Source: an uncultured virus (IMG/VR IMGVR_UViG_3300001282_000003)
Taxonomy: Duplodnaviria; Heunggongvirae; Uroviricota; Caudoviricetes
Strand: one strand, 5' to 3'
Virus record (IMG/VR): IMGVR_UViG_3300001282_000003
Length of the DNA: 64,000 bases
Under the pieces are notes generated by a model. The model searched no databases. It was not told where the DNA came from and worked only from the letters and a program-made list of their open reading frames with translations. Position numbers and translations under genes: made by a program. Each line of letters opens with the position of its first letter. The first letter of the stretch is position 1. Shown here one piece after another: positions 1-64,000 of the stretch.

Positions 1-19
1 CTAAAACATATTTATATTA

Positions 20-508
20 ATGAAATTAGAAATTGAACGCAAATTTTTACTAAAAGCTATGCCTGACATATCTCCAACCGAGATTGTTAAAATTGACCAG
101 TATTATTTTAAAAACTCAAGTGGTACTTGGGAAAGGGCTAGATCTTGGGATTCTAATATCAAGGGTAAATCGTATATTCATACTGTAAAGAAAAGCGTTT
201 CAAAAGGTGTCAACCTTGAAGATGAAAAATTTCTAAGTGAAAAAGAATTCAAAGAGTTCAAATCGCATTGTTTATTATCTACAACCGAGTCTAGATTCAT
301 AACTAAAGAAAGATGGATTTATCCCGATGGTAATCTATACTGGGAAGTAGATATGTTTAATAGTGGTCACCATCTTATTGTGGCTGAAATTGAAATTCCT
401 ACAAAAAATCATAAAGTAAACATTCCTAAGTTTATAGAAGATAAACTTTTACTTGAAGTAACAGGATTAAAACAATTTAGTAATAGAAACCTTTCTAATA
501 AAATATAA
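20..508 (+). CDS. CYTH-domain (triphosphate tunnel metalloenzyme/adenylate cyclase-like) protein
   Basis: N-terminal EIERKFL (ExExK) motif, KER, WEVD and AEIE, C-terminal EVTG..FSN typical of CYTH. Confidence 0.9.
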   Translation: MKLEIERKFLLKAMPDISPTEIVKIDQYYFKNSSGTWERARSWDSNIKGKSYIHTVKKSVSKGVNLEDEKFLSEKEFKEFKSHCLLSTTESRFITKERWIYPDGNLYWEVDMFNSGHHLIVAEIEIPTKNHKVNIPKFIEDKLLLEVTGLKQFSNRNLSNKI

Positions 509-518
509 TATAAAAAAT

Positions 519-1067
519 ATGAAGAAATTAGAATTAAGAATGTATGGTCTCGTGCCTTATAATATCTCACCTATTCAACAAGCTATTCAATTTGGACACG
601 CTGTTGTTGAGTATGGTCAGAAGTTTAGAAATGATAACTATAACGATTGGGCCGATAACTGGAAAACATTTATCATCTTAAATGGTGGAACAACAAATCA
701 CAAAACTTCCTTAGAAGATGGATTGCCATTTGGTAGTTTGAATAATCACTTACTTACTTTATTGGATAATGGTATCGACTTTGCTCAATTTAATGAACCA
801 GATTTAGGTGACCAACTTACTGCTGTTGTTTTTATTGTTGATGAAAGAGTCTTTAATAGAAAGAAATATCCTGACTTTGAAGATTGGGTTATTGAGAACT
901 ATGGTGATTTAATTACAGGTGGTGGTACTTCTTATCAAGTTGCTCAGAGAATTAAAGAATCAAAATCAAAAGAAGATAAAAAAGTTTACAAAGAGTGGGT
1001 TGCTTTAGTTGGTGGTGATAAAAATGTTTTCTTGAGAGATTTCTTAAAAAACTTTAGATTGGCATAA
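519..1067 (+). CDS. PTH2-like peptidyl-tRNA hydrolase family protein (phage type)
   Basis: QQAIQFGHA, IILNGG, FNEPDLGDQLTAV resemble phage PTH2-like proteins. Confidence 0.65.
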   Translation: MKKLELRMYGLVPYNISPIQQAIQFGHAVVEYGQKFRNDNYNDWADNWKTFIILNGGTTNHKTSLEDGLPFGSLNNHLLTLLDNGIDFAQFNEPDLGDQLTAVVFIVDERVFNRKKYPDFEDWVIENYGDLITGGGTSYQVAQRIKESKSKEDKKVYKEWVALVGGDKNVFLRDFLKNFRLA

Positions 1068-1414
1068 TGAAAGAATCTTGGATTAAGATTAATAATGAAA
1101 CATTCTTTATAAAGGAAATGATGATTCAACTAAGTATTGGTTCACATGCTTCTTTACAATTATCATTCGATATTAAAAAATATCCAAAATACTCAGATAT
1201 CTTTTTTAATAAGTATGAAAACAAAGAGAAGTTTAATATAGTTGGTAAAGAGTTTGAAGCAAAAGGAACAATAATTAAAACAATTGATACAGATAAGAAT
1301 ACAATGAATACTTCTTTAAGATGTGATTTATTAAATCATAAAGACATTTCAGAACGAAGAGAAGAAATTATTGATGTTGTACTAAACAACCAACAAAATA
1401 ATAATATAAAATAA
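1067..1414 (+). CDS. hypothetical protein with C-terminal RREEIIDVVL tag
   Basis: ORF coupled to the upstream stop; C-terminal motif shared with other ORFs in the window. Confidence 0.75.
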   Translation: MKESWIKINNETFFIKEMMIQLSIGSHASLQLSFDIKKYPKYSDIFFNKYENKEKFNIVGKEFEAKGTIIKTIDTDKNTMNTSLRCDLLNHKDISERREEIIDVVLNNQQNNNIK

Positions 1415-1432
1415 ACAAGTAAATTAGAAAAT

Positions 1433-3568
1433 ATGAAGAATACTAAGAACAACATCGAAGGCAGAGATTATGTATCACCTGATATTAAAGCCGCTATTGA
1501 CGATGATGATGAAGATAGTCCTTCCTTTAATTCTAGTTCGAGAAAACCAGACTCTAAGTCTAAAACTCCTGTACTAGACACTTATAGCCGTGACCTAACT
1601 AAAATGGCTGAAGAAGGAAAACTTGATGCTATCATTGGTCGTGAAAAAGAGATTGAGAGAGTTTCTCAAATTCTTTCTCGCAGAAAGAAAAACAATCCAA
1701 TCTTAATTGGTGAACCAGGTGTAGGTAAATCTTCAATCGCTGAAGGATTAGCACTAAGAATTATTCAAAGAAAAGTAAGCCGCATTCTTTTTAACAAAAG
1801 AATCGTAATGCTTGATTTAGCTTCTATGGTGGCTGGTACTAAGTACCGTGGTCAGTTTGAAGAACGTATCAAAGCTCTAATGGCTGAAATGGAGAAAGAA
1901 CCAGACGTTATTCTTTTCATTGATGAAATTCACACTATTATCGGTGCCGGTGGTGCCTCTGGTTCATTAGATGCTTCTAATATGTTCAAACCTGCTTTAG
2001 CTCGTGGTGAAATTCAAATCATCGGTGCTACAACTTTGGATGAATATCGTAAGCATATTGAAAAAGATGGTGCTTTGGAAAGACGTTTCCAAAAAGTAAT
2101 TGTTGAACCAGCTTCTGCTGAAGAAACAATTCAAATCATTGCTAACATCAAAGACAAGTATGAATCACATCACAATGTTGTTTATACTGACGAAGCTATC
2201 AAAGCTTGTGTTGATTTAACTGACCGTTATGTTACTGACCGTTTCTTACCAGACAAAGCTATTGATGCTTTAGATGAGGCTGGATCTCGTGTTCATATTT
2301 CAAACATTGTTGTTCCTAAAGTCATTACTGACATTGAGAATAAGATTGGAGAAATTAAAGAGAAAAAGAATCAAGTTATTCGCTCTCAGAAATATGAAGA
2401 GGCGGCTAAGTTAAGAGACGTTGAGCGTCAACTTAATGAATCTTTGGAAGTTGAAAGAAAGAAATGGGAAGACGAATGTTCCAATAACAAACAAACAGTA
2501 ACTGAAGACAATGTAGCAGAAGTCGTTTCGATGATGACTGGTATTCCTCTTCAGAAAGTATCTGAGAACGAAACTAGCAAATTGGGAAAAATGCAAGACT
2601 CTATCGTTGGTAAAGTTGTTGGTCAAGATGATGCTGTTAAGAAGATTGTTAAAGCTATTCAAAGAGGTCGTGTTGGTTTGAAAGATCCAAACAAACCAAT
2701 TGGTTCATTTATGTTCTTAGGACCTACTGGTGTTGGTAAAACACAATTGGCTAAAGTGTTGGCTAAGTATCTATTTGATTCAGAAGATTCTTTAATTAGA
2801 ATTGATATGTCAGAATACATGGAGAAGTTCGCTGTATCTCGTTTGATTGGTGCGCCTCCAGGATACGTTGGTCACGATGAAGGTGGACAATTAACTGAGA
2901 AAGTTAGACGTAAGCCTTACTCAGTAGTTCTTCTTGATGAGATTGAGAAAGCTCACCCAGAAGTTTTCAACTTGTTACTTCAAGTTCTTGACGATGGTCA
3001 GTTAACAGATTCTCTTGGTAGAAAAGTTAACTTTAAGAATACCATTATCATTATGACTTCTAACACTGGTTCACGTCAGTTGAAAGAATTCGGAACTGGA
3101 GTGGGTTTCAATACTAAAACTAGAGAGTCTAAAGGTCAACAAGAGTCAAATTCAGTTATTGATAAAGAGTTGAAGAAGAAATTCGCACCTGAGTTCTTAA
3201 ATCGTATTGATGATGTTGTAATGTTTAACTCACTTGTAAAAGAAGATATTAATAAAATTATTAGTATTGAATTAGAGAAGTTAGTTAGTCGCGTTCAAAA
3301 GATGGATTTTGAATTAGAAATTACTGAAGGTGCTACTGATTATATCGCTTCTCAAGGATTTGACCCAGAATATGGTGCTAGACCTTTGAAGAGAGCTATT
3401 CAGAAGTATGTTGAAGATGTTCTAACAGAAGAAATCATCCAACAAAACCCTGAAAAGATGTCTAAATTATTGTTAGATTACAATAAAGAAGACGACAAGA
3501 TGGTTGTAGTAATTACTTCTCCACCAAAGAAGAAAGTTACTAGAAGGAAAAAAGATACTGACATTTAG
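1433..3568 (+). CDS. clpC: ClpC-type AAA+ ATPase lacking the N-terminal Clp repeat domain
   Basis: Two Walker A motifs ([16 protein letters not shown]), UVR-like middle domain [15 protein letters not shown] ClpP-docking loop, YGARPLKR. Confidence 0.93.
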
Positions 3569-3576
3569 TAAGTATT

Positions 3577-3607
3577 AAAAAAAGAGAGTTGAAAAACTCT
3601 CTTTTTT
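3577..3607 (+). terminator. intrinsic terminator after clpC
   Basis: AAAAAAGAGAGTT-gaaa-AACTCTCTTTTTT hairpin flanked by A and T tracts. Confidence 0.8.
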
Positions 3608-3644
3608 ATTTTAAACAATTCCTATATTAATCAATATAAACCAA

Positions 3645-4565
3645 ATGGAACTTAATGCTAAAATTTTTGTTGCTGGTCATAATGGAATGGTTGGATCAGC
3701 AATAGTTAGAAAACTAAAAGAAATTGGCTATACAAATATTATTACTTTTGATAGAAGTAAATTGAATTTGCTTAATCAATTAGATGTACAATCATTCTTT
3801 AATATAAATTGTCCAGAATATGTTTTTGTTTGTGCCGCTAAAGTTGGTGGTATAAAAGCAAATAATGAAATGAAAGGTGATTTTATTTATGAGAATATTA
3901 TGATTCAATCTAATATAATTAAATCTTCTAAAGATCACAATGTTAAAAAATTAATATTCTTAGGGTCATCTTGTATTTATCCTAAGATGTCACCACAGCC
4001 AATTAAAGAAGAGTATTTATTAACTGGCCCATTAGAACCAACAAATGATGCTTATGCTATTGCTAAGATTGCTGGTATTAAAATGTGTCAATCATTTAAC
4101 CAACAATATGGTACTAATTTCATTTCAGTAATGCCTACAAATCTTTATGGTCCAAATGATAATTATGATTTGAATAACTCACACGTCTTACCCGCTATGA
4201 TTCGTAAATTTCACGAAGCTAAGTTAGAAGGTAAGGATAAAGTTGAAATCTGGGGAACTGGAAAACCAATGAGAGAGTTTCTTTATGTAGATGATTTAGC
4301 AGATGCTTGTTATCATCTTATGATGAATTACAATGGTAGTGAGGTGGTGAACATTGGTACTGGATTAGATATAACAATAAAAGATTTAGCCTTAACAATA
4401 AAAGAGGTTGTTGGTTTTAGAGGTGATATTTATTTTAATACAGATATGCCAGATGGTACACCAAGAAAACTTTTAGATGTTTCTAGATTAAAAGATTTAG
4501 GTTGGGAATACAAAACCACTTTGAGAGAGGGGATAGAAAAAACATATAAAGATTATGTCAAATAA
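3645..4565 (+). CDS. fcl: GDP-L-fucose synthase
   Basis: [49 protein letters not shown]. Confidence 0.97.
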
Positions 4566-5583
4566 GAAAGCATTTATAACAGGTATAACAGGTCAAGATG
4601 GATCATACTTAGCCGAGTTATTACTAGAAAAAGGATATGAAGTTCATGGTATTGTTAGAAGATCATCTACTATCAACACTGGTAGAATTAATCATATTTA
4701 TAACAAAATTAAATTACACTACGGTGATATGACTGACTCACTTTGTCTTGATAGACTTATGAGTGAAATTAAACCAGATGAGATTTATCATCTAGCAGCA
4801 CAATCACATGTAAAAGTATCATTTGAATTACCAGAATATACTGGTCAAGTTGATGCTATGGGTACACTTAGATTTATTGAGGCTTATAGAAAACATTGTC
4901 CTAATGCTAGATTCTATAATGCTTGTACATCAGAAATGTATGGCTTAGTTAAAGAAGTACCACAAACAGAAGTAACACCTTTTCATCCAAGAAGTCCTTA
5001 TGGTGTTGCTAAATTATATTCTTTCTGGATTTGTAAAAACTACAGAGAAGCTTATGGTTTACATATTAGTAATGGTATTCTTTTTAACCACGAAGGTGAA
5101 AGAAGAGGTGAAACATTTGTTACTCGTAAAATCACTTTAGCATTAGGTGAGATTAAAAGATGTTTAGATAAAGGTCATGATTTCCCTAAATTAAGATTAG
5201 GTAATCTTTATTCTAAAAGAGATTGGGGTTATGCTAAAGACTTTGTATATGGTATGTGGTTAATGTTACAACAAGACACACCAGATGATTATGTTCTTTC
5301 AACTAATGAAACGCACACAATTAAAGAGTTTGTTGAATTGGCTTGTAAAGAATGTGGTTGGAACATAACTTGGGAAGGTGAAGGAGAAAATGAGAAAGGT
5401 TTAGTAGATGGATTAGTTATAGTAGAATTAGATAAAAAATATTTAAGACCTTCTGAGGTTGATTTACTTATTGGGGATTACACTAGAGCTAAAGAAGTTT
5501 TAGGATGGGAACCTAAAGTTAAATTTGAAGAGTTAGTAAGAATCATGATGAGTCATGATATTAAAAATATAAATAATCTATGA
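4555..5583 (+). CDS. gmd: GDP-mannose 4,6-dehydratase
   Basis: [52 protein letters not shown]. Confidence 0.97.
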
Positions 5584-6281
5584 TACATATTTTATGGTGT
5601 ACACTAAGACCTGCTCAGTTTCAACATGCTCATCAAGAGTGGATTAAAAGAGCTGATAATCCAGAGAACATACAAACTTATGTTGCTGTTAATTGGAAAG
5701 AACACGCTGACCAATTAAGAGATTACTTAAAGAAAAATTATATCATAACAGTTAATACTAATAAGATTGGTGTTTGTTATCCTTCTTATCAACTATCTTC
5801 TAACTTAGGTATTAAAATGGGTGTAGCAAGTGATGGTGATATTGTTATTTTTGCTTCTGATGATTTTATGGCACCTCAAGGTTGGGACACTTATTTAATT
5901 AATAAGTTAAATGATAAAGGAGATGTTGGTTTAATGGTTAGAGATGGTTATCAATTACCTGATTCATCTAATATGTTACATGCGGCTATTACAATTCCAA
6001 TTATGACTTATGGTTGCTTGAAGAAGTTAAATATGACTATCTATCATCCTGCTTATAATCATATGTTCTCTGATTGTGAGTTGTATAATAACTTAAAAGA
6101 TTTAGATTTATTATATGATGATAGAATGAATGATGTTACAATATTTGAGCATTTACATCACGCTGCTGGTAAGAGAAATGCTGACCAGGCTGATCAAGCT
6201 TACGGTGCTAAGTGGCGAGAAGATGAAGTAACTTGGAATAAAAGAAAATTATTACCAGTAGAAAAAAGAATAGAAATATAA
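5580..6281 (+). CDS. putative GT-A (GT2-like) glycosyltransferase
   Basis: ASDDF DxD-like motif, YHPAY..MFSD.E, EHLH; within glycan cluster. Confidence 0.65.
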
Positions 6282-6282
6282 A

Positions 6283-7056
6283 ATGACAGACATTTTTATC
6301 AAAACATACCCAGGTGATTTTATTTGGTTGGAGTATTGTATCAAAAGTATTGAAAAATTTGTAACAGGCTTTAGAGACATTGTTATTGTTACAGATAGTG
6401 GAACAGAATTAAAAATTGATTCTAATCTTCCAATTAAAATCTTTTATGAAGATTTACCAAACGAAACACATCCTTGTCCAGTTGGTATTGGATATGCTTG
6501 GGCTCAAAGCGTAAAGTTAAATTGGACAAAGTACACAGATGCTGACTATATTCTTCAAATTGATAGTGATACTATGTTTACTAATAACATAGATATGTCT
6601 TATTATCAAATTGATGAAAAAATTAAATGGTTTTATAGAGAGTGGTCCGAATCAGGTGAAGGTGGGATTCATAGAGTTCCTACTGATTTTTTTATTAAAA
6701 GAGAATCTACAAGAGATCATATGCCTGCTCCAACTTGGTTTTTTTCTAGAAAAACTACAGAACTATTTCAAAACTGGGTTAATGAAAATTGGGGCGGTAT
6801 TTGGAATTATCTAAATGTACATGCTAGACAATTATGGACTATGGATTTAGATTTTCAATCTAATCATATTCATACTCACAAAGGTTGGGGTTCTTGTGAA
6901 TATCATATGTATGGTAATTTTATAGAATTTTTCTATCCTGACGAATATCAATTAGTACATTTGAGTCAATATGGTGTTCCTATTAGACAATCTTGGTCAT
7001 GGGGTGGCTTAAAGGAAGATGAGATTAAATTTAGAGAAGAATTATTAAGTAAGTAA
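6283..7056 (+). CDS. putative glycosyltransferase (GT-A fold, DSD motif)
   Basis: YCIKSIEKF, QSVKL, LQIDSD; cluster context. Confidence 0.6.
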   Translation: MTDIFIKTYPGDFIWLEYCIKSIEKFVTGFRDIVIVTDSGTELKIDSNLPIKIFYEDLPNETHPCPVGIGYAWAQSVKLNWTKYTDADYILQIDSDTMFTNNIDMSYYQIDEKIKWFYREWSESGEGGIHRVPTDFFIKRESTRDHMPAPTWFFSRKTTELFQNWVNENWGGIWNYLNVHARQLWTMDLDFQSNHIHTHKGWGSCEYHMYGNFIEFFYPDEYQLVHLSQYGVPIRQSWSWGGLKEDEIKFREELLSK

Positions 7057-8561
7057 TGAATGTTTTCACAACTATAAATCCTAATGGTAATTTTGAAGCT
7101 CAAAATGAAGCTATGTCTTCTTGGGCTTTAAAATTTACTATTTATTCTGTTAATACAAAAAATGATATTGATAAAGTTAAAGATTTATATCCATATGTTA
7201 ATTTTATAGAAACAGAAGATACTTATATTTATAAAGGAAAAGAATTAATAAAGTTAAATGCGTTACTTGAAGCCATTAAGAGTTCTGATAAAGAATATGC
7301 TTGTATAGTAAACTCTGATATTATATTAAACTCTAGTATAGATATAAGTGATTTATTAAAAAACAAATATTTAGATAAAGGTTTAATAATATCAACTAGA
7401 TATGAAATAGATGGTGAGAAAGAGCCATATCCATTTACCTCTGGTTATGATATATTTATATTTAATAAAAAAAATGTAAATCTATTTTCAAATAAAAACT
7501 ATGTTATTGGAATGCCTTGGTGGGATTATTGGATTCCAATTATTTCAAATAAAAATTCATTTACTATCTATCATATAAATAGTAAATTAATTTATCACAA
7601 AACACATCAAACTAATTATGATGGTGATATTTGGAATGAGTTTGGTCAAAGTTTATATAAAGACATAGTATCAAAAAAAGGATTTTGGTCAACAGCTGAT
7701 GGTAAAGTAGTTAATGATATAAAAAATTACGCTGATATATACTCATTTTGTACAAGTATTAAAAAATTTATAGAAAAAGAACAGATAAATATAAACCTAT
7801 CTGAAAAAAAAGAAAAACTAAATATGAAAATAGTATTTTTCACCACATCAACATTTTCAGATATTCAAGAAACTCAATCTGAATGTATTAATAAATTATT
7901 TCCCGAAAGTGATCACATTAAAATTGATGGTAGAACTGGTTGGTTTACTGTTTGGTATGAGTGGTTAAATAGGTCATATAAATATGTAGCTGATTGGTAT
8001 GTTCATATTGATGAAGATTGTTTTATCACCTCAAGAGATGAGATAGAAAATCTAATTCAATATATGATTAAAAATAATCTAGATATTGCTGGACCACCTG
8101 ATGGATATTTTGAATATAGAGGTGGTAACAATATGGCTTTTAATTCATTTTTTATGATAATGAATAGAAAGTGTATTGATACTTGGTTTAATAGAACGTC
8201 TATACCTCAATTTAAACAGGAATGGATAGAAGAGTATCCTTATGAAAAAAAAGGAGGTGTTAATTATGAGTATAATATGGAGTTTGGTACTTCTGGTAAA
8301 CCGCTTGGTTTAATATGGAAACCCTGTACTGAACCATATTATGATTTTATGTGGGTTTTAAAAGAAGCCGGTATTAAATTCCATTATTTAGAACCAATTT
8401 TTGGTGATGAATTTCAAACAACTAACTTATTAAATAATACAATATATCATATGTGGCATCAAAGAGAAAGATGGGTTGATAGAATTGTTTCACCTGTTCA
8501 TAAAATGACTAACAAACAAAGATTTGATGGTATGATTGAAAAAATTAAAAAAACAATATGA
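7056..8561 (+). CDS. two-domain putative glycosyltransferase (fusion of two GT-like modules)
   Basis: Domain 1 IVNSDI...GYDIF...PWWDYW; domain 2 starts at the in-frame ATG 7824 (MKIVFF) and contains HIDEDCF. Confidence 0.6.
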   Translation: MNVFTTINPNGNFEAQNEAMSSWALKFTIYSVNTKNDIDKVKDLYPYVNFIETEDTYIYKGKELIKLNALLEAIKSSDKEYACIVNSDIILNSSIDISDLLKNKYLDKGLIISTRYEIDGEKEPYPFTSGYDIFIFNKKNVNLFSNKNYVIGMPWWDYWIPIISNKNSFTIYHINSKLIYHKTHQTNYDGDIWNEFGQSLYKDIVSKKGFWSTADGKVVNDIKNYADIYSFCTSIKKFIEKEQININLSEKKEKLNMKIVFFTTSTFSDIQETQSECINKLFPESDHIKIDGRTGWFTVWYEWLNRSYKYVADWYVHIDEDCFITSRDEIENLIQYMIKNNLDIAGPPDGYFEYRGGNNMAFNSFFMIMNRKCIDTWFNRTSIPQFKQEWIEEYPYEKKGGVNYEYNMEFGTSGKPLGLIWKPCTEPYYDFMWVLKEAGIKFHYLEPIFGDEFQTTNLLNNTIYHMWHQRERWVDRIVSPVHKMTNKQRFDGMIEKIKKTI

Positions 8562-9403
8562 ATGTAGTTTCAGTTCAAATTTATTCCGACCAAAATACAC
8601 CTTGGGATAGATCAAAAATTGATTTCCCAATTAACATAGAAGATACTAATTGGCCCGGTAATGGTTGTGGTCTTTGTAATCAAATATTTAAACTTATTAA
8701 TACTATAGCTTTTAATAATGGACATGATATTTATGTAGATTTATTCTCTAAAGATTATTCAAGAGGTAATACTATAGGTGCTTCTGATATATTTAATTTA
8801 GAAGAGATGCGTAAGTTAGGACATAGATTATATGATATTGTTGATATGGATTATAATCAAAACTATGTAATTAAAACATATCCTGGAGTTTATATGTTAT
8901 ATCATATGAATAAAGATTATTTTATCAATATTGTTAAAAGTCTAAGATTTAGTAGTAAATATGAAAATATAGCAAAGAATGTGTTGGTTAATAAAGGTTT
9001 GTCAAATAAATTAGTAAATTTAGTACACTTGAGGATAGATATTGATTTTAAAAATCATGTAGTATCAACAAGTAGTTTAGAAAATTACTTAAATCTTATA
9101 GAAAGGTATAGAGAACAAATATATATGAACTGTGATAATTCAATACCACTTGTTTTATTGCTAGAAGAAACTGACCATTCATTTGTAAAAGAGTTACAAA
9201 AAGATTATGATGTTTATATGTTTGAAAAGTCAGAAGTATTAAGTGTTGATAATAAAATAGAAGGTAGAGAAATATTTGCTTTAGTTGACTTACTTACAGC
9301 AAAAGAATTAACTATTGATAAATTTATTGGACTCGAAGGTAGTACTTTTTCTTTGATATTAAATTATCTAATAGAATGTAAAAAATCAATTATTTTAAAA
9401 TGA
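8558..9403 (+). CDS. O-fucosyltransferase-like GT-B protein
   Basis: GLCNQ, VHLRID, FIGLEGSTFS match the POFUT/O-FucT pattern; gmd/fcl in the same cluster. Confidence 0.7.
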   Translation: MNVVSVQIYSDQNTPWDRSKIDFPINIEDTNWPGNGCGLCNQIFKLINTIAFNNGHDIYVDLFSKDYSRGNTIGASDIFNLEEMRKLGHRLYDIVDMDYNQNYVIKTYPGVYMLYHMNKDYFINIVKSLRFSSKYENIAKNVLVNKGLSNKLVNLVHLRIDIDFKNHVVSTSSLENYLNLIERYREQIYMNCDNSIPLVLLLEETDHSFVKELQKDYDVYMFEKSEVLSVDNKIEGREIFALVDLLTAKELTIDKFIGLEGSTFSLILNYLIECKKSIILK

Positions 9404-10017
9404 AATTATATGTAATATTCACACCTTCACATAGAAATCTATATGAAGATTATTTTTTAAAAACTCTTCCTAATGAGTTTGAGTTAATTCCATTAGAAAT
9501 CACACAGGAATGTCCAACTGGTGAATTCTACAAAGAGGGTTGGGATAAAACCTGCTATAGAAAAGTAGAGTTGTTTCATAAAGCATGTGAAGAAAATCAA
9601 GGAGAGTTATATGCCTTTTCTGATGTTGATATTCAGTTTTTTGGTAATGTAAAAGAAACTATGATAGAAGAGTTAGGTGATTATGATATAGCTTGTCAAA
9701 ATGATACGGGTCAATTTTATTGTTCAGGTTTTTTTATTTGTAGAGGAAATGAAAGAACATTAAATATGTTCTCTGAGATGAAAAAAAACTATCAATTAGA
9801 AGACCAAACTACACTTAATAGACATATTAATATGGTTGAATCAAAATTTCTTTCTAATAAATTTTTTACAATTGGTCACATTTTAGGTCTTTGGACAGGA
9901 CAAGATTTTAATATACCTTATCCTATATTGATACATCACTCAAATTGGACAGCCGGTATTGAAAACAAAATTAAACTATTAGATATAGTTAGAAAAAAAA
10001 TGGAAAATAATGAATAA
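9400..10017 (+). CDS. nucleotide-diphospho-sugar transferase (GT77-like)
   Basis: FSDVDIQFF, YCSGFF, EDQ, HHSNWT..KI. Confidence 0.75.
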   Translation: MKLYVIFTPSHRNLYEDYFLKTLPNEFELIPLEITQECPTGEFYKEGWDKTCYRKVELFHKACEENQGELYAFSDVDIQFFGNVKETMIEELGDYDIACQNDTGQFYCSGFFICRGNERTLNMFSEMKKNYQLEDQTTLNRHINMVESKFLSNKFFTIGHILGLWTGQDFNIPYPILIHHSNWTAGIENKIKLLDIVRKKMENNE

Positions 10018-10873
10018 TTATCAAAAACATTTAATTGAAGTATTTTCTAATTTTAGACCTAGTCCTAAATACCCAACATATCCACCGTACCATGAGGGTT
10101 TATATTTAGAAGACTATTTCTTTGATTATTTTACAAAAAATGATATACAAACTGATAGATATTATATTCCAGTTTTTTGGACAACTTGTTATGTGGATAA
10201 CTGTTTTAATGGATTACAAGAATTAATTAATACATTGGATCCTAATCTTAAATACTTTACAGTAGCTCAACACGATGATGCTATTAGAGAAAGATTACCA
10301 ATAGATACAATTTCATTTAATGCGGGTGGTAATGGTGGTGGTATTCCTATTCCATTAGTTTGTTCACCAATAAAAGAAGAAGTAAAACCTAAGTTAGAAA
10401 AAGATATATTTTGTTCTTTTGTAGGATCAATAACACATCCAATTAGAAATATGATGTATCATACTTTAGTTAATAATCCAAAATATGTTATATCTGCTAG
10501 AAACTGGACATCTTCTGTTTCTGAAAATGATTTTAGTAATTTCATTAATATAACATCTAGAAGTATTTTTTGTTTGTCACCAAGAGGTTATGGTAGAAGT
10601 TCTTTTAGATTATATGAAGCTATTCAATTGGGTTCAATACCGGTTTTTATATATGATTATAAGTGGACACCATTTGAAGATGAGATAGATTGGAATGAGT
10701 TTTGTGTTTTAATTGATGTTAATGATATTCAAAATATAGATAATATTCTATCAAGTTATACACCTGAAAGAATCAAACAAATACAAAGTAATTTGTATAA
10801 CTATTGGATAAATAATTTCACAATGGAATCTATTTGTAAAAAAATAACTAAAATAGTAAATGATTATAAGTGA
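10010..10873 (+). CDS. exostosin-like GT47 glycosyltransferase
   Basis: SFVGS, SIFCLSPRGYGRSSFRLYEAIQLGSIPV, PFEDEIDW. Confidence 0.85.
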   Translation: MNNYQKHLIEVFSNFRPSPKYPTYPPYHEGLYLEDYFFDYFTKNDIQTDRYYIPVFWTTCYVDNCFNGLQELINTLDPNLKYFTVAQHDDAIRERLPIDTISFNAGGNGGGIPIPLVCSPIKEEVKPKLEKDIFCSFVGSITHPIRNMMYHTLVNNPKYVISARNWTSSVSENDFSNFINITSRSIFCLSPRGYGRSSFRLYEAIQLGSIPVFIYDYKWTPFEDEIDWNEFCVLIDVNDIQNIDNILSSYTPERIKQIQSNLYNYWINNFTMESICKKITKIVNDYK

Positions 10874-12077
10874 GTTAAGTAATAATTATTTATTTGAAAA
10901 TTATTTAGAATCTGATGAAAATAATAGAGATATAAATATCTATAAGATGTCTAACTCTCAGTTAGTTGGTGATTTATTTTATCCAAATTGTTTAATATAT
11001 TCAAATAATGAAGTTGTCAATCCAATAAATGAAAAAGTAATGTCTTTGAAAGATTTGGATTCTAATAGAGAGTTTGAATTAAATAAAGTTGATATTGTAG
11101 ATACATTTGAAGAACCTGTTTTTTTCTTTATATACAATACAGATAATTACTATCACTTTGTGTATGATACACTTCCATATCTTATAACATATAATCAATT
11201 AAAAGGCAAAATTAATAATTTAAAGTTATTAATGAATTATCCAAATTATGAGTCTACTAAATTATATCCTTTTGTAAAAGAGTTTTTAGAAATTCTTGAT
11301 ATAAAAGATGGAGATATAATAATCGCAAAAGATAATGTTTTATATAAAAGTGTTTATATATCTTCATCTTTTACACATGGTATTGATTCTAATTTACCTC
11401 CAAGAAAAGAGGTATATGATTTTTATAAAAAAATTGTTAATATAGTTAATTCTAAATATGATGATAATAAAATATATCCTAGTAAAATATACATATCAAG
11501 AAGAAGTTGGATTCACAATGACATGTCAAATATTGGTACAAACTATACATCAAAAAGAAAATTAGTAAATGAAGATGAGTTAGTGGATTTACTAAATTTA
11601 AATGGATATGAAGAAGTTTTTACTGAGAATCTATCAACCATTAAAAAGATACAAATGTTCTCTAAAGCAGAAATTGTTATTGGTGCTATAGGTGGTGGTT
11701 TATGTAATGTTTTATTTTCAAATGAAAATACAAATTTAATAGCTTTAATATCACCTACATTTTTAGATGTTAATAATAGATTTCTATATAGTTTTTCAAA
11801 AGTTAAAACTACTTTATTTAATGATGCTTCACATTTAGAAAAGAGTGATTGGAAAAAATATATGAGAGTTAAAACAAATACTGGAATAGTAGGTGAAATA
11901 GAAGATATTATAGATGATAAATTAAAAATAATTTACACCGATAAAAAAATAGCTGGGTGGAATAGTCAATTAAACCTTAACAATATTATTGTTGACATGA
12001 TAGATTGTGAGAAATTAGATGATGGATTAAATTCACCTTGGTTAATAAATATTAAAAAACTAAAATATGAAATTTAA
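10860..12077 (+). CDS. GT61 (DUF563-like) glycosyltransferase
   Basis: NYYHFVYDTLP, KIYISRR, RKLVNEDE, IQMFSKAEIVIGAIGGGLCN. Confidence 0.8.
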   Translation: MIISELSNNYLFENYLESDENNRDINIYKMSNSQLVGDLFYPNCLIYSNNEVVNPINEKVMSLKDLDSNREFELNKVDIVDTFEEPVFFFIYNTDNYYHFVYDTLPYLITYNQLKGKINNLKLLMNYPNYESTKLYPFVKEFLEILDIKDGDIIIAKDNVLYKSVYISSSFTHGIDSNLPPRKEVYDFYKKIVNIVNSKYDDNKIYPSKIYISRRSWIHNDMSNIGTNYTSKRKLVNEDELVDLLNLNGYEEVFTENLSTIKKIQMFSKAEIVIGAIGGGLCNVLFSNENTNLIALISPTFLDVNNRFLYSFSKVKTTLFNDASHLEKSDWKKYMRVKTNTGIVGEIEDIIDDKLKIIYTDKKIAGWNSQLNLNNIIVDMIDCEKLDDGLNSPWLINIKKLKYEI

Positions 12078-12780
12078 AAATTTAACATTTATAGGAAACT
12101 CTCATATCAGTCAGTTTTTTTTAATTAAAAGTTCTTATGGAATAAATGCTGATAGACTACAGTTTCCTGGAGCTAGTATAAAAGGTCTACTCAAGACGGA
12201 TTCAACCATTGGATTATCAAATATGATAAGATCATATAACTTTAGTGATAAATTGGCAATATTTATATTAGGACAATGTGATATTGAATTTGGTTATTAC
12301 TATAAATCAGTTATTAACAATGAAAAGATTAATATTGACTTTTTCATTTCAGATTTAGTAAAGAAATATGATATGTATCTATCAAGTCTTTCTTTTGATT
12401 TTGTTGTCGTTGGAATAAATCCTTGCGTTTCTGATGATATTAGACATAATTTTTATGTAAACTTTGAAGATACTTTTTGTTATGATACCAATCAATTTAA
12501 TGAAACCGGAACTTTAAATAATCAAATTAAATTTGAAGATTATTTACATATTTATAATGACTCTTTAGAAGATAGAAATAAAATACATAAAATGTTCAAT
12601 AAAGAACTAAAAGATATGTGTGATTATAAAGGTTATAAGTTTGTAGATATATGGGATGATATTACAACAAATGATGTGATTAATAGTGAATTTAAGTTGG
12701 ATAAAGTAGATCATCATCTTAAAGAGTCAGAAGAACTTTTTAATATTTTGTATAAAAAAATATTAAAATTATATGAGTAA
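12067..12780 (+). CDS. SGNH/GDSL-like hydrolase (putative O-acyl esterase/transferase)
   Basis: FIGNSH, LGQCD and C-terminal DHH. Confidence 0.55.
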   Translation: MKFKNLTFIGNSHISQFFLIKSSYGINADRLQFPGASIKGLLKTDSTIGLSNMIRSYNFSDKLAIFILGQCDIEFGYYYKSVINNEKINIDFFISDLVKKYDMYLSSLSFDFVVVGINPCVSDDIRHNFYVNFEDTFCYDTNQFNETGTLNNQIKFEDYLHIYNDSLEDRNKIHKMFNKELKDMCDYKGYKFVDIWDDITTNDVINSEFKLDKVDHHLKESEELFNILYKKILKLYE

Positions 12781-13699
12781 GATAATTTATAATATAGAAA
12801 ATAGAGGCTCCGCTTTTATATATCACTGGTTTATTTTTATGATAGCTGGTCTAAGACATATAAAAGATAAAAAACCAACATCTGGAACAGATGGTGTTGG
12901 TCGACTTCAAAGAAATATTGAACTTTATAATCCAGAACTGGATAAACCACCTTATAAAATATACATATCAAATGAATTGGGTGGAATGTTTTCATATCCA
13001 AAAAATGACTATCAGCGACAAACAATTGAGTTATTAAAAGATGATTTTATATTTATTGAAAAGTCTGAAATAAATGAGAATGATATAGTAATTAATAATT
13101 ATGGAGAGCCTTTATATTTTATTGATGGTGATGATGCTCATAACGGCTATGTTAGTAATTTGAATGATTCAAATTCACACATCTATAAATCAAAAGATGG
13201 TTATCAATTTTTGAGAGATTTAGGTGAAAAATTAATAGTTACGGAGGATGATATTAATAATTATAAAAATAAAAAGTTTTTTCTATCTAGAAGTAAATCA
13301 CACTTATTAGATGGCAATAGCTCCGCTGGTCAAATAAAAAGAAGACAAATTATAAATGAAGTTGAATTTCAAAATCAATTAAAAAAATATGATATAGATT
13401 TTATTTTTTTAGAAGATTATACACTAGAGGAAAAAATTAAAATATTTAAACTTTCAGATTTAATAATATCACCAAATAGTGGCGGATTGTTATTTGCTTT
13501 ATATTCTAGTGAGTCTACTAATATAATTGAATTGAATGTTGAAACACCTCATCAAATAAGTAAACAATACTATGATATATGTAATTCTTTTAATATACCA
13601 TATACAAAATTTATATGTGATAAAGTAGACCAAAATGATAATATGTCAGTTAATATTAATGACTTTATTTCATTAATAAAAAATAAAGATTTAATATGA
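12773..13699 (+). CDS. GT61 (DUF563-like) glycosyltransferase
   Basis: IYHWF, FFLSR, RQIINE, KIFKLSDLIISPNSGGL. Confidence 0.75.
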   Translation: MSKIIYNIENRGSAFIYHWFIFMIAGLRHIKDKKPTSGTDGVGRLQRNIELYNPELDKPPYKIYISNELGGMFSYPKNDYQRQTIELLKDDFIFIEKSEINENDIVINNYGEPLYFIDGDDAHNGYVSNLNDSNSHIYKSKDGYQFLRDLGEKLIVTEDDINNYKNKKFFLSRSKSHLLDGNSSAGQIKRRQIINEVEFQNQLKKYDIDFIFLEDYTLEEKIKIFKLSDLIISPNSGGLLFALYSSESTNIIELNVETPHQISKQYYDICNSFNIPYTKFICDKVDQNDNMSVNINDFISLIKNKDLI

Positions 13700-14514
13700 T
13701 ATTAAACGAACAAATACAAAATATAGAATATTGTCCATTTATAAATACTGAAAAATCTATAATTGAGTCTATTAAAAATAATTTAGACATTATATCTGAT
13801 GAGTATGAATTGATGCCCTATCCACTAGCTCATTGGATTAATACAATTGGTGTTAATCAAACTAATCAAATTTTATCAAACCTAAATAGTGATAAAAAAA
13901 GAGTTTTTATATGCCAACATAATTTTGTAGGTAATTTGAAATTTAATGATACTGATTTAGTTTTTACGCCGCATTCATCTGATAGTGATAATTTTATATC
14001 AATACCTCACATTGCTATAAATTGGAATCAAGATTATATTAAAGATGATAAAAAATTTAAATTTTCATTTTTAGGATCATCCAAGACACACACAACAAGA
14101 CAACAGTTGATAGATTTATATCCAGAAAGTTGTTTTGATTCTGGTCAATATTGGGGATTAGATAAAAATATGACCAGGGAGTTTAATGATAAATATATAA
14201 AAATGATAGGTGATTCTTATTTTTCTTTATGTCCAAGAGGTACTGGGATTTCAACTGTTAGATTATTTGAAAGTGTATACATGAATTCAATTCCAGTTAT
14301 AATAGCCGATGGGTATAAAAAACCAATTTCAGATATAATAAATTGGGATGAATTTTCAATAACTATTAAAGAAGAAGATATAAATAAATTAGAAGATATA
14401 ATTAACTCTATAACTGACGATGAAATAATCAAAAAGCAAGAAAAACTAAAATTTATTAATGATAATTATATTAATAATAATATCATTAATATAATTTTAA
14501 AAAAATTAAAATAA
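13696..14514 (+). CDS. exostosin-like GT47 glycosyltransferase
   Basis: FSFLGS, FSLCPRGTGISTVRLFESV..SIPV, INWDEF. Confidence 0.8.
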   Translation: MILNEQIQNIEYCPFINTEKSIIESIKNNLDIISDEYELMPYPLAHWINTIGVNQTNQILSNLNSDKKRVFICQHNFVGNLKFNDTDLVFTPHSSDSDNFISIPHIAINWNQDYIKDDKKFKFSFLGSSKTHTTRQQLIDLYPESCFDSGQYWGLDKNMTREFNDKYIKMIGDSYFSLCPRGTGISTVRLFESVYMNSIPVIIADGYKKPISDIINWDEFSITIKEEDINKLEDIINSITDDEIIKKQEKLKFINDNYINNNIINIILKKLK

Positions 14515-14515
14515 A

Positions 14516-15256
14516 ATGGAAAATAAAAATATTTTTACAAATTCTAAATTACTCACTTTCTTAGATGAATTTAATATTCTTTACTCAAGAAGACCTATTG
14601 AAGATAATTCTGGTGGCATGAAATCAGCACATCTATTTCCTTTGTATTGTTATTTACAGATGATGAAACCTGAGTTAATAATAGAAAGTGGTGTTTATAA
14701 AGGTCAAGGAACTTGGTTCATTAGAGAATGTTGTCCTTATAGTAAAATAGTTTCAATTGATATTAGTTTTGGTAATCTAAAAGTTAGAGATGATAAAACT
14801 ATCTATATGGAAAAAGATATATCTCAAATAGGATTGAAAGAAATTGTAAAAGACTACGATCTTGATAAGGTTTTGATTTTCTTTGATGATCATCAAGATT
14901 TTAATAAAAGATTAGAATTATTACTAGAATGTGGTATTAAAAATTTAATATTTGAGGATAACTATCCCTTTAACCAAGGTGATTGTATATCTCCTAAAAA
15001 AATAGTTGAGCCTTTTGATTTTTATGTAAATGAAAATTTAATAAAATTAGACAATAGAGATTATATCTTATCAAAGATAGAACATTATGAGGAATTCCCA
15101 CCAATATTTAAAGATAATAAAACAAGATGGGGTAATGAATGGTCATATAAAACAAGAGATCCATTATTATCTGATGATGATGTAAAAAAATATAATGTGT
15201 TTTACAATGAAAGGTTTGATTATACCTGGATTTGTTATTTAAAATTAAAAAATTAA
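14516..15256 (+). CDS. putative class I SAM-dependent methyltransferase-like protein
   Basis: LIIESGVYKGQGT, IVSID, FFDDH, FEDNY. Confidence 0.55.
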   Translation: MENKNIFTNSKLLTFLDEFNILYSRRPIEDNSGGMKSAHLFPLYCYLQMMKPELIIESGVYKGQGTWFIRECCPYSKIVSIDISFGNLKVRDDKTIYMEKDISQIGLKEIVKDYDLDKVLIFFDDHQDFNKRLELLLECGIKNLIFEDNYPFNQGDCISPKKIVEPFDFYVNENLIKLDNRDYILSKIEHYEEFPPIFKDNKTRWGNEWSYKTRDPLLSDDDVKKYNVFYNERFDYTWICYLKLKN

Positions 15257-15259
15257 AAT

Positions 15260-15859
15260 ATGAATATAAAATACTTAGGAACAGAATACGGTGGTTGGGT
15301 GATTGACTTAGACTCTATTAATAATGGCGATGTTATAATTTGTGGTGGTGTAGGTGAAGATATATCTTTTGAAGAAGAACTTTTAAAATATAAAGATATT
15401 ACTATAATAGAAATTGATCCAACTGAAAAAAGTCATAGATTTTTAGAAAGTAGATTGAATGATAAAATGAAGTTAATCAAAGGCGCTATTGAATCTGATG
15501 ATAAAACCCATGTTAAAATTTATAAAAATAAATTCCCTGACTATGTTAGTGAATCCGTTAATACGACACATTCTTATGTTTATGATGATTTTCATGAGGT
15601 TGAAGTTATCTCTATTAAAAAACTAAAAGATGAATATAAACCTTCTTTTATAAAATTAGACATAGAAGGATCTGAATATAATGTATTGGAAGAATGTATT
15701 GGTATAAATCAAGTTTGTGTTGAATTTCATCATCATTGTTTATCTGATAAAAGTTACGAAGATACAATGAGGTTAGTAAATATGTTTTTAGAAAATAATT
15801 ATCAAATAATAGATAATAGAAAAAATTATCAAGAATTAACATTTCTTTTAAAAAAATAA
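15260..15859 (+). CDS. FkbM-family methyltransferase
   Basis: YGGW, GVGEDISFE, IDPT, IKLDIEGSEY, VEFHH. Confidence 0.85.
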   Translation: MNIKYLGTEYGGWVIDLDSINNGDVIICGGVGEDISFEEELLKYKDITIIEIDPTEKSHRFLESRLNDKMKLIKGAIESDDKTHVKIYKNKFPDYVSESVNTTHSYVYDDFHEVEVISIKKLKDEYKPSFIKLDIEGSEYNVLEECIGINQVCVEFHHHCLSDKSYEDTMRLVNMFLENNYQIIDNRKNYQELTFLLKK

Positions 15860-15860
15860 T

Positions 15861-17159
15861 ATGTGTGGAATAAGCGTTTTATATTCTAAAAGTCCAAAAG
15901 ATAACTCTGATTTTTATTTAAAGCATAGAGGTCCTGATTCTTATTCTAGTTTGGAAAAAGATAAATTTTTCATGGCTCATTATCTTTTACATTTAACAGG
16001 TGATGTTACAAATCAACCAGTAAATGATGAGGATATTTATTGTGTTTTTAATGGTGAGATTTATAACTACAAAGACTTTGGAGATTTTAAATCAGACTCA
16101 TATTCTATAATTGAGTCATATAAAAAAAATGGCGATTTATTTGTTAAAGAATTAGATGGTGAGTTTGCTATATTTTTAATAGATTTTAAGAAAAAGTTTA
16201 TTTATATCTCATCTGATGTTTTTGGTATCAAACCAATATATTATAGTACTAATAATGGATTTGGTGTTTCTAGCTATAAATCTTTTTTAGCATCAAATGG
16301 GTTTGACAATATAATTAGATTAGAACCAAATACAACATTAAAATTAGATTTTAACTTCAATGAGGTTGATAGATTTACAGTTTATGATTTTGAATTGAAA
16401 CAATATAAAAATAACTTTGATGATTGGGAAAAAGCTTTTATTGATTCTGTCTCAAAAAGGTTTAAGAGTATAAACTATAAAATAGTTTTACCTTTGAGTA
16501 GTGGTAATGATTCAGGTGCTATAGCATGTGCTTTAAATTTGTTAAATATTGATTATACATCATATTCATACTTGAGAAATGAGGATGTTGATGTTATCAA
16601 TGGTAGGCTAAATATAAATAAAAACACAACTAAAATTGTTAAGTCAGATCCTATTGATTTTAACTCAGTTAAATCAAAAATGTCCTTAAATTGTGAACAA
16701 TTTTACTATGGATATGACTATGATGTAAATCAAAGTAATGGATTTGATGATCCAGGAGCATTAGGATTATATAATTTACTTTTTGAGTTAAAACAAAATA
16801 ATTCCGATTTAAAAGTTTTAGCATCAGGTCAGGGCTCTGATGAGATTATGAGTAATGTACAAGCTTATAAATTTAGAAATTCGAACCCAGAGGTATTTCC
16901 AAATTCTCTTGAAGAGGTATTTCCTTGGGAAAATTTTTATAAAGGAGCACAATCATCTTATTTATCAAAAGAAGAGTTTATAACCGGATCTTTAGGTATT
17001 GAAGGTAGATATCCTTTTCTTGATAAAAAAGTAGTACAAGAATTTTTATCATTATCACCTGAGTTAAAAAACTCAGCCTTCAAATCACCCACATATAATT
17101 TTTTATTAAAAAATAATTACCCTATAAATAATATAAAAAAAGGATTTAATCCAATGTAA
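15861..17159 (+). CDS. asparagine synthetase B-like glutamine amidotransferase
   Basis: N-terminal MCGI, HRGPD, FNGEIYNY, GIKPIYY, LSSGNDS, SGQGSDE, RYPFLD. Confidence 0.9.
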   Translation: MCGISVLYSKSPKDNSDFYLKHRGPDSYSSLEKDKFFMAHYLLHLTGDVTNQPVNDEDIYCVFNGEIYNYKDFGDFKSDSYSIIESYKKNGDLFVKELDGEFAIFLIDFKKKFIYISSDVFGIKPIYYSTNNGFGVSSYKSFLASNGFDNIIRLEPNTTLKLDFNFNEVDRFTVYDFELKQYKNNFDDWEKAFIDSVSKRFKSINYKIVLPLSSGNDSGAIACALNLLNIDYTSYSYLRNEDVDVINGRLNINKNTTKIVKSDPIDFNSVKSKMSLNCEQFYYGYDYDVNQSNGFDDPGALGLYNLLFELKQNNSDLKVLASGQGSDEIMSNVQAYKFRNSNPEVFPNSLEEVFPWENFYKGAQSSYLSKEEFITGSLGIEGRYPFLDKKVVQEFLSLSPELKNSAFKSPTYNFLLKNNYPINNIKKGFNPM

Positions 17160-17160
17160 T

Positions 17161-18015
17161 ATGAGAAGAGAAAGTTTAATATTTTTAGGATGGAATGCCT
17201 ATGGAGATTTTTTAAGTTATAATGGAATGATAAGATTTCTATTAAATTATTTTGATAAAATTTATATTAAAGCTGATAATAATTTTTTAGATTATTTAAA
17301 TGATTTATATAATGATGTTCTAGATAGAGTAATATTTGTATCAATTGATAATGTTATTAACATAGCTAGTAATAAAAAAACACCGGTATTAAATTTAATT
17401 CAATACGTTGATTTTGATGAAAATGGTGTGACTTCTATAGTAAATGCTGACAAATTTCAAAATATAAGTCTTAAAAGCATAGTGCCTTCTGAACTATATT
17501 TTAATGGAGATAATAAGATATCTGGGCTTCTTAATTTAGGACCAGAATATACAAACTCAAATCTTGATTATATAGATAATGCTTCGAATTTTTATACTAA
17601 TGTAGGATTAAATCCAGAAATAAGATATAAGTATTTTTATTACAATAGATTAATAAATGGCGAAGATAACTTATATAAGGAACTATTAGTGAAAAATAAT
17701 ATATCAGTTGAAGAAGATTATATTGTTATCTGTGATACAGATACAAACAAAATCAGAGATGAATATAAAAACATAAAATATGTTAATATAGATTTTTGTA
17801 CTAATCGTCCTCTACAATTAATAACTTTATTAGAGAATGCTAAAGAAATACATTTAATTGATAATTCAAATGTTTTGTTTTTATACTATTTACAGATGGC
17901 TGGATTAACCAAATTTGATAATGTGACTATACATATTTATAGTAGAAATAGATTCGAATATTATTATAAAATGTTTATGAATCCTAAAATTGAAAGCTGG
18001 AAAATTATTTTTTAA
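17161..18015 (+). CDS. hypothetical glycan-cluster protein (possible GT-B fold)
   Basis: YGD..NGMIR N-terminus and NAKEIHLIDNS; cluster context. Confidence 0.5.
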   Translation: MRRESLIFLGWNAYGDFLSYNGMIRFLLNYFDKIYIKADNNFLDYLNDLYNDVLDRVIFVSIDNVINIASNKKTPVLNLIQYVDFDENGVTSIVNADKFQNISLKSIVPSELYFNGDNKISGLLNLGPEYTNSNLDYIDNASNFYTNVGLNPEIRYKYFYYNRLINGEDNLYKELLVKNNISVEEDYIVICDTDTNKIRDEYKNIKYVNIDFCTNRPLQLITLLENAKEIHLIDNSNVLFLYYLQMAGLTKFDNVTIHIYSRNRFEYYYKMFMNPKIESWKIIF

Positions 18016-18016
18016 T

Positions 18017-18700
18017 ATGAAAACATATATATGTCATTATCCTAAATTAAAAGAAAGAATAGACTATCTAATTCCTGATCTTAATAACAAAGGATTGAAA
18101 GAAATTGAAGTAATAAATGGAATTGATAGAAACAATGTGAATGAATTCCATTTATTAAAATTCTCAAATGATACTAATTTAGTTAAAGATAGATTAAAAT
18201 ACACAAACTGCCCACCAAATTATGATATCTTAAAAGAATCTGAAAAAGTTATAGTTGCTAATTTTTTAACACACTTAGAGATATGGGAAAGAATATCTAA
18301 ATCAGATGAAAAGTATTGTTTAGTTTTAGAAGATGATGCTGTTATATGCGATGATTTTATTTCAAATTGGAATAAATTAAAATCAAATATACCAAATAAT
18401 TTAGACATATCATATTTACATGAAGGTTGTGGCTTTACTGTACAAAATAAATTATTTATCGAAACTAATGAGAATCAAATTTGGTACGACTGTTGGTTAA
18501 AAGAATCAAGAACATGTTGTTCTTATATTATTTCTAAAGATTTTTGTAATAAAATTTTATCTGATTTATATCCTATTGTATTGGGTGTAGACCATGAACT
18601 TAACTATATACAAAAGAAATTAAATGCTAATGTTTACTGGACATATCCAGCTTTATTTAAAGAGGGATCGGGTAACATATATAAAAGTAGTATAAGATAA
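18017..18700 (+). CDS. GT25-family glycosyltransferase
   Basis: ER, H..IW, LVLEDD, CSYIIS, VDH; start moved to ATG 18017 just after the upstream stop. Confidence 0.8.
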   Translation: MKTYICHYPKLKERIDYLIPDLNNKGLKEIEVINGIDRNNVNEFHLLKFSNDTNLVKDRLKYTNCPPNYDILKESEKVIVANFLTHLEIWERISKSDEKYCLVLEDDAVICDDFISNWNKLKSNIPNNLDISYLHEGCGFTVQNKLFIETNENQIWYDCWLKESRTCCSYIISKDFCNKILSDLYPIVLGVDHELNYIQKKLNANVYWTYPALFKEGSGNIYKSSIR

Positions 18701-19383
18701 TGAATAAAGTACTAACATTCTATTCTGATAGTCATTCAGTTTTATACAATGATTATTTTTTAAAATCATATAATAAATATTTATCTAAAAATTATACTCT
18801 ATTAACAAAAAAAATAGACCAACTATCACCTAGTGGTGATTGGGCATCTACTGGTTTTGACAAAACAATGATGGAAAAAGTTAAATGGATTATACAAAAT
18901 ATTGATTTGAATGATAATGTTTATTTAGTTTTTGCTGATTGTGATGTTCAGTTTTTTGGAGATTTGGAATTTGATCTATCATCACATGATATTTTATTTC
19001 AACATGACTACTATGAAAATAATTATTGCGCTGGATTTTTTATTTGTAAACAAAATAAAAAAGTATTGGATTTTTTCAATTTAGTTTACGATGTTTTTAA
19101 TTCAAATATGAATGGTAAAATTGATGATCAGGCTATAGTTAATAATCTATTAAATAATAAATCCTTGAACTTAGATTTGGCTTTTGGAACTTTACCACAT
19201 GATAAATATTGGACTATTGCTTTTTCTACAAATGGTGTTGTTTGGGATGGACAAGATGTTAATTGTCCAGATACTATAATAGTACATCATGCTAATTTTA
19301 CAATAGGAACTGATAATAAAATAAAATTAATGAATGAAGTCAAAAAAATAATCAGTGATAAAAAAACAATAACTAATAAATGA
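18700..19383 (+). CDS. nucleotide-diphospho-sugar transferase (GT77-like), paralog of 9400..10017
   Basis: FADCDVQFF, YCAGFF, DDQ, HHANFT..KI. Confidence 0.75.
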   Translation: MNKVLTFYSDSHSVLYNDYFLKSYNKYLSKNYTLLTKKIDQLSPSGDWASTGFDKTMMEKVKWIIQNIDLNDNVYLVFADCDVQFFGDLEFDLSSHDILFQHDYYENNYCAGFFICKQNKKVLDFFNLVYDVFNSNMNGKIDDQAIVNNLLNNKSLNLDLAFGTLPHDKYWTIAFSTNGVVWDGQDVNCPDTIIVHHANFTIGTDNKIKLMNEVKKIISDKKTITNK

Positions 19384-20822
19384 AAGTCGCACTATTAATA
19401 TCCGGGTATATAAGAACTTTTGAATTAAATTTATCTTCACTTGAAGAAAAAATATTATCAAAATTTAATAATGTTGATATTTTTTTACATATAACAAGAG
19501 AAGAAAATGAACAAGATAAATATCTAAATATTATTAAAACTGAAGATATAGATAAAATCAAATCTATTCTGAAACCAAAGATTGTAATAGAAGAAGATAA
19601 TTTATTTTTATCATCTGATAGTAGAGTAAATAACACTATTAATACTTGGTTGAAATATTACAAATTAAATCAGTTAAAGAAAAACTATGAAGATGTTTTT
19701 GGTGAATATGACTTAGTTATAAAATATAGACCAGACTTAAACATAGAGTCTGATATATCATTTGATATAGAGCCTGATACTATTTATATACCAAATGATA
19801 GTAAAATTGATAAGTTAAAACTAATTAATAATGACGATAGTTATATATGTGATATATTTGCTTATGGTGATTCTAAATCAATGAATACTTATTTTGACTT
19901 ATATAAAAATATATCATATCTTATAGAAAAATATGGTCCTATTTCAGAAACTGTTTTATTTAATTATTTAAATGATTTTAATATAAACTATAAAATAGAA
20001 GATATAAAATACAATATTATACTTTCACTTTGTAATATCTTTGCTATCTGTGGTGATTCAGGCTCTGGTAAAACAACAATAGGTAATTTATTAAAAAAAT
20101 ACTTCTCAAGTTCATTCATGCTTGAGTGTGATAGATATCATAAATGGGAAAGAGGAAATGATAATTGGAAAAGTATAACACATTTGAATCCAGATGCCAA
20201 TTATATAGCTAAAATGAATGATGATATTTTTGATCTTAAAATAGGAAAATCAATATACCAGGTTGATTACGACCATCACAGTGGTAAATTCACAGAAAAA
20301 GAAAAAATTGAAACCTCTGATAATATAATTGTTTGTGGACTACACAGTTTATATTCAAAAAATGATTCAGTTTATAATCTTAAAATTTTTATGGACACTA
20401 ATATAAATCTAAAGTACTCTTGGAAAATAAAGAGAGATACTACTGAAAGAGGATATTCTTTAGATAAAATTTTAAATCAAATAAAATCAAGAGAAACAGA
20501 TTATATAGATTATATCTATCCTCAAAGAGAAAAATCAGATGTTATAATTAATTTTACAACTGATGATAAATTTGAAATAAACAACATTGATAAAGAACTT
20601 AATGTTTACTTAAATATCTATTTTAATAAAAAGATAAACCTTTCTAATATAATAAACAGTCTTATTAAACATAATATAAATTTATCGTTAAATGAGGAAG
20701 ACAAATTCAACAAATTAACTTTTACTGAATATAAAAACTGCGAACTATTCAATAAAACAAAATTTCATAATTTTTATGATTATATCATGTACATACTATT
20801 GAATATTCAAAGTAAAAAATAA
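19380..20822 (+). CDS. fusion of a putative GT-like domain and a phosphoribulokinase/uridine kinase-like P-loop kinase
   Basis: N-terminal KVALLISGYIR...YDLVIKYRPD...DIFAYG; C-terminal GDSGSGKTT, ECDRYHKWER, YDHHSGKF, KRDTTERG, YIYPQ. Confidence 0.75.
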   Translation: MKVALLISGYIRTFELNLSSLEEKILSKFNNVDIFLHITREENEQDKYLNIIKTEDIDKIKSILKPKIVIEEDNLFLSSDSRVNNTINTWLKYYKLNQLKKNYEDVFGEYDLVIKYRPDLNIESDISFDIEPDTIYIPNDSKIDKLKLINNDDSYICDIFAYGDSKSMNTYFDLYKNISYLIEKYGPISETVLFNYLNDFNINYKIEDIKYNIILSLCNIFAICGDSGSGKTTIGNLLKKYFSSSFMLECDRYHKWERGNDNWKSITHLNPDANYIAKMNDDIFDLKIGKSIYQVDYDHHSGKFTEKEKIETSDNIIVCGLHSLYSKNDSVYNLKIFMDTNINLKYSWKIKRDTTERGYSLDKILNQIKSRETDYIDYIYPQREKSDVIINFTTDDKFEINNIDKELNVYLNIYFNKKINLSNIINSLIKHNINLSLNEEDKFNKLTFTEYKNCELFNKTKFHNFYDYIMYILLNIQSKK

Positions 20823-20828
20823 AATTAT

Positions 20829-21482
20829 ATGGTATACGATTTATTAAAATTATCAAATCAGCTATCAAAATATGTAATAGGTGCGGAAGGTAATGTTTCT
20901 TGTAAATCTGATAATGGATTTTATATAAAAGCAAGTGGTAAACCTTTATCAAACTTATCGGAATCTGATTTAGTTTTTTGTAACAATGATGGTACTTATT
21001 TAAGTAATAATCTAAAACCTAGTATTGAAACAGGATTTCATTCTTGGTTACTAAATAATCTAGATATTAACTTTGTAGCTCATACACATCCTATAAACAC
21101 ATTAAAAGTATTGTGTAGTGATGAAATTTATAACTTCTCTAAATATAGACTATTTCCTGACCAAGTTGTTTTTAATGGACCTGAATCTTGCCTTGTCGAA
21201 TACTTTCATCCAGGTGATGAATTAGTTAGTGCTATTAAAGACTCTGTTAATACTTATGTCAGTAAATATGAGTTACTACCAAAAATTATTTTATTGAAAA
21301 ATCACGGAATAATAACTTTTGGTAAAACAATAAATGAATGTATAATTGCTTCGGAAATGTGTGAGAAGTCGGCAGAAATATTTTTAGGATCATTATTCAG
21401 TCCAAAATATTTAAGTGAATCTGATATTAATAAAATTGTATCTGATGATAAAGAAAAATATAGACAAGAAAATTACAAATGA
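20829..21482 (+). CDS. class II aldolase/adducin family (ribulose-5-P epimerase/fuculose aldolase-like)
   Basis: EGNVS, IKASG, KPSIETGFH, AHTHP, LKNHGI. Confidence 0.88.
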   Translation: MVYDLLKLSNQLSKYVIGAEGNVSCKSDNGFYIKASGKPLSNLSESDLVFCNNDGTYLSNNLKPSIETGFHSWLLNNLDINFVAHTHPINTLKVLCSDEIYNFSKYRLFPDQVVFNGPESCLVEYFHPGDELVSAIKDSVNTYVSKYELLPKIILLKNHGIITFGKTINECIIASEMCEKSAEIFLGSLFSPKYLSESDINKIVSDDKEKYRQENYK

Positions 21483-21781
21483 AAAATAAAGTAATATATG
21501 TAGATATCGATGAAACGATATGTGAAACTCCTGATAAACCAAGAGTTTATTCTAATGCTAAACCTATAAAAGAAAATATTGAAAAAATTAATAAACTTTA
21601 TGATGATGGTCATACAATAGTTTATTGGACAGCTAGAGGAAGCAGAACAAATATTAATTGGTATAATTTAACAAAAAAACAATTAGATGATTGGGGCGCT
21701 AAACATCATGAATTGAGAGTTGATAAACCATACTATGACATGTTTATTGATGATAAAAATCTAAGAATAGAAGAAGTATGA
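21479..21781 (+). CDS. small HAD phosphatase (capsule biosynthesis type)
   Basis: VDIDETIC, WTARG, KP..D.FIDDK. Confidence 0.85.
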   Translation: MKNKVIYVDIDETICETPDKPRVYSNAKPIKENIEKINKLYDDGHTIVYWTARGSRTNINWYNLTKKQLDDWGAKHHELRVDKPYYDMFIDDKNLRIEEV

Positions 21782-22239
21782 AGTTAATATCGCATAGAGG
21801 AAACTATAATGGGATTTACCCAGAGAGAGAAAATAAACCATCTTATATTGATACTACAATATCAATGGGTTATGATGTTGAAGTTGATGTAAGATACATT
21901 AATAATAAATTTTATTTAGGACATGATACTCCAGATACTATAATATCTGAAAGTTGGATTTTAGATAGAAAAGATAATATTTGGTTTCATTGTAAAGATT
22001 TATACTCTGCTCAACAATTCAAAAAAATGAATTGTGGTATAAAATACTTTTGTCACTCTAGTGATGATTTTGTTTTAACAAGTACAAATCATATATGGGT
22101 TCATAATTTAGAACTAAAATTAGATGAGACTTGTATAATACCTTTACTTGATGAAGAAAGTATTGAAAATTATGACAATCAATTAGTTTATGCTGTTTGT
22201 ACGGATTTTATAAACATATGTAAAAGTAAAGGAATGTAA
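21778..22239 (+). CDS. GDPD/PI-PLC-like phosphodiesterase
   Basis: ISHRGN, EN, DVEVDV, LGHD, WFHCK, VCTD. Confidence 0.8.
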   Translation: MKLISHRGNYNGIYPERENKPSYIDTTISMGYDVEVDVRYINNKFYLGHDTPDTIISESWILDRKDNIWFHCKDLYSAQQFKKMNCGIKYFCHSSDDFVLTSTNHIWVHNLELKLDETCIIPLLDEESIENYDNQLVYAVCTDFINICKSKGM

Positions 22240-23813
22240 TGAATAATATTCAATTAATTATACCAATGTCTGGTATTGGTAAAAGATTTATAGATGCTGG
22301 TTATATTGACCCTAAACCTCTCATTGAAGTAGATGGTCATCCAATAATTAAACACGTTGTTGATTTGTTTCCAGGTGTTACTGATGTTACTTTTATATGT
22401 AATGAGAAACATCTAAAAGAAACAAATATGAGAGGTATCTTAGAATCAATATCACCTGGTTGTAAAATATACGAAGTATCAAACAATAATAGAAAAGGAC
22501 CTGTTGATGCTGTTTATCAAATAAAAGACCAAATAAAAGACGATTCAGAGGTTATAGTTAGTTACTGTGACTATGGAACATACTGGAACTTTGAATCTTT
22601 CTTAAAAACTGTTAGAGATGGTAATTTTGATGGTTCTATTCCTTGTTATACAGGGTTTCATCCTCATATGTTAGGTGGTGATAATTATGCTTTTTGTAGA
22701 GAAGATAATAAAGTATTGCTAGAAATAAAAGAAAAAGAACCTTTCACTGATAATAAGATGAATGAATATGCTTCTAATGGAACTTATTATTTTAAGTCTG
22801 GTAGTATATTAAAGAAATACTTTAAAGAACTTATGGATTTAGATATTAATCTAAAAGGTGAGTTCTATATAAGTCTTGTTTATAATTTATTAGTAAAAGA
22901 TGGTTTAAGAGTTAATATATTTGAAATTGAAAATATGTTACAATGGGGAACACCTTATGATTTAGAAATATACAAAGGTTGGTCTAACTACTTTTCAAAA
23001 TCACCGTTAGTTGTTCCAAGTCATAACTCAGATGTAACTTTGGTTTTACCAATGGCTGGTAGAGGTAGTAGATTTTCCGAGTGTGGATATGAACTACCTA
23101 AACCTTTAATAGATGTTGATGGTGTACCAATGATTATAAAGGCTGTCAATTGTTTACCACAATCTCAAAATAATACTTTTATATGTCTAAAAGAACACGT
23201 TGATAAATACCAAATAGATAAAACATTAAATAAATTTTATCCAAATTGTGATGTATTATCTATTAGTGAGACAACAGAAGGACAAGCTTGTACTTGTGAG
23301 TTAGGTGTTAATTTTTCAGATTTAGATTTAGAAAAACCAATATTAATTTCAGCTTGTGATAATGGTGTTTATTATGATGTTGATAAATATATGAGTCTTG
23401 TTAATGATGAGTCAAATGATATAATTGTTTGGTCTTTTAGAAATAATCAAACTAGTAAAGTCAATCCTAATATGTATGCTTGGTTAAAAGTTGATGAGAA
23501 TGATAATATAGAACACGTTTCTTGTAAAAAATTCATATATGATGATCCATTAAAGACTCATGCTATAATAGGAACTATGTTTTTTAGAAAGGCAAAATAC
23601 TTTATTGATGGGTTAAACAAAAATTATCAAGAAAATATAAGAACTAATAACGAGTTTTATGTTGATGATGTTTTAAATCAAAATATAAAAGAAGGATTAA
23701 AAGTTAAAGTCTTTGAAGTTGAAAATTATATTTGTTGGGGTACGCCAGATGATTATAAAACTTATAATTATTGGGAAGAATATTTTAAAAAAATAAATAA
23801 AAAAAATGTATGA
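22239..23813 (+). CDS. tandem double sugar-phosphate nucleotidyltransferase
   Basis: Two repeats of PM(S/A)G.G.RF...PKPLI.VDG...NG/GT..F...EFY...WGTP. Confidence 0.88.
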   Translation: MNNIQLIIPMSGIGKRFIDAGYIDPKPLIEVDGHPIIKHVVDLFPGVTDVTFICNEKHLKETNMRGILESISPGCKIYEVSNNNRKGPVDAVYQIKDQIKDDSEVIVSYCDYGTYWNFESFLKTVRDGNFDGSIPCYTGFHPHMLGGDNYAFCREDNKVLLEIKEKEPFTDNKMNEYASNGTYYFKSGSILKKYFKELMDLDINLKGEFYISLVYNLLVKDGLRVNIFEIENMLQWGTPYDLEIYKGWSNYFSKSPLVVPSHNSDVTLVLPMAGRGSRFSECGYELPKPLIDVDGVPMIIKAVNCLPQSQNNTFICLKEHVDKYQIDKTLNKFYPNCDVLSISETTEGQACTCELGVNFSDLDLEKPILISACDNGVYYDVDKYMSLVNDESNDIIVWSFRNNQTSKVNPNMYAWLKVDENDNIEHVSCKKFIYDDPLKTHAIIGTMFFRKAKYFIDGLNKNYQENIRTNNEFYVDDVLNQNIKEGLKVKVFEVENYICWGTPDDYKTYNYWEEYFKKINKKNV

Positions 23814-24900
23814 TTATTTAATAGTTGGTGCTGGTTTATTTGGATCAACATTCGCCTATGAAATGACAAAGGCTGGTAAAAAATGTCTTATCATAGAAAG
23901 TAAAGAGCACATTGCTGGTAACTGTTATACTGAAAATAAAGATGGTATAAACATACATACTTATGGCCCTCATATATTTCACACTAACGATAAAGGTATT
24001 TGGGAATGGGTTAATCAATTCACTGAATTTAACAATTACAGACACTGTGTTAGAGTTTCTTATGATGATAAGATGTATTCCTTTCCAATCAATTTAATGA
24101 CCTTAAATCAACTCTGGGATGTTAAAACACCTGAAGAAGCAAAAACTAAGTTAAAGTCAGTTTCAATACCAAATGATAATCCTGAAAACTTAGAAGAATG
24201 GATTCTTTCTCAAGTAGGTGAAGATATTTACAAAACATTTGTTAAAGGTTATACAACTAAACAATGGGGTAAATCACCAAAAGAACTTCCAACATTTATA
24301 ATTAAAAGACTTCCTATAAGAACTAGTTTTGATGATAACTACTACTTTGATAAGTATCAAGGTATTCCAATTGGTGGTTATACAAAAATGTTTGAAAAAA
24401 TGTTAGAAGGCATTGAAGTTAGAACAGGAGTTAATTACTTTTTAGATAAAGAGTATTATAATTCTATTGCGGATAAAATTGTATTTACTGGTAAAATAGA
24501 TGAATTTTTCAACTATCAATTTGGTGAGTTAGAATATAGAACTCTTTCATTTGTTAATGAAAGATTAGATGTTGAAGATTATCAAGGATGTGCTCAAGTT
24601 AATTATGGTGACGAGAATGTTCCTTATACAAGAATCACAGAACACAAACACTTTGAAAAAAATGATTCTAAAGTAACTTGGATATCAAAAGAGTATTCAA
24701 TGAAATATAAAAGAGGTGATATTCCGTATTATCCTATTAATGATGAAAAGAATAATAAAGTATATAGCCAGTATAAAGAACTTTCTAATCAATATCCGAA
24801 TATAATATTTGGTGGAAGATTATCTGAATATAAATATTACGACATGCATCAGATAATTGGATCGGCTTTAACAAAAGTAAAAAAAGAATTAAATCAATGA
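23806..24900 (+). CDS. glf: UDP-galactopyranose mutase
   Basis: IVGAGLFG, HIAGNCY, YGPHIFHT, YTTKQWG, YQGIP, TRITEHKHF, GRLSEYKYYDMHQ. Confidence 0.96.
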   Translation: MYDYLIVGAGLFGSTFAYEMTKAGKKCLIIESKEHIAGNCYTENKDGINIHTYGPHIFHTNDKGIWEWVNQFTEFNNYRHCVRVSYDDKMYSFPINLMTLNQLWDVKTPEEAKTKLKSVSIPNDNPENLEEWILSQVGEDIYKTFVKGYTTKQWGKSPKELPTFIIKRLPIRTSFDDNYYFDKYQGIPIGGYTKMFEKMLEGIEVRTGVNYFLDKEYYNSIADKIVFTGKIDEFFNYQFGELEYRTLSFVNERLDVEDYQGCAQVNYGDENVPYTRITEHKHFEKNDSKVTWISKEYSMKYKRGDIPYYPINDEKNNKVYSQYKELSNQYPNIIFGGRLSEYKYYDMHQIIGSALTKVKKELNQ

Positions 24901-25697
24901 AAAAGAAATGTGCTGTTTATACAATAGTTAAAAATGAAGATTACTTTCTTCCAAAGTGGATTAAACATTTTAATAAATATTTTGACAAATCAGATATTTA
25001 TATTTTAGATCATCAGAGTGATGATGGTTCTACTTCAAATTTAGATGTTAATGTTACTAAGGTTGTTAATGATTTAGCATTTGATCACCAATGGCTTTTA
25101 AATACTGTTGAAAGTTATCAGTCAGTTTTGTTAGAAAAATACGAGTGTGTTCTTTTTGCTGAGGTCGATGAGTTATTATACTGTACTAATAAGCCTTTGA
25201 ATGAGATGATCGATGATTTTTTAAATGACGATATCAAATATTTAACAGCTCACGGCTATGAAATAAAACAACATAATGGAGAAACACCTATTAGTGTTAA
25301 CGATGAGATAGTGATAAATAGAAACTATTGGTTTGAATCTTGGATGTATGGTAAAACTTTACTTTCAAAAATAAAACTAAACTGGGTTTGGGGATTTCAC
25401 TACGCTAGAGTTATTAAGGAAAAATATATGTGGGATGAAAATAATATTCTTCAAAGAATTTATAAAAATAAAGAAGGTTTAGATTATGGTTTAAATTTAA
25501 TTCACTTACATAGATGTGACTTTGAGTTAATGTATCAAAGACATGAGATTAGGTCTAAATGGAAACAAAAGTTTGATGGTGGTGGTAATCATAATAGAAC
25601 AAGTGATAGAAGAGTATTAGAGCAATATTTTAATGATATCCAAGGTGAAGTTGTACAAATACCTGAAGATCACAAAAAGCAACTTTATGGAATATGA
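24897..25697 (+). CDS. GT2-like glycosyltransferase
   Basis: IVKNEDYFL..W, ILDHQSDDGS, EVDEL, WGFH. Confidence 0.75.
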   Translation: MKKKCAVYTIVKNEDYFLPKWIKHFNKYFDKSDIYILDHQSDDGSTSNLDVNVTKVVNDLAFDHQWLLNTVESYQSVLLEKYECVLFAEVDELLYCTNKPLNEMIDDFLNDDIKYLTAHGYEIKQHNGETPISVNDEIVINRNYWFESWMYGKTLLSKIKLNWVWGFHYARVIKEKYMWDENNILQRIYKNKEGLDYGLNLIHLHRCDFELMYQRHEIRSKWKQKFDGGGNHNRTSDRRVLEQYFNDIQGEVVQIPEDHKKQLYGI

Positions 25698-26380
25698 TAA
25701 ACATTTATATTAATATAGCAATGGTTGGTTCTGTTAATCAAGTTCTTTGGGATTTATTGACAAGAATTAAACAAAGTGGATTATATGACTCTGCTAATAA
25801 AATATATTTAGTTTTTAATGGTGATAGAAAACAACTATCATTTAATTTAGTTAGTGAAAAATATGTTATAATAGACGCTAATCCAGATATATCAAAGTGT
25901 GAGTTTCCAACATTAGATTTGATAAGTCAACATTGTAAAGAAGAAGATTTTAATGTTTTATACTTACATACTAAAGGCGTTACCAAACCAGGCTATCAAC
26001 AAATAATTGACTGGACTAATTTACTATCTTATTTTAATATAAATAAATGGCAAGATAGATTAAAAGATTTAGAAGATAATGATTGTTCTGGTGTTAATTT
26101 CTTTGGAAATCCAGATGATATAAATCATCATCCATCAACTTGGGGTTACGGCAAAGCTCCTTTACATTATAGTGGTAATTTTTGGTGGTCTAAGTCATCT
26201 CATATTAAAAACTTACCTAATATGTCAAATTGGTTACCAGATGGTAACTATTTGAGATGGAGAGTAATGGCTGAGATGTGGCTTTGTCAAATACCGGATG
26301 GTAAATACAGTTGTGCTTGGCAATCAAATATAAATCACTACCAACAAAATTATCCTAAAGAATTATATGAATCAAATTAA
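25694..26380 (+). CDS. putative glycosyltransferase-like protein (YLHTKG/HYSGNFWW type)
   Basis: EFPTL, VLYLHTKGVT, HYSGNFWW, AEMW. Confidence 0.55.
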   Translation: MINIYINIAMVGSVNQVLWDLLTRIKQSGLYDSANKIYLVFNGDRKQLSFNLVSEKYVIIDANPDISKCEFPTLDLISQHCKEEDFNVLYLHTKGVTKPGYQQIIDWTNLLSYFNINKWQDRLKDLEDNDCSGVNFFGNPDDINHHPSTWGYGKAPLHYSGNFWWSKSSHIKNLPNMSNWLPDGNYLRWRVMAEMWLCQIPDGKYSCAWQSNINHYQQNYPKELYESN

Positions 26381-26594
26381 AACAGGAGCCGGTGGTGAAA
26401 TCTATTCAAATCCTGAGGCTGATAAATTAAGTAGTCATTATGGTCTCGATGTAGCTGATCAATTATCTGCTATGTTATCTGATGAAATAGCCAAAAGTAT
26501 AGATAAAGAGATTCTAAAAAGTTTAGGATTAGAACCAGATAGAAATAAAAGAAGAAAAAACTCTATTAATAAAATATTTAAAGACGTTGAATAA
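26367..26594 (+). CDS. small protein resembling the spine helix of T4 gp23-type major capsid protein
   Basis: LSSHYGLDVADQLSAMLSDEIAKSIDKEIL versus recalled gp23 LRAVHGMDADAELSGILATEIMLEINREVV. Confidence 0.6.
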   Translation: MNQIKTGAGGEIYSNPEADKLSSHYGLDVADQLSAMLSDEIAKSIDKEILKSLGLEPDRNKRRKNSINKIFKDVE

Positions 26595-27177
26595 TAGAAG
26601 GTAAAGCACCTAATTCAAGTACTTTAGATTTATCCAATAAGAATTCAATATCGTAAAAGTTAAAGTGAAATGTCATTGTAAATTCTTTAGAGTTAACTTT
26701 TTGTTGTGAATAATTAAAAGTATTGTCAGAAAGACCTTTAAGAATTATTTCATAAAACCTAATTACATAGATAGCATCTCTGTGTATATCAACACAAGTA
26801 ATTGTAAAAGGATTAACCCAAGCATTATCAACATCTAAGTAGTGTTTAGTTAAAATATCAAACACTAACCAGTAGTTTAAGTCAGAGTCAACAGATCTAA
26901 ATGTTACTGTTAAATCATGAGTTGAAGTAATATCTTGAACGTTTTTAGCAGGCTTGAATTGTCTTTCTTTACCTCTCATATTAGTTTGTTTAGGCATATC
27001 GATTCCAACACCTGGAAAATTAACAGACTTAATAGTTGAGTTAACATAATCAATTACATTCTCATACTGTACCCAATTCTTTTCGAGAATTGGAGTATAA
27101 GTGTTAATAATTTCTTGTTTAATGAAATCACTCGGTAAATTAAATATAAACTGACTACCTTGACTACTTAATCTCAT
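26578..27177 (-). CDS. tail tube-like (T4 gp19/gp54-like) protein
   Basis: SVNFPG...LTVTFR...NYW...FTMTF.FN pattern of T4-like tube folds; in a late-promoter operon. Confidence 0.6.
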   Translation of the reverse strand: MRLSSQGSQFIFNLPSDFIKQEIINTYTPILEKNWVQYENVIDYVNSTIKSVNFPGVGIDMPKQTNMRGKERQFKPAKNVQDITSTHDLTVTFRSVDSDLNYWLVFDILTKHYLDVDNAWVNPFTITCVDIHRDAIYVIRFYEIILKGLSDNTFNYSQQKVNSKEFTMTFHFNFYDIEFLLDKSKVLELGALPSIIQRL

Positions 27178-29099
27178 TGACCACCTAAGTTATTTTTTAA
27201 ATTTATTGCTGCTTTACTAATTGATTGTTGTAACATATTAGCCTTTGACATACCTGGTTTAGCAACTGGTGCTGATTGTTTAACTGGTCTTCTTGTTACA
27301 ACAGCTGTTTCTTGTGGTAACTTAGGATCTTTAATAATAGCAGGATTAGCACTGGAAGCCGCTTCCTGATTAAGACCGGAAACATTAGCAGCACTATCGT
27401 ATATCTTAAATAATCCAGAGTAAACAACAGATTTAACTGATTGTATATCACTAGTTATGTAAAATAAATTAATACCTGACTCATATAGTTTTTTAATATC
27501 GACAAATTTATTTTGAGTTATCTTAAATGATAATTGACCAAGATCTAAATTAACTGAACCAGAATCTGTGTAAAGAGGAAAATCAAAAGTTTTAGAATCA
27601 TTTCTGAATGTTAATTTAATATCACCATATCCAGTCATATTCAAAAAATCTGGTTTAGTATCACTACCATTAGCAATAGTAAATGTGATAATATTGTCAA
27701 AAGGATAAATATTGATAATCATTTTTCCAATACCATAAAATAAAGTATTATTAAATGAAGCATTATCTGATTTACCAACTATATTAAACTTATCAACTAA
27801 AACAGGGAAAGGAACTTTTACAGTTTCAATTTGAATAATTGGTGTGTTATTATTATTATTATTAGATCCAGATACTCTACCAGTTACTGCTTTGCTTATA
27901 GATATAGGTTTAGTTATTCTACCCATTGAGTTAGACATACCAACTAATGATGGATCTATATTAGATTTAATATTATAAATTTTAGGTTTATTAGCATTTG
28001 TTAAATTAATCTTAGTTAAGTTTAGAGAGTATTTAGATACTTCATCTTGTAACATACCATAAGAAGCTCTTCTAATGATATAAGAGTCATCTACAGCGTC
28101 TATTAATCTCATTTCAACATCTATGATAGCGGTTGTAGTTGAGTACTTAATAATAGGTCTATATTCAATAGTTTCATTAAAGTTATCATGTACAGTAACT
28201 GTTGTAGTTTTACCTCTAATGTTTTGTTCATACATTGTAATGTTATATTGAACATAGTATCTGTGACCAATATTAAATGATTCATCCATAAACTGATTAA
28301 AACCAGCAATAGTATCATTATAAACACCGTATATCTCAAAGAAGTCACCATTAATTGAGTGAGCTACAACTAGACCTAATCTTTCGAACTCAGGAGTTTG
28401 AGGAACTGTTGTTGTTACTTTAGTTGATAAAATATATCCAGTTAATCCATTAACAGTTTGTATATTATCTATAAAGTGAAAATCAATAAAAACAGGAGAT
28501 GTTATATTTAATCCCGCTCCATTTGTAAGATTAGCATTAATACTATTTTCTTTTGGAACATTGTTAGTCTTTTGACTAGCTAAATCACTTAAAGATGGAA
28601 TATTAATAGTTATATTCTTACCCCATAGTTTTTCTTGAAAAAGAAGTGGTGGACTTGTAAAGTTTAATAAATATTGTTGACTGACATCAGTCATGTCAAA
28701 GTAAAAGTTTGATATATCAAATATTCTAGTATTTGTAGTATCAAATCCATAAACTTTAATAAAAAAACCTAAGTGTTCACCAAATGTCCAGTTTATAGGA
28801 ACATGAATTTTAATAGTATCATGTCTAGTAGGTGTACCAGAAGCATACTCTTTTAATTGTAAAAATGAGTAATAAGATGGATTTACTTTAGCATACTTTT
28901 GAGTTACTGAATCAACTTTAAATAATTGATTACCCATTGTATTGCCGGTGATAGATGAAGAACCTGCTATATATGATTGTCTTCTATCTCTAGAGTCAAC
29001 TAATATATCATAAGATTCACTTATTAAGTTACCATCATCATAAATATATTCAAGTAAAACATCTTTGTCTAGTTTTACAAACTTAGAAATTTTTGCCAT
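27174..29099 (-). CDS. putative virion structural protein (beta-rich)
   Basis: 641 aa Thr/Asn-rich ORF coupled to the tube-like gene and preceded by TTAATATATA. Confidence 0.5.
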   Translation of the reverse strand: MAKISKFVKLDKDVLLEYIYDDGNLISESYDILVDSRDRRQSYIAGSSSITGNTMGNQLFKVDSVTQKYAKVNPSYYSFLQLKEYASGTPTRHDTIKIHVPINWTFGEHLGFFIKVYGFDTTNTRIFDISNFYFDMTDVSQQYLLNFTSPPLLFQEKLWGKNITINIPSLSDLASQKTNNVPKENSINANLTNGAGLNITSPVFIDFHFIDNIQTVNGLTGYILSTKVTTTVPQTPEFERLGLVVAHSINGDFFEIYGVYNDTIAGFNQFMDESFNIGHRYYVQYNITMYEQNIRGKTTTVTVHDNFNETIEYRPIIKYSTTTAIIDVEMRLIDAVDDSYIIRRASYGMLQDEVSKYSLNLTKINLTNANKPKIYNIKSNIDPSLVGMSNSMGRITKPISISKAVTGRVSGSNNNNNNTPIIQIETVKVPFPVLVDKFNIVGKSDNASFNNTLFYGIGKMIINIYPFDNIITFTIANGSDTKPDFLNMTGYGDIKLTFRNDSKTFDFPLYTDSGSVNLDLGQLSFKITQNKFVDIKKLYESGINLFYITSDIQSVKSVVYSGLFKIYDSAANVSGLNQEAASSANPAIIKDPKLPQETAVVTRRPVKQSAPVAKPGMSKANMLQQSISKAAINLKNNLGGQ

Positions 29100-29122
29100 T
29101 TTTAGATAGATTATCTTTTGGT

Positions 29123-29132
29123 TATATATTAA
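29123..29132 (-). promoter_or_regulatory. late-type promoter TTAATATATA
   Basis: Identical 10-mer recurs upstream of structural/tagged genes at 37999, 42265, 44619, 54228, 55147(+), 56773, 60123, 61428 and 62600. Confidence 0.75.
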
Positions 29133-29150
29133 AAAAGAAAACCTTTCTTA

Positions 29151-29564
29151 TTAAGAAAGGCCCTCTTTTATTAATCTATCTTGTACTTTTTCTACTATCT
29201 GATTTTCTGTTAGATTTGGATGTCCATCTAAAATTTGACGATATAGTTCCATTTCTTCCTTAGCTAATTTTTCAATTTCTAAGTTGATAGGCTCTATTAG
29301 CTTTTCTAATCTTTTACCTTCATCTTCTACTTCATCAATTATCTTTAATAATTTTTCAAAGATTTCAGTTTCGCTCATGTGAATTTTTTGATTTTTAGAA
29401 CTTTCTTTTAACTCTTTTTGATAGTCATCTATCTTTTTAAGAGTGCCATCTAATCTCTCAGAGACTTGAATAGCTCTTGCTCTATAAAGATCCATATTGT
29501 TGATTAACTTCAAATATGTTCTTCTGATAGAAATTGCTTTTTGTAAATATTTTTCATCAACCAT
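29151..29564 (-). CDS. hypothetical coiled-coil protein
   Basis: 137 aa E/K-rich helical ORF coupled to the upstream gene. Confidence 0.7.
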   Translation of the reverse strand: MVDEKYLQKAISIRRTYLKLINNMDLYRARAIQVSERLDGTLKKIDDYQKELKESSKNQKIHMSETEIFEKLLKIIDEVEDEGKRLEKLIEPINLEIEKLAKEEMELYRQILDGHPNLTENQIVEKVQDRLIKEGLS

Positions 29565-30484
29565 TATTTAGCGATTTCTTTTTTAGCTCTAGGTTTTCTA
29601 GTAGTTGTTTTTTTAGGAAGATCTTTTGATAAAACAGGTTCTTTCTCCCAAGTAAGAGGTTCATGTTTTTCAGCTTTCTCATTATGTAGTTGAGTAACTG
29701 AATCTGTAATTTGTGAGTTAACATCTTTAACTTCAGCGCCATAAACAACTTCTTTAATCTTTTGTTTAATCATATCTTCTATGATTTGAGGATTTCTAAG
29801 TAAGTTATCTGTAAACTCTGCTGCTAAGAAATCAATAATACTTGTATTATAAGAATCTTCCATCATTTCAATAAAGTCTAGACGAGGAATTTTATTTTTA
29901 ATTTCAAGAGATATTGAAAAATCTTTAGATCTTTTAACATTCTTAAACATTGTGATAATCGGATCTTCAACAACTTGAACCGGTTGTTGATAAGTTTGAG
30001 AAACTGGTTGTTGAACAGGATTTCTATTTACTTGAACTTGTTGAACTTCTTCAGACTCTGGGTTTAATAATTTATTAAATGCCTCACTTTGTTTAGCCAA
30101 ATCATTTTGTGGATTAGTAACACCGTATTTTCTAGCTAATTCAGCTCTTTCATCTTCTTCAGTAACTTGAATAATAGCACTTTCATTTGTTTGTGGTCTA
30201 AATTGATTATTACCATCTACATTAACCATAACTTCACCACCAACATCATCTCTGATTTTATCAGCTGGTATATTTTTAATTTTTTCAGCTAAATTGTTAT
30301 AAGCACCTTGTGTATTAAAGAAACTAGAAACATCAATTTGCTCAGTATATAAATCTGGGTTTAAAAGTTGAGCTACATCAGCCTTGCCTTTATTTTCAAG
30401 AATTGCTATATTTTCAAAAGAATCAATAACTTTTACAATCTCACCAGTTGCGTTATTTTTAAATGTTTTATTACTAAGACTCAT
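29564..30484 (-). CDS. hypothetical protein
   Basis: 306 aa ORF with a Q/P-rich linker and basic tail. Confidence 0.75.
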   Translation of the reverse strand: MSLSNKTFKNNATGEIVKVIDSFENIAILENKGKADVAQLLNPDLYTEQIDVSSFFNTQGAYNNLAEKIKNIPADKIRDDVGGEVMVNVDGNNQFRPQTNESAIIQVTEEDERAELARKYGVTNPQNDLAKQSEAFNKLLNPESEEVQQVQVNRNPVQQPVSQTYQQPVQVVEDPIITMFKNVKRSKDFSISLEIKNKIPRLDFIEMMEDSYNTSIIDFLAAEFTDNLLRNPQIIEDMIKQKIKEVVYGAEVKDVNSQITDSVTQLHNEKAEKHEPLTWEKEPVLSKDLPKKTTTRKPRAKKEIAK

Positions 30485-30565
30485 ATTTAATTTTATTTTT
30501 TATATTATTATCCTTTTAATTATATAAAAGACTTCAAATAAGTTGTTAGGATATGTATAAAAAAA

Positions 30566-30592
30566 ATAGGAGTCCCAATGGAACTCCTATTT
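30566..30592 (-). terminator. hairpin terminator downstream of SSB
   Basis: AATAGGAGT...ACTCCTATT inverted repeat preceded by an A tract on + (U tract on -). Confidence 0.65.
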
Positions 30593-30612
30593 CTAATATT
30601 AATATGTTACTA

Positions 30613-31581
30613 TTATAAGTCATTGAAGAAATCATCTTCATCTTCAGAAGCACTAGCAGTAGTAGCCGCTGTTTTTGCGAAGTTGTCTTCAAATTCAAAA
30701 TCATCAGATGATGGTTTTGCTTCTTGTTTAGGACTAGAAAAAGAAGAAGAAGCTTTACCAGTTAAGAAGTTTGAAATCTCAGTGATTTTAGCTTGTTGCT
30801 CATCAGTTAATTTCTTTGGAGCAAATTCTTCTAAATCGTGTTCACGGTCTAATAAGAAATCTTTAATTTTACTTTGAACACCAGCTTCAATTTTACCATC
30901 AGTAACAGGAGCATTTTTGAAAACACCTTTTTCTTTGAAGTAAATTGGAAGTGAAGTAGCTTCTGGTTTGAACATACTCATTTTGTAATCAGGATATGTT
31001 TCATCACCTGTTTGGATTTCTTTAACAACTAATACGAAATCTTTACCAGCTGCTAAGTCAAATACGTTACAACCTACACCAGAGATTTCACCATTCTTTT
31101 CAGCCATGATTTTATCTTTGATAGTCTTACCATATTGCCAGATTAAAATTTTACCAACTAATTCTGGTTGTTGTTCGTCTTCGATAACTAATACATAAGA
31201 GTAGTATTTCTTAGAGTACTTTAATTGTTTTGATTTCTCAATCAAAATCGCATTTTTTGAATTTTGCATGGTGTAATACAAATCAGTCAAAGGGCACTTC
31301 TCGTTGAAGTTCTTTGGTGAATCAAACCAACCGCTTAATTCTTTAGGTTGTTTAATATCAACATAGTGAGTAATTTTCTCAATTGCTGATTGACCAACTT
31401 TACCATCTTTGGTCAAATTAGGAAGGATTCTTACTAAAGATCTCCATCCTCTTTTTTTGTCTTTCACTTTTGAAAGGTCAACGCGGTAAATACCATCGTT
31501 GTTGTTGCTTGTTTTCGCGTCATTAAGAAAGTCCATTTTACTTTCTAAACCGCCATTAAATAAATCATCTAAATCTGCCAT
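30613..31581 (-). CDS. single-stranded DNA-binding protein, T4 gp32-like
   Basis: VRILP, CP, YYSYVLVIED..PEL.GKI.IW.YGKTI.DKI, FDL..GKDF.L, YPDY, acidic C-terminus EDEDDFFNDL. Confidence 0.88.
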   Translation of the reverse strand: MADLDDLFNGGLESKMDFLNDAKTSNNNDGIYRVDLSKVKDKKRGWRSLVRILPNLTKDGKVGQSAIEKITHYVDIKQPKELSGWFDSPKNFNEKCPLTDLYYTMQNSKNAILIEKSKQLKYSKKYYSYVLVIEDEQQPELVGKILIWQYGKTIKDKIMAEKNGEISGVGCNVFDLAAGKDFVLVVKEIQTGDETYPDYKMSMFKPEATSLPIYFKEKGVFKNAPVTDGKIEAGVQSKIKDFLLDREHDLEEFAPKKLTDEQQAKITEISNFLTGKASSSFSSPKQEAKPSSDDFEFEDNFAKTAATTASASEDEDDFFNDL

Positions 31582-31753
31582 AATTGCTTTTTATTTTTTT
31601 TGTTTATATCAAATACTTTGTGTATCTGATTAGTATTTATATTATAATTTTTGAAAAAGTTGTTGTGTTATTTTGAAGTATTTTGTTAGAATAAAAAAAG
31701 TGTGGAATTTATAATAAAAACCACACTTGTATAGAAAATAATTTCAAAAAAGT

Positions 31754-32473
31754 TTATAAAAAATGTTTAGTTACTTCAGGTGTATAATTACCAGTAGTAA
31801 AAATCTTACAAAGGTTCTTATACTCTACATCACTTACTTTATAAAGTTGTAAGTCATTTCTTACAGTAGAAACAACATTGCCTGTATCTTCATCTATATA
31901 GTCTTCACCCCATATAGATGACGTTGGTCTAAATCCAGTTACCTCATATAATCTTTGTAAACACTCTATAAATATTGGTAGGTTTTCCGGTTTGAAAATA
32001 CCTAAGTTCAAATAAATAATCGGATAACCCGGAATAATATCATTTAATATATTCTCTTGTAATCTTTCAAGATAACTTTTACCAGCACTATTTTTTGATT
32101 CTTCAACTTCTGAAAAATAAACATCATTGTAGATAAGTGAACTTCGAGAGTTTTTACTAGCCATTTTAATCATATCATCTGATAGGGGTTTGGACAAATC
32201 AATAAACATATTTTTCCAAGTATCTTGAATATCTTCACATTCTTTATTAATCCAATTCTCTTCAAAACTCATATCAGAAAATAATTGACTTCTAATAGCC
32301 CTTGATATATTATTAGTTGTAAAGAATTGATAACCTGATTCGTATAATTTACATTTAGCTAGAGGTTCTTCATCTGTTAGATCATAGAATAGTTCTTGAA
32401 TATCCAACTCAATAGGAAATTCAGATTTAATAATAACAGATTCAAATAATTTATATGACTTTAAGTATCTCAT
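31754..32473 (-). CDS. hypothetical protein with N-terminal tag MRYLKSYKLFES
   Basis: Shared N-terminal motif; last gene of the 36325->31754 operon. Confidence 0.8.
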   Translation of the reverse strand: MRYLKSYKLFESVIIKSEFPIELDIQELFYDLTDEEPLAKCKLYESGYQFFTTNNISRAIRSQLFSDMSFEENWINKECEDIQDTWKNMFIDLSKPLSDDMIKMASKNSRSSLIYNDVYFSEVEESKNSAGKSYLERLQENILNDIIPGYPIIYLNLGIFKPENLPIFIECLQRLYEVTGFRPTSSIWGEDYIDEDTGNVVSTVRNDLQLYKVSDVEYKNLCKIFTTGNYTPEVTKHFL

Positions 32474-33729
32474 TATAAGTTTAATAATATTTTAAATGAA
32501 TAATCATTAACATCAGTATCATCATCATACATTCTGTCAAATCTTGCCATATCAAAAACAACTTCTTCATAATCTAACTCTGGTAAAATACTTAACAAAG
32601 CTTCATCTATATCTGATTCTAATTTTTTAAGATTCATTTTACCTGTTAAATGTGAGTTATCATATCCACCTATGTTTATATTAATAGCTGGTTTATACAT
32701 ATCTAAAACTTTATCAACTGAATAATCTTTTTTCTTTTTAATATCATAACTGTGAATTGTAACGCTTCTTCTTTCATTGCCTGGAAATTCATCACCGTCT
32801 TTGAATCCATAATTATCAATATCAAAATTGACACAATTCCATTTTTTATCAGTTACATAATACTGTTCGTCACTTCTTCTTAACATTGTATTTGGGTAAC
32901 TACCAATATTTAAAGTTGGTGAAATAATATCTATTAATATATGTTTAACTATTCTTAACTTAGATTCTTCATTTACATTCATAACAGATATTAAACCATT
33001 GTATTTATTCTTATTTGGTTTATCATGATTTTCATAATTGCCATAAGCTATACATAAAACTGAATACTTATCTTTAGCAGATGGAATCTCATCATAAACA
33101 TCATACATTCTATCATTTACGGTTTCAATATCAACCTTTGATAGTGAATTAAACATTTTATCAACTAAAGAAGTAATTTTTTGCCAATAACCTTCTCCAA
33201 TAAAATGTTCTGTATTTAATCTAAGAGATGATTCACTTACTTTATTGTTACTACGACCCCATTGAGAAGATTTTATATCTTCAAACCAATCATAGATACC
33301 ATAATTCATTTGATTAGATTCTTGAATTTTATCAGCTGAAAAAATAGTTTCTAATTTAGGCATCTCATCATATATTTCAAACTTATCATATCCATATTTT
33401 TTATAGTCTTCTGGTATAAGTATTAAATAATTATCATTAGGATTTTTAGTAAATTGTTTAATAGCAAAATCTATAACTTTATCATGTATCATAGGAGCAA
33501 TATGAGCTTCAATATTAGAATCAAAATAAACTACTTTAACATTCAAGTCTTTTGATTTTGCCCATTTGTAAAACTCATTGGTAAACCAAGCACAATTGGC
33601 TTTATTTTTATCAAATGATTCTCCAAATCTAAGACTATAAACTTTAGACATATCAGTAATAAACTGATTAGCTATAGTTTCTAACTTAAACATCGATTCA
33701 AATATTTTATATTTAGTTAAATGTCTCAT
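32473..33729 (-). CDS. tagged protein (MRHLTKYKIFES) with a putative Cys-His-Asp papain/transglutaminase-like N-domain
   Basis: ANCAWF...EAHIAP...VIDF..KQF, then internal IQES and VSES sites. Confidence 0.55.
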   Translation of the reverse strand: MRHLTKYKIFESMFKLETIANQFITDMSKVYSLRFGESFDKNKANCAWFTNEFYKWAKSKDLNVKVVYFDSNIEAHIAPMIHDKVIDFAIKQFTKNPNDNYLILIPEDYKKYGYDKFEIYDEMPKLETIFSADKIQESNQMNYGIYDWFEDIKSSQWGRSNNKVSESSLRLNTEHFIGEGYWQKITSLVDKMFNSLSKVDIETVNDRMYDVYDEIPSAKDKYSVLCIAYGNYENHDKPNKNKYNGLISVMNVNEESKLRIVKHILIDIISPTLNIGSYPNTMLRRSDEQYYVTDKKWNCVNFDIDNYGFKDGDEFPGNERRSVTIHSYDIKKKKDYSVDKVLDMYKPAININIGGYDNSHLTGKMNLKKLESDIDEALLSILPELDYEEVVFDMARFDRMYDDDTDVNDYSFKILLNL

Positions 33730-34577
33730 TCTAAGTTAAGTTCTTTTAATATTTCTGTTACTTTATCAAGTCTTATCATTATTGACTCATCTTCAAACCA
33801 AGATTCAAGAGCTTCTGATTCATTTGTATCAAGTTGAGAATACATATTCATTACACCTACTATATCTGTTAGTTTGAAGTTATTATTTTTTGGATCTAAT
33901 AATATATTTAAGTTTTCTAATAGGTTTAGACTATCATCCCATAAAACTTCATAATCAGTTGTAAAGTATTTACTTATTATGTGTTCAGATGCTTCTGAGC
34001 CTTCTAAAAACGATTTTAGTTCGTTCCAATTTGTATTTAATGATGGTTTAACATTTCTGTCTAGTTCATTAACAAGTAATGTCATATAATAAGCAATTGA
34101 TGGTCTATCCAAATCTTCCTCTATAAAATCTTCATCTTTTGGTAAATTTGAAAAACAATTCCAAAAATCACTTCTATCACCAGTGGCTACCATAGTATCA
34201 TCAAAAGGAATAATAACATAATCAACTGATGGTCCTTTGATAAATCCACCACCATGTGACAATGCTCTATATGAAGAAGCACATATTAATGATTTGTTTC
34301 TTCTGGGCCAGTCTTTCCAAGATTCTAAATTAGAGATTAATAGATTGTGATAGTTTTTAAAAGCATAAGGGGCAATTCTATCTTGTGATGAAATCTTTGG
34401 ATTAACTAATAAAAAGTCACCACGATTTTCATCTTTTCTATAAATTAAACAACCTTCAGTATAGTCTTTTCCCCAATTAAGAAATTTCTTACATTTTGTC
34501 ATAAGTATCTCAATTACTTCGTCTTTTGTCAACGTAGTAGTATTTAGACTTTCATTTATGCTCTTTAAATGTTTCAT
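33726..34577 (-). CDS. tagged protein (MKHLKSINES), possible ADP-ribosyltransferase-like fold
   Basis: IYR...RNKSLICASS...YVIIP...ESW loosely matches the R-S-E layout; function uncertain. Confidence 0.4.
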   Translation of the reverse strand: MKHLKSINESLNTTTLTKDEVIEILMTKCKKFLNWGKDYTEGCLIYRKDENRGDFLLVNPKISSQDRIAPYAFKNYHNLLISNLESWKDWPRRNKSLICASSYRALSHGGGFIKGPSVDYVIIPFDDTMVATGDRSDFWNCFSNLPKDEDFIEEDLDRPSIAYYMTLLVNELDRNVKPSLNTNWNELKSFLEGSEASEHIISKYFTTDYEVLWDDSLNLLENLNILLDPKNNNFKLTDIVGVMNMYSQLDTNESEALESWFEDESIMIRLDKVTEILKELNLE

Positions 34578-35894
34578 TTATTTACTTGCTTTAATAACTT
34601 TAATTCTTTCAGTTTGATATTTCATAATATCAACTTCTTGATGTTGCTTTAAGAAGTCAACCATCTTTTGATACATTTGAATTGTAATTCTACAATCAGT
34701 TAAGGCATCGTGATAGTTAGTCATATTAATTCCAAGAGCTGGTCCTACTTTAGACATAGAAGATGAAATTAAACCACCATCTCTTGATGATGTTCCAATA
34801 AAGTCAATTATATCTTTATATTTAGAATCTACTTCAGATAGTTTTTGTAAAAGTGGTAAATAATATAATTGAATTAGCATCTTAGTATCAAATACTTCAT
34901 TATTAATTTTATGACCATATCTACCAGCCAACATTGCCATATCAAAACCAGCATTCTGTGCTATAAATAAACAAGGCTCATAATTGCCAGTCCAATCAAA
35001 GAATTTATCTAATATCTCTTGTTCATTTTTGTATTTGTATTTACCTGAACCATAATGATTGAATCCTAATACCCATTTAGTTCTATCTTCTGGTGTACTA
35101 AATTTAGATTTAGTTTCATCTGTTAATTTAATCTTCTCATCAAATAATCCTAATTCATTAAATGTATTTGATTGAAAACTATAATCAGTTGCTAAAGCAG
35201 ATACTTGAGTTAATTGTTGTTGTTTAGGTCCACCTAAGCCTGTTGTTTCTGTATCTATCCAAAGCCATGTCATTTTAGATTTAGATTCTAACCATTCTAA
35301 TATTTGTGGAATAGTTTTATACCACATTTTATTTTCATTTAGTGATTCAACTATACCTTGATTGTATTTGAAATTTACTTTTTCACCACTTGGCATTGAA
35401 TAAGTTATATTATCAACATTCTTAACTTCATATTTATATTCTGGTTTAACATATTTCTTACCAGTTCCTTTGTTAACATAAGCGATTGTTATATGTGGTT
35501 TGTAATCAGGGAAACTATTTGAGTTAGGAAACTCAGAAAGTTTATCATGTAAATCTTGAAGAGCACCATCAGGGTTAACATTAAACTTAACAACATCATA
35601 GTCTTTGTTTTCAAAAACACCAATACCATCAACTTCTATATTAATACTTCCTGTAAATCCTTCAAATACAGATTTAACATCTTCTTCTGTTACACCTTCA
35701 TGTAAGCCGTATAATATAGTAACATGTGGATTTTCTTGAATACCGTGAGCGTCATCACCACCAGTGTAAACATCTTCTGGATTAATGTAACTTGTTATCT
35801 CATCCCAGTTACTAACTGGAACTTCAACCATTACACAGCCATATTCATAACCAGATGATTCTTTTATAAATTGTATATAACTTTTAATTATCAT
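34578..35894 (-). CDS. tagged fusion of a 2H phosphoesterase (Acb1/LigT-like) and a DEDDh 3'-5' exonuclease
   Basis: PHVTILYG and PDYKPHITIAY (two HxT motifs); WIDTETTGL, AQNAGFD, YHDALTD; N-terminus MIIKSYIQFIKES. Confidence 0.85.
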   Translation of the reverse strand: MIIKSYIQFIKESSGYEYGCVMVEVPVSNWDEITSYINPEDVYTGGDDAHGIQENPHVTILYGLHEGVTEEDVKSVFEGFTGSINIEVDGIGVFENKDYDVVKFNVNPDGALQDLHDKLSEFPNSNSFPDYKPHITIAYVNKGTGKKYVKPEYKYEVKNVDNITYSMPSGEKVNFKYNQGIVESLNENKMWYKTIPQILEWLESKSKMTWLWIDTETTGLGGPKQQQLTQVSALATDYSFQSNTFNELGLFDEKIKLTDETKSKFSTPEDRTKWVLGFNHYGSGKYKYKNEQEILDKFFDWTGNYEPCLFIAQNAGFDMAMLAGRYGHKINNEVFDTKMLIQLYYLPLLQKLSEVDSKYKDIIDFIGTSSRDGGLISSSMSKVGPALGINMTNYHDALTDCRITIQMYQKMVDFLKQHQEVDIMKYQTERIKVIKASK

Positions 35895-36325
35895 ATTCTA
35901 CCTTGTATTATTATTCTTCTTTCACCACCTCTATTATTATATGAAAATCTGAAATCAAGTCCAGTTTCATCATGTAATCTTTTTACAGCAACTAAGAAAT
36001 CTTTACCGTCTTCACTATCTGTTTCGTCTTCATTCATTTCCCAATTAATAGAACCATCTGATTTAATTTCACCGGTAATATCAATGTTTTTTTCATAAGG
36101 ATTTTTATTTAGAGTCCAGTTTCTTGGATCAGATTCTTCTTTATTCATCATTCTACAATTAAAGTTTGGATTTTGCCAAACAGATATGCCCGATCCATAA
36201 GAAACATCTGATATCCAATGCCAACCATTATCTTCAAATTCTTGAAAACAATCTTTTATAGAATCAAGAACTTGCTGATAGATTTGATTTTCGATTGATT
36301 CATTAAAACTTTTAAGATATTTCAT
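35891..36325 (-). CDS. hypothetical protein with N-terminal tag MKYLKSFNES
   Basis: Start moved to ATG 36325, 7 nt from TAATATATA (36333..36341). Confidence 0.75.
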   Translation of the reverse strand: MKYLKSFNESIENQIYQQVLDSIKDCFQEFEDNGWHWISDVSYGSGISVWQNPNFNCRMMNKEESDPRNWTLNKNPYEKNIDITGEIKSDGSINWEMNEDETDSEDGKDFLVAVKRLHDETGLDFRFSYNNRGGERRIIIQGRI

Positions 36326-36341
36326 ATATCTATATATATTA

Positions 36342-36373
36342 TTTGGTGTAATCAAAATTAATTTATATCTTTG
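36342..36373 (+). promoter_or_regulatory. Bacteroidota sigma-A type promoter (TTTG-N20-TATCTTTG)
   Basis: TTTG at 36342, TATCTTTG at 36366, 20 nt spacer. Confidence 0.75.
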
Positions 36374-36382
36374 TATTGTTAA

Positions 36383-36721
36383 TTTCTTCTTAGATCTATC
36401 CCTTACGATATGGTATCCAATGAATTGAGAGAGTTGTGGGTGCCAATCATTTACGATGGTACTCTTAACTTAGAATCTAAAGAAGTAGTTCTTTACGAAG
36501 ATGAGTCAAGAGGAATCCGTAAGACAAGAGTTGACTTCATCCTTCCAAAAGATGTCGTAGAACTTTGTAAGGGAAAAGAGTTAGTGTCTGGTAAAGAATT
36601 ACATATCCGTGAAGGTATTGTACTTCGTCCTTACATTGACCGTGATGCTAGAGATGGTACTAAACTTAGGTTGAAAATCATCAACCCGGCATACAAAGAA
36701 ACCGGGGAAGAAATTAACTAA
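36383..36721 (+). pseudogene. 5'-truncated RNA ligase fragment (Rnl2/DRB0094-like C-terminal part)
   Basis: VPIIYDG...HIREGIVLRP...LKIINPAY are ligase motifs IV and V; no motif I KxxG upstream; in-frame stop at 36380. Confidence 0.65.
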
Positions 36722-36724
36722 AAG

Positions 36725-36756
36725 AAAAAACCCACTCATTTGAGTGGGTTTTTTTT
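36725..36756. terminator. bidirectional terminator AAAAAACCCACTC-attt-GAGTGGGTTTTTT
   Basis: Perfect stem between convergent genes; near-identical copies at 43744 and 58807. Confidence 0.88.
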
Positions 36757-37039
36757 ATTCTTCTCTATGAACTAATTTAATTTCATCTTCCCATCCTTCT
36801 GGAAGTTCTTCTTCCGGTTCTTGGTCAAATCCAAAATCCATTCCAACTAGATAGTTCATAACTGAATCAATCATAATATCATCAGCTCCTCTTTCTTTCA
36901 TATAAGCTTCATAGTCTTCTACTGTGTAGTAACCTTTTTCAGCCTGAAGTTTCTTTAATTCTGCTAATATACTAACAGCGATATCTTCATGAATATCTGA
37001 TGATTGTCCATAAGCTTCGAATGTTTTTAAGTATTTCAT
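36755..37039 (-). CDS. hypothetical acidic protein with tag MKYLKTFEA
   Basis: Shared N-terminal motif. Confidence 0.75.
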   Translation of the reverse strand: MKYLKTFEAYGQSSDIHEDIAVSILAELKKLQAEKGYYTVEDYEAYMKERGADDIMIDSVMNYLVGMDFGFDQEPEEELPEGWEDEIKLVHREE

Positions 37040-37041
37040 AA

Positions 37042-37473
37042 TTATCTAAAAATTTTTGAGTTAAATATATTATCTGATAATAAGTAATCAAAAGTTTGAC
37101 TTACTTCTCCTTTACTTAAATCAGAATATTCTGTATCTAAAAGTAATTTAATTTTAGAATAAAGTTTAACTTGTTGGTCATTAAGTTTACCACCTTCTAA
37201 ATCTTCTTCTTCTGATAATATTTCATCTAAGATTATTTCTAAGAATTTATTAGGATCAGATATACGACCACTATCAATAACTTGTTGAATTTCTTCAGAT
37301 GTAAATGTTAATTCATTACATAAGTCACCTAATTCAGAAAGAATATCAGCCTTAGAAGGTTCATCACCTTGTTCAAATTCACTTTCATCATAGTTAATAA
37401 TCTTATCAGCTAATTTGATAAATTCTTCAATTCTATCAAATGATGCTTCGTTAAATTTCTTTAAGTATTTCAT
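37042..37473 (-). CDS. hypothetical acidic protein with tag MKYLKKFNEA
   Basis: Shared N-terminal motif. Confidence 0.75.
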   Translation of the reverse strand: MKYLKKFNEASFDRIEEFIKLADKIINYDESEFEQGDEPSKADILSELGDLCNELTFTSEEIQQVIDSGRISDPNKFLEIILDEILSEEEDLEGGKLNDQQVKLYSKIKLLLDTEYSDLSKGEVSQTFDYLLSDNIFNSKIFR

Positions 37474-37994
37474 TATTTACTTTTCTTTTTTGATTCACCA
37501 GAAAATGGACTTAATAAATGCTTTAGATTCCAAGAAGATACAAACTTTTTGTTGTGTTTTTGATAATCTTCATATGATTCAATTCCAGAATCAATTGGAT
37601 TTTGAATGTATTGAATATTAGCACCTTGTTTATTCATATCAGATATTCTATTACCAATGTCAGTTTTAGCTGATTGTTTCATAACTCTTTTAAGTTGGTC
37701 TACAGTTTGTTGTCTTGGTAAAGATTCATTTGTTTCAATTGCTACATCAACTGTGCCATCTTCGTTAAATTGTGCTAACCAAGGACTATCACATATACTA
37801 ATAGATTGACCTACTAACTCAGGATTGATATTTTCTGGTCCAAACTCTTTAACAGTTTTTACACCATCTTCATCAATAACAAAATGAAATTCATCACCTT
37901 TATTTTTATCAATAAGACCTTTGATTCTACCTGCTACAGATATGAACTCAGTTACACCACCATAAGGTTTAAGTCTAGCTCTAATAATTTTCAT
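37473..37994 (-). CDS. hypothetical late protein
   Basis: TTAATATATA 4 nt upstream of the ATG; internal ETNES site. Confidence 0.75.
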   Translation of the reverse strand: MKIIRARLKPYGGVTEFISVAGRIKGLIDKNKGDEFHFVIDEDGVKTVKEFGPENINPELVGQSISICDSPWLAQFNEDGTVDVAIETNESLPRQQTVDQLKRVMKQSAKTDIGNRISDMNKQGANIQYIQNPIDSGIESYEDYQKHNKKFVSSWNLKHLLSPFSGESKKKSK

Positions 37995-38027
37995 AAGATA
38001 TATATTAAATAAAAAAACCCAATTTGA

Positions 38028-38891
38028 TTATTGGGTTAATTTTTTGAAATCATTTACTTTGATTCCGTGAAATATCATAACTGATTGATTGGTCATTTGA
38101 TTGGTCATTTTATTTTGAGCAATAAAATAAGATTTATCAAATAATCCACTTTCGTATAATCTATAACAATCTAGTATATCTTCAAATCTAGAATTATCTA
38201 TCTTTCTTATATCAACAATTCCATTACTTATACAAGCGGTTCCTAAGTTTCCATTTTGATTATAAGACCAAAGTGTGACATTATAAATTTCTTCATCACC
38301 AGTGGCTATATTTCTAAGTTTATCATTATTAGTATAGTTATTCCAATCTAGTAAAAAATCTAAATGTCTTTTGCTATAAACTATCATACAGTTTTGTGAC
38401 CAAAGCTTGCCTGATCTTTCCATTGATAACTCTTCGCATAAGTCACCACCAAAACATTTTATATTATTAGGGTCTCTATAATCCATAGGAAATTCCCAAA
38501 AGTGTTGAGGTGATAGTGGTGTATTTGATTTTTCTATTTGAGAAAATAAAATTTCTGAATTGAAATTTTTAGTAACTAATACATCTAAATCTAAATAGAT
38601 GAAATTATCAGAATCTATATCAATTAAAGATTTAATTAAAATATTTGGTTTAAGAAAAACCGGATTAAATTCTGATTTTGTAGATGAAGAAACATGTCTA
38701 TCACCTCTTTTAAATGTTTTATTGGTATTAAATTGATTTATAATTAAATTGTCTCCTTTGATATTAGATTCATAGTTAACTGAATAATAATGTAAAGTAA
38801 ATTCTTCATTACATTTATCAACAAGTGATTTATAAAAATATTCTAATAACTCTTCACAGTTATCAGTACCAAAAGAAACAAAATTAATCAT
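38028..38891 (-). CDS. GT8-like glycosyltransferase
   Basis: LKP, FIYLDLDVLV, GDEEIYN, IFHGIK. Confidence 0.65.
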   Translation of the reverse strand: MINFVSFGTDNCEELLEYFYKSLVDKCNEEFTLHYYSVNYESNIKGDNLIINQFNTNKTFKRGDRHVSSSTKSEFNPVFLKPNILIKSLIDIDSDNFIYLDLDVLVTKNFNSEILFSQIEKSNTPLSPQHFWEFPMDYRDPNNIKCFGGDLCEELSMERSGKLWSQNCMIVYSKRHLDFLLDWNNYTNNDKLRNIATGDEEIYNVTLWSYNQNGNLGTACISNGIVDIRKIDNSRFEDILDCYRLYESGLFDKSYFIAQNKMTNQMTNQSVMIFHGIKVNDFKKLTQ

Positions 38892-38893
38892 AA

Positions 38894-39850
38894 TTAAAAA
38901 TCATTATCTAAGTTATCGAAGTCGATAGCTTTGTCAGATACTTTTTGGTATTCAGCAACTCTTTTCTCAAAGAAGTTAGTTTTACCTTGTAAAGAAATCA
39001 TATCCATAAAGTCAAAAGGATTTTCAACATTATAAACCTTTGAACAACCTAAAGCTTGTAACCAGAAGTCAGCAGTAAACTCAATGTATTGTTCCATTAG
39101 TTTAGAGTTCATTCCAATTAAAGACACTGGTAAAGATTCTGTAATGAATGTTCTTTCAATATCAACTGCTGAACAGATGATTTCTTTGATTCTTTCTTCT
39201 GATACTTTATCTTTAATGTATCTGTTGTGTAACAAACAAGCAAACTGACAATGTAAAGCTTCATCTCTAGAGATTAACTCATTAGAAAATGATAGACCCG
39301 GCATTAAACCTCTTTTCTTCAACCAAAAGATAGAACAGAATGATCCTGAGAAGAAGATACCTTCAACTGCCGCAAAAGCAATTAATCTTTCATCAAGTGA
39401 ATCAGATTCAATCCATTTCAAAGCCCAATCAGCTTTTTCTTTAATAGAAGGAAAGTTATCAATTGCGTGAAATAATCTATCTTTCTCAGCTGAATCCTTA
39501 ATATAAGTATCAATTAATAAAGAATATGTTTCAGAGTGAATATTCTCCATAGCGATTTGAAAACCATAAAATGATTTCGCCTCTGGATATTGAACTTCTT
39601 TCAAAAAGTTTTCAGCTAAGTTTTCGTTTACGATACCATCAGATGCCGCAAAGAAAGCTAGAACCATTTTAATAAAGTGTTGTTCATTCTCATTTAATTT
39701 TTCGTTCCAATCGGTTAAATCTTGAGCTAAGTCAATTTCTTCAGCTGTCCAGAATGAATGTTGTTGAGTTTTATACATTTCCCAAATATCGTGATATTTT
39801 AAGGGAAACATTACAAAACGGTCTTTGTTTTCTTGTAGTATATGTTCCAT
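38894..39850 (-). CDS. nrdB: ribonucleotide reductase class Ia beta subunit
   Basis: [57 protein letters not shown]. Confidence 0.97.
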
Positions 39851-39924
39851 GTTTTTAATTTTGTTTGTTTTTTTTATATAAGTATTTATTAATAATGTTT
39901 AGTTACTTGCTGTTTAAAAATAAA

Positions 39925-39952
39925 AAAAAGCATCAATTATATTGATGCTTTA
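39925..39952 (-). terminator. terminator downstream of deoC
   Basis: AAAGCATCAAT-tat-ATTGATGCTTT with an upstream A tract. Confidence 0.7.
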
Positions 39953-39969
39953 TATTGAAGTAAAAAATA

Positions 39970-40731
39970 TTAATAAGAAGAAGTATTATCTACCGTTAAA
40001 TTGTTTAATTTATCTACAGCAGCATAGCCCATTCCAAATCTATCAACAATACCTAACATAGAGTTAATCTGTTCAGCTGTTCTAACACCACCGGAAGCTT
40101 TAATCTTCATATCAGATTCATACTCTTTTATAGTATCATACATTATCTTAATTTTATTCATTTCGGCACCAACAGGAACTTTACCTGTGGATGTTTTGAT
40201 AAAATCAGCTCCTGCTTCCATACAGATGTGAGTTGCTATTTTAGTTTCATCTTCTGTTAAAACACCAGACTCAACAATAACTTTTAAGATAATAGGTTCG
40301 CCATTTTTATTTTTACTTGAATGACAAATATCAACTAATGTAGAAACCTCTTCTACTAAATAATCTACTTCATATAAATGGTCTTTACCTTGAAGTTCGT
40401 GATAGTTAAGAACCATATCTACTTCATCAGCGCCATTAGAAATAACTTGATTAGTTTCTGATATTTTTTGTTTTATTGTATTTGTACCTTCTGGAAAAGA
40501 AACAACAGTACAAACAAGAACTTTTGAATTTTCTAATTGTTTTGCCGCTAAAGCAACATGTTTTGGAAGAACACAAACAGATTTAACACTTAACATATTA
40601 GCTTTTTCACAAAGCTCAATAATATCTTGGTCTGTAGCAGATTCTTCTAATAAAGTATAATCAATCATATCATTATACTGGAACATTGTGTTCTCTTTAA
40701 TAAATTGTATGTAGTTCTTAATCTTTTTCAT
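39970..40731 (-). CDS. deoC: deoxyribose-phosphate aldolase with N-terminal tag MKKIKNYIQFIKEN
   Basis: IDYTLL, CTVVSFPEG, GADEVDMV, LKVIVE, GADFIKTSTG, IKASGGVR. Confidence 0.93.
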   Translation of the reverse strand: MKKIKNYIQFIKENTMFQYNDMIDYTLLEESATDQDIIELCEKANMLSVKSVCVLPKHVALAAKQLENSKVLVCTVVSFPEGTNTIKQKISETNQVISNGADEVDMVLNYHELQGKDHLYEVDYLVEEVSTLVDICHSSKNKNGEPIILKVIVESGVLTEDETKIATHICMEAGADFIKTSTGKVPVGAEMNKIKIMYDTIKEYESDMKIKASGGVRTAEQINSMLGIVDRFGMGYAAVDKLNNLTVDNTSSY

Positions 40732-40732
40732 A

Positions 40733-41716
40733 TTACTTTTCAAAATTTGCCATTGTTTTTACAAATAACTTCATATCTTCATCAGTTCTCATAATTTTAG
40801 AAACGTGAGGAAGATTCCAAGGTGAGTGACCAGAGATTTTCCAACCATCGATATACCAAGCAAACATTGGTTTGTTTAAGAACGATGTTTGTTGTAATTC
40901 ACCAAATGTACCACCACTTGTTACATCATTAAATCCTACAAATACAGCATCACATTTATTTACTATTAACTCATCTTCTGGCTCGATTGTTTGAGAGAAG
41001 ATTCTTGATATTTCATCAAATTGTCTTGGATCTTTAGTTTCTTCATATTCACCAGATTTGAACTTACCCATTTCTTTACCAAAATTAGGATTCTTAGTTC
41101 TATCCATTTCTTTTCTAACTGGATTTAAGATAGCTGGTCTATCATAATATTTAAGAGTGTAGTTATTACCACTATCAACAAATTGTGCTAAATGGTCACC
41201 ATCCACAACATAAGCGGGTTTTAAGACAATATTTTCACCGTGATAAGGAATAGTAATCTTTTCCATTTCTTCATAAGAAACACCTTTATTAACAACTTCA
41301 AATTCATATTCAACTTGTGCTCTCCAGCCTGCTCCAACATCTTTAGCTTTGTCCATACCACCGGCAAGGTATAAAGAATTCAATTCAAAAGCTCTAAAGT
41401 TCTTTTTGATATCATCTAAAGTTGTTAAGTCAAAAAGATCTAATTTACCAATCAATTCAGTATAGAATCTTTTTTTCTTATTAACAATATAGTTCATTAT
41501 CTTTTCATCAAACCATTTAACAAGTCTGTCTTTAATATCACTAAAGAAACCTTCGTTTAGTGATTCAGTTGTTAAAAGTGGAGTTAAATCTTTTTTAAGA
41601 TTTGAAATTTCACTTGATGGGATATTTTTAGCAATATAATTAAGTATTGCTTCTAAGTCTTTTTGGTCTTTTGAATCTTCATATGACTCGTTGAATTGCT
41701 GCCAGTTTTGGATCAT
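40733..41716 (-). CDS. nucleoside 2-deoxyribosyltransferase/dNMP N-glycosidase-like protein with tag MIQNWQQFNES
   Basis: LYLAGGM...WR, ILNP, DELIVNKCDAV, SGGTFGEL; start moved to ATG 41716. Confidence 0.7.
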   Translation of the reverse strand: MIQNWQQFNESYEDSKDQKDLEAILNYIAKNIPSSEISNLKKDLTPLLTTESLNEGFFSDIKDRLVKWFDEKIMNYIVNKKKRFYTELIGKLDLFDLTTLDDIKKNFRAFELNSLYLAGGMDKAKDVGAGWRAQVEYEFEVVNKGVSYEEMEKITIPYHGENIVLKPAYVVDGDHLAQFVDSGNNYTLKYYDRPAILNPVRKEMDRTKNPNFGKEMGKFKSGEYEETKDPRQFDEISRIFSQTIEPEDELIVNKCDAVFVGFNDVTSGGTFGELQQTSFLNKPMFAWYIDGWKISGHSPWNLPHVSKIMRTDEDMKLFVKTMANFEK

Positions 41717-41771
41717 AAAAATATTTTGTGTTTTGTGTATATATTTAATTTTCATTTGTATATTTGTAACT

Positions 41772-42170
41772 ATGAAACTGTATTATAATGGCAGAGGGTA
41801 TCCTGTACAGTGGAAATCCTTGATGAGAAAAGATATGTGGTATAATATGGAACCTGTGAAAATAAAATTCACACTTCCAGAATCTTTATATAAAGCAATT
41901 CTCATAGATATTAAATTAAATAAAGATGAGCATCGAGATATCTTTTCATTTAATCTACTCTTAAATAAAGATGAAATGTCTAGAGATCGTGATAAACTTG
42001 TTGTAGAAACAAATGAGTATTGGAAGATTGATGCTTGTGTAGATAGAGTTTCAATTACTTCTCGATTTAGAAATGGTGATGTGGTTGCTATATTTGAAGT
42101 TTCAATATTTGAAGAAGAAGAATTAGACAAATCTGAATTAAGAGAAATATTATTAAATGAACTTGTTTAA
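41772..42170 (+). CDS. hypothetical protein with C-terminal LREILLNELV tag
   Basis: ATG 41772 follows TATATTTG (41759..41766). Confidence 0.7.
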   Translation: MKLYYNGRGYPVQWKSLMRKDMWYNMEPVKIKFTLPESLYKAILIDIKLNKDEHRDIFSFNLLLNKDEMSRDRDKLVVETNEYWKIDACVDRVSITSRFRNGDVVAIFEVSIFEEEELDKSELREILLNELV

Positions 42171-42260
42171 AAGCGAGAACACCGAGGAGCGAATTCGGTG
42201 TTCTCAATAGTCACCCGTTGGGGTTATAACTATTCCGGTCCTAAGTCGGATTAAATTTAT
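42168..42260 (-). ncRNA. putative structured small RNA with 17/19 nt complementarity to 23S rRNA helix 69
   Basis: GC-rich non-coding island downstream of TTAATATATA (42265..42274, minus); three stems, ending in the 11 bp hairpin GAGAACACCGA/TCGGTGTTCTC plus UUUU on the minus strand. Confidence 0.6.
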
Positions 42261-42337
42261 AAAGTATATATTAAACTTTATCTACTCTTAATCATAAAAC
42301 AAAAGTAAATTAATGTCCAACAAAACAAAATAAACAA

Positions 42338-42652
42338 ATGATTAAACACGAAATCAAAGTAGAGTTCTCTAACTCTGAAGCTCTTAAAACTATTATTCAA
42401 AAAGCCTACTTCGAACAAGGTCAGATGGGTAAGATTTTAGGAAAGAACCACTTTATCACAGTTGATGAAACAAAAGATGATGTGGCTTACACAATTTTCA
42501 AAGGACTAAACAGTGCTACAGCAAAGATAACAAATGAAGAAGTTATCGATGGTGCTATGAGATTTATGATTGATGAAACATCTGGTGAAATCAGACTTTA
42601 TCCAATCTCTATCTACTGTATTCAAGAAGAAGAAAAATACATCTTCTATTAA
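42338..42652 (+). CDS. hypothetical protein
   Basis: 104 aa ORF with an A-rich leader. Confidence 0.75.
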   Translation: MIKHEIKVEFSNSEALKTIIQKAYFEQGQMGKILGKNHFITVDETKDDVAYTIFKGLNSATAKITNEEVIDGAMRFMIDETSGEIRLYPISIYCIQEEEKYIFY

Positions 42653-42671
42653 AAAATCAAACAAATTTATT

Positions 42672-43742
42672 ATGGTTCATCCAGATTTTAATGACATCCT
42701 GATCACTCCGGCTGTTGTATCAACTATTCGATCAAGAAGTGAAATTAAAGCTTATCAAATGAGTATAGGTGAAACTCCTTGGTTACCTTTATTTGTATCT
42801 CCAATGGATACTGTTATTGGTTTAGACAATTGGGAGTTATATCTGAATAATAAAATGCCTATTTGTTTTCCAAGAGATATTAGACCAAATTCCTTTAATG
42901 AGGATGATAAAGGTTTACTATCAGCTTATAGTGATGTTATTTTCTTTTCTTACTCTTTAGAAGAAGCATCAGCAATGTGTGAGTGGTTAAATAGTAATAA
43001 AGATAACGATTTAGAGTTTAATATTTTAATTGATATTGCTAATGGTCATATGAAACATATGGTTGATGTAGTTGAAAGATTAAGAGAAAGAACTAAAGTT
43101 AAAATCATGGTTGGTAATATTGCTAACCCTCAAACTTATAAAGTTTTATCAGAAGCAGGTGCTGACTTTATTAGAGTTGGTATTGGATTTGGTGGTGGTT
43201 GTTTAACTGCTATGAATACTGGTGTGGGTTACTCAATGGCTCAGTTAGTTAAAGAATGTGCTGACTTAAAAGACCATATGGAATCTATGGGTGATAGAAC
43301 TGCTAGTATTGTTGCTGATGGTGGATTCCGTGAGTATTCGGATATCATCAAAGCTCTGGCTTTAGGTGCTGATTATGTTATGTTAGGATCTATCTTAAAC
43401 AAATGTCTTGAGTCTTCTGGTGATACTTATTGGAAAGGTATAAAGGTTTCTCCTAATATTGCTAATTTTCTTTGGAAACGTAAATTCAAATTAGAAAAGA
43501 AGTTCAGAGGTATGAGTACTAAAGAAGTTCAAAAGAAATGGGGTAAGTCAAAACTAACTACATCTGAAGGAGTTGTTCGTATGAGAACGGTTAAATACAC
43601 TTTAGAAGGTTGGACTGAGAACTTTGTTGATTACTTAAAATCTACGATGTCTTATACTAACAGTAGAACATTAAAAGATTTTATTGGAAATGTTAAGTGG
43701 ACTGTGATTTCACAGAATGCTTATAATAGATTCAACAAGTAA
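42672..43742 (+). CDS. guaC: GMP reductase/IMPDH family protein
   Basis: DFNDILI, SPMDTV, IDIANGH, GNIA, RVGIGFGGGCLT (catalytic Cys), ADGG, FRGMS, SEG; start moved to 42672. Confidence 0.8.
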   Translation: MVHPDFNDILITPAVVSTIRSRSEIKAYQMSIGETPWLPLFVSPMDTVIGLDNWELYLNNKMPICFPRDIRPNSFNEDDKGLLSAYSDVIFFSYSLEEASAMCEWLNSNKDNDLEFNILIDIANGHMKHMVDVVERLRERTKVKIMVGNIANPQTYKVLSEAGADFIRVGIGFGGGCLTAMNTGVGYSMAQLVKECADLKDHMESMGDRTASIVADGGFREYSDIIKALALGADYVMLGSILNKCLESSGDTYWKGIKVSPNIANFLWKRKFKLEKKFRGMSTKEVQKKWGKSKLTTSEGVVRMRTVKYTLEGWTENFVDYLKSTMSYTNSRTLKDFIGNVKWTVISQNAYNRFNK

Positions 43743-43743
43743 C

Positions 43744-43773
43744 AAAAAACCCACTCAACTGAGTGGGTTTTTT
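43744..43773. terminator. bidirectional terminator
   Basis: AAAAAACCCACTC-aact-GAGTGGGTTTTTT between convergent genes. Confidence 0.88.
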
Positions 43774-43797
43774 ATTGTATTTGTAATTTTACTTATT

Positions 43798-44598
43798 TTA
43801 TTTCTTAACCATGTAGAACCAACTTGATGTTGATTGTCCTTTTACTTCTTCTTCAACTTCTTTTACTTCTTCTTTGCCTTGAGATACTAAATCTGCGGCA
43901 TTAATTTTAACACCACCAGGTAAAGTATAATCATAACGACCAACTAAATTACCTAATTGTTGTTTACAATATCCAGTAACATACTTAAAGAATAAATCAT
44001 CTTTAAATAAATTCTCTTGTGGAATATTAGCATAAGCTTCCATAATAACGTTATGTTTAACATTAGTTAAGATATGTAGTCTGTGATTTAATTGGTTGAA
44101 TTGATACCTTAGCGTATATTTATTCATTTGATTTAACATATCAGACATTGAGTCTAATACAGTTTTATAAACCCCTAACTCACCAATAGTAGTAACATAT
44201 GATGATAAGTAAGGTTGATTAGTAACACCTAAGTTAACCGATAAATTAGGAGTGTTTATACCCAATTGAAATAAGCTATCACCTCTAACTTCATAAAGAT
44301 AAACCACGGTTTGAATTTCACAAGGTACATTTACATAATTATATTTAGTAAACTCTTCTTCAAAAAAAGCTTGTTTATCAATAAAGTAATATAATTTTTG
44401 AACAGCGTATTGGTAACTACGATAAAACCAAGGTAGTGCTCTAGTTTCAATAATTTGTCTGATATTAGCATCAGGTAAAGTTTTTGGCAAAGCACAAGAA
44501 ATAGTTAATTCATTTTGAACTAAGTCAACTAACTCCTCGATTGTATATCCACCTTGGTAAGGCACATAAGCATCACCTAATCTATTTACATCTGACAT
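43798..44598 (-). CDS. neck/head-tail connector protein, T4 gp13-like
   Basis: C-terminal KQQLG...TLPGGVKINA..L...GKEE resembles gp13; start moved to ATG 44598 downstream of TTAATATATA (44619..44628). Confidence 0.75.
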   Translation of the reverse strand: MSDVNRLGDAYVPYQGGYTIEELVDLVQNELTISCALPKTLPDANIRQIIETRALPWFYRSYQYAVQKLYYFIDKQAFFEEEFTKYNYVNVPCEIQTVVYLYEVRGDSLFQLGINTPNLSVNLGVTNQPYLSSYVTTIGELGVYKTVLDSMSDMLNQMNKYTLRYQFNQLNHRLHILTNVKHNVIMEAYANIPQENLFKDDLFFKYVTGYCKQQLGNLVGRYDYTLPGGVKINAADLVSQGKEEVKEVEEEVKGQSTSSWFYMVKK

Positions 44599-44628
44599 AA
44601 AATTATATTTATTTTGTTTATATATTAA

Positions 44629-44660
44629 TTTGGACAATCCACTTATTTTCCTTATCTTTG
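44629..44660 (+). promoter_or_regulatory. Bacteroidota sigma-A type promoter
   Basis: TTTG 44629 - 20 nt - TATCTTTG 44653. Confidence 0.75.
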
Positions 44661-44692
44661 TATAACAAAACAAACAAATAATCACTACGGCT

Positions 44693-44881
44693 ATGAAAAA
44701 CGGTAAAATTATAAATCTTGGTAAATTCACAAAAGAGGATGCTATGAAAGCTAACAGAATGGCTGGTCGTGAAATTGATTTAATTAATTCTACTGGCTGG
44801 GTTGCTACTCATAAAGCTCATAAATCTGTAAAAGATTACACAAGAAAACCTAAGCATAAAAAAGCTATTCTTATTGACTAG
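44693..44881 (+). CDS. small basic protein with ArfA-like tail (KDYTRKPKHK)
   Basis: 62 aa, behind a host-type promoter; YxRKxKH motif. Confidence 0.6.
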   Translation: MKNGKIINLGKFTKEDAMKANRMAGREIDLINSTGWVATHKAHKSVKDYTRKPKHKKAILID

Positions 44882-45626
44882 TTAAGGATTGTCTTATAAA
44901 GTAAGAAAGTGGTGTTTTGTTTAGTATTTCGGACTCAGTTAGATTTTCAGCTTCCTTATAAACACTATTCGTAAGAATAATTAATGGTTGAAATTCTCTT
45001 ACTAAATTTTCCCAATTTTCATAAGGTTTTGTTAGATACTCTTGTTTTTGTATTTTCCAACTTACTGGATACATATTTTCATCACCATCATAGAATTTAT
45101 AATTCTTATACAAATATGGTTCATTATCAGTAAACTTTTTTAAAATATCATTTCCGATTTCTTCCCAAGATATTTTATTTTGTTTCTGATTTAATATATT
45201 AGTTAATGATTGAGACCATTTATGAAAAAGTTCTGTACCTGGTATAGTTCCTAATATTCCATTACAAAGTTTTTTATTGTACTTATCATCAGATTGAAGT
45301 ATAAAAAATCCATCCTGATTCTTGATTATATCAAACAATGAACTCAAATCGTTCATAACTACAGTGTCACTATCTAACCAAATACCTCCATATTTATATA
45401 AAATATTAACTCTTATAAAATCTGCCTGGTGTGCTGGATGTAAGTTAAAAAAATAACTTGGAACCTCATCTAAATAATTTAAGATATTATTTTGGTTCAA
45501 TAAGTGAACTTTATAGTTTATGCCATTATTAGAGTGATGATAAATAAGACCTCTTAAAAACTTTATTAACTTATAATCAAATCCCGTCCAATATAAAAAA
45601 ACGTTATTCTCAAATTTATCAACCAT
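44871..45626 (-). CDS. GT32/capsular polysaccharide synthesis DxD glycosyltransferase
   Basis: HQADFIRVNILYKYGGIWLDSD. Confidence 0.85.
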   Translation of the reverse strand: MVDKFENNVFLYWTGFDYKLIKFLRGLIYHHSNNGINYKVHLLNQNNILNYLDEVPSYFFNLHPAHQADFIRVNILYKYGGIWLDSDTVVMNDLSSLFDIIKNQDGFFILQSDDKYNKKLCNGILGTIPGTELFHKWSQSLTNILNQKQNKISWEEIGNDILKKFTDNEPYLYKNYKFYDGDENMYPVSWKIQKQEYLTKPYENWENLVREFQPLIILTNSVYKEAENLTESEILNKTPLSYFIRQSLTSQ

Positions 45627-46684
45627 TAAACTGTAAAGTTTTTAGATGATTTTAACTTTTCAAGGGTATATTTTTCATCAAGTTCAATCTTCTTAGGAAT
45701 CTTAATTGATATCTTTATATAAAGGTCACCTAAGCCATATTGAATATCTGGAATACCTTTACCACTCATTCTGATAACTTTACCATGTTCAGTTCCTGGT
45801 TCAATTGTTACAGATATTTCACCGTGTGGTGTTTTAACTTTTACATTTGATCCAATAATAGCATCAATGACTGAAATGGTTTTCTCAACAATAATATTGT
45901 TATTTTCTCTTTTGAAAGAGTAATCATTCAATTCCTCAATAACAATATGTAAATCTCCTGGTTGACCATTTCTAACATGATTACCAAATCCTGGCATTGA
46001 TAATTGCATGCCATTAGATACACCTGCTGGGATATCAACATCAACAGTTTGTTCTTTAAAAACTGTACCATCACCTTTACAGTCTTTACATTTATTATGG
46101 ACTTGTTGACCACTACCACCACAATCTGGACAAGAGGTAGCTTGTCTTATTTGACCAAATGGTGTGTTTTGAACAACTGTTCTTTGACCTGAGCCATTAC
46201 AAGGAATACAATTTCTAACATCTGTACCACCTTTACCATCACAAGTTCCACACTTATCTTGTCTTTTATATTTTAATTTCTTAGAGACACCTTTAAGAAT
46301 TTCATCAATTGTTAAACTAACTTTAATTCTCAAATTAGAGCCTCTACTTTGTGGTTTTTGTCCACCACCATACCTTTGGTTAAAAGAGTTGCCAAAGATA
46401 TCTCCAAAATTACTGAATATATCTTCCATATTAAATCCGCCACCACCAAATGGATTTCCACCGCCACCATTTGCCGATCCAAATCTATCATAGTTAGATT
46501 TTTTATCTGGTGTTGATAAAACATCATAAGCTTCAGCCGCTTCTTTGAATTTAGACTCTGCTTCTGGATTATCAGGATTTTTGTCTGGATGAAACTTCAT
46601 TGCCATCTTACGATAAGCTTTTTTAATTTCATCTTCTGAAGCGTTTCTATCAACGCCTAATACATTGTAATAATCTTTACTCAT
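45626..46684 (-). CDS. dnaJ: chaperone DnaJ
   Basis: J domain with HPDKN, G/F region, four CxxCxGxG repeats. Confidence 0.97.
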
Positions 46685-46995
46685 GTTAATATTTGTCTTA
46701 TTTTTGATTCTCTATATATTTGTATGGGTGTTTCGGTCAGTTTTATAGTTACCCATCTGTTATAATTTATTATAAACTCACTATTATAAACTTTGGCTGT
46801 CATAATTGGAAGTTCTTCGATTATTTCTTTGAAGATAGTATTAGCATCTTCTAATTTCCAATCTTTCATATCAGTTAGTCTATTACAGAAATAATCCATA
46901 CAAGGTGAAGCAGTGTCTATAACATTTCCTAAATACTTATCGCCTTTGAATCCCTCTGGAGCCGAGTCTGATATTTCAACATACCAATCCGTCAT
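46681..46995 (-). CDS. hypothetical protein with C-terminal [10 protein letters not shown] tag
   Basis: In the grpE-dnaJ operon; shared C-terminal motif. Confidence 0.75.
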
Positions 46996-47579
46996 AACAA
47001 ATCATCTTTATTTTCTTCAAAGATTTGATTTATAGTTTCTTCTCTTTTATATTGTTTTAACATACCTTCAATTGCTTGTTCGTGATCTTCAATGTCTAGA
47101 ACTTTTTGAACTAAACTAGCAACATAATTATCAACAATTAGAGTTAATGTTTCGGCAGTTCTATCGATATGTTCAAAATGTTGAAGACAATCTTTTGATT
47201 TAATAAACATATCAATTAGATAATCAATAAATTCATCAGCATTGAAGAACATAGTAAATAGTTTATATCTATGTCCATTATTATATCCTGTTTCTTTGAA
47301 AAGTGTTGGTGGGTCAATAAAGACCTTACCAAATACTCTTCTAATTGCCGGTAGTACTAAATCTAAAGTTTCATCTTCTTCGAGATATAAAGCTCCTTTG
47401 AATTCCTCTCTATCAAATAAATAATATTTTTCATCAACAACATATTCTAATAAAGACTTAAACGAATGAAGATGTTGACTAGATATTCCTTGACATAAAG
47501 CGTCAATGATAGCTTTTTTATATTGTTCATCTTTATAAAGATCTAAGAAGCTTTTTTTATTCTCTACTTTATTTGACAT
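46992..47579 (-). CDS. hypothetical protein with C-terminal KREETINQIF tag
   Basis: In the grpE-dnaJ operon; internal LPAIRRVFGK. Confidence 0.75.
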   Translation of the reverse strand: MSNKVENKKSFLDLYKDEQYKKAIIDALCQGISSQHLHSFKSLLEYVVDEKYYLFDREEFKGALYLEEDETLDLVLPAIRRVFGKVFIDPPTLFKETGYNNGHRYKLFTMFFNADEFIDYLIDMFIKSKDCLQHFEHIDRTAETLTLIVDNYVASLVQKVLDIEDHEQAIEGMLKQYKREETINQIFEENKDDLL

Positions 47580-48028
47580 TATTGACTAATAACAATTTTT
47601 GGATGTCTGAAAGGTTTACCATTTAATGAATAACCTTTACTAACAACATCAACAACACCTGGTTTACCAGTTGGAATTACACTAATAACTTCATGTAACT
47701 CATCATCATAAGTTTCAGTTTGAATAGTTTCAATACCTTGTGATTTCAAGAAGTTCTCAAGTTTTTGAGCAATAAGTTGAACTCCTTCTTTTGCTGATTC
47801 ATCTTTGATGTTTTTAATAGCAATAGCCACATCATTGTCCATATCAAGAATAGAAGAAACCATATTTACTTTAGTATTAAATCTGATTTCTTCTTTATCT
47901 TTTTGAACTCTTCTTTTGTAATTTTCAAATTCAGCATAAAGACGAACATACTTATCTTCAGCTTCTGCCAACTTTTCAACTAAATCTTTTTCCTGAATTT
48001 GTTCGTTTTCAATTTGATTTTCTTCCAT
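47579..48028 (-). CDS. grpE: nucleotide exchange factor GrpE
   Basis: RLYAEFENYKRR, LHEVIS, VVSKGY.LNGK..RHPKIV. Confidence 0.93.
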   Translation of the reverse strand: MEENQIENEQIQEKDLVEKLAEAEDKYVRLYAEFENYKRRVQKDKEEIRFNTKVNMVSSILDMDNDVAIAIKNIKDESAKEGVQLIAQKLENFLKSQGIETIQTETYDDELHEVISVIPTGKPGVVDVVSKGYSLNGKPFRHPKIVISQ

Positions 48029-48032
48029 AGTA

Positions 48033-48518
48033 TTAATAATTAAATTTTAATAGTTTTCTTACATTGTTTGAGTTATAAAACTCATAGGTTACATTTTTGT
48101 CTACAATCTTATGTATTTCAAGTTTTTCAACTTCTATCTTCATAATTTCAACATAATCAACTAACTCTTTTAGAGATCTTGACCAATTTGAATTTGGTTC
48201 CCAATAATCAGGAAACTTATCTACGAATTTATCAATAGCAAAGTCAAATGTTTTCTTTCTAACAAGTAAGTATTCTTTTTCTTTAATGGATTTGTTTGTT
48301 AAAAACTCCATAATATAAGAATTGAATTTGTGAATAAGATTATCTGTTTCAATTAACTTTAACAAACCTATTACTAAAGCATCTCTTTCTGAGAGTTCCA
48401 TTTCGGCATTTTCTTTTAATAATTTTTCTGCTTCTTTCTCAGAACCGACGATGTAATATACATAGTGGTCCCATAAACACATCCTTACAATATCTTCTGG
48501 ATAAATTTTTATATTCAT
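48033..48518 (-). CDS. hypothetical protein
   Basis: 161 aa first gene of the grpE/dnaJ operon. Confidence 0.75.
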   Translation of the reverse strand: MNIKIYPEDIVRMCLWDHYVYYIVGSEKEAEKLLKENAEMELSERDALVIGLLKLIETDNLIHKFNSYIMEFLTNKSIKEKEYLLVRKKTFDFAIDKFVDKFPDYWEPNSNWSRSLKELVDYVEIMKIEVEKLEIHKIVDKNVTYEFYNSNNVRKLLKFNY

Positions 48519-48738
48519 TTATATAATTTATTTTTTAATTATAGTCTATCACTGACATAAAGTTTTCTACTTTATCTAAATAGAAAATTAAGTCTGGATA
48601 ATAGACTACACCATAGTTTTAGAAAAACTTTTAAAAAAGTTGAAAATTATTTAAAAAAACAAGAAAAATTGTTAAAAAATGTAATATATAATCTCACTTT
48701 TACTACCGTAAAAGACAAAAAAATCAATATTTAATGAA

Positions 48739-48969
48739 TTGAAAAACATTGTTAATTCAGAAGTGGATACCCCTGACGGCAAAGCCACTCTAAAGGAAAT
48801 CTATGTAACAGAATTAGGTTACATAATGGCAAAAGTTTACTACCCAAAAAAAGGTGTTTATGTTAATCACAAAATTGGGTATCTTAAAAACCTACTAAAA
48901 TCAGATGGATTGAATTTAGTATCTGAATGGACAGAACATATAGTATTAGAAGAAAAGTTGGTTAAATAA
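48739..48969 (+). CDS. hypothetical protein
   Basis: 76 aa with TTG start; TAATATATA at 48682; followed by a hairpin. Confidence 0.6.
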   Translation: MKNIVNSEVDTPDGKATLKEIYVTELGYIMAKVYYPKKGVYVNHKIGYLKNLLKSDGLNLVSEWTEHIVLEEKLVK

Positions 48970-49027
48970 CCAACTTTCTTTTTTTTAAATAACTTTTTTT
49001 ATATATTTGCTGGATATATAAGGTAAT

Positions 49028-49216
49028 ATGGAACTTGAAAATAAAATTGAATTAAACAAACAAATTAGAGGTTACAAGGGAACAAACACTTTTGTAATTT
49101 CTTTACAGAAACAACTTAAAACAAATAAGTATTTATCTAAAGTAGAATGGAAAGATAAAGAAGTTAAGATTTTAAGTGACAAACAATACGAAGCAGCAAT
49201 TAGTGCTTTAGCATAA
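49028..49216 (+). CDS. hypothetical protein
   Basis: 62 aa, preceded by TATATTTG and followed by the GACCCTA/TAGGGTC hairpin. Confidence 0.65.
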   Translation: MELENKIELNKQIRGYKGTNTFVISLQKQLKTNKYLSKVEWKDKEVKILSDKQYEAAISALA

Positions 49217-49263
49217 AAAAAGACCCTAATAACTAGGGTCCTTTTTATTTAGATTAACGGCAA

Positions 49264-51444
49264 TTAATCGGTTATTGTAACTAAGTGATCTTCTGTTTCA
49301 CCTGATTGAAATTTACTACAAGGCGTTAAATATTTACCCCATAAGCCTCCACCTAATACTAATCTAAGACAAGTAACTCCCGGTATAACATTTAATGGTA
49401 TTGTTATAGTTCCTGTTATATGTTTAGGTCCGGTCACACCATCAACTTGTAAAACCTTTTCGTTATCATCAAATACACCATTTTGATTAAAGTCTATCCA
49501 ACCACCAACTGAAGCTGTATAATACGGTGAAGGTGGTATATCACAATCATTATCATAAATATCAAATGAGTATGTATTGCCCTTTTTTAGTGTAGTGAAT
49601 GAACCGTTTGGCTTAAAGTCTGAGTATTCATTTAAATAGGATTTATCACCTGGTGCTTGTTTATCACAAGTTAGACCAACCTTTACTCCATTTAACGTGA
49701 AGTCTATAATTTCTTCATCAGCCTGACCACCAGCACCAGACTCACAATAACAATCAGTAAACTTATTTAAATCAATTAAAATTGACTCTGTTTCTTTTAA
49801 TACATCACCACATTTAACCTTACAAATAAAAGTAGTAGGTTCAGATACAACTGGTTCATAAAAAAAATCAGTAGATCCACTTACCACTTGACCATTTTTA
49901 ATCCATTGATAACTATCACCTGCTATAGATGGGTAAAGTAATAAACTACTGCCTTTACAAACTTTAGTATCGCTACTTATTATTTTAGGAGTATTATCAC
50001 AATTAACATCACTAACTAAATTAATTGTGTAGTCCTCAGTTTCTCCAAAAGCATAAGATCCACATGATGAAATTGCGTTTTGCGTTTCGTTCACAATAAC
50101 TCTAACTCCTGTTATACCTGGTTGTGATGTAACTGGAATTTTAATAAAACCTTTTCTGACATTGGCAGTTGGACCATAAACAACAGGTGATAAATAAATT
50201 TGTTCACTATCCTCAAATATCCCATTTCTATTAATATCTATAAAAATAGCGGCACGATTATAAGCACCGTTAGTACCACATAATGATGTTTCAACAATAA
50301 ATGGAACACTAGAACCAATTTTAATATCTGTAGGTTTATCATCTCTGTAATTTGAGTATAAAGATTTTTTTGATCCTTCACCGGGTGCTAAATCACCACA
50401 GTCTCCAGCTCTAACTCCAAATATAACACTAGTACCAACACTGGATTTTTTATCTAAATTACCTAATTTGAAATGTGTTATCTCTTCATCTGTTGGTGAT
50501 TGAGCCGTACTTGGACAATAACAATTATAAAAAGGATTAATTGGTATTTTTATAATATTTGTATAAGTAACAAGACTACCACAGCTAACCTTACATCTAT
50601 AATATGTCTCGGTTGTTTGTGATGTAATTACTGATGAACTATTACCAATAGAAACGGCATCATTGAAAGATAAACTATTTGATTTCTGCCAGTCATATGA
50701 TATACCACCTTCGGCTATTTTATTAGTCAATGAAAGTGTGAATTGTTGGTTTGGACAAACAACATTATTCGTTGAAACAGCTAAACCTGTATTAGGTAAT
50801 TTTGAACACATGTTAGGAGCTGTATATGTTATTCTAATTGTTGGTTTTAGAGAACCAGATGTTGGTAGTAGCAAAGCATCTTGTGGTATTAATACTGGAC
50901 TTGTTACCTGAATAGCTTTACCAACAGAGGCTTTTTGATAGAAAGTTAATGGTCCAACACATGTTCCCACTTTAGCCCAATCTGTTAGTATAGATAAGCT
51001 TCCTCCTTCATAGATAAAACCAGATGAGAATGGACAAGGTATCCAATAGTTTGTTGTAGCTGGGAATTCCATTTTATCAGTTGAGAAAACTGTTTGTGAG
51101 TTTTGTAAAAATTCTGAATAATTAGCAGACGTACCCATTGTTGTTTTAGATGTATTAGAAATAATAACATTGAATTTATTATTACCGGTAGCAGTCGCGT
51201 TATTTGCTTTTAGCCATTCCACTTTTGTAATGGTTGATCCAGATGGAATGTTTAATTCATCTTTAGTGTAAAGATAAGCAGACTTAGAATATTTTGCGGT
51301 CTGAGCAGTAACTCTTTGATAGATAGGACCTGTTTGATAGGATGAAGCACCAGAGATTGGCCCAATTGTTACACTTTGGGCAAGACAAGTGTTGATAGTT
51401 AGTATTGATAGTATCAATACCATAAGTTGTTTAATTTTTCTCAT
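49264..51444 (-). CDS. secreted Bacteroidota-type protein with two GEVED domains
   Basis: Signal peptide MRKIKQLMVLILSILTINTCLAQ; repeats YC.S...EEI..F.L and (F/W)ID.N.NG.F.D.E...GETED. Confidence 0.85.
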   Translation of the reverse strand: MRKIKQLMVLILSILTINTCLAQSVTIGPISGASSYQTGPIYQRVTAQTAKYSKSAYLYTKDELNIPSGSTITKVEWLKANNATATGNNKFNVIISNTSKTTMGTSANYSEFLQNSQTVFSTDKMEFPATTNYWIPCPFSSGFIYEGGSLSILTDWAKVGTCVGPLTFYQKASVGKAIQVTSPVLIPQDALLLPTSGSLKPTIRITYTAPNMCSKLPNTGLAVSTNNVVCPNQQFTLSLTNKIAEGGISYDWQKSNSLSFNDAVSIGNSSSVITSQTTETYYRCKVSCGSLVTYTNIIKIPINPFYNCYCPSTAQSPTDEEITHFKLGNLDKKSSVGTSVIFGVRAGDCGDLAPGEGSKKSLYSNYRDDKPTDIKIGSSVPFIVETSLCGTNGAYNRAAIFIDINRNGIFEDSEQIYLSPVVYGPTANVRKGFIKIPVTSQPGITGVRVIVNETQNAISSCGSYAFGETEDYTINLVSDVNCDNTPKIISSDTKVCKGSSLLLYPSIAGDSYQWIKNGQVVSGSTDFFYEPVVSEPTTFICKVKCGDVLKETESILIDLNKFTDCYCESGAGGQADEEIIDFTLNGVKVGLTCDKQAPGDKSYLNEYSDFKPNGSFTTLKKGNTYSFDIYDNDCDIPPSPYYTASVGGWIDFNQNGVFDDNEKVLQVDGVTGPKHITGTITIPLNVIPGVTCLRLVLGGGLWGKYLTPCSKFQSGETEDHLVTITD

Positions 51445-51569
51445 AACGTTTTTATTTTTATATAATAATATAACTAGTTCATAACCAGTTATTTACTCGT
51501 TAAAATAATGTTAATAAGCTGTAAATCAATGTAGGTCTATAAATAAAAAAAGACCCGTTAAGGTCTTTT

Positions 51570-52757
51570 TTATTTTATTTTCTTAAATACTATTGAAACT
51601 TGTTTAAGTTTAATTTCAGTTACTTTATTTCTTTCTTTCAATCCATTTTGAACAGTTGGTGATGGAAATTCACTATTTCTATTCACTTTTAAATCAAGAT
51701 TAAGTGACCAGGATTTAGTACAATTATCTAAATCAGATAATAATGTATCTAAGTCTGAACCTGTTAGAACTAATTTATCATTAGAAGCATAACTCATACT
51801 TAACTTTTCAACATTAAGAGTTTGATAATATCTACTCCAAAGAGGCTTGTCAGTATCTTCATCATATCTACTTGAATACTCTTTAGCTGCCTCAATTATT
51901 TCATCTCCAAATCTTCCGTTTCTACCATTGTAGAATAATGGACCTTTAACTTTATACTTTATAATATAGTTGAAATTATATTTTTCTTCTTTTAAATAAT
52001 CTTTAATTCTTTCAGCAACATCATTTAATAAAGAATCAACGTCATTTGAGTAAACAAGATTTCTACTTTCACCAACTTTAACATCTAAACTTAAATAATC
52101 TTGTTCTTTACTGAAATAAGGTTTTACATCAACTGGTAATTCATCTTCAAGTTCTAAACAGATATCATCTACTAATTGTTGAACTTCTTTAACTTTTTCT
52201 AATTCATCATATTTTGCTATCATTATAATCATTGGAAAGTTAGCAGGATCTTTTAACTTATCAGGATAATAAGTTCCTTTAGAATTTTTCTTCATTATAA
52301 AATTTTCTCCTGGATAAATATCAGAATCACTTAATCTTTGACCTCTATAAGTATCATCTTGTTTAATTTCATCTTTAGAAATATAAATAACGTCTCTACC
52401 AATTTTACCATGTTCACCACCACCAGTTGACTTATAATCTTTGGCTAAATAAAGATTCCAATCTCTTAGAAGCATTGCTAATTTAAGTTTGTTTTCTGGT
52501 AAATCATCAATGCTTACTTTAGTTAGTTCATGTTTCATTACTTGTTGGTCACCGGTTGAAAATGGACTATCTTTAAGACCAGTAGTTGCTCTTTTCATTT
52601 CTCTCCATCTAAGATTCAACATAGGATAGATTCCTAATAACTTCTTACCTAAGAATCCTAAAATAGCTTGTGGTATAAATCTAATAGATCTTTTTTCACT
52701 TGATGTAAGTTCTTCGTTTACTTTATTAAAGTTGTTATATGATTGTAAATGTTTCAT
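51570..52757 (-). CDS. hypothetical protein with tag MKHLQSYNNFNKVNEE
   Basis: Shared N-terminal motif; followed by an AAGACC/GGTCTT hairpin. Confidence 0.75.
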   Translation of the reverse strand: MKHLQSYNNFNKVNEELTSSEKRSIRFIPQAILGFLGKKLLGIYPMLNLRWREMKRATTGLKDSPFSTGDQQVMKHELTKVSIDDLPENKLKLAMLLRDWNLYLAKDYKSTGGGEHGKIGRDVIYISKDEIKQDDTYRGQRLSDSDIYPGENFIMKKNSKGTYYPDKLKDPANFPMIIMIAKYDELEKVKEVQQLVDDICLELEDELPVDVKPYFSKEQDYLSLDVKVGESRNLVYSNDVDSLLNDVAERIKDYLKEEKYNFNYIIKYKVKGPLFYNGRNGRFGDEIIEAAKEYSSRYDEDTDKPLWSRYYQTLNVEKLSMSYASNDKLVLTGSDLDTLLSDLDNCTKSWSLNLDLKVNRNSEFPSPTVQNGLKERNKVTEIKLKQVSIVFKKIK

Positions 52758-52761
52758 TATA

Positions 52762-53211
52762 TTAATCTATTTTTCTAAAAGCAAATGTTACAGAGTCTAT
52801 CCACCAATTAGATTCAAACGGTAAATACTCTACTGATTTATAATATCTATAATCAGGTATTTTTACAACATAAATATACTCTAATTCTAAGCCTAGTTCA
52901 CCTTTTGCGTAAGATTCAGCAAATAGTAAATTTTCTTTTATTTCATCTATGGTAAACCTTTTATGAGTTGGTTGTCCCGCCTCATCAATTATTCTTTTAT
53001 CAACTGTAACATCTATCGTTTTAATAGTTTGATTTTTAGTTTGTAAATCCCAAGAACCAAAAGAATTTAATTCAGAAAAATCCATTTTTTGAGTAGTAGA
53101 TTCTTTTACACTAACATTGAATCCATCGTGTTTAAGTTCTAAAAATAAATCTCTAAACCAAGAAAAATCTCCAGATTCAAATAACTTATTATATGTTTTT
53201 AAATACTTCAT
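52762..53211 (-). CDS. hypothetical protein with tag MKYLKTYNKLFES
   Basis: Start moved to ATG 53211; RDLFLELKHDGFNV resembles the neighbour's KDIFLELIDLDVNV. Confidence 0.75.
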   Translation of the reverse strand: MKYLKTYNKLFESGDFSWFRDLFLELKHDGFNVSVKESTTQKMDFSELNSFGSWDLQTKNQTIKTIDVTVDKRIIDEAGQPTHKRFTIDEIKENLLFAESYAKGELGLELEYIYVVKIPDYRYYKSVEYLPFESNWWIDSVTFAFRKID

Positions 53212-53212
53212 A

Positions 53213-53632
53213 TTAATTATTATGTTTTGTGAAGTAAACAAGTATGTCTATTTCACCTGCTGTATTTTTTAAGTCTTTAAGTTCTTCTACATCATAGAGT
53301 TCATAATCATGTCTATTACCAGATTCAAATTGACACATTTCTATTTTAGATAGATTAATATCATATTCACTCAAAAAATCTTCTAATCTAAAGATAGAAT
53401 CTTCAGCTAATTGTTTTTTTTCACTTGATTCAATAAAATCTATTTGTATTTGAAACTCAGATACCACATCATCAATATATTTATTTATATGTACATTAAC
53501 ATCTAAATCAATTAATTCCAAAAAGATATCCTTAACATCAGATTCTAACTTACTAAATAATCTTTCTGATTCAATTTCAAACTTATTAGGTGGATAAGAT
53601 TCAAATATTTTATATGTTTTTAAGTGTTTCAT
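53213..53632 (-). CDS. hypothetical protein with tag MKHLKTYKIFES
   Basis: Shared N-terminal motif. Confidence 0.75.
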   Translation of the reverse strand: MKHLKTYKIFESYPPNKFEIESERLFSKLESDVKDIFLELIDLDVNVHINKYIDDVVSEFQIQIDFIESSEKKQLAEDSIFRLEDFLSEYDINLSKIEMCQFESGNRHDYELYDVEELKDLKNTAGEIDILVYFTKHNN

Positions 53633-54222
53633 TATATCTCATTAAATCTTTTTATCTTGAATATTGAACTGATATTATTAAGTTTCATTTTAATCTGATT
53701 AGCAAGTAAACCTTGAATACGGTTGAATCTTCTATTCTTTTCTAATTCGTCCATAATTTGAACAGTTTCTTGAAAGTATTTATTTCTAAATCTTTCAGAG
53801 GCTGTAAAAGCATCAGATATATTTTGTAATCTATCACAAAGTTTAATGAATAAGGCTTCATTAGACATATGAATCATTTTAACAATAAGATAATCGGCTT
53901 TGCTATCATAATCATCTTCAATCTCTTCTTTAGAGGAAGTTAGTTCTTGTACGATATCAGCAATCTTTTTACCAAACTTTCCTTCAATAATATGATAACC
54001 TACATCTGGATCATCAAAGCAGTCCTCTATCGTATCGTGAAGTAAAGCAGCACAAAGAATATCTTCATCTGTTGTGTATTGCTTAGCAATTCCATTAACC
54101 TTTTGAACATGAGCCGTAAAGTAAGGCTTATTGATAAACTTTCTAACTTGACCCTTGTGTAATTCCTTTGCGAAATCCCAAGCTTCTTTTTCTTTTGGAG
54201 TTAATGGTCTATTTCTTATCAT
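53632..54222 (-). CDS. HD-domain (p)ppGpp hydrolase-like protein (SpoT/Mesh1 type)
   Basis: HKGQVRK...PYF.AH, AALLHDTIED, V.ELT, IKLCDRLQN. Confidence 0.85.
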   Translation of the reverse strand: MIRNRPLTPKEKEAWDFAKELHKGQVRKFINKPYFTAHVQKVNGIAKQYTTDEDILCAALLHDTIEDCFDDPDVGYHIIEGKFGKKIADIVQELTSSKEEIEDDYDSKADYLIVKMIHMSNEALFIKLCDRLQNISDAFTASERFRNKYFQETVQIMDELEKNRRFNRIQGLLANQIKMKLNNISSIFKIKRFNEI

Positions 54223-54223
54223 A

Positions 54224-54255
54224 TTTGTATATATTAAATTATTTCCTTAAATTTG
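54224..54255 (+). promoter_or_regulatory. Bacteroidota promoter with an opposite-strand late promoter in its spacer
   Basis: TTTG 54224 - N20 - TAAATTTG 54248; TATATATTAA at 54228..54237. Confidence 0.7.
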
Positions 54256-54275
54256 TGTTACTAAAAACTAAAACT

Positions 54276-54695
54276 ATGATCGACGAGGCTAAAATTAAGA
54301 AAATACAAGATAGAATAAAAGCGGCAATTCTAAAAATTGAAGCAGAAGAAAATGTAAAGATTGATTTTGGAACTATTAGTTATAATAAAGCTTTTTACAC
54401 TTCTAAAATGAGTGTTAAGACTTTAGAAAAGACTGAAGCCATTGGTGATGTTTATAAAGCAATCTGTCGAAGACTTGGTTTTACCCAAAACATTATAGGT
54501 ATGAGATTTCATGGCACTAACGGTATCTATGAAATCGTAGATATCAAAACAAAAAACAGAACTTATCCAATTATTGCTAAGTCATTAACTGGTGCTAAAA
54601 TGTACAAGTATTCAGTTAACCAAATAAAATCTTTGATTGGTGGTGATAAGATTATTAATCGAAATGCCAACTTAGATAAACTTATTGGTGAATAA
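54276..54695 (+). CDS. hypothetical protein with C-terminal NRNANLDKLI tag
   Basis: Start moved to ATG 54276 downstream of the host-type promoter. Confidence 0.72.
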   Translation: MIDEAKIKKIQDRIKAAILKIEAEENVKIDFGTISYNKAFYTSKMSVKTLEKTEAIGDVYKAICRRLGFTQNIIGMRFHGTNGIYEIVDIKTKNRTYPIIAKSLTGAKMYKYSVNQIKSLIGGDKIINRNANLDKLIGE

Positions 54696-54708
54696 TAATA
54701 AAAGTTAT

Positions 54709-55137
54709 ATGAAGAAAGTTGGATTTACTTGCTCTTGTTTTGATTTATTTCACGCTGGACATATAATGATGTTGAAAGAAGCAAAGGCAGTTTGTGACTA
54801 TTTAATAGTAGGTCTACAAACTGACCCAACAATTGATAGAAAAGAAAAAAATAAACCAATACAAAGTGTATTTGAAAGGTTTGTTCAATTACAAGCATGT
54901 AAATATGTAGATGAAGTAGTTGTTTACGAAAGTGAGAAAGACCTTTTAGACATACTTAAATCATATCCAATTAATGTAAGAGTATTGGGTAGAGAATACG
55001 AATCTAAAGACTTTACTGGAAAAGATTTAGATTATATAGACATTTATTATAATGATAGAAAACACTCTTTCTCAACAACTGAGTTACGAGGCCGAGTCAT
55101 AAATAGATACTTAGAAGATACAAACCAGATTAAATAA
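54709..55137 (+). CDS. glycerol-3-phosphate cytidylyltransferase-like (TagD family)
   Basis: FDLFHAGH, LIVGLQTDP, KYVDEV, HSFSTTELR. Confidence 0.88.
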   Translation: MKKVGFTCSCFDLFHAGHIMMLKEAKAVCDYLIVGLQTDPTIDRKEKNKPIQSVFERFVQLQACKYVDEVVVYESEKDLLDILKSYPINVRVLGREYESKDFTGKDLDYIDIYYNDRKHSFSTTELRGRVINRYLEDTNQIK

Positions 55138-55161
55138 TCTGGTTTTTTAATATATAAATCA

Positions 55162-56499
55162 ATGAAATTATTTAGATATACAGAATTTATAAAGGAAAGC
55201 CTTTCTCAAAATACTATTCCAACATATGAACAAGCATTAGAACTTTGTTCTGTTGAGGAAGCGCCATTTTATGAATCTAAGATGGTTGTGGATGGATTTA
55301 ATGTATCTGTATTCAACTATCGTCTTGCTCAATACAAAGACTTTGCTTATCCAATTCCAGATAAGCCAGATTTAAAAGGTTATGAAATGAGAGGTTTAAC
55401 TTTTGTTTTCAATGAAGATGGTTCATTATATAATAGATATGTACTACTTGAAAAGTTCTTTAACTTGAATCAAGTACCGGAATCTTTATACTCAGTTGTT
55501 AAGAACTATAAAATCAAATTTGTGAATAATAAAGAAGATGGTTCTATTGCTTCTTTTGTTAAGTTACCAAACGGTAAGATTGTTGGTAAATCTAAAATGG
55601 GATTTGATAACGACCAAGCTGATGGTATTAACAGAGTTTATAAAACTAACAAAGAAGTTAAATCTTTAGTTGATTGGGCTTTGAATAATAATATCGTGCC
55701 AATTTTTGAATATGTGGCACCAAACAATCGTATTGTTTTAAGATATCCAAGCGAAGAATTAATCTTATTAAGATTAAGAGATAATGTTACTGGTAAACAC
55801 ATTGATATTAGAGACCACTTAGATAAAGTAGGTTCTATTAGAGTTGCGCCATTTGAAGATGATGTAAGAGACTTAGATCACTTAGTTGAGCTAACTGCTA
55901 CTCAAGTAGATAAAGAAGGCTCTATTGTTACTTGTGAAGATGAACACGGTAGAGATTTCTTCTTTAAGTTGAAGACTCCTTGGTATTGTGAACGTCACGG
56001 TTTACTTACTCAAGACTTATATAGAGAACATATTATTATTGGTTATATCTTAGATGATAAGATAGATGATATCTTAGGTCAGATACCAGAAGATGAAAAA
56101 GAAGCACATATTAGAATTAATAAAATAATTACTATTGTCAAAAAATCAATTTCTGATAAAGTGTCAGAAATTGAAAGAGTTTACGAACAATTTGTCAAAT
56201 CTGGAATTTCTAAAAAAGATTATGCCATAAATCAAAGAAAAGGTAATCCTAACTTTGGTTTTGTAATGAATATGGTTAAAGCCGATGATTTGAAAAAGAT
56301 GTCTAAAGAAGAAATTCTTGATATCTATGATAATATGGAAGACTATGAAAAAGCATTACAAAGATGTGAGCCATATGAAATGGCTAAAGGTTGGTTAAGA
56401 GATTTAACTAAGAGATTGAATTTATCAAGAGAATGGTTACAAACAAAAGATAAAACTTTATTTTTTCAAGATCCAGAAGAAAGTGAAGATGATAATTAA
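55162..56499 (+). CDS. T4 Rnl1-like RNA ligase with N-terminal tag MKLFRYTEFIKES
   Basis: EMRGLTF, KFFNLNQ, motif I KEDGS, FEYVAPNNRIV, KEGSIV, FKLKT.WY. Confidence 0.88.
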   Translation: MKLFRYTEFIKESLSQNTIPTYEQALELCSVEEAPFYESKMVVDGFNVSVFNYRLAQYKDFAYPIPDKPDLKGYEMRGLTFVFNEDGSLYNRYVLLEKFFNLNQVPESLYSVVKNYKIKFVNNKEDGSIASFVKLPNGKIVGKSKMGFDNDQADGINRVYKTNKEVKSLVDWALNNNIVPIFEYVAPNNRIVLRYPSEELILLRLRDNVTGKHIDIRDHLDKVGSIRVAPFEDDVRDLDHLVELTATQVDKEGSIVTCEDEHGRDFFFKLKTPWYCERHGLLTQDLYREHIIIGYILDDKIDDILGQIPEDEKEAHIRINKIITIVKKSISDKVSEIERVYEQFVKSGISKKDYAINQRKGNPNFGFVMNMVKADDLKKMSKEEILDIYDNMEDYEKALQRCEPYEMAKGWLRDLTKRLNLSREWLQTKDKTLFFQDPEESEDDN

Positions 56500-56768
56500 C
56501 TTACAACACCTCCAATATTCATCAATATTGGTGCTGAATTTCTCATGTCGCCTTTAGATATAAATGTTTTGATATTATCAATATTTATTGATGAATTCAT
56601 TTCATCTGGATATTCAGTAAAGTAATCTACTAAAAATTTTATATTTTCCTCTTCACTCATATCATCATTCCAAATGTTTTTTAAATTAGTCTTATTGATT
56701 TCAATAAAATCTAAAACCTTCTTGTTTAATACTGGATTCCATTCAGACCATTCTTTTATAAATTTCAT
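56496..56768 (-). CDS. hypothetical late protein (MKFIKEWSEW)
   Basis: TTAATATATA 4 nt upstream; tag-like N-terminus. Confidence 0.65.
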   Translation of the reverse strand: MKFIKEWSEWNPVLNKKVLDFIEINKTNLKNIWNDDMSEEENIKFLVDYFTEYPDEMNSSINIDNIKTFISKGDMRNSAPILMNIGGVVS

Positions 56769-56810
56769 TAATTATATATTAAACTTTTACTACATCAAAA
56801 AATATAAACT

Positions 56811-56873
56811 TAGTGCTGAATGAAAAAATGACAAATTGTCAGTAAATAAACTTTGGCACTTAGATTGATATAA
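56811..56873 (+). promoter_or_regulatory. putative heat-shock operator/promoter upstream of dnaK
   Basis: TGACA-aat-TGTCA palindrome (56829..56841) flanked by AGTGC (56812) and GCACT (56856); AAACTTT...TATAA promoter-like element. Confidence 0.5.
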
Positions 56874-56900
56874 TACTAATAAAAAAAAGAATAAATAAAT

Positions 56901-58787
56901 ATGGCAAAAGACGTAATTATTGGAATTGACTTAGGAACTACAAACTCATGTGTTGCTGTAGTTGAAGGTGGTGAACCAATTGTAATCACCAACTCTGAAG
57001 GAAAAAGAACAACTCCTTCAGTTGTCGGATTTACCGACAACGATAGAAAAATTGGAGACCCTGCTAAACGTCAGGCAGTTACCAATCCAAAAAACACTGT
57101 TTACTCTATCAAGAGATTCATCGGTAAAGACTTTTCAGCTTGTACTGACGAGGTAACGAAAGTTCCTTATCAAGTAGTTAAAGCTGGTAAGAATGTACCT
57201 GGTGTTCAAATCGGAGATAGAACTTACACACCTCAAGAAATCTCAGCTATGATTCTTCAGAAAATGAAGAAAACTGCTGAAGATTATTTAGGGTATGAAG
57301 TAAAAAGAGCTGTTATTACAGTTCCTGCTTACTTCGGAGACGCTGAAAGAACTGCGACTATTGAAGCTGGTGAAATCGCTGGTTTGAAAGTTGAGCGTAT
57401 CATCAACGAACCAACTGCTGCTGCCTTGGCTTATGGCTTAGACAAAAAGAATACAGATTCTAAAATCTTAGTATTCGACTGTGGTGGTGGTACTCATGAT
57501 GTATCAGTTCTAGAAATTGGTGATGGTGTATTTGAAGTTAAATCTACTGATGGTGATACTCACTTAGGTGGCGACGACTTCGATAATGCTATTATCGACT
57601 GGATGGTTGAAGAATTCAAATCTGAACATTCAATGGATCTTTCTAAAGATCCAATGGCTCTTCAACGTTTGAAAGATGCGGCTGAAAAGGCTAAGATTGA
57701 ATTGTCTTCTACTTCTCAATCTGAAATCAACCTTCCTTATATCACTGCTCAAGATGGTATGCCTTTACACTTTGTAAAACAATTAACTAAAGCTAAATTC
57801 GATCAAATGACTTCAAGTCTTGTTGATAGAGCTATTGCTTGTGCTAAATCTGCTTTGAAAAGTGCTGGGTTAAAACCGTCTGACATTGATGAAGTTATTC
57901 TTGTTGGTGGTTCTACAAGAATTCCTTCTATTCAAGAAGCTTTAGAAAAGTTTGTTGGTAAGAAACCAAATAAATCAGTTAACCCTGATGAAGTTGTCGC
58001 CTTAGGTGCTGCTATTCAAGGTGCTGTATTGACTGGTGGAATCACAGACGTTCTTCTTCTTGATGTTACTCCACTATCTTTAGGTATTGAAACTATGGGT
58101 AGTGTAATGACTAAGTTGATTGAAGCAAATACAACAATTCCTACCCGTAAGTCTGAAACGTTCTCAACTGCTGCTGACAATCAACCATCTGTAGAAATTC
58201 ACGTTCTACAAGGTGAAAGACCAATGGCTAAGGATAACCGTTCGTTAGGTAGATTCCATCTTGATGGTATCATGCCAGCTCCGAGAGGTATTCCTCAAGT
58301 AGAGGTAACATTAGACATTGATGCTAATGGTATTCTATCTGTATCTGCTAAAGATAAAGCTAGTGGAAAAGAAAACAAAATCCGAATTGAAGGTGGTTCT
58401 CAACTATCTAAAGAGGAAATTGAAAGAATGAAAGCTGAAGCTGAATTAAATGCTGAGTCTGACCGTCTTGAAAGAGAATTGGTTGACAAAGTAAATATGG
58501 CTGATAATCTTATCTTCCAAACAGAAAAACAAATCAAAGAATTTGCTGATAAGTTAACTGAAGAAGATAAGTCTGCTTTGAATCAAGACTTAGAGTCATT
58601 GAAAACAGCTCATTCAACTAAAGATGCTCAAGCAATTGACATAACATCTGAAAAATTGAATAGTACTTGGTCAACAATCTCAACAAGATTATACCAAGAA
58701 TCTCAATCAGAACCACAGGTTAATACAGATACTGACACTGGTAATGGCGGTGATGTTGAAGACACTTCTTACGAAGAAGTTAAATAA
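56901..58787 (+). CDS. dnaK: chaperone DnaK (Hsp70)
   Basis: [47 protein letters not shown]. Confidence 0.98.
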
Positions 58788-58806
58788 CAGAGTCTCGTAG
58801 GAAAAC

Positions 58807-58837
58807 AAAAAACCCAGTCATTTGACTGGGTTTTTTT
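58807..58837. terminator. bidirectional terminator
   Basis: AAAAAACCCAGTC-attt-GACTGGGTTTTTTT. Confidence 0.88.
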
Positions 58838-58842
58838 ATTTA

Positions 58843-60099
58843 TTAATTTGCCATATCATATGAATCTTCATAAGATCCACCAGTATCTCTTAATAATCTA
58901 TCAGAATCATCCCAATAAACATTACAAGCTGTTCCTGTATCACTATTTATATAACATATAGTATCACAATAAGGATATTCACCAAAATCAGCGTCATCTA
59001 ACTTAACTTCAATTGTACCTTTTCTAACTGAATTACCATCAGTAAAATTTTCATCTGGTTCCATAGATTGTCTTTTCTTATACCACCAACCATTCTTTTC
59101 AGCAAATTGTTTGAATAATTCAACATCAGCATCAAGCGTTGTATAAATTCTATCCATAAATTTAATAGGTTGTCCATCTAATTTACAATCCCAAAGAATT
59201 GCTCTGCCCTTGATTCTATCATCAGTGTATTTTTCAGATTCAATACTGCCACTATCACCATAAAGTATAACAAGTGATACTTGAGGGTTTTGTGTATAGA
59301 TATCAAAATAATCAGAACTAACTTCAGCCATACAAGAATTATTTAATGAACCACCACCATCAACATATCTATCTTCATCATTATTATCATACCAGTAAGC
59401 AATTTTATCACCTTTAACGATATCAAATTGTTTAAGAGCATCTTTAGCAAAATCATAAGTTGCTTTATAAACATTAGTAAATTGTTCAATTTCTTGATCA
59501 GCAAAAGGTATTTTAGCCGCAGTAAGAATAGCTCTTACAACTCTACCTATTTTAATATTATTTCTTGATGTTGACCAAATTCTTTGATCCTCAGCTTCTT
59601 TAGGCTCCATAGCTTCTTTGTTAATAACTCCAATTTTATCACCTTCATATTCTTTAAACATAACATAGATTTTACCAGAAGTTCTACTAACAGTTTCTGC
59701 TAATATTAAACCTATCTCCCCGGCATTTGGTGCCCAACAATTGTATTTTGCTTTATCATAACCAAGAGCTTCAAATATTTTATTATTTCTATCACTTGTA
59801 GTTAGGTATTTACCAGATTCTGTAATTACCCAAGTTTCTGGTTTATCTTTAGTTAATTCTTGAACTTTTCTATCAGGAGTAAAACTAACAGCATCTTTTA
59901 AGTCTGTTACATCAATATAATTTTGAGTAACACCATCAACATCTTTAGAATAAAGACTTAATAATTGGGTAGCTAATTTATTAGCTTTCATCTTATTTAA
60001 TAAGTTAATAAACTTTTTTGAGTAAACTACTTTAGACTCTAGTAAAAGTTCATAAACCACTTTCTCTGAAATATAATCTCCGTATTTAAGAATTGCCAT
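58843..60099 (-). CDS. hypothetical late protein with a tag-like N-terminus and a conserved-looking SCM...GRAILW...MDRIY domain
   Basis: MAILKYGDYISE...LLLES; KIGRVVR, SLNNSCM, YPYCDT; TTAATATATA at 60123. Confidence 0.7.
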   Translation of the reverse strand: MAILKYGDYISEKVVYELLLESKVVYSKKFINLLNKMKANKLATQLLSLYSKDVDGVTQNYIDVTDLKDAVSFTPDRKVQELTKDKPETWVITESGKYLTTSDRNNKIFEALGYDKAKYNCWAPNAGEIGLILAETVSRTSGKIYVMFKEYEGDKIGVINKEAMEPKEAEDQRIWSTSRNNIKIGRVVRAILTAAKIPFADQEIEQFTNVYKATYDFAKDALKQFDIVKGDKIAYWYDNNDEDRYVDGGGSLNNSCMAEVSSDYFDIYTQNPQVSLVILYGDSGSIESEKYTDDRIKGRAILWDCKLDGQPIKFMDRIYTTLDADVELFKQFAEKNGWWYKKRQSMEPDENFTDGNSVRKGTIEVKLDDADFGEYPYCDTICYINSDTGTACNVYWDDSDRLLRDTGGSYEDSYDMAN

Positions 60100-60209
60100 T
60101 TGTAAAAATATTTTTATTAGGATATATATTAATTTCTAAAATTCCAATATTCATCTTTTATTTTATTTAAAATATTAAATATATACTTTATAAAAAAACA
60201 GCCAAAAAA

Positions 60210-60446
60210 ATGAAAGACAAAGTATCAAATTTGATTAAAACTTTAGGTTTGGGCCTGAACGAGCTTGTATTTGACTTTGAAGTTGATGGAGTCAAATTTA
60301 ATTCCATTGAATGGTTACCTGAAGAAGATAAGGTATTGCTTCACATATTTGAAGATGAAGAAATAGATTATCATTGTGATTTTGAGGGAATAGATATAGA
60401 CAAACAAATAAAAGTCTATAAAATAATATCTGCCTTTATAAATTAA
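60210..60446 (+). CDS. hypothetical protein
   Basis: 78 aa acidic ORF with an A-rich leader. Confidence 0.65.
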   Translation: MKDKVSNLIKTLGLGLNELVFDFEVDGVKFNSIEWLPEEDKVLLHIFEDEEIDYHCDFEGIDIDKQIKVYKIISAFIN

Positions 60447-61423
60447 AGACTATTTAACATTTGTATCATCTCTTTTTGAGGAAATAAATCAAATTTATCT
60501 CTTCTAACTTGACCGTGGCTTCTAATTCCACCATTTTTCATCCATGTTGTACTATAATCAAACCATTTTTCATTATAGATACCACCATCAATTTTTATAG
60601 CATATTTATTTACTAAATGTAGTATCAAGCTTCTACCACTTTCTAATTGAGAATCTGTATATCTTTCATAGTATTCATATCCTTTAAATGGATTATCTAA
60701 TTTAACAACATCTTTTTCATTAATTGGTTTATTTATCCAATTATAAAATCTACCATCTTTACCAACAGTAAGTGGTCCGTAATTACAAAATTCAATAGCA
60801 ACTGATCCTGAATTCAATTCTAAAGAATTATTTGAATTAATGCCTAAGTGATATGCCCAGTATTTATCTTCAAATGCTCTCAAGATTTTACCATCCCATA
60901 TATTTTCATCTGATGTTGATGATTTTCTACCAATAACATAAGATGTACCCACTCTTAATGGTTGTATTAAACCATTTGGTCCTAAAACAGGATTGCCTGA
61001 TTTATCTTTAATATAATCTTTTTCCCATCCATTTATACTCCAATCCGGTCTTGAACCACCGGCTGTATGATGTAAAAATATTGTGTCTTTTTTAGTTTCT
61101 TCTTTAATATATTCTTCATCTGATATTAGATGATCGTATATAATTAGACCTTTGTCATTATTATAAGATATTTCATGAGGAATTCCATTTCTAGTAAATG
61201 GCTCTTTACCAAAGTTCATCATTTTACTCCAAGTTAATGATCCAACATTACCATCTGCTTTTGTATTAACGGCTCTTTGGAAATTAGTAACAGAAACTAA
61301 AGTATTTTGCCCAAAATGACTATCAATTCTTTCATTAAAGAATCCAAGTTCTTTTAGTTTAGTTTGTAAAAACTTAACATCTTCTCCAGACATTTTTAAC
61401 GATAACACTCTTTGTAATTTCAT
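60443..61423 (-). CDS. endolysin-like N-acetylmuramoyl-L-alanine amidase with N-terminal peptidoglycan-binding domain
   Basis: GEDVKFLQ..L...FG..T..V.NFQ...DG.VG..TW; IFLHHTAG, AYHLG, IEFCNYG, SH..VRRDKFD. Confidence 0.88.
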   Translation of the reverse strand: MKLQRVLSLKMSGEDVKFLQTKLKELGFFNERIDSHFGQNTLVSVTNFQRAVNTKADGNVGSLTWSKMMNFGKEPFTRNGIPHEISYNNDKGLIIYDHLISDEEYIKEETKKDTIFLHHTAGGSRPDWSINGWEKDYIKDKSGNPVLGPNGLIQPLRVGTSYVIGRKSSTSDENIWDGKILRAFEDKYWAYHLGINSNNSLELNSGSVAIEFCNYGPLTVGKDGRFYNWINKPINEKDVVKLDNPFKGYEYYERYTDSQLESGRSLILHLVNKYAIKIDGGIYNEKWFDYSTTWMKNGGIRSHGQVRRDKFDLFPQKEMIQMLNSL

Positions 61424-61437
61424 ATCTTATATATTAA

Positions 61438-61944
61438 TTATTGCTTATATCTTTGTGCGTTTTGAATTTCTAAATAAGCTTTTATATCTTCATATCTAAC
61501 AGCACCTGGATTAAATGTTACCATTTCAGAATTACCTGTAGGTTTTGGTTCAACTTTCTTTTCAGTATTTGCTTTAATTCTTTCTTCGTGTTCTTCTTCA
61601 ACCTTTTTAAGAATATGACCTAGATAAAAATCTATTCCCTTTTCTCTTATTAATTCAAAATCAACATCAATCAAAAATTCTTCATTTTCAGGACCGACAT
61701 AGATAGCCATTACTGGATCTTTAATAAAAACGTCAGTATAAAATTTTATATCACCAACATTACCTTGTGCGTAAATAGTTGTTCTATATTGTGTGTTATA
61801 ATAATATGAAAATCTATCTTTATCATTAAATTCTCTATTACCATTTCTATCAACAGTAGCAGCGAGACCAAGATTAATCTTAAAATATCTACACTTTTTA
61901 ACTTCTTGTATTACAAATGTGTTTGTTACTACATTATATGCCAT
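61438..61944 (-). CDS. hypothetical late protein
   Basis: 168 aa; variant TTAATAAATA at 61949..61958. Confidence 0.7.
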   Translation of the reverse strand: MAYNVVTNTFVIQEVKKCRYFKINLGLAATVDRNGNREFNDKDRFSYYYNTQYRTTIYAQGNVGDIKFYTDVFIKDPVMAIYVGPENEEFLIDVDFELIREKGIDFYLGHILKKVEEEHEERIKANTEKKVEPKPTGNSEMVTFNPGAVRYEDIKAYLEIQNAQRYKQ

Positions 61945-61980
61945 ACATTATTTATTAAAAATCTAGATCTTCCTTAAAAT

Positions 61981-62007
61981 AAAAAAACCCTATGTTATAG
62001 GGTTTTT
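61981..62007 (-). terminator. intrinsic terminator
   Basis: AAAAACCCTAT-gtt-ATAGGGTTTTT. Confidence 0.8.
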
Positions 62008-62010
62008 AAT

Positions 62011-62595
62011 TTATTCTGTCTCAATTTCAAATTCTTCTTCATCACCAAACTTATCATCGATTTCGATTTTTAAGTCAATTAAAAATTCCTCATCAATATC
62101 TTTAATTTTAACATTTTTAGTTATTTGACCAATAACCTCAAATGTATCTAGATTATATTTTTTAAATTTAATGTAACACATTTCAATATTTTCATAAGAG
62201 AAGTCTTTAGTAGCATCTTTAGGCATAGCATCTTTAATATCAATTGCTAAGTAAAGATTATATGTTGCCTCATCATCTGTAAACTTGATAGTTAAAGAGT
62301 CATACATTTTTGAATATTTAGAAACCTCTGAACTATCTAATCTAACGCCTAAATCTTTTAAAGACATTTTAGATTTATCTCTACTTTCAGACTTAGCCTT
62401 TTGTATAGATTTACTACCGTCTTTTTCTTTTTCTAATTCATCAGCTGGTCCATTAACATCCGATTCACCTTCTTGAAACTCAAACATCTTATCAAACTTT
62501 CTCTTTAATTGGTTAAGTGCTATTTCAACATATGATTCAGGAGTATCATTCATAATCTCCTCGTTGATAAATTCTGAGTATTTTCTAATTTTCAT
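62011..62595 (-). CDS. hypothetical acidic protein with tag MKIRKYSEFINEE
   Basis: Shared N-terminal motif; TTAATATATA at 62600..62609. Confidence 0.78.
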   Translation of the reverse strand: MKIRKYSEFINEEIMNDTPESYVEIALNQLKRKFDKMFEFQEGESDVNGPADELEKEKDGSKSIQKAKSESRDKSKMSLKDLGVRLDSSEVSKYSKMYDSLTIKFTDDEATYNLYLAIDIKDAMPKDATKDFSYENIEMCYIKFKKYNLDTFEVIGQITKNVKIKDIDEEFLIDLKIEIDDKFGDEEEFEIETE

Positions 62596-62633
62596 AATGT
62601 ATATATTAAATATTATTCCTTATATTTGTATTT

Positions 62634-63560
62634 ATGATGAAGAATATCGGATATTGTTGTATTCCAATGGGATGTAACGAAGGTAAACCTAAAAAAGAAC
62701 ATATAACAGTTAATAGAGGTATGGTTCGTAGAACTTTTGATGCTAAAGGCTTGCCTTATGCTTCCGAGTTAATTATTGAGAATCTAAAAGATACTCTCAA
62801 AGTTCTAGACTATAATCTTAAAAATCATATCTATATCTATCGTTTGAGTTCAGACTCATTTCCATGGATGTCTGAATATGAATTCTCTGACTTACCAAAT
62901 TTCAAATTGATTCAAATTCTTATGGCTCAAATTGGTGAGAAGATTAAATCAAATAAAATTCGTGTGAGCTATCACCCAGGTCCTTTCAACGTTTTGGCAA
63001 GTGAGAATCCATCAGTTGTTGAGAAAACAATTAAAGAGTTAAATAAACACGCTGAATTAATGGATTTAATGAACTTAGACAAGACTACGTTCTATCCGAT
63101 AAACATTCATATCAATACAACTAAACCTACCAGAGAAGAAGCCGCAGTGCGTTTCTGTGAGCAGTTTGAGAACCTAAGTGAATCTTGTAAGTTAAGATTA
63201 GTTGTTGAGAATGATGATGGTCAAAATCAATACTCTGTAAAGATGTTACACGACTGGGTTCATACTAAGATTGGTATTCCAATTACTTTTGACCAACATC
63301 ACTTTAACTATGGTCCACAAGACCAATCAATGGAAGAAGCATTGAGATTAGCTCACTCTACTTGGAAAACAAGAGCCTTAACTCATATGAGTTCACCAAA
63401 AACATTAGAAGATACATCAGGAAAACAAACAGCACATGCCGATTATATTTATGAAGAAATTAAAACATTTGGTCTTGACTTTGATACAGAAATCGAAGCG
63501 AAAGCAAAAGACCTCGCAGTTATTAGATATAGAAATCAGTTTAAAGTTCTCAAAGGGTGA
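62634..63560 (+). CDS. uvsE: UV damage endonuclease UvdE/UvsE
   Basis: IGYCCI, YRLSSD.FPW, SYHPGPFNVLAS, INIH, RLVVENDD, IPITFD.HH, AHADYI, EIEAKAKD; TATATTTG upstream. Confidence 0.93.
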   Translation: MMKNIGYCCIPMGCNEGKPKKEHITVNRGMVRRTFDAKGLPYASELIIENLKDTLKVLDYNLKNHIYIYRLSSDSFPWMSEYEFSDLPNFKLIQILMAQIGEKIKSNKIRVSYHPGPFNVLASENPSVVEKTIKELNKHAELMDLMNLDKTTFYPINIHINTTKPTREEAAVRFCEQFENLSESCKLRLVVENDDGQNQYSVKMLHDWVHTKIGIPITFDQHHFNYGPQDQSMEEALRLAHSTWKTRALTHMSSPKTLEDTSGKQTAHADYIYEEIKTFGLDFDTEIEAKAKDLAVIRYRNQFKVLKG

Positions 63561-63792
63561 TCGTGTTGTTATTGTGACACGAGCTTATGAGGATCTTAAA
63601 TATCGAGTAGGTTCGGTGGTTGCTGCTAAAGATACACTGGAATTTAACTCATATAGAGTTGAACTAGATTTATATCCAAGTGGATATCAATTAAAACAAC
63701 ATTTAATACCTATTATTTTTGCTGAAGAAGAACTTCAGTTTGAAGATACATCTAAAGAAAGAGATTGGAAGTTAAAACAAGTTCTAAAATGA
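63436..63792 (+). CDS. hypothetical SH3/KOW-like protein with C-terminal ERDWKLKQVL tag (start uncertain)
   Basis: FSKGDRVVI...GSV...YRVEL...FAEEEL; the listed start overlaps uvsE by 125 nt. Confidence 0.55.
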   Translation: MPIIFMKKLKHLVLTLIQKSKRKQKTSQLLDIEISLKFSKGDRVVIVTRAYEDLKYRVGSVVAAKDTLEFNSYRVELDLYPSGYQLKQHLIPIIFAEEELQFEDTSKERDWKLKQVLK

Positions 63793-64000
63793 TAAAAAAA
63801 ATACTTTCTATATTCAAAAATAAAGAAGAAGAAATTTATGGTTTTGTTAAATATAACAGAGGTGATGAAGTCAAAGTAACTATTTACTCTGAGGTGCCAG
63901 AATTTTGGTATATTGGTAAAGTATTAGATATTAATGCTCGTTATGTTCTGCCAGATATTAAACAAAGTTGGAAAGTAGAATATTATGTTTCATTTAAGAA
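63789..64000 (+). CDS. hypothetical protein, partial (runs off the window)
   Basis: ATG overlaps the upstream TGA; open frame MIKKILSIFK...YNRGDEVKV to the end. Confidence 0.55.
   Translation, partial: MIKKILSIFKNKEEEIYGFVKYNRGDEVKVTIYSEVPEFWYIGKVLDINARYVLPDIKQSWKVEYYVSFK

Follow-up and report, generated by a model that had tools for sequence, protein, structure and literature searches.

A small RNA gene between two phage ORFs

The window analyzed here is a 64,000-nt stretch of DNA from an uncultured virus of the Caudoviricetes (IMG/VR record IMGVR_UViG_3300001282_000003). In the intergenic space between two of its plus-strand ORFs, the minus strand very probably holds a real, stand-alone RNA gene of an uncatalogued phage family (Table 1). 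The neighborhood is shared with a second phage locus, L387, which is syntenic with the window: there, a homologue of the convergent ORF adjoins the corresponding element. No tRNA or tmRNA gene is found in the window by ARAGORN, and Rfam 15 gives no match in the window at gathering scores. A permissive Rfam scan of positions 42120-42340 yields no score above 20.4 bits, where the cut-off is 60, and a megablast of positions 41500-43000 against named phages returned no match, the phage being without close relatives among those named.

Table 1. Features of the RNA locus, in window coordinates
Feature	Position	Strand	Remarks
Small RNA gene, ~85-95 nt	42169..42259	minus	3' end is the U tract; covariance model match and fold
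Flanking ORF, 132 aa	41772..42170	plus	no PHROG match; convergent with the RNA
Flanking ORF, 104 aa	42338..42652	plus	no PHROG match; divergent from the RNA
Hairpin P4, stem UCCG/CGGA (42250-42247 with 42237-42234)	42234..42250	minus	centroid fold; R1 alignment to family P4 and CCUUAGGACC
Middle hairpin, AAUAGU/ACUAUU plus inner ACCC/GGGU	42206..42233	minus	fold; common to L002-L004
Hairpin P1/P2, intrinsic terminator, 11-bp stem, 9-nt loop	42175..42205	minus	sequence, fold, compensatory changes
Terminator tail, GC then UUUU	42169..42174	minus	overlaps the stop codon of the 132-aa ORF (42168-42170)
AT-rich promoter block	42263..42275	either	plus strand reads GTATATATTAAA at 42264-42275
19-mer TAACTATTCCGGTCCTAAG, plus reading resembling 23S	42227..42245	both	17/19 against E. 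coli 23S 1911-1929

The minus strand of the element folds into three hairpins, the third of which is the terminator. As a 98-mer it reaches -30.4 kcal/mol (z = -4.5), with none of 200 shuffles equally good. The plus strand of the same element folds with similar quality (z = -3.6), so folding energy cannot choose the strand. The loop of P4, ACUUAGGAC (42246-42238), has 9 nt and is the family L4 motif, agreeing with the family consensus at 8/9 positions and complementing 23S 1921-1929. The middle hairpin occupies the place of P3 in the main form of the family and contains AAUAGUUA, the complement of the helix 69 (H69) loop 1911-1917; in the predicted fold this heptamer lies inside a stem. At L387 a shorter hairpin replaces the window-type middle hairpin, with AACTAT retained.

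The terminator hairpin is built from the arms GAGAACACCGA and TCGGTGTTCTC, and its loop, AUUCGCUCC (42194-42186), is the family L2, which complements 23S 1932-1937 and, with one bulged base, 1939-1941. An L2 loop variant, ATTCGCTCC, is present in 3/63 terminator-type members. The L4 and L2 loops of the window RNA are each one base off consensus and off perfect complementarity. Between the window and the related loci L002-L004, the terminator stem shows three compensatory pair changes. A run of T follows the hairpin in the minus-strand reading only (GC UUUU, 42174-42169), whereas the plus strand continues AATAGTC; the intrinsic terminator, an 11-bp G+C-rich stem followed by GCUUUU, is thus present on the RNA strand alone. 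As our terminator scan admits loops of 3-8 nt only, this hairpin with its 9-nt loop was missed by it.

Upstream of the RNA, the AT-rich block reads TATATATTAA on the plus strand (42265-42274) and TTAATATATA on the minus strand. The minus strand offers a -10-like TATACT (42268-42263) with TTAAGA 17 nt upstream, and -10-like hexamers occupy the aligned place in three related loci, where promoter consensus-scan matches are also found. An earlier sequence-only reading of this DNA had labeled the block a late promoter of the RNA. This label is not supported, as the same AT-rich motif in plus orientation, GTATATATTAAA, stands 24-118 nt ahead of gene starts at six operon starts, that of gene 42338 included.

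Resemblance of the element to 23S rRNA

The 19-mer at 42227-42245 is identical to E. coli K-12 rrlH 1911-1929 (TAACTATAACGGTCCTAAG) at 17/19 positions, as the sequence-only reading had stated; its further observations (the AT-rich block, the 19-mer itself, the 11-bp terminator, and a U tract on the minus strand only) are likewise all borne out. We calculate that comparing a 98-nt element with 4.4 kb of rRNA in a single orientation should yield a 17/19 match ~0.002 times by chance. The exact 19-mer is carried by 4 IMG/VR contigs. On the RNA strand, the block of complementarity maps to E. coli 23S 1920-1929. Taken alone, 10 nt of exact complementarity is not significant, a run of at least 10 against 16S plus 23S occurring in 492/2000 element shuffles. 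Conservation in relatives is the decisive evidence. Duplex energy was dropped as a measure of the target: when the RNA was paired with 50-nt windows of 16S and 23S by RNAduplex, several unrelated 23S windows scored as well as H69 or better (-39.7 vs. -36.0 and -35.6 kcal/mol).

A large family of structured phage RNAs

Relatives of the element were collected from IMG/VR and amount to at least ~250 distinct members. Most of these sequences were found by patterns that force parts of the motifs, and the members share descent, so that counts among them represent non-independent events. A covariance model, R1, made from 52 other phage loci with the window excluded, places the top one of its three matches in the 64-kb window at 42171-42259 on the minus strand (23.5 bits, E = 2.8e-4). 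The same element is found at E = 0.002 in a 456-kb search, and R1 recovers 60 loci at E <= 0.01 in the 100 sources searched.

Two forms are distinguished. Four helices and a pseudoknot make up the main form, while in the terminator form, to which the window RNA belongs, P4 is accompanied by a middle hairpin that varies and by the terminator hairpin. Main-form P3, whose loop GGCUGCU is pseudoknotted to a 3' tail AGC, is absent from the window RNA, and R1 aligns it there to a deletion; among the matches listed are 63 distinct examples of this terminator-type sub-form without P3. The G+C content of family elements ranges from 32% to 64%. Copy number is 0-2 per record in 5 phage records, and one jumbo-phage record holds a paralogue with a different L4. 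In a broad reading of the family, the carriers span jumbo phages rich in AT at one end and T4-like phages whose hosts are marine and freshwater bacteria at the other.

The family is phage-restricted: a scan across 185,579 bacterial genomes gives three matches, of which only one is a real family member. Rfam gives no match at 20 related loci, and with no known family matching, the sequence-only reading stands on this point. A blastn search with a main-type element against named phages returned no match, BLAST being blind to such short motifs. Pfam analysis of 36 upstream and 22 downstream neighbors yields unrelated families and no fixed neighboring gene. The window RNA belongs to a large family of structured phage RNAs that is not in Rfam.

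To describe the fold across relatives, alignments made with the covariance model were used, as RNAalifold on a raw MAFFT alignment recovers the structure in part. In the main form, 85.4% of 1102 cells hold a pair, compared with 58.8% in shuffles. Covariation reaches a score of 0.666, where shuffles give 0.206; 0/500 shuffles are as high, and slid controls stay at or below 0.128. Both-sided changes occur at all 19 pairs, those of the 3-bp pseudoknot included. Nine stem pairs were followed in the terminator-type members, each formed in 54-63 of the 63 and represented by several pair types.

Which strand is transcribed was judged from the substitutions, since folding energy shows no difference between sense and antisense in 52 members (mean -25.2 vs. 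-25.0 kcal/mol; Wilcoxon p = 0.81). On the proposed strand, G.U outnumbers A.C by 36 to 4 in helices P1-P3 of 50 main-type members, by 55 to 13 over all modelled main-type stems, and by 35 to 8 in the nine stem pairs of the 63 terminator-type members. At the syntenic L387, a G-C pair of the terminator stem becomes G.U on the minus strand, which in the plus-strand reading is A.C. At main-type loci an ORF lies on the RNA strand on one side in 51/52 cases, on the other in 39/52, and on both in 38/52. Among terminator-type relatives, 11/12 have a U tract (at least four U directly after the hairpin, on the same strand). Together, the G.U and A.C counts, the terminators, and the orientation of neighboring genes indicate that the RNA is on the strand antisense to rRNA; the putative minus-strand transcript of 42169-42259 is that strand. 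With the R1 match and the fold, this evidence supports the earlier proposal of a non-coding minus-strand RNA that has its own terminator and is antisense to the H69 region.

Two nearly fixed loops complement adjacent 23S segments

While the stems covary, two loops are nearly fixed: CCUUAGGACC (L4) and AUUCGCUAC (L2), which complement the adjacent 23S segments 1921-1930 and 1930-1937. The first segment covers the H69 3' strand together with the junction that follows. At locus L011, the positions of E. coli 23S matched by the blocks are 1920-1931 and 1929-1937. When only L3 and L2 were required, L4 is exact in 93/108 members among the matches listed, the remaining 15 being one mismatch off. Around the required GCGAA, all 52 main-type rows of alignment A2 have GUA and U. 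When L2 was not required, 24/117 members listed have a loop at least three mismatches from AUUCGCUAC; 15 of these 24 loops are GGGAGUCGUGCCC, to which neither 16S nor 23S of E. coli offers a complement. The complement of 23S 1910-1916, UAGUUAC, is found, with at least 6/7 bases agreeing, in the 24 nt 3' of L4 in 85/250 members among the matches listed and is exact in 19 of the 250 listed, where shuffles give 5.3 and 0.2, respectively.

The H69-matching bases, whose conservation the sequence-only reading had made its touchstone, are thus conserved in homologous elements. That reading was right about the H69 region, but the invariant core is 23S 1920-1930 (the H69 3' strand plus the next bases) and not the H69 loop. 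It had also not noticed the second, permuted block (23S 1930-1937), which is located in the terminator loop.

On the side of the host, the rRNA segment ACGGTCCTAAGGTAGCGAAAT is identical in 77/77 matches, seen in 47/81 genomes of one phylum plus 2 others, and the same sequence is present in E. coli. An invariant rRNA target fits loops that are fixed across phages whose elements range from 32% to 64% G+C. The target region is invariant in the sampled genomes and leaves no host variation with which the loops could covary. The complementarity of L4 and L2 is displayed in closed 9-nt hairpin loops, and L4 is partly paired in long forms; full 10-bp helices would therefore need strand opening. The order of the blocks in the RNA is permuted relative to a simple antisense.

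The loop of P3 also matches rRNA, at 16S 520-526 (519-528 in L133 and 518-527 in L011). The idea of L3 (GGCUGCU) as an antisense to the 16S 530 loop was rejected as unsupported: 23S contains the 7-mer as well, in sense and antisense, position 5 of the loop varies, and the GCU within it forms pairs with the tail of the RNA itself that show compensatory changes. Since L3 matches 16S yet pairs with its own 3' tail, a match to rRNA can be incidental. A tRNA-like reading, with L4 as the anticodon loop, was likewise set aside, as ARAGORN finds nothing, the loop is 9 nt long, and an acceptor stem is lacking.

Proposed pairing with host 23S and competing explanations

Helix 69 is the central intersubunit bridge of the ribosome, and tRNAs, the recycling factor, and release factors all touch it. 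No natural RNA of bacteria or phages is known to target it. Judged from its sequence and that of its relatives, the window RNA may work by pairing with 23S rRNA, a proposal we hold to be evenly balanced between true and false. In this mechanism, the exposed loops would pair in trans with host 23S. The most likely target would be 23S in which H69-H70 is not locked into the 70S ribosome, that is, nascent 23S, late 50S intermediates, or free 50S, and the likely result would be altered 50S maturation or subunit joining during infection, by way of inhibition, protection, or the guiding of an enzyme. We advance more tentatively, with the balance tilting slightly against it, the broader proposal that many unrelated tailed phages carry RNAs that grip H69-70 of host 23S by loop-loop contact and strand invasion, with direct control of the ribosome.

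The fixed loops could instead serve protein docking, tertiary contacts, or a ligand or catalytic site, with the rRNA complementarity a relic or coincidence; we consider this possible but rather unlikely. The main form has the intricate, pseudoknotted kind of fold often seen in RNAs that act with proteins, with ligands, or on themselves, L2 is exchanged for an unrelated loop in 24/117 members listed, and L3 both matches 16S and pairs, and varies, with the 3' tail of its own RNA. Weighing on the other side are two independent loops that point, on the same strand, to adjacent sites in one 18-nt stretch of rRNA, for which we estimate a joint chance of ~1e-6, and the recurrence of the H69 loop complement in several structural contexts, in loops as well as stems. 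In the window and the 20 related loci, none of the ribozyme and riboswitch models of Rfam scores close to a match, and a protein partner finds no counterpart in a fixed gene among the 36 upstream and 22 downstream neighbors. Less probable still is a module acting in cis at mRNA 3' ends, as a terminator, a stability element, or an rRNA-pairing tether for terminating ribosomes, with no trans-acting gene. At 43/51 main-type loci, the co-directional upstream ORF does stop inside L4 or no more than 15 nt from it, 9 of these 43 ORFs terminating at the UAG of CCUUAGGACC, and at least 6/12 terminator-type members, judged by eye, directly follow an in-frame-looking stop and supply the terminator. However, the elements in the window, L002-L004, and L387 are convergent or divergent with their neighbors and so cannot be the 3' end of the neighbors' mRNAs, and neighboring genes are unrelated from locus to locus.

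The sequence-only reading had named as alternatives an H69 mimic from the opposite strand and a decoy for a LAGLIDADG endonuclease, both of which the strand evidence and the split, permuted blocks disfavor. That the plus strand is functional, as an H69-H70 mimic or decoy for a 23S-recognizing protein, appears very improbable. It folds about equally well (z = -3.6), and many members show an H69-like hairpin followed by GGUCCUAAG, but the G.U to A.C ratios (36:4 and 35:8) favor the opposite strand, which is the only one with U tracts and on which the neighboring genes lie at 51/52 and 39/52 main-type loci; moreover, the two rRNA-like blocks would stand in the wrong order. A feature acting as DNA, either a captured rDNA relic or a LAGLIDADG homing endonuclease decoy or target, can hardly be credited. 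It has in its favor that this 23S stretch is a known homing site. Against it, the stems covary and only the loop bases are fixed, which points to selection on a folded single strand. The contiguous homing site, composed of the H69 3' strand and the next bases, is not present in the elements: its halves are separated and in reversed order, the rRNA-like sequence being split into permuted blocks 30-50 nt apart. Nor is there a constant endonuclease neighbor, with one GIY-YIG match among 36 upstream neighbors.

Should the family indeed pair with 23S rRNA, hundreds of phage RNAs with fixed loops would represent a new class of virus-host interaction, with viral control at the RNA level of 50S maturation, subunit joining, or termination. 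Such control could serve host takeover or protection against a ribosome-directed defense, and would have no described bacterial counterpart. The family would also offer a natural model for designing antisense inhibitors against a site that is universally conserved. Even without such pairing, a large, well-supported, unnamed class of structured phage RNA is at hand that deserves an Rfam entry.

Relation to known RNAs

That the H69 site can be reached by antisense is implied by a synthetic peptide nucleic acid (PNA) against helix 69 that reportedly inhibited growth of E. coli (Kulik et al. 2017, as summarized in the review PMC7038079). Both this PNA and the phage RNA are complementary to H69, but the PNA is man-made, short, and unstructured, and its effect is no evidence for action of the phage RNA. 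Intergenic regions of IMG/VR have been screened comparatively, and on a large scale, for structured viral and phage RNAs (PMC10690425), and the family may well be included there as an unnamed candidate. The main text of that study mentions neither 23S nor complementarity to rRNA, and our motif strings are not found in six of its supplementary files. The string GGUCCUAAGG was not found in the open-access PMC and bioRxiv literature, and searches of the same sources on phage small RNAs and helix 69 and on structured RNAs of cyanophages yielded no description of this RNA.

Phage T4 encodes two stable small RNAs without known role, rnaC and rnaD (species 1 and 2). In rnaD, the 5' hairpin carries a GUCGCUA loop between CCGG and CCGG, and UCGCUAC is common to rnaD and L2. 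R1, however, gives a local, non-significant 27-nt match to this hairpin (7.5 bits, E = 0.37). Unlike the family, rnaC and rnaD lack CUUAGGACC, and the best stretch they show antisense to E. coli rRNA is 9 nt long and lies at a different 23S site.

The box C/D and box H/ACA guides of archaea and eukaryotes direct rRNA modification through 10-20 nt of complementarity, and in eukaryotes the H69 region is among their targets. Like them, the phage RNA is small and complementary to the H69 region of rRNA. In contrast to the guides, it shows no conserved C/D box or ACA-type motif and no pseudouridylation pocket in alignments A2 and A3, and the Rfam snoRNA models do not match it. The C/D and H/ACA partner proteins are not known from bacteria.

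Closer in design are the antisense RNAs that present loops and the trans-acting small RNAs that end in a terminator, exemplified by CopA/CopT of R1, RNA I/RNA II of ColE1, and the seed sRNAs of enterobacteria. The phage RNA resembles them in its length of ~90 nt, its complementary bases in loops, its rho-independent terminator end, and its variable stems. Whereas those RNAs act on an mRNA or a plasmid primer, the target proposed here would be a universally conserved stretch of 23S rRNA, and the two or three loops of this family, restricted to phages, would address adjacent segments of it in permuted order.

Two 23S rRNA-like blocks in the phage element

The element lies in a 167-nt gap between two plus-strand ORFs. 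Both belong to an island of three plus-strand genes, surrounded by genes mostly on the minus strand, in an AT-rich genome (about 24-33% G+C). A sequence-only reading had described a 19-mer, a hairpin and a U run confined to the minus strand, and its sequence statements all proved correct on rechecking. It had also given the helix 69 (H69) segment of 23S rRNA as TAACTATAACGGTCCTAAG, E. coli positions 1911-1929; comparison with E. coli K-12 rrlH, used as the reference, bears this out, the window being identical at 17 of the 19 positions. By our own arithmetic about 0.002 such matches are expected, making this one unusual. Exact 10-mer complementarity to rRNA is unremarkable by itself, because 492 of 2,000 shuffles of the element attain it. 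Conservation among relatives is the real test.

The earlier reading overlooked a second rRNA-like block in the terminator loop, whose plus-strand reading, GGAGCGAAUUC, resembles the 23S bases after position 1929, GGUAGCGAAAUUCC. The element thus bears two blocks that derive from a single uninterrupted segment of rRNA, their order being permuted: along the RNA strand, the complement of 1911-1929 precedes that of about 1930-1941.

Features of the window and of related loci
Feature	Position	Strand	Remark
19-mer TAACTATTCCGGTCCTAAG	42227-42245	plus-strand reading	23S-like block
11-bp hairpin, 9-nt loop	42175-42205		terminator hairpin
U run GCUUUU	42174-42169	minus only	
Flanking ORFs	41772-42170, 42338-42652	plus	
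Best R1 match	42171-42259	minus	23.5 bits, E 2.8e-4
Second, weak R1 match	2702-2802	plus	12.4 bits, E 0.18; contains CUUAGGACC within a long plus-strand ORF; probably chance
GTATATATTAAA at the element	42264-42275		
GTATATATTAAA at operon starts	41737, 42264, 54227, 56772, 60175 (minus), 62599		
TATATTTG	after motif sites 41736 and 62598		immediately before ATG
Bidirectional terminator-like palindrome (A-run, CCCACTCA..TGAGTGGG, T-run)	36720-36762, 43739-43781, 58802-58844		three copies, at strand-switch points
438-aa ORF	34578-35894	minus	weak PHROG matches to 'RNA ligase' (residues 54-145) and DNA polymerase exonuclease families
UAG in loop	L007, L022, L041, L047, L048, L082, L094, L096, L100		main-type loci
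Extra 5' hairpin	L384, L385, L391, L392, L398, about 15 more loci; also L023, L044, L049		

A phage RNA family with a covarying fold

The exact 19-mer is present in four IMG/VR contigs. Compared with related loci L002-L004, the terminator stem has three compensatory pair changes, its loop and the 19-mer being unchanged. A loose two-block pattern search returned at least 120 loci; among the matches listed, 68 sequences (window included) bear both blocks, 48 with a common elaborate architecture and 20 of other types. Three of the latter (L024, L054 and L065) were excluded because they probably matched by chance. Four further scans brought the total to at least about 250 distinct members.

Covariance model R1 was derived from alignment A2, comprising 52 main-type elements (four helices and a pseudoknot) on the rRNA-antisense strand, with the window left out. 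In its alignment to the window, helix P4 has the loop ACUUAGGAC and the terminator hairpin the loop AUUCGCUCC; the main-form helix P3 is missing, and a different hairpin stands at its place. Structure, including a 3-bp pseudoknot that joins loop L3 to the 3' tail, was scored on a 60-sequence model alignment (A3). Of its cells, 85.4% are paired, against 58.8% in shuffles. Its covariation score of 0.666 compares with 0.206 in shuffles, none of the 500 reaching it; slid controls stay at or below 0.128, and double changes are seen at 19 of 19 pairs. In the terminator type, which includes the window's element, nine stem positions around loop L2 are each paired in 54 to 63 of the 63 distinct members listed, with several pair types. 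The closest locus among those collected, L387 (385-kb contig), shares synteny with the window, the ORFs on either side of the element being homologous, and retains CCGGTCCTAAG, AACTAT and the entire L2 hairpin, the middle hairpin being replaced.

At Rfam gathering thresholds neither the window nor 20 related loci match any family; a permissive scan of the element gave nothing near threshold, and the element has no tRNA-like fold. One genome from each of 185,579 prokaryotic species yielded three matches, the single real member among them (66.7 bits) being on a 7.6-kb MAG contig. Each of five phage records holds 0-2 copies. The element is a structurally conserved small RNA restricted to phages. 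It adds a member to a large RNA family of phages alone, as yet unnamed, that is antisense to 23S helix 69-70.

Conservation of the rRNA-complementary loops

Because the first search pattern forced parts of both blocks, two scans were run, each with one loop free. When the pattern demanded L3 and L2 but not L4, the latter was exactly CCTTAGGACC in 93 of the 109 distinct matches listed and one mismatch off in 15; one of the 109 is a chance match and not a family member. With L4 and L3 required, 117 distinct matches listed carried L2 as ATTCGCTAC exactly (79), with one mismatch (8), with two (6), or as a different loop (24). Fifteen of the 24 divergent-L2 members listed share the loop GGGAGUCGUGCCC, whose complement is not found in E. 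coli rRNA. At L260, L265, L270, L278 and 11 other loci, which form a sub-class, the L2 hairpin is swapped for GGG AGUCGUG CCC, again with no complement in E. coli rRNA.

Among 62 sequences anchored on GGTCCTAAG, flanking rRNA position 1920 is matched in 79%, position 1930 in 82% and H69 loop positions 1912-1914 in about half. Of 250 members listed, 85 have the complement of 1910-1916, UAGUUAC, with at least 6/7 matches no more than 24 nt to the 3' side of L4, and in 19 of these it is exact (shuffle expectations 5.3 and 0.2, respectively). This heptamer forms the loop of a small hairpin in many sub-types; in the window it is predicted in a stem. The H69-matching bases are conserved in homologous elements. 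Among the members collected, no bases are fixed except those complementary to 23S 1920-1937, a stretch that often continues into the H69 loop. The corresponding 23S segment is identical in 77 of 77 matches (47 of 81 genomes of one phylum, plus two other genomes); in the genomes sampled, such invariance fits fixed RNA loops.

Strand, promoter and genomic neighborhood

Both strands fold well (z of -4.5 for the minus-strand RNA and -3.6 for the plus strand), so folding energy is no guide to strand. The RNA strand is the strand antisense to rRNA, as three independent lines agree. On it, G.U outnumbers A.C by 36 to 4 when helices P1-P3 are counted over 50 main-type members, by 55 to 13 in all modelled stems and by 35 to 8 in the terminator type; in L387, one window G-C pair becomes G.U on the minus strand (A.C on the plus). 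A U tract follows the L2 hairpin on the antisense strand at 11 of 12 terminator-type loci, as well as in the window. At the 52 main-type loci, the ORF to one side lies on the antisense strand in 51 cases and the ORF to the other side in 39; both do so in 38. By contrast, the genes next to the element in the window, in L002-L004 and in L387 are oriented convergently or divergently to it, and there it must therefore have its own transcription.

What survives of the sequence-only interpretation is a conserved minus-strand RNA antisense to the H69 region; its 'late promoter' label is without support. The sequence so labeled, TTAATATATA, corresponds when reverse-complemented to part of GTATATATTAAA, a motif enriched in the window (14 matches at no more than one mismatch versus 3.8 expected). 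In plus-type orientation it is promoter-like, (TATAAA)GTATATATTAAA, 24-118 nt ahead of the first gene at six operon starts; it also occurs beside genes in the opposite orientation and is nearly palindromic. A minus-strand promoter at the element is plausible, as a -10-like hexamer immediately precedes the RNA in each of the three loci of alignment A4 (TATACT in the window, TATAAT in L387, TATTAT in L002).

Neighbor genes are unrelated, among them ferritin-like, TctC, fatty-acid desaturase, ribonucleotide reductase and nuclease genes. Three terminator-type members directly follow a ribonucleotide reductase large-subunit gene, and the L002-L004 elements directly precede a small-subunit gene. In the main form, the upstream stop codon lies within L4 or no more than 15 nt from it at 43 of 51 loci; at nine of 52 loci the upstream ORF terminates at UAG within the conserved CCUUAGGACC loop, and at the others the stop is mostly 3-13 nt ahead of that loop. 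At L012, L055, L059, L077, L085, L116 and L118 (main type), a consensus promoter (TTGACA-17-TATAAT), a Shine-Dalgarno sequence and ATG directly follow the element, which thus closes a transcription unit without a visible terminator; other loci have an ATAAATA-like late-promoter box there. Many terminator-type members carry a further hairpin on the 5' side, GG(G)UUUGAAGACC(C), directly ahead of L4. The complete 353-kb phage record G003 has a main-type paralogue as its second copy (L133:1500-1575, 30.7 bits), retaining L3, UCGCUAC of L2 and the AAGUGAGCA tail, with L4 replaced by CCUUAAACUAC.

Possible function and comparison with known systems

Whether the RNA pairs with 23S rRNA is, in our estimate, an even call. 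The closed 9-nt loops would start contact with rRNA by kissing, and the order 5'-L4 ... L2-3' would bring both together on adjacent target segments. As H69-H70 is engaged in the 70S ribosome, the RNA would have access to nascent 23S, late 50S intermediates or free 50S, and pairing would then affect 50S maturation or subunit joining. A review (PMC7038079) reports inhibition of E. coli growth by a synthetic PNA directed at H69, which shows that the site is reachable by antisense.

Counting against rRNA pairing are the members whose L2 loop differs, the paralogue in which L4 is replaced and the partial pairing of L4 within P4. A fold acting on a protein, a ligand or itself, its rRNA likeness a relic, is a possibility to which we give appreciably less credence than to pairing. 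That the element is a cis-acting 3'-end module is doubtful, and for the window member its orientation makes this unlikely. A plus-strand RNA serving as a mimic is very improbable, and a DNA-level site more so. The candidate 23S function, pairing by the antisense RNA, is directly testable in E. coli.

We found no published description of such an RNA in the open-access literature (PMC, bioRxiv); a large viral structured-RNA screen (PMC10690425) leaves 23S unmentioned in its text, and six of its supplementary files lack the family motif. In phage T4, rnaD (L495:3054-3172) has a 5' hairpin, CCGG GUCGCUA CCGG, whose loop shares UCGCUAC with L2, its match to R1 being local and not significant; rnaC (L495:2909-3047) contains GAGUAGCG twice, the complement of part of that loop. 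The phage RNA has none of the features of box C/D and H/ACA guides. Closest in putative working mode are loop-presenting antisense RNAs and terminator-bearing small RNAs, whereas the putative target of the phage RNA is rRNA.
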